From positions 47,430,001 through 47,494,000 of the forward strand of contig OX597833.1 in the NCBI GenBank assembly GCA_951406725.2: a DNA stretch of 64,000 nt, read 5' to 3'. Position 1 is the first letter of the stretch. Each line of letters opens with the position of its first letter. This document shows, piece after piece, positions 1-64,000 of this stretch. The translations under genes were made by a program, and so were the position numbers. Source of the stretch: Octopus vulgaris (lineage: Eukaryota). The notes beneath the pieces were generated by a model that made no database searches, was not told where the DNA came from, and saw only the letters and a list, made by a program, of their open reading frames with translations.

Positions 1-14122: not shown

Positions 14123-14349
14123 TATATGATATAATATAAATAATATATAAATATATGCATATATACATACATATATATGTATGTATATATGCATATATGG
14201 GTACAGGACATCAAAAAAACGTTGAACACAATGAGAAACGAAAACAGAAACGGACTTTTTTTTCAAACAACGAAAATAATAGAGAAACAAGACATACAAC
14301 ACAAGGAATATTCCCCTTCTTCAGTTGTCCCTGTTTCATCTACACCCAG

Positions 14350-14540
14350 GTATTTCGTCTGCCATTACGTTCTGAGTTCAAATTCCGCCGAGGTCGACTT
14401 TGTCTTTCATCCTTTCGGGGTCGATTAAATAAGTACCAGTTACGCACTGGGGTCGATATAATCGACTTAATCCTTTGTCTGTCTTTGTTTGTCCTCTTGT
14501 CCTCTCTGCGTTTAGTCCCTTGTGGGTAGTAAAGAAATAG
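14350..14540 (+). mobile_element. Group B SINE unit (local duplicate of 17062-17251)
   Basis: Has the GTCGACTTTG.CTTTCATCCTTTCGGGGTCGAT core and shares private variants with the 17062 unit. Confidence 0.85.
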
Positions 14541-14899
14541 GTACCAAACTATATATCTCCCCTGGTAATTGATTTCGCTGAATGTGAACCAGAAAAGTTG
14601 AAATGTTGAGAATCTTTTTAACTTGGGTCTTTAATAGTTTAAACGAGTCTTTTCGCTCAACATGTTAACGTAATCCGTTTGTTAAATACGCGATCATGTT
14701 TGATGTATAGGATGTGTATTAAATATTGTTCAATTGTTTGCTGCTATAGCAGAGTTCTGAATCTATTAATGATGGTGATGATAACAACCCAAACGATTGC
14801 CACAATTACAATCATAAGTAGAACAGAATTACGAGTATAATAATGACCGTAATGTTAGCGAGCTTAGGACTAACGCAATAATAACAATTTATAATTAAT

Positions 14900-15900
14900 T
14901 TTACAACAATGAGCTTATTGTACACAATGCCCGTGTTTACTATACAGCTCGTTGGAAAAGGGTAAAACACGGGACAAAAAGGAATCGACAATGATAGCCA
15001 AAGTAAACAGGTTAAACGAAAAACGAAATAAATGAATGGTAAAAAAAGCTACAAAGAGGCACTCAAGGGCAGTACAAATTTAGGGAAGCATGGAACTTTT
15101 TAAGGATACAGTATCCTGACAGACAACAACTAACGTGGTTAGTTTATTTCATACTTCGACAATTCTGAGTGTGCAAAATAAAAATAGTTTCCGGAAGTCA
15201 TGGATGCTGTTTTTTATTTTTTTTTATTTTATGAACATGGCCACGGGTGGTAGAGGTGATGAATTCAAAAAGATGATCAAAATTATTGATAGAAAGCTGG
15301 GGGATACTTTCACAGGCTTCTTCCAAGCCAGATGTTTGATATCGAAGCCTTAGTGTGTTGATTACCAGAGAAGCAAGACTTTCAAGTTATGGTCAGAGAA
15401 CGACGGGAGGGCATTCGTCTAGCGGCTTGTTTCTGGACAGCTTCTAGCAATTGGTATATTGGAAAAAAAATTGGGGGTTCTGGATTGACGATGCAAGGTC
15501 TACGTGTGACCGTACCTTAGTCATGCATATTTTTTAATAGATAGCCGGCGAGTGGTTGATAAAAGTCTTACTGAGTAATACTTTCGATCTTTTTTGACGA
15601 TTTTAGACATATAGTTTGCCTGTCAGAAGTCCATTGCTGCCTTGTGTCCAGGTCAGATTGCTTGAAAGCGCTATAGTGTTATAGGATTCGTTCTTTTTGT
15701 CTCAAGCTACAGAATAATGTTGTGTGTGTATTTTAATACAATAGGTTCGTGTGTCATATAGCTAGCTAGAGGCGATGACCTCTTGGAGCTAATCAACGGA
15801 AGCTTTCGTCCTATATTTATGGGCTGCCATATTAGCCTGGCGATAACTGTTAATATCCAGTACCGCTGACGTAGTCTCATTTAGAGAGACTTAGAAATAA
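14900..15900 (-). mobile_element. Old, decayed CR1-group LINE fragment
   Basis: 15080-15250 aligns by eye with 1345-1500 (GGGAAGCATGGAA..AAGGAT.CAGT..AAGTCATGG..GCTG). Boundaries approximate. Confidence 0.6.
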
Positions 15901-16246
15901 TAATATTTCTACTTATAATTTTTCCTTTCATTTTACTTGAATTGCATTTTTCCTAGAACCAATTGAATGACCTATTATGTTTGATTTGTGAAATACACGT
16001 TCTCATTGATTGTCTATGTCTGAGTCATATCAGAGTTTCTTTAGGATCATTTCTACAGGTATGTTTAACTATCTTTCTGTTTAACGGTCTTTCTATGAAT
16101 TTGTATGTTTGTTAGGACTGATTACAGTCCAAATAAACACAGGTATCTGTGCGTTATCATATTCATTTAACGGTTTGATATGTACACTTCTATAAACATA
16201 CATACATATACACATATATACATACGTTTGTTGCGCTCAGAAGTGG

Positions 16247-16308
<62 letters not shown>

Positions 16309-16645
16309 CGTGTGTGCGTACGTGCGTGTGTGTGTGTATTGAAATATTTCCACCAAATGCTTCTTCATATTTTGAAATGTTTTAAATGGGTAAGGTTTAC
16401 GTAAAGGAAGTGTTTCCTTACATATTTTTTCTTATATATATTACAGAAACTTAAAACGTACATATTAAACGATTTCAAACTATCACTTTATTATTACACC
16501 TTAAACACACACACACTGGCATATCTGTATATATGTATAATGGTATACGGACATTCACGAAACATTAGCATATCAACTTAAGGCGAAATATTTGCATTAT
16601 GGTAAAAGGACATATTTACTGGTACCAAACTATATATCTCCCCTG

Positions 16646-17251
16646 AAGGCGGCGAGCTGGCAGAAACGTTAGCACGCTGGGCGAAGTGCTAAACGGTATT
16701 TCGTCTGCCGTTACGTTCAGAGTTCAAATTCCGCCGAGGTCGACTTAGCCTTTCATCCTTTCGGGGTCGATTAAATAAGTACCAGTTACGCACTGGGGTC
16801 GATGTAATCGACTTAATCCGTTTGTCTGTCCTTGTTTGTCCCCTCTGTATTTAGCCCCTTGTGGGTAGTAAAGAAATAGGTATTTCGCCTGCCGTTACGT
16901 TCTGAGTTCAAATTCCGCCGAGGTCGACTTTGCCGTTCATCCTTCCGGTCGATAAATTAGGTACCAGTTACGCACTGGGGTCGATGTAATCGACTTAATC
17001 CCTTTGTCTGTCCTTGTTTGTCCTCTCTGTGTTTAGCCCTTTGTGGGTAATAAAGAAACAGGTATTTCGTCTGCCATTACGTTCTGAGTTCAAATTCCGC
17101 CGAGGTCGACTTTGCCTTTCATCCTTTCGGAGTCGATTAAATAAGTACCAGTTACGCACTGGGGTCGATATAATCGACTTAATCCTTTGTCTATCCTTGT
17201 TTGTCCTCTTGTCCTCTCTGCGTTTAGTCCCTTGTGGGTAGTAAAGAATTA
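16646..17251 (+). mobile_element. Group B SINE, tandem trimer with 25-bp flanking direct repeat
   Basis: One head (AGGCGGCGAGCTGGCAGAAACGTTAGC) and three body units. GGTACCAAACTATATATCTCCCCTG lies at both 16621-16645 and 17252-17276. Confidence 0.9.
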
Positions 17252-18272
17252 GGTACCAAACTATATATCTCCCCTGGTAATTGATTTCGCTGAATGTGAA
17301 ATTCTTTAACCAGTAGTATACCTATGTTACTGTTAATTACATAGTGATATAAGCTGTTGGTATTGCTGCATTACATATTATAATCGTGATACAATGCATG
17401 ACCTCATTATAAGACTTGACCGTACTCTCTCATTTACATGTATATGTATGAGTGCAGTATAAAGCTCGTCCATCTTCAGATTTCACCCTGTGCTTTCCCG
17501 GTTTGCGTTTGGGCATCTGTCATGTGTGCATAGATGACTGAAAAAATTTGGAATCAACTGCTAAGTCCAGACCACCAAAGACAGAGAGGATATACTTTTG
17601 AAGCAGAGAATTTGAATTTACGTAGACAATATTTACATATCGCCTGAGGAAACACAACTAGGTCTCATAATGCAGGGAAACGGTTGCATAATCAAGTACT
17701 TGCACGCCTGGAGAACTGCGATGCGTAGAAACAACTGTAGTGATTGAAAATAAATGTCCAACTGTACTCCTCCTTGTTGAATGTCCGTATACCATATATG
17801 GATATGCCAGGGTGTGTGCGTTTAAGGTGTAATAATAAAGTGATATGCGGGAACGACTGTTTCATCGAAGTCGCGCCTTGTCCTTACCTTTGAAAAGCGG
17901 GGTAGATGAAACAGGGACAACTGAAGAAGGAGAATATTGCTTGTGTTGTATGTCTTGTTTCTCTATTATTTTCGTTGTTTGAAAAAAAAAGTCCGTTTCT
18001 GTTTTCGTTTCTCATTGTGTTCAACGTTTTTTTGATGTCCTGTACCCATATATGCATGTATATATACATATATATGTATGTATATATGCATATAGTTTAT
18101 ATATTATATTATATATATATATATTTAATGTAGGATAAATTTTTTTCGAAAAAATAAATTTTATCAGTGGCCAGCATATTAAAAAATACCTTTAAAGGTT
18201 AAATTTATAAACAGCTAATAAATAAGGGCAAATGAAAAAAATTCTAATGCCAAATATGCCGAAATTAGACAC

Positions 18273-18578
18273 TCACCCCCAATAGGGGCCTTAACTTCCA
18301 CATTTTAGACCTCCATGACCTCCGTTTTTTCAGGAGCAAAATCCTTTTAACAGGTTCCATAAGACTGGAATTTTGGAATCTGCGCATAAAGATCAGTAGT
18401 GTGGGATACATGTGCTACGATTAGAATTTTTTAGGGTGTGTAAAGAGGAAAAGAACTCTCATCTGTAATTTTGATGAAAATCGAATCATAGGTATTCCAG
18501 TTCATTAGAGAAAATATAACAGAAAAGTCTAATTCTTCAATTGCCTGTAACACGGGCAACGCCGGGTATCTCTGCTAG
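18273..18578 (+). mobile_element. Helitron 3' fragment
   Basis: Ends CACGGGCAACGCCGGGTATCTCTGCTAG followed by T, the same terminal motif as the 11200 element. Confidence 0.7.
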
Positions 18579-18598
18579 TATGTATATATATATATATA

Positions 18599-18946
18599 CT
18601 TTATTTAAAAGCAGCAGAAATATAACAAAAGCTGTTACTCGAGTTTCACGTTCCCGTTTGTCGGACAGTTTTGTTAAAAAAAAACTTGCTGGCCTAGTGC
18701 CAAAATTTGAAACCAATATTATCACATTATTTTTAATCCATTTCATAACTGAATAACCCAATTGTTATCACTTAACAAAACCATTTTTTTGTTTTTAACA
18801 AAACTGTCCGACGAACGGGAACGTGAAACTCCGAGTAACAGCTTTTGTTATATTTCTGCTGCTTTTAAATAAAGCATATTACTCTACCTCTGGCATTTGA
18901 GTACTCTTTTTTTCCACTTTGTTTCACATTTATGTGCTTACTCCAG
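18599..18946 (+). mobile_element. Penelope-like terminal module with partial inverted repeat and two hammerhead-like motifs, in (TA)n
   Basis: Inverted arms 18599-18680 / 18793-18875. Motifs at 18632-18668 (-) and 18804-18841 (+). Homologous to 45313-45545. Confidence 0.75.
18804..18841 (+). ncRNA. Minimal hammerhead-ribozyme-like motif (CCGACGA core variant)
   Basis: CTGT CCGACGA ACG-GGAA-CGT GAAA CTC-C-GAG TA ACAG. Confidence 0.65.
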
Positions 18947-18968
18947 TATATATATATATATATATATA

Positions 18969-19490
18969 TACATGATCTGATCAATAAGTATCCGGATCTG
19001 GACTTTTGCTAGCGTCATGAAACTAAAGCACAGAGAGTGAAGCTACTAGGCACAGATCGACCTTGAACTATCCTGTGCATGCGCACAAAGTTTTAACGTT
19101 CTAGCTCACTTCTGCTGTTTACAGCAGTGATTGGAAGGAAGGTGTGTAGCATGTGATCCACACATTGACCTTGACAGAGAAAGTTGAGCAAAGAATCTAC
19201 ATTAAGTTTCGCCAAAAGCTTGGCAAATACCTGCTCAGAGGCCTATGCAAAGTTTTTCAAAATGCTTTCATCGTTCTCAACACAATCAAGAAGATCTTGT
19301 GCAACTGAAACCCGAATGTCTTTTTGGTCAGCTGAAAACACTTTTGGCAGAAATTTGGCAGACACGCGTCTTATACCCAAATCTTCAGCGATAATGGACT
19401 GAACTGAACCGTAAGTAATCTGATAACTCACGGATGGTGATTCGACGATTCCCCCTCACAGCTGCACGCACATCAGCGATGTCAGTTCTA
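18969..19490. mobile_element. Mariner transposon fragment with internal inversion
   Basis: TIR-like TAC..G.TCTGATCAATAAGTATCCGGA. Plus strand TEKVEQRIYIKFRQKLG (about 19174-19225). Minus strand YGSVQSIIAEDLGIRRVSAKFLPKVFSADQKDIRV (19255-19431). Confidence 0.82.
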
Positions 19491-19512
19491 CTATGGGTTA
19501 ATAATTTTGTTA

Positions 19513-19824
19513 TCACCGTGATCACCGTGACCGACCAGGCTATCAGATGTTGTTACACATCGCTGGTCACAATGCGCTTCGCATTGTTTTAGCCTTCAAA
19601 TGACGCCACCCCGCTGGCTAAGCGAGCAGGCCAACAGAAGAAAGAGTGAGAGAAAGTTGTGGCGAAAGAGCACAGCAGGGATCGCCACCAGCCCCTGCCG
19701 GAGCATCGTGAAGCTTTAGGTGTTTTCGCTCAATAAACACTCACAACGCCTGGTCTAGGAATCGAAACCGCGATCCTACGACCGCGAGTCCGCTGCCCTA
19801 ACCACTGGGCCATTGCGCCTCCAC
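19513..19824 (-). mobile_element. tRNA-headed SINE (group C), alternative tail
   Basis: Head TGGAGGCGCAATGGCCCAGTGGTTAGGGCAGCGG on the minus strand. Confidence 0.85.
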
Positions 19825-19860
19825 AATTTTGTTATAACTTAACAATTTTTAAAAATTGTT

Positions 19861-20277
19861 GGATCTTTTCGGTTTGAACGGCACTTTTTTCTAGCGGTGT
19901 CATATGAAATTGTCACCCATAATAATGACCCTAGAATCGATCTATTGCATTTCAATCTGTTTTAGGGTTAGGGTTAGGGGTGTGGGAAGGGTTTCTTCTT
20001 TTCTTGACAAATTTAAATAAACCCAATCTGTTTCTTAAACGAGGGACATATTCATACGGCACAGAATGCTTTTTAACTCAATAGACGTCACTGATTGGTT
20101 GAAATTGCAGAAATTGAAGAAAAAAACAACAACAAATATCTTAAAAACTATAGAATTTTCTCAATAAATCCAAGAGAAAAGATGTTTTATGAACACATTC
20201 TACCAGTATACGAAGTTTAAATTTTTTTAGTTACCTAGAAATTAAGTTAAAAACTGCCGTTCAAACCGAAAAGATCC
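19861..20277 (+). mobile_element. Merlin-like telomeric-repeat MITE (family A)
   Basis: TIRs intact, TSD AAATTGTT. Confidence 0.92.
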
Positions 20278-20633
20278 AAATTGTTTTTTCGCGTTACGTC
20301 ATTTTTGTGTTATGTCACGTATCTTGGAACCAACTACCAACGTACGTTGAGATATACTCGTGGTTGCATGTTACTTATTCAACCATGTGGAAGGGCTGTT
20401 ATAGTTAAACAAAATTCTCCCACTTCCTCCCAAATACCGAACAGTGTGATTTAAACATATTTTTTTGTTTCAGTGTTATCTTTAAATTTGAGAAGAGTTA
20501 CAGCTGTTCTTGAGACGTTGACAATAATCTGTTAAAGCTTGACAAAAATAATTTTGAAATTTTGTGTAAGGGTGGCGTTGTCGGTGGTGGTCGTTTAGAA
20601 ATTCTCTGGTTCATTTCTTGTTGTTGTTTGTTC

Positions 20634-20908
20634 CTTCTCGAGCCATGCATGGCTCATAAGGGCCGGTTTTCCCGGTTTCCTTGGATGGGACGCCGGTCCG
20701 TCGCAGGTGAGCTGCAAGATGCAGGAGGAAAGAGTGAGAGAAAGTTGTGACGAAAGAGCCAGCAGAAGTTCGCCATTACCTTCTGCCGGAGTCGCGTGGA
20801 ACTTAGTTGTTTCGCTGATAAACACACACATCGCCCGGTCTGAAATTCAAACCCGCGATCCCTCGGCCGCGAGTCTACTGCTCTAACCACTAGGCCATAT
20901 GCCTCCAC
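20634..20908 (-). mobile_element. tRNA-headed SINE (group C)
   Basis: Head homologous to the 19513 copy; tail homologous to the 26352 copy. Confidence 0.8.
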
Positions 20909-20963
20909 TCATTTCTTGTTAGCGAGGTTAATTGCAATTCTTTATTTCCTAATTGCATTTTGG

Positions 20964-21031
<68 letters not shown>

Positions 21032-21180
21032 AGGTAATCCGTTAGCTGTCCATAAGTTAGAAAAAACACTTTCAATATAAGTTACAGAACACGTATATTT
21101 TTATATCATCGAACAGTATTTTACTAGTTATCCTATATAACTGGTCAGTAAGTTACCGTTGGTTTCGCGGTGAATATTTT

Positions 21181-21465
21181 TTTCTACTCTAGGCACAAGG
21201 CCCGAAATTTTGGGGGAGGGACCCAGTCGATTAGATCGACCCCAATACGCAACTGGTACTTAATTTATCGACCGCGAAAGGGTGAAAGGCATTGTCGACC
21301 TCGGCAGAATTTGAACTCAGAATGTAAAGACAGATGAAATACCTATCTCTTTACTACCCACAAGGGGCTAAACACAGAGGGGACAAACAAGGACAGACAA
21401 ACGGATTAAGTCGATTATATCGACCCCAGTGCGTAACTGGTACTTATTTAATCGACCCCGAAAGG
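21181..21465 (-). mobile_element. Group B SINE fragments (two)
   Basis: Reverse complement of the group B core and tail. Confidence 0.8.
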
Positions 21466-21745
21466 AGCAATACAGACAATACAGGATTATACTGCCGAAC
21501 CAAAATTGCCCCGTAAAAGCGTCGTTCGAAGAGGACGCTCTTTCGTCCTCACCCCCAACCCCTAGCTACGCTTTTGTTTACCCCACAGTTCCTTGTCAGA
21601 ATTGCAGCTTTGAAGAATATCCAACTTGACAACATTTCTTCTGCAGACATCCATCTTCAAAAGTTCAAACTGGATACAAACTGCATTGATCTCACCAGTA
21701 TCAGAGGCTCTACAAAAAACACGTCCCTTCCTTCTCCTCCACTGA

Positions 21746-21981
21746 AGGGTTAGGGTTAGGGGTAGCGGAAGGGTATCTTTTTTCCTTCACAAATGTAAAT
21801 AAACCCAATCTGTTTCTTAAACGAGGGACATATTCACACGGCACAGAATGTTTTCACCTCAATAGACGTCAGTGATTGGTTGAAATTGCAGAAATTGAAT
21901 AAAAAACAACAAATATCTTACAAACTATAGAATTTTCTCAATAAAGCCAAGAGAAAAAGATGTTTTATAAACACATTCTAA
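21746..21981 (+). mobile_element. Internal fragment of MITE family A starting at the TTAGGG tract
   Basis: Matches 26768-27000; no TIRs. Confidence 0.85.
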
Positions 21982-22286
21982 CAATGGATTCTAATTTAGG
22001 TACAAGACCAGAAATTTAGAAGGAAGTGTTCAGAGGGTACTGGATTAAATCGACTCTAGTTTTTAGCTGGTACCTTATTTTATCGGCTCCAGAGCAATGA
22101 AAGATACAGTTGACCACTGCGGGATATGAACGTCAAGAGCCGGAACCGTAAAGCATTTTTTGCCACGCACTAACGATTCTGTTCTCTCGCCGCTTCTTGA
22201 TAATTGTTTTACCTTTTGGTACAAGATCGGCGGTTTTGAGGGGGAGGGGACGTGTTGATTTCATCGACTCTCCAATAATAGATTGG

Positions 22287-22685
22287 GGATCTTTCGGTTT
22301 GAACGGCAGTTTTTTCTAGCGGTGTCATATGAAATTGTCACCCATAATTATGACCCTAGTTTATTGAGAAAATTCTATAGTTTGTAAGATATTTGCTGCT
22401 TTTTTCTTCTTCAATTTCTGCAATTTCAACCAATCAATGACGTCTAATTTGAGGTGAAAACATTCTGTGCCGTATGAATATGTCCCTCGTTTAAGAAACA
22501 GATTGGGTTTATTTACATTTCTGAAGAAAAAAAGATACCCTTCCCCCCACCCCTAACCCTAACCCTAACTAACCTTAACCCTAAAACAGATTGAAATGCA
22601 ATAAATCGATACTAGGGTCATAATTATGGGTGACAATTTCATATGACACCGCTAGAAAAAACTGCCGTTCAAACCGAAAAGATCC
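22287..22685 (-). mobile_element. Rearranged family A MITE with two left ends
   Basis: Both termini continue into CTAGCGGTGTCATATGAAATTGTCACCC. No 8-bp TSD. Confidence 0.85.
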
Positions 22686-23610
22686 TTATTATATTCTCAA
22701 AACAACTTGGAACAAAGAATTACCATCTTACACATTCTTGCATAATAAAAATTGATTTTCTTTTAAAAAAAGAGAAGAAAAAAATACGGGCTGAATTTGC
22801 AGACAGGATAGATGATGTCTGATGACGTTACTGTTATAGAAATAGCAGTGGAGGCACGACAATATAACACCAACCGCAACGGTACAGCAAACAAAATTAG
22901 TAACCAACAACTTGAACTTGAGAAAAAATAGTTTAGCGACATCAGATATGAAATGATCGTCTTCCATCTTTCAGTTTGAGAAAAACATTTTTAACTATCA
23001 TTTTAAACGGACGTACACAGAATTTAATTTTGGTGAAAAATAGATACATGAAAGAAATAATAACAATATTTTTAGTAATATTAAATGTGATAGAATAAGA
23101 AGGAGGACAAGCAAAGGGTCTTAATGAAAAGAGACTACGACAATGATGAAGAAACATAAATTATCACCCGGATATAAATAAATAACGAAAACAACCAATC
23201 GAAAGCAGCACAGCAAAGATCGAATTTGAAATATACGAAACAGTGTGTGTGTGTGTGTGTGTGTAAAGCTTTGTGTGTATGTGTGTATGTGTTGTGTGTG
23301 CCATCGATATCATTTACAGGATATATTATAATACATAGGATATGATTACATAATCGATAGAGAGACAGGAGGCTGAAAAGCTGACAATGGACCAAAAAGA
23401 CGTGTGAATCACAAAACGAATGAAGAGAAAATTAACCAATGAATGACGAAATAACCAAAGACAATTTGATGGAATAAGATTTAGAAACTGGCCAATGACA
23501 ACGACGGCGACACAAAAGTACGAACCTGTTCGGATGCGTATAAAATTAGCTTGGTTTATACCCCCTCTCACACCACACCAACAAAAAGTTCAGGTCATCT
23601 TATAATTGCA

Positions 23611-23659
<49 letters not shown>

Positions 23660-23674
23660 AACTGATATTTCCCA

Positions 23675-24180
23675 CATACGTGGTTTCGGGTTTCGGGTTT
23701 CAATCCCACTGCAAGGCACTTTGGGCAAATGTCTTCTACTAATTTCTTTACTACCCACAAGGGGCTAAACATCGACCCCAGTGCGAAACTGGTACTTAAT
23801 TTATCGACCCCGAAAGGATGAAAGGCAAAGTCTACCTCGGCGGAATTTGAACTCAGAATGTAACGGCAGACGAAAAAATGTTTTCTACTATATCCACAGG
23901 GTGAGCAATGTCTTGCAAGTGAATTTTGTTGATGGAAACTGTGTGAAGCCTATCGTGTGTGCATTTCCGTTTGTGTTTTTGGACTGGTCTATAAGCCTGA
24001 ATACACTATTAACAACTGGTGTTGGCTTGTTTACTTCCCCGCAAATTAGTAAGTTCGGTAAAAAGAGGTTGATAGAATTAGTAACACATTTAAAATTAAG
24101 TACTGAGGTCAATTTGTTCAACTAAACCCTTCAAGGCGGTGCCCCAGCATGGCCGCAGTCCAATAAGTGAATCAAGATAC
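23675..24180. mobile_element. Old group A SINE interrupted by a group B SINE (23742-23875, minus)
   Basis: CTTTGGGCAAATGTCTTCTACTA precedes the insert and TTTTCTACTATA follows it. Group A tail AAGGCGGTGCCCCAGCATGGCCGCAGTC at about 24133. Confidence 0.7.
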
Positions 24181-24647
24181 AATGACAAATCATTGAATCA
24201 TTAAAATGGATCTTCGGAAAATATACTTTGATATACATAGATTTTCATCAACATTGAATCTGTTCAAATGGACTACATAATTAGTTGGACAAGAGACGAT
24301 AAATGCCTTATATCTTCGGTTACGACAACACATGTTCCAGTTGATCCGATCAACGAACAACCTACTCCACAGATCCGATCAACGAACAACATACTCCACA
24401 GATCCGATCAACGAACAACATACTCCACAGCCCTCCACAGACACTCATACCCTTAACGTAGTTCTAAGGATGAAATAGTTGAGTACCGAGACAATTTAAT
24501 CGACTTAACCGCTACCTTAAAAATTGCTGGCCGTGTGCCAAAATTTGAAAACCTTAATTTAATTACCTTGAAAATGATAATTAATTAGAGTTTATTTGTT
24601 GACAACTGTTTTTATTTAATGTAATATTTTATAAGAATTCTTTTTCG

Positions 24648-24965
24648 AAGGCGCATGGCTCAGTGGTTAGAGTGTTGGACTCACAATCATGAGGTAGTGA
24701 GTTCGATTCCCGAACCGGGTTGTGTATTGTGTTCTTGAGCGAGACATTTTATTTCATCCAGCTGTAGAAATGAGTTGCGACGTCACTGGTGCCAAGCTGT
24801 ATCGGTCTTTGCCTTTCCTTTGGATAACATCTATGACGTGGAGAGGGAGGCTGGTATGCATGGGCGACTGCTGGTCTTCCATAAACAACCTTGCCCGGAC
24901 TTGTGCCTGGGAGAGGAATTTCTTGGTGCAATCCCATGGTCATTCATGGCCGGTGGGGGTCTTTA
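24648..24965 (+). mobile_element. tRNA-headed SINE with RTE-5'UTR-like body; second copy at 63783-64000
   Basis: A box TGGCTCAGTGG, B box GTTCGATTCC. Body GGTGCCAAGCTGTATCGG..GTGGAGAGG..GCATGGGCGACTGC. Confidence 0.8.
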
Positions 24966-25101
24966 CTCTTTATTGATATGTACCACATTCAACTTATGTG
25001 GTCTTATCAAGCTCAAAAAGCATTTTTTTAGAAACTAAATATTGGTGGATCAATAATTTTTTTTTTTCACATCGTTGCAATTTGAAGGTGGTATAGTTTA
25101 C

Positions 25102-25531
25102 GGATCTTTTTGGTTTGAACGGCAGTTTTTAACATAATTTCTAGGTAACTAAACACTTTTAAACTTCGTATACTGGTAGAATGTGTTTATAAAACATCTT
25201 TTTCTCTTGGCTTTATTGAGAAAATTCTGTAGTTTGTAAGATATTTGTTGTTGTTTTTTTCTTCAATTTCTGCAATTTCAAACAATCAATTACGTCCATA
25301 GAGATAAAAAACATTCTGTGCCGTATGAAACAGATTGGGTTTATTTACATTTGTAAAGAAAAAAAGATACCCTTCCCCCCCTAACCCTAACCCTAACCAA
25401 CCCTAACTAACCCTAACTAACTCTAACCCTAAAACAGATAGAAATGCAATAGATCGATACTATTCATAATTATGGGTGACATTTTCATATGACACCGCTG
25501 GAAAAAACTGACGTTCAAACCGAAAAGATCC
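25102..25531 (-). mobile_element. Merlin-like telomeric-repeat MITE (family A)
   Basis: TIRs, TSD TAGTTTAC, (CCCTAA)n. Confidence 0.92.
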
Positions 25532-26351
25532 TAGTTTACAAAAACAAGGAATTATTTTCTCCAAGATTTCTGTTTCATTATAAACACATTCATCTTTAAA
25601 ACCTCTTTATCATATTTTGCACATAAAACTTCTCAAAAAAGTTCTATATTGATAAAAATTTTAAAGAATTTTACGAAGGCGAATAATTTACCAAGTTTAA
25701 TTAAACATTTTCGGCAGGAACACCAGCGTAATTCACGAAGTAGAAATAAAACCAAACTCTACCTAACCACGCCATGTATTGAAGAAACTGAACTGATGAA
25801 AAATGAGAAACTGTAATTATATTTCGATAAAAAAATTTTTTTTGATAAAATAAAAGTGTTAGGTTGTTTAATCTCCAGTACTTATTGCAACTGTAGAATT
25901 TATGAAAAATATGTAAGTTTTGAACGATTCTGGGTGGAAGGATAAATGATTGTTCAACAGAAATTGCGATAGGCATATGGGAAAATCTGATAATAAATCG
26001 GATGGCGAGGTTTTTATCTTCAATCCGAAGAAATCAGACATAATTAATGACACCTGTATGACACTGTTATATATTCTACTCTTATCTAATGTGTTACATT
26101 ATTTTCTGACAGTTTATCGTTCTCTCTATATATCCATTTTCTAGTTTAAATCCTATATTATCATACAGATATCTAGAATTCTCTAATTTCCCCGTCGAAC
26201 TACATATAACTATATATTTCAGAGACGTTCTTGCCAAGCTTGTGATTTGATCTGAAACCGCGTGTTGCAACAACATCAATCACTGCGTGAAGATAATTAT
26301 TAGCCATTGAAAAACATCCAACAATTTGTTAACATCATTTAAAATAAATAA

Positions 26352-26601
26352 ATGCGCCCTTTTTAAAGCCTAGCCAGGCTCATGGGGCCGGTTTCCCGGT
26401 TTCTAAGGCGTATGTGTTCCCCAGCTGGACGGGACGCCAGTCCATCGCAGCGTTACTCATTTTTGCCAGCTGAGTGGACTGGAGCAACGTGAAATGAAGT
26501 GTTTTGCTCAAGAACACAACGCGTTGCCCGGTCCAGGAATCTAAACTACAATCTTACTATCATGATGCTGACACCCTAACTACTAAGCCACGCGCCTCCA
26601 C
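26352..26601 (-). mobile_element. tRNA-headed SINE (group C)
   Basis: Head TGGAGGCGCGTGGCTTAGTAGTTAGGG on the minus strand; (AAAT)n at the tail side. Confidence 0.85.
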
Positions 26602-26664
26602 TTTAAAATAAATAAATAAATAAATGTGCTCTTTTAAAGCCTAGCTAACCCCATGGGCCCTGTT

Positions 26665-27073
26665 GGATCTTTTCGGTTTGAACGGCAGTTTTTTCTAGCG
26701 GTGTCATATGAAATTGTCACCCATAATTATGACCCTAGAATCGATCTATTGCATTTCAATCTGTTTTAGGGTTAGGGTTAGGGGTGGGGGAAGGGTATAT
26801 TTTTTTTTCTTCAGAAATGTAAATAAACCCAATCTGTTTCTTGAACGAGGGACATATTCATACGGCACAGAATGCTTTTTGACTCAATAGACGTCACTGA
26901 TTGGTTGAAATTGAGAAAAAAAAACAACAAATATCTTACAAACTATAGAATTTTCTCAAGAAAGCCAAGAGAAAAAGATGTTTTATAAACACATTCTACC
27001 AGTATACGAAGTTTAAAAGTGTTTAGTTACCTAGAAATTATGTTAAAAACTGCCGTTCGAACCGAAAAGATCC
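26665..27073 (+). mobile_element. Merlin-like telomeric-repeat MITE (family A)
   Basis: TIRs, TSD GCCCTGTT. Confidence 0.93.
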
Positions 27074-27295
27074 GCCCTGTTTCCCAACCTCATTTAAACA
27101 ATTTTTAATTTGGTGTTTAAATTTTCGTCGCATCAGTTGCCAACTTTGTTACTTATACAGTTCCACTACAATTCACTGAATGAATGCGACGAAAATTTTG
27201 ATACAAAATAATAAATGTTTAATCCTAAACATCCATGCTTGTTTCCAAACTTTTACAAAGCCTTTGTTTCATATGTTCTGAGTAGTATAAAGCTT

Positions 27296-27708
27296 GGATC
27301 TTTTCGGTTTGAACGGCAGTTTTTTTCTAGCGGTGTCATATGAAATTGTTACCCATAATTATGACCCTAGTATCGATCTATTGCATTTCAATCTGTTTTA
27401 GGGTTAGGGTTAGGGGTGGGGGAAGTGTATCTTTTTTTCTTCACAAATGTAAATAAACCCAATCTGTTTCTTGAACGAGGGACATATTCATACGGCACAG
27501 AATGTTTTCACCTCAATAGACGTCATTGATTGGTTGAAATTGCATAAATTGAAGAAAAAAAAACCCAACAAATATCTTACAAACTATAGAATTTTCTCAA
27601 TAAAGCCAAGCGAAAAAGATGTTTTATAAACACATTCTACGAAGTTTGAAAGTGTTTAGTTACGTGGAAATTATTTTTAAAAAAGTGCCGTTCAAACCGA
27701 AAAGATCC
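27296..27708 (+). mobile_element. Merlin-like telomeric-repeat MITE (family A)
   Basis: TIRs, TSD TAAAGCTT. Confidence 0.93.
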
Positions 27709-28334
27709 TAAAGCTTTCCTTTCATAAGTCTCAAGTTACCCTGGTGGTTGAAAAAACATGGGAATATGTATAATAGATGATGCATGGACACCAGGGAAAT
27801 ATGTCCTATGTATCACGTGATACACTGAACAAGCAAAGGTTAAAGTGAAAGTAGGTTTTTGAATGGTTAATTGTGTCTCCTACGCTGTAATAGTGTTATA
27901 ATTAAACCGATTCAACGGAGTTCTTCCTTTCCTCCTTTAGTTAGTAAATATATTTTAAAAAACAACAACAAAAAACAAGTACTGCAAATTACGAAAGCTT
28001 TGGCGAAATAACAAAAGGGATAAAGTCTGTTGGCTTTTTAAATAATCTAATCTAAATTTCACAAAAATCACGTCTATTAGATATGTCAGAACTATACAAG
28101 TGGCAATAAGCTTTAAGTATCTTGTTCTCTTATCAGACGAAAAATCGGCCTGTCTTCACGTTAAATTGACGACGTAGCAAGGTCATCAATAAACCTTTAA
28201 ACACTGACAAATAATCAGAGCATATCAGCCAAGAGAATAACAATGAAATATTTTGTAAAAAAATAAGGTTCATTAGTTTTGGGTCAATGTTGATAGACTC
28301 AACAAAATACTTCCGTACTTTTAATTCTATTCAA

Positions 28335-28920
28335 TGCGACGAGCTGGCAGAATCATTAGCACGGAGGACGAAATGCTTAGCGGTATTTCGTCTGCCGCTA
28401 CGTTCTGAGTTCAAATTCCGCCGAGGTCGACTTTGCCTTTCATCCTTTCGGGGTCGATAAATTAAGTACCAGTTATAGCTACTACAGCGGCGAGCCGGCA
28501 GAATCGTTAGCACGCCGGGCGAAATGCTTAGCGGTATTTCGTCAGCCGCTACGTTCTGAGTTCAAATTCCACCGAGGTCTACTTTGCCTTTCATCCTTTC
28601 GGGGTCGATTAAATTAAGTACCAGTTACGCACTGGGGTCAATATAATCGACTTAATCCGTTTGTCTGTCCTTGTTTGTCCTCTCAATGTGTAGCTCCTTG
28701 TGGACAGTAAAGAAATAAGAATCGTTAGCACGCCAGGTAAAATAATTGGTGGCATTTCGTCCGTTTTTACGCTCGAGTTTAAATTCTGCCGAGGTCGACC
28801 TCACCATTTATCTTTTCGGGGTCGATAAAATAAGTAGTAGTTGAGCACTGGGGTTGATGTAATTAACTAGTCCCTTCCTGCAAAATATCAGGCTTTGTGC
28901 CTACAGCAGAAAGGATTATT
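28335..28920 (+). mobile_element. Cluster of group B SINE units (three)
   Basis: Repeated GGCAGAATCGTTAGCACG..GAGTTCAAATTCCGCCGAGGTCGAC. Confidence 0.85.
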
Positions 28921-29129
28921 CCTATAGCTGTCAAAGAGCTTTATTTAACTAAAATTTTATTTAAAATCCGCTTCAATTTCATCTACCCTACGCCCATGGC
29001 AGGTTCAAATATATCCATTAAATTCAGCCAATTTGTATAAAACCTTTATGCACTTGAAATATCAATTACTGCGCACACTTTTTTCTCATTATCAGACTCT
29101 GTTTACTTCTGTATCCTACCCCTCCATAC

Positions 29130-29271
29130 TCTGACACAAACACACACACATATGTCCTTATGTATAGTTGATTGATTGATTGGATGGATGGATGGATGGA
29201 TGGATGGATGGATGGATGGATGGATCTCCTTACCCAGACACAAACATACACACATATGTCCTTATGTATTG

Positions 29272-29304
<33 letters not shown>

Positions 29305-29460
29305 GGATGGATGGATGGATGGATGGATGGATGGATGGATGGATGGATGGATGGATGGATGGATGGATCCTTACCCAGACACAAACATACACACATATGT
29401 CCTTATATATAGTTGATTGATTGATTGATTGATTGGATGGATGGATGGATGGATGGATGG

Positions 29461-29496
<36 letters not shown>

Positions 29497-29504
29497 ATGG
29501 ATGG
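29130..29504. repeat. Three-copy minisatellite with nested (GATT)n(GGAT)n
   Basis: Spacer GACACAAACATACACACATATGTCCTTA recurs at about 29133, 29237 and 29378. Confidence 0.9.
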
Positions 29505-29882
29505 CTATTATCTTATCTTCTTATGAAGTTTGAAGTTACTTTGACTGGCCACCTTCTCGGAGGCAAGGCTATTAAGCAAAATAAAGAAAATTAAAAGGTC
29601 ATTCACGCAGTCATTCATCTGTTAACTGTCATGACGATCTTGCAGCTATAATTATAAACGCAACAGAATATGTGCCAGCACAACTGGAACTTGGATTCTT
29701 GAAGAAAGGACACATGGATCCGTAATTCATATTATACGAATGATCTCTCTGTTGCTATTATAATTATAGCTGCAAGCTGTGAGCAATCCATAGTGATAGT
29801 ATTATTGTATTTTCCTCACTACATTGATATCAAATGGGCGACTGATTGACACAACAGAGGATATTTCTGTTCTGGAGTTTCA

Positions 29883-30294
29883 GGATCTTTTCGGTTTGAA
29901 CGGCAGTTTTTTTCTAGCGGTGTCATATGAAATTGTCACCCATAATTATGACCCTAGTATCGATCTATTGCATTTCAATCTATTTTAGGGTTAGTGGTGG
30001 GGGAAGGGTATCTTTTTTCCTTCACAAATGTAAATAAACCCAATCTGTTTCTTAAACGAGGGACATATTTATACGGCACAGAATGTTTTTTTACCTCAAC
30101 AGATGTCAGTGATTGGTTGAAATTGCAGAAATTGAAGAAAAAAACAACAAATATCTTACAAACTATAGAATTTTCTCAATAAAGCCAAGAGAAAAAGATG
30201 TTTTATAAACACATTCTACCAGTATACGAAATTCTAGAATTTTTTAGTTACCTAGAAATTATGTTAAAAACTGCCGTTCAAACCGAAAAGATCC
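29883..30294 (+). mobile_element. Merlin-like telomeric-repeat MITE (family A)
   Basis: TIRs, TSD GAGTTTCA. Confidence 0.93.
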
Positions 30295-30889
30295 GAGTTT
30301 CAAACTATATCACGTCGGTGGTGTCTCATTGCTTAGATGATACTTTTATTCTTTTAATTCAACAATCTTTATATTGTCGTTATTTGTTATTTTTTTCTTT
30401 TCTCACTCTATTCCAGGTTGTTCTGCCTACCACACTAGACCTTTTAAGAAAGAAGCTTCTAGAGGATAAACTATTGCAACCAATGTCTTTAGTTTTGGTT
30501 ATATATACATAGCCTACATTAGCTGTAAACTGTTGCCTTCTAGCTTTTGTAGAAAAATTACCAGGCGGTATTTCTTCCAACTGCTTACGTTGTGAGTTTG
30601 AATTCGGCCGTGGTCATCTCCGTACCTTTCACGCATTTTCTCTCATTTTCTGATCCCTTTTAGGGATCCGTAATATTAGGGCGTATTTTTTCCTTTGATG
30701 ATGACCACATTACGATTCTTTTTAAAATCTTGTGCCTTTTAAAATCCTTGATTTCTTTTTAAAAATAATATAGTAGGGGTACCAAGAATACCAATATATT
30801 TGTAGTGGAGGGAAATGAGGAAGATGTCACAGATAATGCAAAGATCAAAGGAGAAAATCATGACGATTTTACTCTGGAAGATACAACAG

Positions 30890-31282
30890 CATAGTAGTGT
30901 TGACGTCATGGCGTTGACGTCATAGTAGTGTTGGCGTCATGTCACATAGTAATGTTGACGTCACATAGTAATGTTGACGTTATGACGTTGACGTCGACGT
31001 CACAGCAATACCAGAAATGAAACGTTCTGATGTCATTACCATATCAGGGACGAAAAGATTTGACGTTACCACTACACCAGTAACGAAAAGCTTTGACGTC
31101 ACTGTAGTACCGAAGACGAAAAGCTTTAACATCATTGCCATACAAGAGAATGGTTTAATTTGACGTCATTGTCATACCAGCGAGGGAAAGACTTGACGTT
31201 ACTGCTTTACCAGTGAGGAAAAGCTCTGACATTGCCACATCAGCAACAAAAAGCTTTGACGTCACTACCATATTAGCGACTA
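30890..31282 (+). repeat. Degenerate tandem repeat (about 33-bp unit) rich in TGACGTCA
   Basis: Unit approximately ACGAAAAGCTTTGACGTCACTACCATACCAGCG; six perfect TGACGTCA. Confidence 0.8.
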
Positions 31283-31964
31283 CTACTACATTGTTGCCCG
31301 AGGAGAAGAAGAACCAACCCTGTGCTTGTAGGAGAAGCGGCAGCAAGTGGCTGCAAAAACAACAATAACAGCATGGACAGCAAATAAAACAAAACAAAGA
31401 CCACAACGAAACAACAACAAAAACTGTGAAAACAACAGAGAAGATTATATCATGAAACTAGCCAATGAACAATTCGCACGCTTGAGTGGAAAGCAGAAGA
31501 GATTCAAAAGGGGCGATAACGTTTCCAGCTGAAGAGATAAATAGCATCCCCCAAAAAGAGACAGTTTGTACATGTGCGTAAACAGTAAAAGTAGAAGCTG
31601 TAGAAAGTATTAGAGAATCGCGTCAAGGATCCCGAAGGAAAAAAAGATTACCTCTAGACTAGAATAAGTGATCACCTTCCACCATTCTTTAGAGTTTCAT
31701 CTTAAAGTTTCTTCTTAAAGTAGGGGACAGTATTTCCGAACCACTCAATCCAAGCCGACTGAAAGAGGAGTAAACTTTGCGGTCGTAGGAAAAAAATAAC
31801 TGCTGCTTACACAAATGTAACTCCTGAAATATGTGGGGACGAAATGCTGCCAAGCATTTCGCCCGGCGTGCTAAGGAGTTTGCCAACTGTCTGCTTTATG
31901 ATAAATAAATAGAAACACTGCTGCCGATAATACACGGATTTTCTGGAGAAACTGATACGAGATA

Positions 31965-32190
31965 AGAAAAATGCGTTAGAGTAACCTTGAAGGAAAGAAC
32001 ATTGATTAAGAGCAAAAATATTACGCTAGACAAAGATACTGAGATAACAAAATTAGATCAAATACAGAAATACAAAGAATTAAGGAGTAATGAACTAGAA
32101 AGTGTACAACGCACAAAAGAAAGAAATATTTTAGAAGAAAATATTACATAAGCATTAATACGTGAAACAGAATTAAATGCAAAAAGGAAG
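31965..32190 (+). mobile_element. Decayed R4/Dong-like LINE RT fragment
   Basis: KCVRVTLKERTLIKSKNITLDKDTEITKLDQIQKYKEL...ETELNAK resembles the KC....YKYLG....L.SELN..NK segment downstream of the RT active site in R4-clade elements. Confidence 0.6.
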
Positions 32191-32697
32191 TTAGGTAATA
32201 GATATCAATACTCTAGCTGTTTCAGTAATAATAAATTTTTATACGTTGATTTGGACGCTAAATAAAACTAGCAAGAATAAACAAAAAAACTTAATTCTGT
32301 TAATATTTAGCGTATTAACAATTAAGTTCATAAAGACCATTTTAAATCCTTTTATCTTATATCATGCCTTAGGTAATAAATAATATAAAACGGAAACATT
32401 ATTTATAACTTCATCATACATATCAACAACTGTAGACAATAGTTTAACTGATACTCTCTACTGCATTCTCACATTGATTATTCTTGCTGTCTGCATCGTT
32501 TATGCATTTGCCATTAAAAAAATATTTTTACACACACACAGACACACGCACATCATTGCACTTGTCTACTTAAACATGTATATCTATAAACACATAAAGT
32601 TAATCCAAACAAGAAAGCACAAAAAAAACACAACAACTCGAGGACGTGGAACAAATATAGTATTATTGGACGCTCAGGAAAGAAGGAAAGAAGGAGG

Positions 32698-32732
32698 GTT
32701 TAACGTTTCGAGCGGAGCACTTCGTCGGAAAC
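32698..32732 (-). ncRNA. Minimal hammerhead-like motif within a Penelope-like terminal fragment (about 32600-32785)
   Basis: GTTT CCGACGA AGTGC-TCC-GCTC GAAA CG TT AAAC. Confidence 0.6.
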
Positions 32733-33018
32733 ATAGGAGAAAGAAAGATCCAGAGAAGGGAAGACAGAGGGAAAGAAACGGTACACACACACACTTATGT
32801 TCGTATAAACAAAAACAAAACAGATATACATACAAACTGTATAAACACATGTACGTTCGCTGGTACTTATTTTTGTTAACCCTGTAAGGACGAAATCCCT
32901 CGGTAGTATATGACTTCAGAACGTAAAGGACCGGATAAAAATGCTGCTAAGCATTTTCCCGATGCGCTAATGGTTTTGTCAGCATACTGTCTTAATAATA
33001 ATAATAATAATAATAATG

Positions 33019-33055
<37 letters not shown>

Positions 33056-33056
33056 T

Positions 33057-33300
33057 GATATCCCAGGAGAACCATGTCTCAGAGAAATCCAAAAGACTGT
33101 GCTGACAAGTTCTGTCCACATCCTTAGAAAAACCCTATCAATTTAAATGTCTATGTTGTATAACATGAAGATATTTCGCTACTGCCCTTGCTATTTCCCC
33201 TCCCCAATCTTTCAGTCACACTGTATCATCTCTTGTCCTTCATCGTCGTAGGACGCTGGGTTTGATTCGGCAAGTGATTGTAACAAACATACAGATTAAA

Positions 33301-33304
<4 letters not shown>
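33057..33304 (+). mobile_element. 5'-truncated R4/Dong-like LINE end inserted in (TAA)n
   Basis: DIPGEPCLREIQKTVLTSSVHILRKTLSI* matches the R4-clade C-terminal QK.VL.....ILRK.L motif. TAA arrays lie on both sides. Confidence 0.75.
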
Positions 33305-33345
<41 letters not shown>

Positions 33346-33346
<1 letters not shown>

Positions 33347-33640
33347 TGGTTCTTTCAACGTCCTTAAGCAACCCTTATTCAGGGACCGTTTGAGCGGGAT
33401 GGGCTACTCAACCTGAAGAAAATTCTAACTGGGCCCCACCTGCAAGGTCATGTGCTGTTTATCTTGATATGAGATCACCATGTCGCGCACATATGGTGGT
33501 GATGCATGTGCCTGGTGTACCTTTATCAGACGGGTAGTCATGATGGGTATATTGGGCTTCGTATATTTTACCCCAGTGTCACTTTGATGGCATGAACTGC
33601 TCTCTCACTCAATAATAATAATAATAATAATAATAATAAT
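33346..33640 (+). mobile_element. Second, more 5'-truncated copy of the TAA-flanked repeat at 7053
   Basis: Near-identical to 7249-7518. Confidence 0.75.
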
Positions 33641-33842
33641 TCTTTCTATTATAGGCACAGGGCCTGAAGTTTTGGGGGAGGGGACTAGTCGATTACATCG
33701 ACCTCAGAATTTCACTGGTACTTAATTTATCGACCCCGAAAGGGTGAAAGGCAAAGTCGACCTCGGAAGAATTTGAACTCAGAATGTAAAGACAGACAAA
33801 TTGCCTTAAAACATTTTGTCCGGCGTGCTGACAATTCTGTCA
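33641..33842 (-). mobile_element. Group B SINE
   Basis: Reverse complement of the group B core. Confidence 0.8.
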
Positions 33843-33851
33843 ATTTCTAAC

Positions 33852-34715
33852 GATGATACAGAACCAAACATATGGGGAAAGGGAACGCTTGATTATATCG
33901 ACCCAAGTACTTGACTGATACTTTATTTTAAAGACCCCTAAAAGATAAGACTTCTAGCTAACTTCGACGTGTTTTGAACCGCTTCCTGCCTAAAATTCCC
34001 GAAAATGTTCAGTCTGTTTTCAGTTGCAAAAGATGTTTGCTAAGTGCTGTGGTTTTCAACCAGGGTTCCGCGGAACCTTAGGGTTCTGCCAGTACAGTCC
34101 AGGGGTTCCGCAAGAAGTTACAAAATTGCTAAAATCGGCAGTAATTTTTAATTCTCCTGTGCAGATATGTGTGCATAAGACTATTAAATTATTGCACAGG
34201 GGTTCCTCGAGCCAGTGAAATATTTTCTTGGGGTTCCGCTCCAGCAAAAAGTTTGAAAAGCACTGGCTAAGTGAGAAGCAAACAAGTGTGACACGTACGT
34301 ATAACTCTAGTAAGGCAATGCATCAAAGCCAAGCGATTTTCTTTTTAAACAATCACTCACCACCAACTGTGGCCTTAGCTTGGCTATCATTGTCGTTTCT
34401 TCTGCTGAGAACGGCAACAAATCTTTCACCTCTAGCGTATTGTTTAAAAAGAAAATCGTTTGGCTTTGATGCATTGCCTTACTAGAGTTATACGTACGTG
34501 TCACATTTGTTTGCTTCTCACTTAGCAAACATCTTTTGCAACTGAAAACAGACTGTGAACATTTTCGGGAATTTTAGTCAGGAAGCGGTTCAAAACACGC
34601 CGAAGTTAGCTAGAAGTCTTATCTTTTAGGGGTCTCTAAAATAAAGTATCAGTCAAGTACTTGGGTCGATATAATCAAGTGTTCCCTTTCCCCATATGTT
34701 TGGTTCTGTATCATC
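33852..34715. repeat. Long inverted duplication (about 280-bp arms, 85-bp spacer)
   Basis: 33852-34353 (minus the MITE) is the reverse complement of 34439-34715 with few mismatches. Confidence 0.92.
34047..34265. mobile_element. hAT-type (Charlie-like) MITE
   Basis: Termini CTGTGGTTTTCAAC / TTTGAAAAGCACTG, 8-bp TSD GCTAAGTG. The other palindrome arm shows the empty site. Confidence 0.88.
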
Positions 34716-35052
34716 AAGTCCCTGATCTCCAGTCTACAATTAAGACCAAACCCTTGCGTAAGGTGCTGCTGGAAATCCGCACACATTTGCATTAAACCCA
34801 ACATATCGTGCACATCATGATCTGTTAAAGACATTCAACACTGATCCAACAAACCAATTTGGCTTTCCGTGACAAAGAGCGTGAGCCTTAGCTCTAACTA
34901 CATAACTTCCGTGTTTTGTGTCGAAGAAATGGCTGAGCACCTTGCTTTTGTTCATCACAAGAGCACGTCGTTCGCGATGGCTTTTTCAGTCACCTCCTTT
35001 AAGCAACCGACTAACTCCTTTAATCTATTCTGTAGATATATAATCGGTAAGA

Positions 35053-35218
35053 AGGCGCAGGAGTGGCTGTGTGGTAAGTAGCTTGCTTACCAACCACATG
35101 GTTCCGGGTTCAGTCCCACTGCGTGGCACCTTGGGCAAGTGTTTTCTACTATAGCCTCGGGCCGACCAAAGCCTTGTGAGTGAATTTGGTAGACTGAAAC
35201 TGAAAGAAGCCCGTCGTA

Positions 35219-35273
<55 letters not shown>

Positions 35274-35467
35274 GTGTGTGTGTGAGTGTGTGTGCGTGTA
35301 TGTTTGTGTGTCTGTGTTTGTCCCCCTAGCATTGCTTGACAACCAATAAGTACTGGGTTTACAAAGAATAAGTCCCGAGGTCGAGTTGCTCGACTAAAGG
35401 AGGTGCTCCAGCATGGCCGCAGTCAACTGACTGAAACAAGTAAAAGAGCAAAAGAGTAAAGAGTAAA
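35053..35467 (+). mobile_element. CORE-like SINE (group A)
   Basis: Full head, internal microsatellite, (GTAAAAGA)n tail. Confidence 0.9.
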
Positions 35468-36032
35468 AGGTGTATAATACATATGGACAGATTAGTGCTT
35501 AGACGAGATCAAATACTCGGGAAAAAAAAACCCCATCGCGAAACGAAGTGAGATAGGATCCAGGCTAACAAAAGTCGACAATAAAATGAAATAAAAGAGG
35601 GATTGGTGGTTGTCAGTGGTATCAAAACATTTATAGATTTGTCATACAGAAGTGAGTGTAGATATAATTAAGTAGAAAAACAGGAAAAGGAAAGTTCATG
35701 GAGGTTCTCCTCTCTCTCTCTCTTATCTGTGATACGAGGGTATGAACTCACTGGATGTCTACCAATCTATGAAGCATTATTATGAACTTTCACCTTCCGG
35801 TTTTTTCTTGTTTTTCTGTTCAATTATATTTACACTTATTTCAGTTAATTAATTTGTAAATGAGTCGATGTCATTAACAACCGCCTGTCAATTTTTTAAA
35901 ATTATAATCTAATTTACTCTATAGATAATTTTTTTGCAAAATCCTACGGATTCTATTTTGATGACACTTTTCAAAGAGACTCACTGCAAATGTTGGCGAT
36001 TGTCCCTATCAAATATCTGGGTTTTTTTTTGT

Positions 36033-36428
36033 CTACCCACAAGGGGCTAAACACAGAGGGGACAAACAAGGACAGACAAACGGATTAAGTCGATTATATC
36101 GACCCCAATGCGTAACTGGTATTTAATTTATCGACCCCGAAAGGATGAAAGGCAAAGTCGACCTCAGCAGAATTTGCCTGGTATGCTAACGATTCTTATT
36201 TCTTTATTGCCCACAAGGGGCTAAACACAGAGGTGACAAACAAGGACAGACAAACGGATTAAGTCGATTATATCGACCCCAATGCGTAACTGGTACTTAA
36301 TTTATCGACCCCGAAAGGATGAAAGGCAAAGTCGACCTCGGCGGAATTTGAACTCAGAACGTAACGGCAGACGAAATACAGCTACGCATTTCGTCCGACG
36401 TGCTAACGTTTCTGCCAGCTCGCCGCCT
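36033..36428 (-). mobile_element. Group B SINE dimer
   Basis: Two tandem units; head GGCGGCGAGCTGGCAGAAACG at the right end. Confidence 0.88.
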
Positions 36429-39300
36429 TGTCCCTACCAAACATCGCGTAGCTAGTTTACTTATTCGATCGCCATAGGCTTTAGACATCAGGTACGACGA
36501 GTCAATTTAACGTAACCAGGTCCCTCTCAGTACGTCGTATTTAGGCTCGCCTGTAGACAACAAGATTGTAATCTGTGTAACTAATCCGCCGAAGCTGATG
36601 ACACTTTGCATTATCCTTATCTGCTGACCTAGTTAATACTCTATCTAGATATGATCTTAATAACCTGATGCGGTTTGAACTAGACGAGATTAGTAAATTT
36701 TGGAATCTGGTTGATGAGTGTTTAGCAGTTAGAACAGGTTCGCTAGGGCTTTTAGATCTTGGTCTCTTATCAAATACTCACATACAGTTCCAACGTGAGT
36801 CCAAGGTGCCATCCTAGTCTCCCACTGATACTACTAAACAAGGCGTTTCCAAAAATGTGTGTTGTTCTTAAAAATGTGTTTATATTCTTGAATGTGATAA
36901 AGTGTAGAATTAGATTATTATCCTGCTTCCAACCAGAGTGCTGCTGCCAGGATTTGGAAAAATAGGGCAGATTTCCCCACCCCTTATTTTGTAATATAGG
37001 GGGGATTTTTGAAAAACAAGGGGGAATTCACGGTGGTGTTCAGTGAACAAATTAAACACTACTCGACAGTGGCTAAAACGCGAACCGATCAAGTTTATGT
37101 ATAAATTTTCTTTTTATATGTTTGTTTCCTTTTACATAATATTAAAACAACAGCTAAAAATTTTCTGAAGCAGCACCCCGACTAATTTTGTTTACAGGCC
37201 GCCATTGTTCATAGGTCACCCTGATTGTAAGCACTAGCCTTACAAAACTATGTTGAGATATTCCAAAAAAAGAAGTACTTCTAGCTTTCATTTCAGGCTA
37301 TGCTTATTACAGTTAAGTTGACTAAAAAGAATTTTAATGAGAAGAGAGACGTCTAAGCACATCCACAGTCTCTTCTTATGGGTAGCCGAAAATTTGAGAA
37401 TCTCCTCAGTATTGCCAAGCAGTTTAAAGATGTCTTTTGGATTGAAGAAATGCAAAAAACTGTGACATCAAAATGGGGTAGCTGATAAATGGTGAACATT
37501 ATTTCGAACTCGAAAAAGAGAAGATAATAACGGACTTGGAAAATTCGACATTATACAAATATTTGGGAATAGATGAAATTAAAATCGTGTCCTAATTGTT
37601 GTGTATTTATCAGACCCCGCCATGTTTGATGATAAAAGTGTTTGGTGTTAAGAAGGATGTTTGCTGAAAGGTATCCGTTCAGGAATGAAAACGATCATTC
37701 TGGTATAAACCTTGTCGCAATGACAAGAACGCTATCTGTGCTATCAATACACTTGCAGTGTCGCATAGCTCTGTAATACATCTTCACTGACCCGGGACAA
37801 CACGGTATGCTCAAGTGTGAAACGTGTTATGCTTATCACGAATTGTTCTGTGATAACACGGGTTGGTGATCAGTCAAAGATCCTGTTTGGCCCGCAAAAG
37901 CATTTCCTCAGCTACTCAGAATGCACTGATTTTTGCTTGCGTTTACCTCACCACACTGTGAAGCTGCGTATTTTTTTAAATACGGGTTTACGTATGCATA
38001 CCCATATGTTCTATTACTCATTTATCACGGATTTATTTAACACGATGTCTTTTTTGGAGCCAAACAAACGTGATAAATGAGGCGAGATGTACTAGAGTGG
38101 AGAGTCTTGCAATTAAAGTCCGTTGCCTGTAATACGAGAAATCTATTTTAAAAAAGACTTCCACAAACTGTACAAGAAGTCTGACACCCAACGACTGACA
38201 ATATATTTTTAGAAGTGACAGGGTACTATTGACCGTCAAGGAGCAACACAAAAGATAGTCATTGGTATTGCCTGCCACGTTTCCAAAAGTAGTTGATCGA
38301 TTGAGTGATTGACGGAATGCTTTATCAAACAATTGACTAAAAAGTTCACGAATTGACTATTAAAAGAAATAAACAAGAACCAGTGTGTGTAATTTTAATT
38401 TTTTTTATTTGCAATGAAGTTTTTTCGCAACCTATTATTAAACATATTTTGTTTCGTATATTTTAGCAAAATAATCTAATTTTTATGACAGTAAATATTT
38501 CTATAATTTATAAGGCCATTCGTAAATTTCCATGATAACTCATTTGCGAAACAGATAGCCTAAAAGGACTCTGTCTCTGGTTCAAACCTGGATTTAAGCA
38601 TATTGAAGTTCTGTTTTGTTCTTGCAATTATTACTGATTTAGATATTTGTAGTTTGACTAAAGGAAGGTAAAAGAAGAAGAAAAAAAAATCACAAGAAGG
38701 CCTTGTATAAGGCCTTGTATCCTTACTGTGATAAAAAAAGGTATCAAAATCAAGAATATGTGCAACGGGAAAATTCTCACAGGAAGTTAATTTAAACTTC
38801 GAATAAATAGCTAGCAGAACAGTTATACGAACGAAAGCTAGGTTTTCTCTGACGAACAACCATAAAAGGTTACCTTTATATGGCCAATATTTCCGCAAAC
38901 AGGATGCTCCATATATGAATAAAAAGAAATTGATTTTCATGTGGATGCACACATCCGTCCTGAGTGGAATATCGGAAGCAACAATATTCACAAAACAGGA
39001 GAAACAGGAACAAACCACTACCATGTGATATTCTGGAAGGAATATCCGCTACTCCTTACAACAAAGGTGACAAATGCTGCCTGTTTGGAGTTTTTCAGGA
39101 AATGTTTCGCATTATAATAAAACCACCTACATTAATTTCATTAAAATATACTTGGAAATACAATAACGAAGCAAAGTTCTTTTAAATACTCCTCGCCACC
39201 AAATTTCAACAGTCTAAATAAATAAAGAAATTATTAAAAAAAATGTTACTAAAATGAACTTCTATCTCAGAAAAATAGCATTGTGAAGATACTACTAACA

Positions 39301-39612
39301 CTCCGTCGGTTACGACAACGAAGGTTCCAATTGATCCGATCAACGGAACTGCATGCTTGTGATATTGACGTACAAGAGGCTAAGCACTCCACAGACACGT
39401 GTAACATTAACGTAGTTCTTGGAGAGGTTCAGCGAGGCACAGAGTGTAACTTGACTGGACTTTGCAATTTTAAGTAGTACTCATTTTTGTCTGCTGAGTA
39501 GACTGGAGCAACGGGAAATAAAATGTCTTGCTCGAGGACGCAATACGCCGCCAGGAATCGAACTCATGACCGTTAGCTCATGACCCTAAGCACTAAACCT
39601 CCTGCCTTCGCA
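39301..39612 (-). mobile_element. Diverged group C SINE
   Basis: Tail as the 4098 copy, middle as the 26352 copy. Confidence 0.75.
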
Positions 39613-39749
39613 TAACATAGTGAAGATATTATGGAAAGATAGTTTTCAGAAAGTTCACATGATATTACATAAGCCTGACATTATTTTCCACGACAGAAAT
39701 CGACAATAGTGTATTAATTATCGACATCCTAGTATCAAACTTGTATATA

Positions 39750-39982
39750 TATTTCTTTACTACCCACAAGGGGCTAGACACAGAGGGGACAAACAAGGTC
39801 AGACAAACGGATTAAGTCGATTACATCGACCCCAGTGCGTAACTGGTACTTAATTTATCGACCCCGAAAGGATGGAAGGCAAAGTCGACCTCGGCGGAAT
39901 TTGAACCCAGAACGTAACGGCAGACGAAATACGGCTACGCATTTCGCCCGGCGTGCTTACGTTTCTGCCATCTCGCCACCTT
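39750..39982 (-). mobile_element. Group B SINE, full length
   Basis: Reverse complement of 16646-16878. Confidence 0.9.
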
Positions 39983-40789
39983 CCTAGCATCAAACTTGTA
40001 TATACGTGAACAAAAATGACCCTTTGTTCTATCTCCTTCCTTATGTCAAAATACAAAGATTTTGATGAGTAAATAATTGCAAGAACGAAAAAAGAATTTC
40101 ATCAACAAATCTAAACCCAGATTAGAACAAGCGATAAGTTCCTTTTAGGTAAACTGTCCCTCAAATGAGTCATCACCGGTACTTAATAATTTATAGGAAT
40201 ACCGTGTTTTTCAGCGTACAAGCTGAGGTATTATATAGTGTAAACATATAGTGTAAACGTTCAAACATCACTATTTTTTCAAATCCTGCTGCTTTTCACA
40301 TATTTTTGGTCCTCCAAAGTCGTCTTGGACCTGAATAAGTCGGCTTAACTTTTTTGGTTGTAAACTTTGGTTTGAAAACTTGGATTTCTACGCTGTAGCA
40401 TATAATATGCTTACTGTCATAAAAACAAGACTATTTTACTAAAACATACCACCCAAAATACGTTAAATAACGTGTAGAGAGAAAAAAAAAACCTCATTCC
40501 GATTTTTAAAAAGTTCAAACTATATTAGCTTTTGTTATGTTTCGGGAGGGTCGTTATACTAGTATTAAATATTTTTACTTCTTTTATTAGTCGATTCGTT
40601 AGCATTTAATCAACTAACTAATCGACTGTTTGATTAATTGTTTGGTCAATCAATCAATCAGCAAAGGAAAAAAATTATCAAGGTCTTAAGCTGCTGTTCG
40701 CGATATCATCAATGACGTGTCCTCTTTGCGCATTTTTTCCGCTTCAAGTCTGTCTGCTTCAGATTGATTAAACCAAACGATCATTCAAA

Positions 40790-41385
40790 CATTCTCATCT
40801 CATCTTCTTCGTCCACTTAATCCTAGGATGGTCATCGGAGACAGATTCCTCAAGCACGACTTTCATCGGAAGCAACCGTCGGAACCGTTGTCGGAAGCAT
40901 CGCCTCCATTTGATCCGGCTGTATTCCCAAGCGAGACCAACAAAGCTCATAGATGTTAGCCAACAATCTTGATCGTGGTCTACCCCTGGGTCTCCTGCCA
41001 ATTGGTTTTTCCCGTAAAAGCTGTCTGGTGATTCTTTCTCGTGACATTCTTACCACTTTCCAATAGTATCGAAGCAAGAGGCTGAATTAAGTGCAAGAAT
41101 TGCAGGAGCTGGTGTAGTTATGCACCAACTTCAGCACTCGCTAATTAGAAGAAGAGAAGAAAATGTAAAAGCCAAACTCGCAATATTCAGTTCGGTGTTC
41201 ATGCCTACCCTTACTTATGGTCATGAATATTGAATAATAACCGAAAGAATACGATCGCAAATACAAGCAGCCGAGAAGGGGTTCTTCCGAAAGGTCTTTG
41301 AAATAACTCGATAGAATGTGTAGCTTGGATATCAGAGATGCGCCCCAGGTAGAGTGCTGCTATTTCTCCGTATTGAGAGATCACA
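40790..41385. mobile_element. RTE-clade (Expander/Rex3-like) LINE fragment with inverted 5' part
   Basis: Plus strand 41075-41385: KAKLAIFSSVFMPTLTYGHEY*IITERIRSQIQAAE..LRIERS. Minus strand 41077-40850: LRYYWKVVRMSRER..GRRPRGRPR..WSRLGI. Confidence 0.85.
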
Positions 41386-41560
41386 TGCAAACATTCAATT
41401 AATTGGTTAAGTCTTAAAGAATTGACTACTGAAAAAACCGAAATGGAACCTGCACATGTGTTTATTATTGGTATAATAACCTTCCCGAGATACAACAAAA
41501 TATGTTTCAACACACGAATAAACATCAAGAATCTTGCAAACCAAATACAAAAACGAAATA

Positions 41561-41993
41561 GGATCTTTTCGGTTTGAACGGCAGTGTTTTAACATAATTT
41601 CTAGGTAACTAAAAAAATTTTAAACTTCGTATACTGGTAGAATGTGTTCATAAAACATCTTTTTCTCTTGGCTTTATTGAGAAAATTCTATAGTTTGTAA
41701 GATATTTGGTCTTTAATTTCTTGCATTTCGGCAATTTCAACCAATCAATGACGTCTATTGAGGTGAAAACATTCTATGCCGTATGAATATGTCCCTCGTT
41801 TAAGAAACAGATTGGGTTTATTTACATTTGTGAAGAAAAAAGGATACCCTTCCCCCACCCCTAACCCTAACCCTAACTAATCCTAACCCTAAAATAGATT
41901 GAAATGCAATAGATCGATACTAGGGTCATAATTATGGGTGACAATTTCATATGACACCGCTAGAAAAAACTGCCGTTCAAACCGAAAAGATCC
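41561..41993 (-). mobile_element. Merlin-like telomeric-repeat MITE (family A)
   Basis: TIRs, TSD ACGAAATA. Confidence 0.93.
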
Positions 41994-42533
41994 ACGAAAT
42001 ATAATAGTCTTGTTTTGTTTTTAAACAATTTTGTACTTTTCTTTTGCACGCTTTATTTTTGTCTGAAATTTATATTACAAGTATGACAATACTTTTTTTT
42101 TTAAATAACAAACGTTTACCATCAAGCACATATCCGTATGTGGTGTACAACATGATACACCAATTCAGTTATCGCCCAATCTTTTGAATATAGAATTCAG
42201 AACTCTCTCAAGCCATTGACTTAAAGGATATACTAAACTACTGTTTAGTTCCTAATATACAAACGACGAGATTGTAAATAGAACGAATTTCATAATGGTT
42301 TTTCCACATGACAACATCAAAATTTACTTCGAGTCAACGAAGAATAACTTTGCGCGATCTACTAAATATAGCAGCCTCAAATTATTTTCAAAATTCCCAA
42401 ATCACATCTTAACATAAATTGGGAAAACATACCTGGTAAAGCATGGTCTCATATAAACAAATGGACATGAAGAATCTCTCTCTCTCTCTCTCTGTATAAT
42501 ATAAATACACACACACACACACAAACACAAACA

Positions 42534-42575
<42 letters not shown>

Positions 42576-42779
42576 TTCGAAACGTGGAGTAGATGAAACA
42601 AAAACAACTGAAGAAGGGAAATATACTTTATGTTGTATGTCTCGTTTCTATGTTTTTGTTTTTATGTTTTCGTTTCTCATTGTGTTCAACGGTCCTTTGA
42701 TGTCCTGTACCCATATATGCATGTGTATATATACATGTAGGTATGTACATATATGTATATATATATATATATAAGCATA

Positions 42780-45296
<2,517 letters not shown>

Positions 45297-45345
45297 AATA
45301 TATATATATATACTTTATTTTAAGCAGCAGAAAATTCAACAAAAT

Positions 45346-45382
45346 CTGTTACTCTGAGTTTCTCGTGCCGTTCATCAGACAG
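45346..45382 (-). ncRNA. Minimal type I hammerhead ribozyme motif (canonical core)
   Basis: CTGT CTGATGA ACG-GCA-CGA GAAA CTC-A-GAG TA ACAG. Confidence 0.75.
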
Positions 45383-45405
45383 TTTTTGCTAGATTCTAGC
45401 AAAAA

Positions 45406-45443
45406 CTGTCTGATGAACGACAACGAGAAACTCAGAGTAACAG
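45406..45443 (+). ncRNA. Minimal type I hammerhead ribozyme motif (canonical core)
   Basis: CTGT CTGATGA ACG-ACAA-CGA GAAA CTC-A-GAG TA ACAG; predicted cleavage after GUA (45439). Confidence 0.78.
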
Positions 45444-45543
45444 ATTTTGTTGAATTTTCTGCTGCTTAAAATAAAGCATATTACTCTACCACTGGTATTT
45501 GAGTACTTTTTTCCACCTTGTTTCACATTTATGTGTTTACTCC

Positions 45544-45581
<38 letters not shown>

Positions 45582-45651
45582 CATATATTTATATATTATT
45601 TATATTATTACATGATCGAACGTCACGCATCCTTTTCTAAGTAAGTTTCAT

Positions 45652-45750
<99 letters not shown>

Positions 45751-46207
45751 CATAGATAGATACTAAGGCAAATATACATATTTTCAATAATTTTATTCAA
45801 CTACATTAATGAAAAACATTTTCAACATGGTTCATTAGTGATAAGTTAAAGTCTTTACTATTCGAAACAATTTGCAAAGACTCCAATGAAGATACCGAAA
45901 GGAAAAATGAAGTTGAAAAAATATTAAACTGGGACACAGTCGTGTTTTCGATACGTGTCTGCAACAAGAGCTGCCTTTGATAAAGACACAGACAGAAGTA
46001 TGTATGTATGTATGTATGTATGTATGTATGTATGTATGTATGTATGTATGTATGTATGTATGTATGTATGTATGTATGTATGTATGTATGTATGTATCTT
46101 TGTATCTATGTATGCATGTACAGACAGCGTTATATACACACACTCATACATGCATATGAATAGACACACAATACATACATAGATACATACATACATACAT
46201 ACATACA

Positions 46208-46239
<32 letters not shown>

Positions 46240-46838
46240 CGGATTAAAATTATACTCACAAGGCGCAAATAAAAATATCTTGATGCAGATAAAACCATAT
46301 GCAATGGACAAAGTGCACAACAATACAAATTGTGCTACATAATTATCTCAACAAGTAAGCACATGCAAAGACATATATATATATGTAGGGGGAAAATTAG
46401 ATATGAATTATGAAGGAGCTTCCAAACTAGCACAAGTTTCTAGAATAGTGAAAGGGGAGTCTTATCGATAAAATATGTCAAGGCGAGAGATCAATTGCAC
46501 GGGCCCGTCATGCATGTATGTGTGATGTGTATGTCTAGCCGCCTGTGCATGCGCACGTGTCTGTGTGAACATTACCAGCGTTCGAATGAAGCTACCTCCT
46601 CCGTCTTTCATAATGCAGCTTTCGTAATCCCTGCTAGTTCCGTGGTCAAGTGATGCGTCCTGACCATTAGGCGAGTTTTGAACTCAGAGCATAGAGCATC
46701 GGAACAAATACCGTCACATAACCTATTCCACGCTCAAATGACTCTTCTCTGCTATTTCGCTGCCTGTGTGCATGCAATACGCACGCGCACACCCACGTGC
46801 ACACACGCCCACGTACACGCCCGCTCGCACACACACAC

Positions 46839-46915
<77 letters not shown>

Positions 46916-48670
46916 TTGCAGAAAGTCAAAGCATAACAAATCACTAGTCTGAGTTTCTCGGTTCCGGTCTTCGAACGATTACCAAAAATGGAACATACAA
47001 CTAATTTATAATAGATGCAGTGGACATGTTTAAATGTTATAAAAGGCGCTGATGGCATAACATGAACTGAGAGAAACCTACTGATTGAAAATAAAGCAGT
47101 TATTTGGAAAATAAGAAGGCTGCTAATTAGAAGAGAGATGAGGTTACGAAAAATCTAATTTCTTTTGCGGACAATAACTAACTATTCAAGGGAAATAACC
47201 TAAAATTTTAGATGTCGAGGAATTACATAAAAGAGGTGATGAAATCCGTATTGTTTTAAATATTCTGATTATTCTAGAAACTATCCGCTTTGTAGGACAT
47301 AGTTGGAATGTAGGAGTCTTGATTCGCATCTACAACAGTTTAATTAATATCACAGACTTTTCGCTTAAGGCATGAATGTCTTCAAATAAAATAAATAAAT
47401 TTTCACCTAGACATAATTTACAGCGCAAATTCTCGTTAAAACTGATATGCACTAGTAGCGAAGCATGCTCAATGGTTCAAAATTTGATCGCAAATGCTGC
47501 CAGACTTATTTCTTTTAAAAACCAAAAATATACTTAGAAAGACGTGTGAATATTTTTCCGGATTCTTGAATGAACTTTCCTGTATCTTTCTAAATGGAAT
47601 TTGTGGGAAAATCCAGCGACTAAACTTCTGAATTCAACTGATCTGTCTGGAATGCTTTATTTTAAAAGTTAGTGTTAGATAAATACTTAAGAATGAACAA
47701 GAAGAGATTCCTTACTAACGAAGTTAGATTATGATAATTTATTGGACTCGTTACTCTAAGTATCTCGTAACCACCTTTCAGACGATTATTAATATTGAAA
47801 CAAAAAACTACTTTATAATCGCCATACAGTTGGCCTCTTTGAAAGTTATAACAAGCACTGATTGAGTAAACATAACCGTTACTTGAAAAAATAGACAATG
47901 GAGGTTATCATTTGCAGAAGAGAATTTTAAGTTGTATAAATGATTAAATATATAAATGTAAAAATATGTTTTTAAAAAAATCTTGTGCGGGAATATATTT
48001 TTTATTGCATGAGTAAAAAAAAAATATTGTTCAACGGAAGTATTTCAAAATCTTTGAATATTCTAAAATACATCCATCTCAAAAAAAAAAAAACAAAAAA
48101 ACAAAAGCAGATGAAACGATCCGAATTTTTTTTTTTTTTCAATATTCAGAATTTTCCTTAAATAATAGTTCTGAAAAAAGTATTTTTTTTGCGTGTCTAC
48201 AACAGTCAAGTATCTTTGTTTCTATCTTTAAATGATGCTTTGAAATAAAATGAATAACTTTCATTTAGACATAATTTAGTGCACAATATTTTTTCTTGAA
48301 CTAAAAATCTGAAATTTAATGTAAGATATCTTCAATTTATTCTTTTAAAATTATAAAGCTTTGAAATATAAATAAATGCTTATATCTTCGCGGGGAAGAA
48401 TGATATTGGAATTACTCTGATTTGTCTCATCTCTATTTGGAGACTCACCCGAAACATTTAACATAATATTCTACATACGAAGAAAATAATAGTTTAAACA
48501 CAAACACAAACCAGAACTCTTTTTAAAAAGAATAGTCTAATTTGCATAACTGCATATTCCTTGGTAGCATTATTCACAGCACATCATATACTGGATAATT
48601 ATGTTGTGCATAATTAATTTATTACCCGAAATCACTGCAATGCAAATTAGACAGGCCTTTTCGGCTGAGT

Positions 48671-49571
48671 CCTGGCTTGCATCTGATATAAATTGGAATA
48701 AATTTTTGATGTCTCAATGGGCAGAAAATTAGGGTACAATTTCCCCGATGAATCTCCAAATAGAGGTGAAACTAGTTCGGACAACTCTAATAATTTTCGG
48801 CTACGAAGAGTTGTAAGTATTTATTGACACTTCACAATGAAGACAAAACGAAAGCAGAAAAAGAAAAAACGTACGTGTACGTTGAATTTCAGATTATCGA
48901 ATATGCACAATATTGTGTCTAATAAATTAATACTTAAACATATGTATATGGTGTTAAAAACGAGTCTTGAAGGTATTGATTTTAAAGAATAATTTGAAAA
49001 TTTAGAACGACGTGGTTTTATCGTTTTAACGTTTCCATTTCTGGATATTTGTGTTTAGATATCTACAAATTTTCAGTTATTATTCTTGAACAACCAGCGC
49101 ACATATGCAATTAATAATATATATTCTCGCTCATATGTATGCGGTCTTCGTATCATGCCTCATTTCACTATGAATATTCAAATCATTTTGCATAGCTTTA
49201 TCTTCTCCCCTCTTATCTGCATCTCCACCTTAATTTTCAAATAGCGGTTAATATTCAAGATCAAAATATGACACTTTATCCAATCTTTGCTTCTTACGAT
49301 ATTTAAACATGCCCAATGCATGGCTGTATATACTAATTTTATGTTCAATTTTTCATAAACTTTCGAAGAGCAGATTCGAGAAACTATGTATGAATATGTG
49401 TGCGTGTATTTTAAGATGCATATATGAGTGTGCAAGTATGTCTGTCCTGGATTGCATCTGATATAAATAGGAATACATTTTTGATGTCTCAATGAGCAGA
49501 AAATTAGGGTACAATTTCCCCGATGAATCTCCAAATAGAGGCGAAACTAGTTAGGACAACTCTAATAATTT
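48671..49571 (+). repeat. Two about 125-bp direct repeats (48671-48797, 49446-49571), each with a hammerhead-like motif
   Basis: TCC CCGATGA ATCTC-CAAATA-GAGG(T/C) GAAA CTAG TT (C/A)GGA at 48742-48781 and 49517-49556. Confidence 0.65.
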
Positions 49572-49841
49572 ATATATATATAAATTAGAAAAAAACCCCA
49601 CCTTTTATCAATTCAATAATGAAAAATTAAATTATACCATTTAGAAAAATTACATCTTATAGAAAGATTAAATATAAGATAAAACATATAACAGTGATTA
49701 AGTAATTTTCATTATTGAATTGATAAAAGCTGTTTTTTTCTTCTAATTTATATATATATATATACATATATTATATTTTGTGAAATTTGATTTAGTATTT
49801 CTAAATTGAATTTTTCCCAGTAAGTTTGGAATAATCCCTCA

Positions 49842-49976
<135 letters not shown>

Positions 49977-49995
49977 ATATATATATATATATGTG

Positions 49996-50066
<71 letters not shown>

Positions 50067-50376
50067 ATTATATGTATATGTATGTATGAATGTATATATA
50101 GATATAAGCACATATGTACGCGTAAACACATGTAGGTGTATGTGAGTGAGTGTTTGTGTGTGTGTGTGTTTGTGTGTGTGTTATCAATAATCGGCAAAAG
50201 TTATAGAGTGATTCAAAGGCCGAGAGTTTCGTGTATATAAGTGTTGATGTATGAAACTCTCAGTCCTCGAGTCACTCTATAATTTTTGCCGATTAACAGA
50301 AAATGTGTATGTACTCGTGTTTTGAGTTTTATTTTCCTCCATGCAAATACACATACACACACATATGATATATTCA

Positions 50377-50418
<42 letters not shown>

Positions 50419-50566
50419 TTCTCAAAGGAATTCCAACTCTGTCTCTTTTTCACATTTTATTTATAATCTTCTAATATTAATATTAGAAGATTATAAATAA
50501 AATGTGAAAAACAGAGTTGGAATTCCTTTGAGTAATATATTCTTCTCTACACAATCATACAAGCCC

Positions 50567-50606
<40 letters not shown>

Positions 50607-50683
50607 TTTGATACTTTGATAGGTTTCGGCCATTATTGGCCCAGGCCATGTCTAACTTAATAGCACCACCTGGTGAAATAGCA

Positions 50684-50737
<54 letters not shown>

Positions 50738-50827
50738 GGAAAATTTATGAAAATAAACAAAAGACGAAGACGGGTGGTGTACAAAACAAACAGATGTATT
50801 AGTATAGCGCTCAGGAATAGAAAAAGT

Positions 50828-50863
50828 CTTTTACGTTTCGAGCCTACGCTCTTCTACAGAAAG
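50828..50863 (-). ncRNA. Hammerhead-like motif (CTGTAGA core variant) in a TA-inserted module, about 50735-50950
   Basis: CTTT CTGTAGA AGAGC-GTAG-GCTC GAAA CG TA AAAG; second copy at 60018-60053. Confidence 0.55.
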
Positions 50864-51012
50864 GTACACAGAAAAAACAAGGAGAGAAACAAGGAGAGAA
50901 AAAAATGTGTGTAGTGGCTAACGATCTACCATGGCGTCTGACTCGGACAAATATATATATATATATATATGTATGTATCTCTCACCCATTCTCTCTCCCT
51001 CTCTATCTATCC

Positions 51013-51100
<88 letters not shown>

Positions 51101-51830
51101 CTATATATATATATACATACACACATACACAGTGTATTACCAGGAGCTTATTTTATCTCTCCCAACGAGAATTGATAAGGGAAAATAAGGTCCCGGTTAG
51201 AATTATGCAGGACGATGAAGAAATACATCTGCAATGAAACAGCTGTTTGCGGAAGTAATTGAGAGACAGCGAGGAAAAAAAATTACGTACATACATAATA
51301 AAAATGAAAGTTAATAACGTCGTTAAAATGCGAATAGAACAAAAAAAATTAAACGATTATTATAATTATTATCATAATTTTTTTCTTGTTATAATTTTAC
51401 TATTTAAATATATTTTAAACGGTGATACAAGCTTACCTAAATGCTGTTTATCCGGCGGGTTAGTTCTGAACAAATCGCTTTTCCTTCCAGTGAGTTAATG
51501 AATGATGCGTTCTCTAGCTAATGTGACCGAAAATGACAGCGTAAGCAATGTAAAGTCCGATAGTAAGAAATTAGGTCAAGATTAAAACAATAGCGTAACT
51601 ATCAAACTATCAAATACATATTTGCTGTTAATTCGAGTTGAAGTTTTATTATTATTAGTATTATTATTATAATTTATATGTTTTTATCTTCGATTGGTTC
51701 TCGTAATCACCCACTTCAAACCAATATCTGATAAAATCTTTTGAGGCCAAATTCTGTCCAAGAGAATGTCAAAAAGAAAGGAAAATCTTCTTGGTGATGG
51801 GGGAAACTTCGTAATTCAATTTAATTACGA

Positions 51831-51885
<55 letters not shown>

Positions 51886-51954
51886 TACATACATACATAC
51901 ATACATACATACATACATACAGACAGACAGACAGACAGACAGTTTATCGTTTAC

Positions 51955-52341
51955 TCGTTTCACTCATTAGACTGCGGCCTTGCTGGAGCACCGCCTCGAA
52001 GTATTTTAGCGGAATGAATCGATCCCAGCACTCTTTTTTTACAGCCTAGTACTGATTCTGTCGATCATCGTTTTCTGAACCGCTAAGTTATGGAGTCATA
52101 AACACACCAACACCTACTGGTAAGTGGAGGTTGAGGACAAACTAATACATAAAGACATGTACACACACACACACTAACACTAACACACATACACACACAT
52201 ACACACACACACGCACACACACACACACTTTCACTTTCTGTCTACCAAATACAATCACAAGGATCTGGTCAGCCTGAGGTGGAGATAGTTGACCAAGGTG
52301 ACACTGAACCCGGAACTATGTGGTTGGAAAGCAAACCTCTT
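51955..52341 (-). mobile_element. Diverged group A SINE
   Basis: GACTGCGGCC.TGCTGGAGCACCGCC tail through to a head remnant near 52340. Confidence 0.75.
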
Positions 52342-52529
52342 ACAATGTGGCCACGCCTGCGACACACACACATTCAGAAACACATATATATGCGCGTACA
52401 CACTCTTACACACATACAAACATATATATATTCGAATATTACAGAGCGGAAGAGTGTACTCAGTACATGGTGTAGAGTACAGCTTTTATTTAGATTAATG
52501 ATGAGAACATATATATAAATATATATATA

Positions 52530-52925
52530 CTAGCAGTATCGCCCGGCGTTGCTCGGGTTTGTAAGGGAAATAATTATATAACCATTTTTTAGAGATGTAA
52601 AGTATAATAGCCATCTCAATATGGCTAACCACAAAGGGGGAGGGGTGTTACTGTAGCTTTTTACGTTCTGAGATTTAATAATAAATTTTAGAGAGTTACT
52701 TCCCTTATATATGTCAAAAATGGATTAAAAATGGGAAAAATTGATGGTAATTTTTTTTTTAAATCGTAGACTCATCGTAGACGCGCGCTAATACCCAGAC
52801 GGTCTCGATATGAATCACGACTATAAGATACCCGGTTTTGGTTAAACTGCACCGCAAAATGTGGGAGTAGTTAGGAATCTAAATCGTAGGAGATAGACAC
52901 ACAAACTCACTTTTATATATAAAGA
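52530..52925 (-). mobile_element. Short non-autonomous Helitron (396 bp)
   Basis: Minus strand A/TCTTTATATATAAAAGTGAG ... CCCGAGCAACGCCGGGCGATACTGCTAG/T. Confidence 0.88.
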
Positions 52926-52988
52926 TTTCCTCTATTTACATAATATTGAGGTCTCTTTCTTTCTTTTGTTATCTTACTGTTTTTACCA

Positions 52989-53059
<71 letters not shown>

Positions 53060-53119
53060 CAGAGATGTACTTGCATAGCAAGTGACTTGATCTGAGATCG
53101 TGTGCTGGAACGAAAACAG

Positions 53120-53377
53120 TTGCAGCGTTGAAGGTGTTTATAAGCCATTTAAGAAACACACAAAAACTGTTAGATTCACTTCAACATTTAAATTTAATTT
53201 GTCAAAATATTTTCGTCGCTTTGAGACCGCGACCTGTTAGCACGATATTTTTGTCAGTGAACAGGTCGCGGTCTCAAAGCGAGGAAAATATTTTGGCAAA
53301 TTAAATTTAAATGTTGAAGTGAATCTAACGGTTTTTGTGTGTTTCTTAAATGGCTTACAAACACCTTCCACGCTGCA
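53120..53377. repeat. Fold-back repeat in (TA)n (about 115-bp arms)
   Basis: 53121-53238 is the reverse complement of 53260-53377. Confidence 0.85.
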
Positions 53378-53397
53378 TATATATATATACACACATA

Positions 53398-53428
<31 letters not shown>

Positions 53429-53752
53429 GTGTATATGTGTATGCATGTATGTGTGTGTGTGTGTGCGTGTCTGTGCTTGTGATTGTCCTCCACCACTGCT
53501 TGACAACGAATGTTGGTTTGTTTACATCCCTGTCACCTAGTGGTTTGATAAAGGAAACAGATAGAATAAGTACAATGCTTACAAAAATAAAACTGGAGTT
53601 GATTCATTAAACTACAATTCTTCAAGGCATTGCCCCAGCATGGCCACAGACCAATGGCTGGAAAAAGCAGAAGAATAAAAGAATACATTCTCTGCTTTGG
53701 TCTTATGTTCAAGGCATGAGAAAGCTTGAGTTTACATGAGAAGGCCTAACAG

Positions 53753-54016
53753 GCCTGGTAGAAACAGCAGCCAAATCTCCCTCAAATCACACCTTACTGT
53801 CTTATGTATGTATATATATATGAGCCAATGAGGGGGACCTCTACATGGTAGCTAGACCTGGTAGAAATAGCAGCCAAATTTCCCCCAAATCACACCTTAC
53901 TGTCTTATCTATGTATATATGTATGTATGAGCCTATGAGGGAGACCCCTACATGGCAGCTAGACATGGTAGAAATAGCAGCCAAATCTCCCTCAAATCAC
54001 ACCTTACTGTCTTATG

Positions 54017-54020
<4 letters not shown>
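53753..54020. repeat. Three-copy tandem repeat, about 100-bp unit
   Basis: GGTAGAAA(C/T)AGCAGCCAAAT.TCCC.CAAATCACACCTTACTGTCTTAT occurs three times. Confidence 0.9.
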
Positions 54021-54052
<32 letters not shown>

Positions 54053-54076
54053 AGCCACTACGGTTATTTAATGTAA

Positions 54077-56086
54077 AGTCTTCCTCAAATCACTCTCGCT
54101 ATTTACTCTCTTCCAAGAACATTTTCACTCACTCTTATCTCTTAGCTTGCCATACATTTTACTCATGTATCTATCAGCGTGATAGACAGAAACAAATATT
54201 ACATCGCCATCGCCATCGCATTCTATTGTCTACCTGTCAACACACACACAGTGAATTACTTTCATTTTATTCGTTGCACACTGTGTGTGTGTGCGTGTGC
54301 GTGTGGTGTAAACCACATTAAGAAAAGCATTTGACATACACACCAGAATGTGAGTTTTCTGTAAATTTTGCTTAATTGGAGTTTAAATTTTAAAAACTGG
54401 ACCTGGCATGACTCGATGCATTCTACTCTTAAAAATGCTAGGTAAATTGTAATTGAAGAAATCCTATATTGTAGATTTCTATAACTGACAAAGGGAGGCA
54501 GATAAAATCTGCCTTTTATAATAAGACTAGCAGTATCGCCCGGCGTTGCTCGGTTTGTAAGGGAAATAACTATATAAGCATTTTTAGAGAGTTATAGCCA
54601 AAAAATAGCAAAAAAATGCATCAAAAATTGAAAAAAAATTAAGGTAAATTTTTTTTTAAATCGTTGACACATCGTAGATATTTTTAGAGAGTTACTTCCC
54701 TTATATAAAAGCGAAAAAAATGCATTAAAATGGAAAAATATGATGGTAAATTATTTTAAAATCGTAGACTCATCGTAGACGCACGCTAATACCCAGAAGG
54801 GCTCGATATGAATCACGACTATAAGATACCCGCTTTTGGTTAAACGGCACCGCAAAATGTGGGAGTAGTTACGAATCTAAATCGTAGGAGACAGACACAC
54901 AACTTCACTCTTATATAAAGATGCTTTTTTTTTTCAGTCATAGAGTTAGATTTATGAAGGTCTTCAGTAGAAAATCCTTCGAATTCTGACTCGCTGCTTG
55001 ATATAATGAAATTCGTATCCATTTTTTGTCAGAATTACAAATTTTGAAAAGACAATAGGAACAAATTTCGGAAAAAAATCTCCCATAATTCACGGAATTA
55101 AAATTACAGTTCGATTTTTGTACAAAACTGTAGTTGAAGTGTTTACGAAGTATAATACGTGTTTTCACGAATGTACTAAAGAGATTTGCTCTGATATTCT
55201 CATTTAAATATGAATAGGTAAATTCGGGCGGCTTGGTAACTATATATAAGTGTCGTCTGTTTATACATAAACACTGTTTCATACTGCAATTATATATACA
55301 TATATCTATATATAATATTATATAATAAAATATATACAGAGTAAAATAAAAACCAATTTACCTTTTCTGTCCGTACGTGTGTCTTTGCAAATGTGTTGGA
55401 ATGATAAGTGAGTTGAGTTTTGGCGCCTTTTTTACTAATAACAAACACACACGTGTTTGTATGTATATGTATGTGTATGTAGTTGTATGTAGTTGTATAT
55501 GTATGTGTATGCGTGTGGGTGAGGAATGACACACACACACTCACGCACGCACACATGTACATCAATGCTTTCGGAGTGATATGTTAAAATATTGAGTTTT
55601 CTCGAATTTTGTCTTAATTGGTGGTAAAATTGAAAGAAATTTTTTATGGCATCACCCACTGAAGTACTCTGAAAAATCTTAGGTAAATTGTAATTGAAGA
55701 AATTGTGTGAGGAGTAAATGGTTATGTATTTATTTGTTTCTGTTTGCTGTGTTTTTTTATTTTTTGAGTAGTGGTTTAAATACTTTCAGTTTAGTCTTCC
55801 TCAAATCACTCTGTCGCTATTTACTTTCATTTTATTCGTTGCACACTGTGTGTGCGCGTTTGCGTGTGGTGTAAACCAGACTAAGAAAAGCATTTGACAC
55901 ACACACCAGAATGTGAGTTTTCTGTAAATTTTGTTTAATTGGAGTTTAAATTTTAAAAACTGGACCTGGCATGACGCGATGCATTATACTCTTAAAAATG
56001 CTAGGTAAATTGTAATTGAAGAAATCCTATATTGTAGATTTGTATAACTCCCAAAGGGAGGCAGATAAAATCTGCCTTTTATAATA

Positions 56087-56089
<3 letters not shown>
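54077..56089 (-). mobile_element. Composite non-autonomous Helitron tandem (partial unit 54077-54526, full unit 54527-56089)
   Basis: Junction TAATAAGA/CTAGCAG at 54526/54527. Right end TAATAAGA followed by (TA)n. Confidence 0.88.
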
Positions 56090-56144
<55 letters not shown>

Positions 56145-56296
56145 TACTAATATAGGATGAAGTTTTTTCTCTACAGAAAAAAATTCCATCAATAAATGTG
56201 GCAGCATATTTAAATACCTTTACGGTTAAAATTATAAATAAGGGCTAAAGAAAATGATTTCAATGCAATAATTTTCTTTAGCCCTATATATATATA

Positions 56297-59200
56297 CTAG
56301 CAGTATCGCCCGGCGTTGCTCGGTTTGTAAGGGAAATAACTATATAAGCATTTTTAGAGAGTTATAGCCAAAAAATAGCAAAAAAATGCATTAAAAATTG
56401 AAAAAAAATTAAGGTAAATTTTTTTTTTAAATCGTTGACACATCGTAGATATTTTTAGAGAGTTACTTCCCTTATATAAAAGCGAAAAAAATGCATTAAA
56501 ATGGAAAAATATGATGGTAAATTTTTTAAAAATCGTAGACTCATCGTAGACGCGCGCTAATACCCAGAAGGGCTCGATATGAATCACGACTATAAGATAC
56601 CCGCTTTTGGTTAAACTGCACCGCAAAATGTGGGAGTAGTTACGAATCTAAATCGAAGGGGACAGACACACAACTTCACTCTTATATAAAGATGCTTTTT
56701 TTTTTCAGTGATAGAGTTAGATTTATGAAGGTCTTCAGTAGAAAATCCTTCGAATTCTGACTCGCTGCTTGATATAATGAAATTCGTATCCATTTTTTGT
56801 CAGAATTACAAATTTTGAAAAGACAATAGGAACAAATTTCGGAAAAAAATCTCCCATAATTCACGGAATTAAAATTACACTTTGATTTTTGTACAAAACT
56901 GTATTTGAAGTGTTTACGAAGTATAATACGTGTTTTCACGAATGTACTAAAGAGATTTACTCTGATATTCTCATTTAAATATGAATAGGTAAATTCGGGC
57001 GGTTTGGTAACGAAAGGGTTTATATAAGTGTCGTCTGTTTATACATAAACACTGTTTCATAGTTTCAGTTTAGTCTTCCTCAAATCACTCTGTCGCTAAT
57101 TTACTCTCTTCCAAGAACATTTTCACTCACTGTTATCTGTTAGCTCCCCATACATTTTACTCATGTATCTATCAGCGTGATAGAGAGAAACAAATATTAC
57201 ATCTAGCTTCACTTTATTCGTTGCCCACTGTGTGTGTGCGTTTGCGTGTGCTGTAAACCAGACTAAGAAAAGCATTTGACACACACACCAGAATGTGAGT
57301 TTTCTGTAAATTTTGCTTAATTGGAGTTTAAATTTTAAAAACTGGACCTGGCATGACGCGATGCATTGTACTCTTAAAAATGCCAGGTAAATTGTAATTG
57401 AAGAAATCCTATATTGTAGATTTGTATAACTCCCAAAGGGAGGCAGATAAAATCTGCCTTTTATAATAAGACTAGCATTATCGCCCGGCGTTGCTCGGGT
57501 TTGTAAGGGAAATAACTATATAAGCATTTTTAGAGAGTTATAGCCAAAAAATAGCAAAAAAATGCATTAAAAATTGGAAAAAAATTAAGGTAAATTTTTT
57601 CTAAATCGTTGACACGTCGTAGATATTTTTAGAGAGTTACTTCCCTTATATAAAAGCGAAAAAAATGCATTAAAATGGAAAAATATGATGGTAAATTTTT
57701 TTAAAATCGTAGACTCATCGTAGACGCACGCTAATACCCAGAAGGGCTCGATATGAATCACGACTATAAGATACCCGCTTTTGGTTAAACTGCACCGCAA
57801 AATGTGGGAGTAGTTAGGAATCTAAATCGTAGGAGACAGACACACAACTTCACTCTTATATAAAGATGCTTTTTTTTTCAGTCATAGAGTTAGATTTATG
57901 AAGGTCTTCAGTAGAAAATCCTTCGAATTCTGACTCGCTGCTTGATATAATGAAATTCGTATCCATTTTTTGTCAGAATTACAAATTTTGAAAACACAAT
58001 AGGAAATGAGTAAAATAAAAACCAATTTACCTTTTCTGTCCGTCCGTGTGTCTTTGCAAATGTGTTGGAATGATAAGTGAGTTGTGATTTGGCGCCTTTT
58101 TTTACTAATAACAAACACACACGTGTTTGTATGTAGTTGTATGTGTATGTAGTTGTATATGTATGTGTATGCGTGTGTGTGAAGAATGACACACACACAC
58201 TCACGCACGCACACATGTACATCAATGCTTTCGGAGTGATATGTTAAAATATTGAGTTTTCTCGAATTTTGTCTTAATTGGTGGTAAAATTGAAAGAAAT
58301 TTTTTATGGCATCACCCACTGAAGTACTCTGAAAAATCTTAGGTAAACTCTAATTGAAGAAATTGTGTATTTATTTGTTTCTGTTTGCTGTGTTTTTTTA
58401 TTTTTTGAGTAGTGGTTTAAATACTTTCACTTTAGTCTTCCTCAAATCACTTTGTCGCTATTTACTTTCATTTTATTCGTCGCACACTGTGTGTGTGCGT
58501 TTGCGTGTGGTGTAAACCAGACTAAGAAAAGCATTTGACACACACACCAGAATGTGAGTTTTCTGTAAATTTTGCTTAATTGGAGTTTAAATTTTAAAAA
58601 CTGGACCTGGCATGACGCGATGCATTGTACTCTTAAAAATGCTAGGTAAATTGTAATTGAAGAAATCCTATATTGTAGATTTGTATAACTCCCAAAGGGA
58701 GGCAGATAAAATCTGCCTTTTATAATAAGACTAGCAGTATCGCCCGGCGTTGCTCGGGTTTGTAAGGGAAATAACTATATAAGCATTTTTAGAGAGTTAT
58801 AGCCAAAAAGTAGCAAAAAAATGCATTAAAAATTGAAAAAAAATTAAGGTAAATTTTTCTTTAAATCGTTGACACATCGTAGATATTTTTAGAGAGTTAC
58901 TTCCTTATATAAAAGCGAAAAAATGCATTAAAATGGAAAAATATGATGGTAATTTTTTTTTAAATCGTAGACTCATCGTAGACGCGCGCTAATACCCAGA
59001 AGGGCTCGTTTGTTATTCTGGGTAACTTTCTGTAAAATTATTAAAATTTTGTTCAAACATCGCTATAGAAAATGGGTTATTAGCTAATATTCAATTGGGT
59101 ATACAACAAAATTTTACGATAGAATTTGTTATTCTGGGTAACTTTCTGTAAAATTATTAAAATTTTGTTCAAACATCGCTATAGAAAATGGGTTATTAGC

Positions 59201-59862
59201 TAATATTCAATTGGGTATACAACAAAATTTTACAATAGAATTTGTTATTCTGGGTAACTTTCTGATACCCATAATAATATTTATGGCAAAATAGGCCTTA
59301 ATTTCATTTAAGATTGTGGGAAATAACAAACTATCCTTTCTTTCGGTTTGTTTACGTTTAGCGTAATGATTTCAAATAGGCTCATTCGAAAAAGTAAATA
59401 GAAATAGTCTAAGGCTTTACTCTTCTGGGAAAGTCAGTGGCTTGGTCCAGTTTCTTCAGAAAACTCACCGAAAGAAACAGTTTTTAAATTTTCACTCCAT
59501 TCAGGTACCAATTCGTTTTCTTTATCGCTGTCGGATTCACTGTTTTCACTTTAATAGCTGCCAACTTGCAAAACAAAGGAGGAGAAGGGTGATAGCGTCA
59601 GTGAAACAATTCGCTCCCTTTGTGTGTGTGTGCGTTTGCGTGTGGTGTAAACCAGACTAAGAAAAACATTTGACACGCACACCAGAATGTGAGTTTTCTG
59701 TAAATTTTGCTTAATTGGAGTTTAAATTTTAAAAACTGGACCTGGCATGACGCGATGCATTGTACTCTTAAAATTGCTAGGTAAATTGTAATTGAAGAAA
59801 TCCTATATTGTAGATTTGTATAACTCCCAAAGGGAGGCAGATAAAATCTGCCTTTTATAATA

Positions 59863-59867
<5 letters not shown>
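56297..59867 (-). mobile_element. Composite non-autonomous Helitron trimer (56297-57471, 57472-58730, 58731-59865)
   Basis: Exact head-to-tail junctions at 57471/57472 and 58730/58731; flanked by (TA)n on both sides. Confidence 0.9.
59009..59264. repeat. 116-bp tandem repeat (2.2 copies) inside the last Helitron unit
   Basis: TTTGTTATTCTGGGTAACTTTCTG starts at 59009, 59125 and 59241. Confidence 0.92.
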
Positions 59868-59926
<59 letters not shown>

Positions 59927-60017
59927 AGAGTTTACGAAAACAAACACAAAAGACGAAGACAGGTGGTGTACAAAACAAACAGATGTATTAGTATAACGCT
60001 CAGGAATAGAAAAAAGT

Positions 60018-60053
60018 CTTTTACGTTTCGAGCCTACGCACTTCTACAGAAAG
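60018..60053 (-). ncRNA. Hammerhead-like motif (CTGTAGA core variant), same module family as 50735-50950
   Basis: CTTT CTGTAGA AGTGC-GTAG-GCTC GAAA CG TA AAAG. Confidence 0.5.
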
Positions 60054-60617
60054 GGACACAGAAAAAATAAGGAGAGGAAAAAAATGTGTGTAGTGGACTA
60101 ATGGGTATATGTCAATTAGTGTGTTGATGTGCTGAGTAAAGCACTGGTACGGTTTGGGCCACCTGGTGTCATCTGCAGCTGGATCTACTCCAGGAATTCC
60201 ACAGTGGTAGTTGAGATAATAATAACTGATTAAGTAACCAGAAGATGGATTTGTTATTAGTCTTTATTTTGTTCAACGATCGTTTCGATCCATCCTTTTA
60301 CTGTCCCTCATGGGTGGGACTCCGTTCAACATGTGTTGCATACATTTTGTAGTCTGGGTCACATCAAGTACATAAAGTGGTGTGTCGCTAAAGATTTTGA
60401 GTTAGGGCAATCATGTTGTTATTTGCTCGCTCCAGTTAGGGAATCCCTACTATATGTATGAACGTAGTTGATGTGACCCCCACACTGCAAAATGGATGCA
60501 ACACAACATGATGCATAGAATCCCACCCATAAAGGATAGTAGCAGGATGGGCCGAAACGATCGTCGTATAATATAAAGACCAGTATCAAATCCATGTTCA
60601 GATTCCTTATTTACACA

Positions 60618-60684
<67 letters not shown>

Positions 60685-61664
60685 ACAGACTCACACAGAC
60701 ACACACATACACACACGCACACTATCTCTTATCCTTATAAAAAGCAAAGTTTGTTTGTTTGTACGTTGATCGCCGAAAACACTAAATAAAATGGATAATA
60801 TTTCAGGTTTTTCGTGCCATTTAAATGAATTTGACCATTCCGCGGATAAATGTGCACTTCTTTTCCGAAAACAGACTGGTAAGGATGAGATTGGTGGTGC
60901 ATTGGTTCCTATTTCTAGCAATCCACGTACTGTCTATTTCACCGTAGAGTATATATATCCGTATAAAAAAGCAAATTTTGTTTTTTCGTTGACCGCTGAA
61001 AACACTAAATAAAATTGATATTTCAGGTTTTTCGTGTCATTTAAATTAACTTGACCATTCCACAGATAAATGTGCCTTTCTTTTTCCAAAACGGAATGGG
61101 TGGAGGTGGGGCTGGGTTGTTAGTGCATTGGTTCCTATTTCTAGCAATCCACGTGCTGTCTATTTCACAGTAATACTTTTTACGGAGTGAAAAATACTTC
61201 ACCTATCACTCAACCGACCTCTAATTTTCTCTAAGTTATACATTGCATTTATTCCTTTGAAGTCGCCGCCGGATCTCAGCTTTCTCTCTATCTATACACC
61301 CGTCTTTATGTCTCTATCTCCCCCCTCTCTCTCGTTGTATATGTGTGTCTCTCTACCTCTACCTCTTTTTCTCTCTTGAGATAAATATGTGAGACATATA
61401 GAAAGCGGGGTTAGGGAGAAAAAAACAAGCAAGACACAGGTGAGTGGAGATAGCCACATTTATAAACCTATCGACAAAACTGTCGATGAGGACGATTCTG
61501 TTCATTTTCCTGATGAATTCCTCAACAGTCCGGAACCATCCGGTATACCGCCACACAACCTTGAATTGAAGAAGGGCGCAGTCATCATGCTTCTCAAAAA
61601 CTTGGATCAGCCAAGATTGCGCAATGGTACACATATGGTTGCGACTGAACTACAGCCTCGCCTT

Positions 61665-61801
61665 AGGCGCAGGAGTGGCTGTGTGGTAAGTAGCTTGCTT
61701 ACCAACCACATGGTTCCGGGTTCAGTGTCTTCTACTATAGCCTCGGGCCGACCAAAACCTTGTGAGTGGATTTGGTAGACGGAAACTGAAAGAAGCCTGT
61801 C

Positions 61802-61894
<93 letters not shown>

Positions 61895-62180
61895 CGTGCG
61901 TGTGTGTGTGTGTGTGTGTGTGTGAGTGTGTGTGTGTGTGAGTGGGTGTGTGTGTATGTGTGTGTTTGTGTCTGTGTTTGTCCCTCCAACATCGCTTGAT
62001 AACCGATGCTGGTGTGTTTACATCCCCGTCACTTAGCGGTTCGGCAAAAGAGACCGATAGAATAAGTACTAGGCTTACAAAGAATAAGTTCTGAGGTCGA
62101 TGTGCTCGACTAAAGGCGGTGCTCCAGCATGACCGTAGTCAAATGACTGAAACAAGCAAAAGAGTAAAAGAGTAAAGAGT
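61665..62180 (+). mobile_element. Group A SINE inserted in the Helitron helicase
   Basis: Head to (GTAAAAGA)n tail; the helicase frame resumes afterwards. Confidence 0.9.
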
Positions 62181-62444
62181 TATCAAAGCAAAAGTCCTCA
62201 CTGGCTGTGGTAAGGGAGACACTGTATTCATACGTAGAATACCACTAATACCAACAGATGTCCCCTTTCGTTTCAAGCGATTGCAATTCCCAGTGAGGGT
62301 CAGTTACGCAAGTCTCAAAGTAAAACACTGGAGATTGTCGGTCTCCGTCTAGAAGAGGGCTGTTTCTCACATGGTCAATTGTATGTAGGTTGTTCCAGAG
62401 TGGGAAGCCCACAGATTCTTCATATATGCATGAGTGGCTGTGTT

Positions 62445-62632
62445 AGGCGAAGGAGTGGCTGCGTGGTAAGTTGCTTGCTTACGAACCACATGGTTCTGGG
62501 TTCAGTCCCACTGCGTGGCACCTTGGGCAAGTGTCTTCTACTATAGCCTCGGGCCGACCAAAGCCTTGTGAGTGGATTTGGTAGACGGAAACTGAAAGAA
62601 GCCCATCGTATATATGTATGTATATATATATG

Positions 62633-62705
<73 letters not shown>

Positions 62706-62912
62706 ATTTGTGTATCTGTGCTTGTTCCCTCAACATCGCTTGACAACCGACGCTGGTGTGTTTACGTCCCCGTCACTTAGCAGTTCGGCAAGAGAACCCG
62801 ATAGAATAAGTACTAGGCTTACAAAGAATAAGTCTTGGGGTCGATTTGCTCGACTAAAGGCGGTGCTCCAGCATGGCCGCAGTCAAATGACTGAAACAAA
62901 TAAAAGAAAAAA
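62445..62912 (+). mobile_element. Group A SINE inserted in the Helitron helicase
   Basis: Full-length copy; NIVYAEVL* follows. Confidence 0.9.
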
Positions 62913-63185
62913 AATACGTTCCAAAGAAAAATGTTTAAAACATTGTATATGCTGAGGTTTTGTAAATGTGTTATAATTTTCGTACAATACATTTCTCTGT
63001 TATTATCTATATTACTTTCCGTATCTCGATATTCTAAATAAATTTGTAAAATTATGTTCTGCAACATTTAAATACTTTTTAACAATTTTTCTTGTAAGGA
63101 AAATGGGCATTATGATAGTTGCCAATATGTGCCTTATGAATACATTTCAACACCGGGCCGAAGGCCGGGGGGCCCGCTAGTATAT

Positions 63186-63598
63186 ACTTACTTACTTGTA
63201 CTTGTGGCGACATTCACCTTGGGCGGGTTGAGTCGGCTTCTTCTACCACCCTCGAGGCATCTCGAACCATGGCGGTGGAAGAAGTTTCGTGGGAATATGT
63301 GGATTTCACAAGCGGTCCCCAACAATCCCGCACGTAGAGACATCCTATTTGCCGCAGATTGTCCGCAGACGCAGGGACAGAACGACCGAGGAGCCGCCGT
63401 TTGCCGAAGCAGACACTCCGAGGATTTTCACCAGAGCCCCCCCCCCCCCCGTCTGCCGGGTTGTGGCCCTAATACCACTCGGTGTCAGACCAATCCGCCT
63501 TGGGTGGCCCTACCAGGAACCGAAGTTCCCGACGGCATAGCTCTGACACTACCCGTTGCGCCAGCGTCCCCACCACGGTGAGGAGGGGATGGATTTTA
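63186..63598 (-). mobile_element. GC-rich bipartite non-autonomous RTE derivative
   Basis: Minus strand starts CCTCACCGTGGTGGGG..GAGCTATGCCGTCGGG..CCTGGTAGGGCCACCCAAGGCGG (RTE 5' UTR-like) and ends in (AAGT)n. Confidence 0.7.
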
Positions 63599-63737
63599 GG
63601 GACAAAATAAGAATGTGCGTGGTGTTACGCTAAATGATATGTTAACAAATTACATTGCTGAACAACAAGCGGAAAATACACACATAGGATGTTGCTAAAC
63701 TCTCGTCAGTTATCGTCCAAAGGACGTTTGTTGTGCT

Positions 63738-63777
<40 letters not shown>

Positions 63778-63782
63778 TAAGG

Positions 63783-64000
63783 GTAAATGGTAAAGACCCT
63801 CACCGGTCATGACTATCCATAGGATTGCACCTAGAAAGTAAACCTCCCAGGCACAAGTCCGGGCAAGCTTGTTTGTGGAAGACCAGCAGTCGCCCATGCA
63901 CACCAGCCTCCTATCTCCATGCCACCGATGTTATCCAAAGGAAAGACAAAAGTTGATACAGCTTGGCACCTGTGATGTCGCAACTCATTTCTACATCTGA
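63783..64000 (-). mobile_element. SINE with RTE-5'UTR-like body (runs off the window end)
   Basis: Reverse complement of 24760-24965. Confidence 0.8.

Follow-up and report, generated by a model that had tools for sequence, protein, structure and literature searches.

The analysed window, 64,000 nt of Octopus vulgaris (GenBank assembly GCA_951406725.2, contig OX597833.1, positions 47,430,001 to 47,494,000 of the forward strand), contains at 45313-45545 a fold-back module with a hammerhead ribozyme motif on each strand, which raises the question of whether such a module is a purpose-built twin ribozyme or the product of some other process. The sequence-only reading of this locus had described a near-perfect hairpin inserted into (TA)n, and both parts of that description were borne out. 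A 164-bp palindrome spans 45313-45476 with its centre at T45394, its arms (45313-45393 and 45395-45476) are one substitution and one 1-nt gap apart, and (TA)n lies on either side of the module (15 nt at 45298-45312 and 35 nt at 45546-45580). The hairpin has a fold z-score of -22.9, and none of 200 shuffled sequences was equally stable.

The picture of two twin arms held only in part: each arm does carry a hammerhead motif, but the module is asymmetric, with a 69-nt tail (45477-45545, + strand) on the right arm only. The left arm (45313-45393, - strand) is an inverted, tail-less copy of the 3' end of an element; it has its 5' end 15 nt before the hammerhead core, and its 3' end (site A) is the mirror of G45476. 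The right arm belongs to the sense copy (45393-45545, + strand), which consists of the hammerhead, a 37-nt linker to site A and the tail running to site B. This copy begins at A45393, at -17 from the core, and as the upstream sequence ending in CC continues in other copies, the boundary falls between CC and ATT. Within the tail there is a further hairpin (45482-45505, + strand) of the form ACTC...GAGTACT, which in related families reads GCTC...GAGCACT. Arms in the window thus stop at -15 and -17 relative to the core, the breakpoints available from the window of this genome numbering three. Copying runs across the cleavage site in both arms, so their templates were uncleaved. An ORF starting from the ATG in the core was dropped from consideration, as by eye it extends for 19 codons only.

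The earlier claim of one hammerhead per strand, reading CTGT-CTGATGA-stem II-GAAA-CTCAGAG-TA-ACAG, was confirmed for the motifs at 45406-45443 (+ strand) and 45346-45382 (- strand). In the sense arm, this minimal type I motif comprises stem I (45406-45409 with 45440-45443), the core (45410-45416), stem II (45417-45426, two base pairs with an A.A closing), GAAA (45427-45430) and a palindromic stem III (45430-45438), with a predicted cleavage site after A45439. The minimal type I motif of the inverted arm is 1 nt shorter, with GCA as its stem II loop. The elements CUGANGA, GAAA and UH are present in both arms of 45313-45476, and stem I can be extended to approximately 15 bp with two mismatches, reaching A45393. 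A strict motif scan of the window returned three matches (the two in the module and one at 13835), where the chance expectation is 0.01 motif per Markov-resampled window (100 resamplings). The label "canonical" is nevertheless an overstatement: stem II consists of 2 bp (CG/CG) closed by an A10.1.A11.1 mismatch rather than by G10.1-C11.1, no match at gathering score was obtained from Rfam in the window, and no Rfam hammerhead family was found at E <= 10 over 45250-45600. The miRNA-like Rfam matches that were obtained lie far below gathering thresholds and reflect the hairpin only.

It had also been proposed that transcription in either direction would produce a hammerhead. The motifs are indeed there to be transcribed, but the predicted read-through RNA is double-stranded and buries both of them. 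The predicted probability of stem I is 0.0 in this transcript, compared with 0.36-0.83 in a single arm, so such an RNA would be dsRNA and not an active ribozyme. The fold of a single arm is on a par with shuffled sequences (z 0.03), and the predicted energies are +1.9 kcal/mol for the monomer core and -7.4 kcal/mol for the stem III self-duplex. Any cleavage by the hammerhead would require a stem III dimer or the aid of a protein; dimer cleavage of hammerheads from Penelope-like elements (PLEs) is reported to be weak (PMC4209133). A cleavage-competent RNA would need to start at the centre of the hairpin, read-through RNA being a predicted 81-bp duplex.

We conclude that the module is most likely a single, extremely 5'-truncated insertion of a Penelope-like retrotransposon of the Hydra clade (probability approximately 0.85). 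The earlier interpretation as a non-coding, TA-targeting, Penelope-like remnant fits this assignment, which narrows it to one clade. A designed twin ribozyme was rejected, the one-per-strand layout being that of an ordinary inverted 5'-truncated PLE copy. Features of PLEs present here are the inverted 5'-truncated copy adjoining the insertion, the one-sided tail in both copies in the window (69-72 nt) and the type I hammerhead motif in the terminal repeat, and a feature of Hydra is the insertion into (TA)n (flanks of 15/35 and 16/23 nt in the two copies). Inverted truncated copies and one-sided tails of 30-40 nt have been published for PLEs, as have the (TA)n preference and the hammerheads of Hydra elements (PMC8557442). 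The tails in the window are twice the length given in the PLE literature, which counts against the assignment. For the module itself, the assignment to Hydra is based on RNA motifs that it shares, on architecture and on a weak, separate remnant described below, and no ORF of its own family was seen.

Comparison with known systems draws on the accessible portions of the sources cited. Hydra-2_Amil and Hydra-2_Ajap (Craig et al. 2021, PMC8557442) share with the module stem I CTGT/ACAG, stem III ACTC-N-GAGT, the cleavage base A, a hammerhead near the 3' end, a (TA)n target and a tail hairpin ending in GAG(C/T)ACT. Compared with these elements, the module has a shorter stem II (2-3 bp with a GNRA-type loop, closed by A.A, A.G or A-U), and its linker and tail are otherwise unrelated in sequence; mismatched stem II closing is common in Hydra hammerheads (PMC8557442). 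Hydra-1_Obim differs from the module in its hammerhead and end and is not of the same family, and the six new Hydra consensus sequences in the portion of PMC8557442 available to us do not include the family of the module. In the same source, Penelope-13_HM carries hammerheads on both strands via an inverted copy, as the module does. Four of five motifs from the window were absent from the supplement text of Craig et al., in which line breaks can hide matches, and the fifth fell in unrelated sequence in two of the three places shown.

The minimal hammerheads of metazoan PLEs (Cervera and de la Pena 2014, PMC4209133) resemble those of the module in their short stem I, palindromic stem III and scattered truncated copies, but their consensus has a conserved G10.1-C11.1 pair and a long stem II that the module lacks. 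Opposite-strand hammerhead pairs in PLEs are 100-700 bp apart (PMC4209133), and the cores of the module's two arms are 31 nt apart. The Poseidon PAc element of Anolis (Frangieh et al. 2024, PMC11167929) likewise has two 3' ends past the hammerhead that define a tail, an AT-rich target and copies made from uncleaved RNA, but it belongs to another clade and its tail is 30-40 nt rather than 69-72 nt. Non-LTR retrozymes (bioRxiv 10.64898/2026.07.22.740005) are also non-coding, carry a type I hammerhead and derive from PLE pLTRs; these are head-to-tail tandem repeats, whereas the module is a head-to-head pair with PLE-type ends.

Further evidence comes from relatives in metagenomes. The scan pattern was the window's own stem I, core and stem III, and the core match in relatives is thus by construction. 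At least 120 loci (an estimated 160 or so) gave at least 138 matches, and the main families among the listed loci either match the published Hydra-2_Amil 3' end and hammerhead row or are close to it. These families suggest coral host DNA. Linkage to a Penelope-type ORF, which the sequence-only reading had anticipated, was found in relatives with the same motifs and not in the module, where no RT plus GIY-YIG ORF is present. In listed relatives a Hydra-type endonuclease C-terminus lies upstream of the motif, and Hydra protein sequence was detected in 11 of 120 listed loci (tblastn with P0003). One locus (L049) has a complete 697-aa ORF that starts beyond the hammerhead, the tail and (TA)9, in contrast to the ORF of PAc, which starts in the hammerhead (PMC11167929, in its accessible portion). 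L049 and P0003 both show the full set of Hydra motifs given by Craig et al. (RWK, DKT, CxCX5C and CxxC/CxH). No Pfam family was recognised in P0001 or P0002, and the Hydra identity therefore rests on published Hydra motifs and sequences and on the comparison of L049 and P0003.

Stem covariation was found, with both sides changing at 5 of 11 hammerhead pairs in 14 sequences (the controls ignore relatedness), and the stem II closing pair is unpaired in 6 of these 14. In the two window copies and in nine loci examined, the distance from the motif to the tail hairpin is 32-49 nt, and compensatory changes occur at two of nine pairs across this set (uncorrected for relatedness). The hairpin motif can also be made out by eye in Hydra-1_Ajap and Hydra-2_Ajap and, less clearly, in Hydra-1_Crog, as far as their available sequences go. 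The 21-nt tail motif had no match in metagenome or prokaryote contigs and the degenerate core pattern had none in viral contigs; a looser hammerhead pattern matches five viral contigs (L121-L125). Among individual loci, (TA)9 in L049 (311-555) separates the tail from the 5' UTR of the full Hydra ORF, and a second GAGCACT occurs within this UTR; pairing with the target could be aided by (UA)n in the transcript. L040 (1-618) contains a sense copy whose truncation point is 94 nt upstream of the core, and directly next to it lies an RT fragment of the same family in inverted orientation. From position 176 onward, L009 has two CTGATGA cores, the second approximately 110 nt downstream, an arrangement that may represent a retrozyme-like tandem repeat.

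Part of the window is contained in 20 of 24 sequencing runs, seven of which contain at least half of its words. When contigs of four runs (X1, X4, X10 and X16) were aligned to 45390-45550, the family proved to be highly repeated, X1 contributing 10,767 aligning contigs and the other three runs fewer; the family is also represented in runs from organisms B and E. The aligned contigs include TA-flanked ends of both kinds, with a tail and without, and the change C45477>T (13% of X1 depth), together with ATATAT loose ends behind 45481, represents tail-less ends elsewhere. From loose ends before 45393 (in X10 and X16) it follows that family sequence extends further upstream, which makes A45393 a truncation point. 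In the majority of copies, the base at 45420 is G and the loop is GCAA. At 45426, either A or G (31%) occurs, with no T at 3% or more, and an unpaired stem II closing is therefore the norm among aligned contigs. Contig depth falls left of 45420, where edge effect and subfamily divergence are inseparable. Core variants among the aligned contigs were not listed, and as the window's own CCGACGA is also unlisted, this gives no measure of genome-wide conservation.

The position of the truncation was analysed in 113 of the 138 listed matches; those set aside were 13 duplicates and 12 that belong to neither of the two main families, and L109, another duplicate, was excluded from later counts. Among these listed matches, 63 of 68 uncensored 5' ends fall at -2 to -15 relative to the core, a figure that describes relatives in short-read assemblies (which favour short copies) rather than this genome and leaves out truncations inside the hammerhead, which the scan pattern cannot count. 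The 5'-end hazard per nt, again among matches listed, is 0.107 at -9 to -15, 0.004 at -16 to -30 and 0 at -31 to -60, and in listed copies that could be followed to approximately -57, ends from -16 to -60 are almost absent. At the other terminus, the 3' ends of the listed relatives form two groups, approximately 28-36 and 98-103 nt past the motif, and their tails are approximately 68-70 nt long.

Double-hammerhead loci show how the two kinds of end are combined. Eighteen such loci were listed, of which two are cut by contig ends and one is a duplicate; in the 15 informative loci among these listed matches, a tailed arm is paired with a tail-less arm in 14 (p ~1e-4), or in 13 under a stricter motif test that misses L064. 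In L022 (4850-5250) both arms are tail-less and the palindrome continues for more than 100 nt into flanking DNA, and we regard it as an assembly artefact or an inverted duplication. A palindromic junction with a central mismatch, like that of the module, is found at -12 in L001, L020, L063, L074 and L081. No inverted arm is present at 21 of 67 uncensored 5' ends among the listed matches, and target duplications of at least 9 nt accompany 7 of 12 listed non-inverted copies. In the listed matches, G occurs 5' of the boundary at -9 to -12 in 10 of 18 cases (4.8 expected, p 0.009, in a range chosen post hoc), in 12 of 33 over all boundaries (p 0.15) and in 5 of 11 non-inverted copies (p 0.14). An excess of G is what copying of a cap predicts, and these values are only suggestive.

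These observations can be accommodated by the following scheme. A Hydra RT-GIY-YIG protein made elsewhere would cut both strands of the (TA)n target, and two cDNAs would be primed on uncleaved element RNA, one internally at site B (the end of the tail, 45545) and the other at site A (45476). Both steps are modelled on the biochemistry of PAc, for which two internal RT starts, cutting and extension of both strands and an uncleaved RNA template have been described in the available portion of PMC11167929. Both cDNAs would end 15-17 nt upstream of the hammerhead core, likely at the end of the RNA; the 5'-end statistics of relatives are our reason for placing that end at a fixed position, and they suggest that the reverse transcriptase runs off a fixed RNA 5' end. 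The cDNA 3' ends would then be joined via a short AAT/ATT overlap with a central mismatch, producing a palindrome centred there, and the two hammerheads would be a by-product of integration. Insertion was probably into the (TA)n of the target duplication of a neighbouring LINE, after the LINE had arrived.

If the element is indeed a Hydra PLE, we lean slightly towards a capped transcription start between YC and ATT as the feature that sets the boundary, a preference in accord with the internal pLTR promoter of Drosophila virilis Penelope (PMC2377424, in its accessible portion). A broader version of this model is put forward only tentatively. In it, transcription of Hydra PLEs would start 9-17 nt upstream of the hammerhead, RT initiation would be internal, at the conserved tail hairpin, the 5' repeat alone would be copied as a fixed "strong-stop"-like unit of 90-150 nt, and a hairpin with the start site at its centre would arise when twin priming joins two of these units. 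A splice acceptor as the cause of the boundary was dropped, there being no AG in the native sequence and the upstream letters being variable.

The main rival to a capped start accepts the same identity and attributes the short 5' end to structure, through drop-off of the RT or stalling of a 5'-3' exonuclease at a protein-bound hammerhead or at the base of stem I. It is the main rival because A45393 is the exact base of the 15-bp extended stem I in the window; in addition, the PAc hammerhead is protein-assisted according to the available portion of PMC11167929, and inverted partners in relatives also end inside the hammerhead. In relatives, however, stem I is only 4 bp and the 5' ends peak 5-8 nt past this stem, at two positions preceded by a pyrimidine (A-9 and A-12), with the weak excess of G noted above. 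A reverse transcriptase moreover meets the 3' side of a stem first. We consider a structural stop doubtful as the source of the boundary. A second possibility is a non-autonomous mini-element, SINE-like or retrozyme-like, that propagates itself: new copies, whether single arms or whole hairpins, would be made from other mini copies and not from full-length Hydra RNA. The very many copies, the predominance of mini copies among listed relatives (with target duplications of at least 9 nt in the 7 of 12 non-inverted copies) and the internal promoter of D. virilis Penelope all speak for it, and if the promoter is internal, the minis would form a SINE-like class able to propagate itself and independent of a defined RNA 3' end. 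We nevertheless think it unlikely: junctions vary by locus, meaning that each insertion forms its hairpin anew instead of moving an existing one; the head-to-tail tandem hammerhead repeats that retrozymes require are absent from this locus; and the paralog in the window retains upstream sequence.

Two further interpretations would dispense with a PLE altogether, and the asymmetry of the module bears directly on one of them. A fold-back or MITE-type DNA transposon, in which the resemblance to a hammerhead is inherited or accidental, would account for the long inverted repeat, the TA flanks and the lack of an ORF in the module. Its inverted repeats should lie at both termini, but the right terminus is 69 nt outside them; the spacer ranges from 1 nt to approximately 110 nt, relatives are joined to RT-EN ORFs, and the inverted arm is missing at the 21 of 67 uncensored 5' ends among listed matches. 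This origin is highly improbable. A bidirectional ribozyme or small-RNA hairpin gene co-opted by the host, to which the intact cores in both arms and the miRNA-like Rfam scores (below gathering thresholds) might point, we find scarcely credible, given that the module is one of very many copies, lies at a LINE junction within a microsatellite, has private stem II loop changes in each arm and has a predicted read-through fold that excludes a ribozyme.

The Hydra-clade insertion that we favour is not alone in the window. The homologous module reported earlier at 18599-18946 (+ strand) was recovered as a paralog from a sister subfamily; arm and tail together are 87.7% identical to those of the module, both insertions share their ends, and the (TA)n flanks of the paralog measure 16 and 23 nt. 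It has an inverted tail-less arm (18599 to approximately 18680-18684), a unique spacer of approximately 110 nt, and a sense arm with a CCGACGA core (18808) and a 72-nt tail. The CUGAUGA core that had been described does not extend to this copy, whose cores are CCGACGA and CCGACAA; CCGAC replaces CTGAT in both of its arms, and the change was therefore already in its template. One arm of the paralog runs approximately 110 nt further upstream, which counts against a fixed boundary. A separate, degenerate Hydra-type 3' end is located at 46938-47713 (- strand) and ends in (TG)n. It consists of a broken C-terminal endonuclease remnant (47351-47713, - strand) upstream of a decayed hammerhead (46938-46985) with the same stem III. 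The remnant is a weak match (9.5 bits, compared with -0.7 or lower in seven controls, one reversed and six shuffled), in which CxxC is the only Hydra protein motif.

The module adjoins an unrelated 5'-truncated LINE (43047-45297, - strand; RVT_1, E 1e-22), whose RT is in broken frames and which has a short tandem-repeat 3' end beside an expanded (TA)n of approximately 260 nt. A 35-bp duplication (42756-42790 and 45562-45596), inside an older repeat, brackets the LINE plus the module and suggests that the LINE was inserted first. A second fold-back repeat, of another family, has inverted arms at 13628-13770 and 13868-14009, and its spacer contains a well-formed type I hammerhead (- strand) with a CTGAAGA core at 13835, a 6-bp stem I and a palindromic stem III; it probably has the same PLE architecture. 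A repeat family at 42589-42802, 14120-14345 and 17940-18125 has a CTGAAGA half core and a stem, no GAAA and a TA-rich end, and two of its motifs are absent from the supplement text of Craig et al. in the form available. Fragments of PIF1 helicase were identified at 11685-13013 (- strand) and 61380-61775 (+ strand), and the paralog starts directly after a hairpin-plus-CTAG end (18551-18578), which we take to be typical of Helitrons. Dispersed direct repeats of at least 300 nt with a spacing of 1.1-2.0 kb (families D9 and D11) occupy 52612-59894.

The module itself is ordinary, a truncated PLE insertion of known shape: the inverted truncated copy, the one-sided tail, the (TA)n targeting and the opposite-strand hammerhead pairs are already published. 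We found no published account of the 5' boundary, the tail hairpin or the pairing of tailed with tail-less arms (14 of 15 loci) in the literature available to us, which Repbase, figures and most of the subscription literature may extend. The value of the module lies in its being a footprint of a mechanism, since the formation of inverted repeats and tails in PLEs is called unresolved in the accessible text of PMC8557442. The sharp 5' boundary, the near-obligate pairing of tailed and tail-less arms and the conserved tail hairpin lead to three testable predictions, concerning respectively the transcription start of Hydra elements, the priming on two strands at two sites in one event and an RNA element recognised by the RT. 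The pattern also defines a minimal template, 150 nt long, for assaying Hydra activity in vitro. If the broader model holds and the promoter is internal, long perfect dsRNA hairpins would be scattered across the genomes of marine invertebrates.
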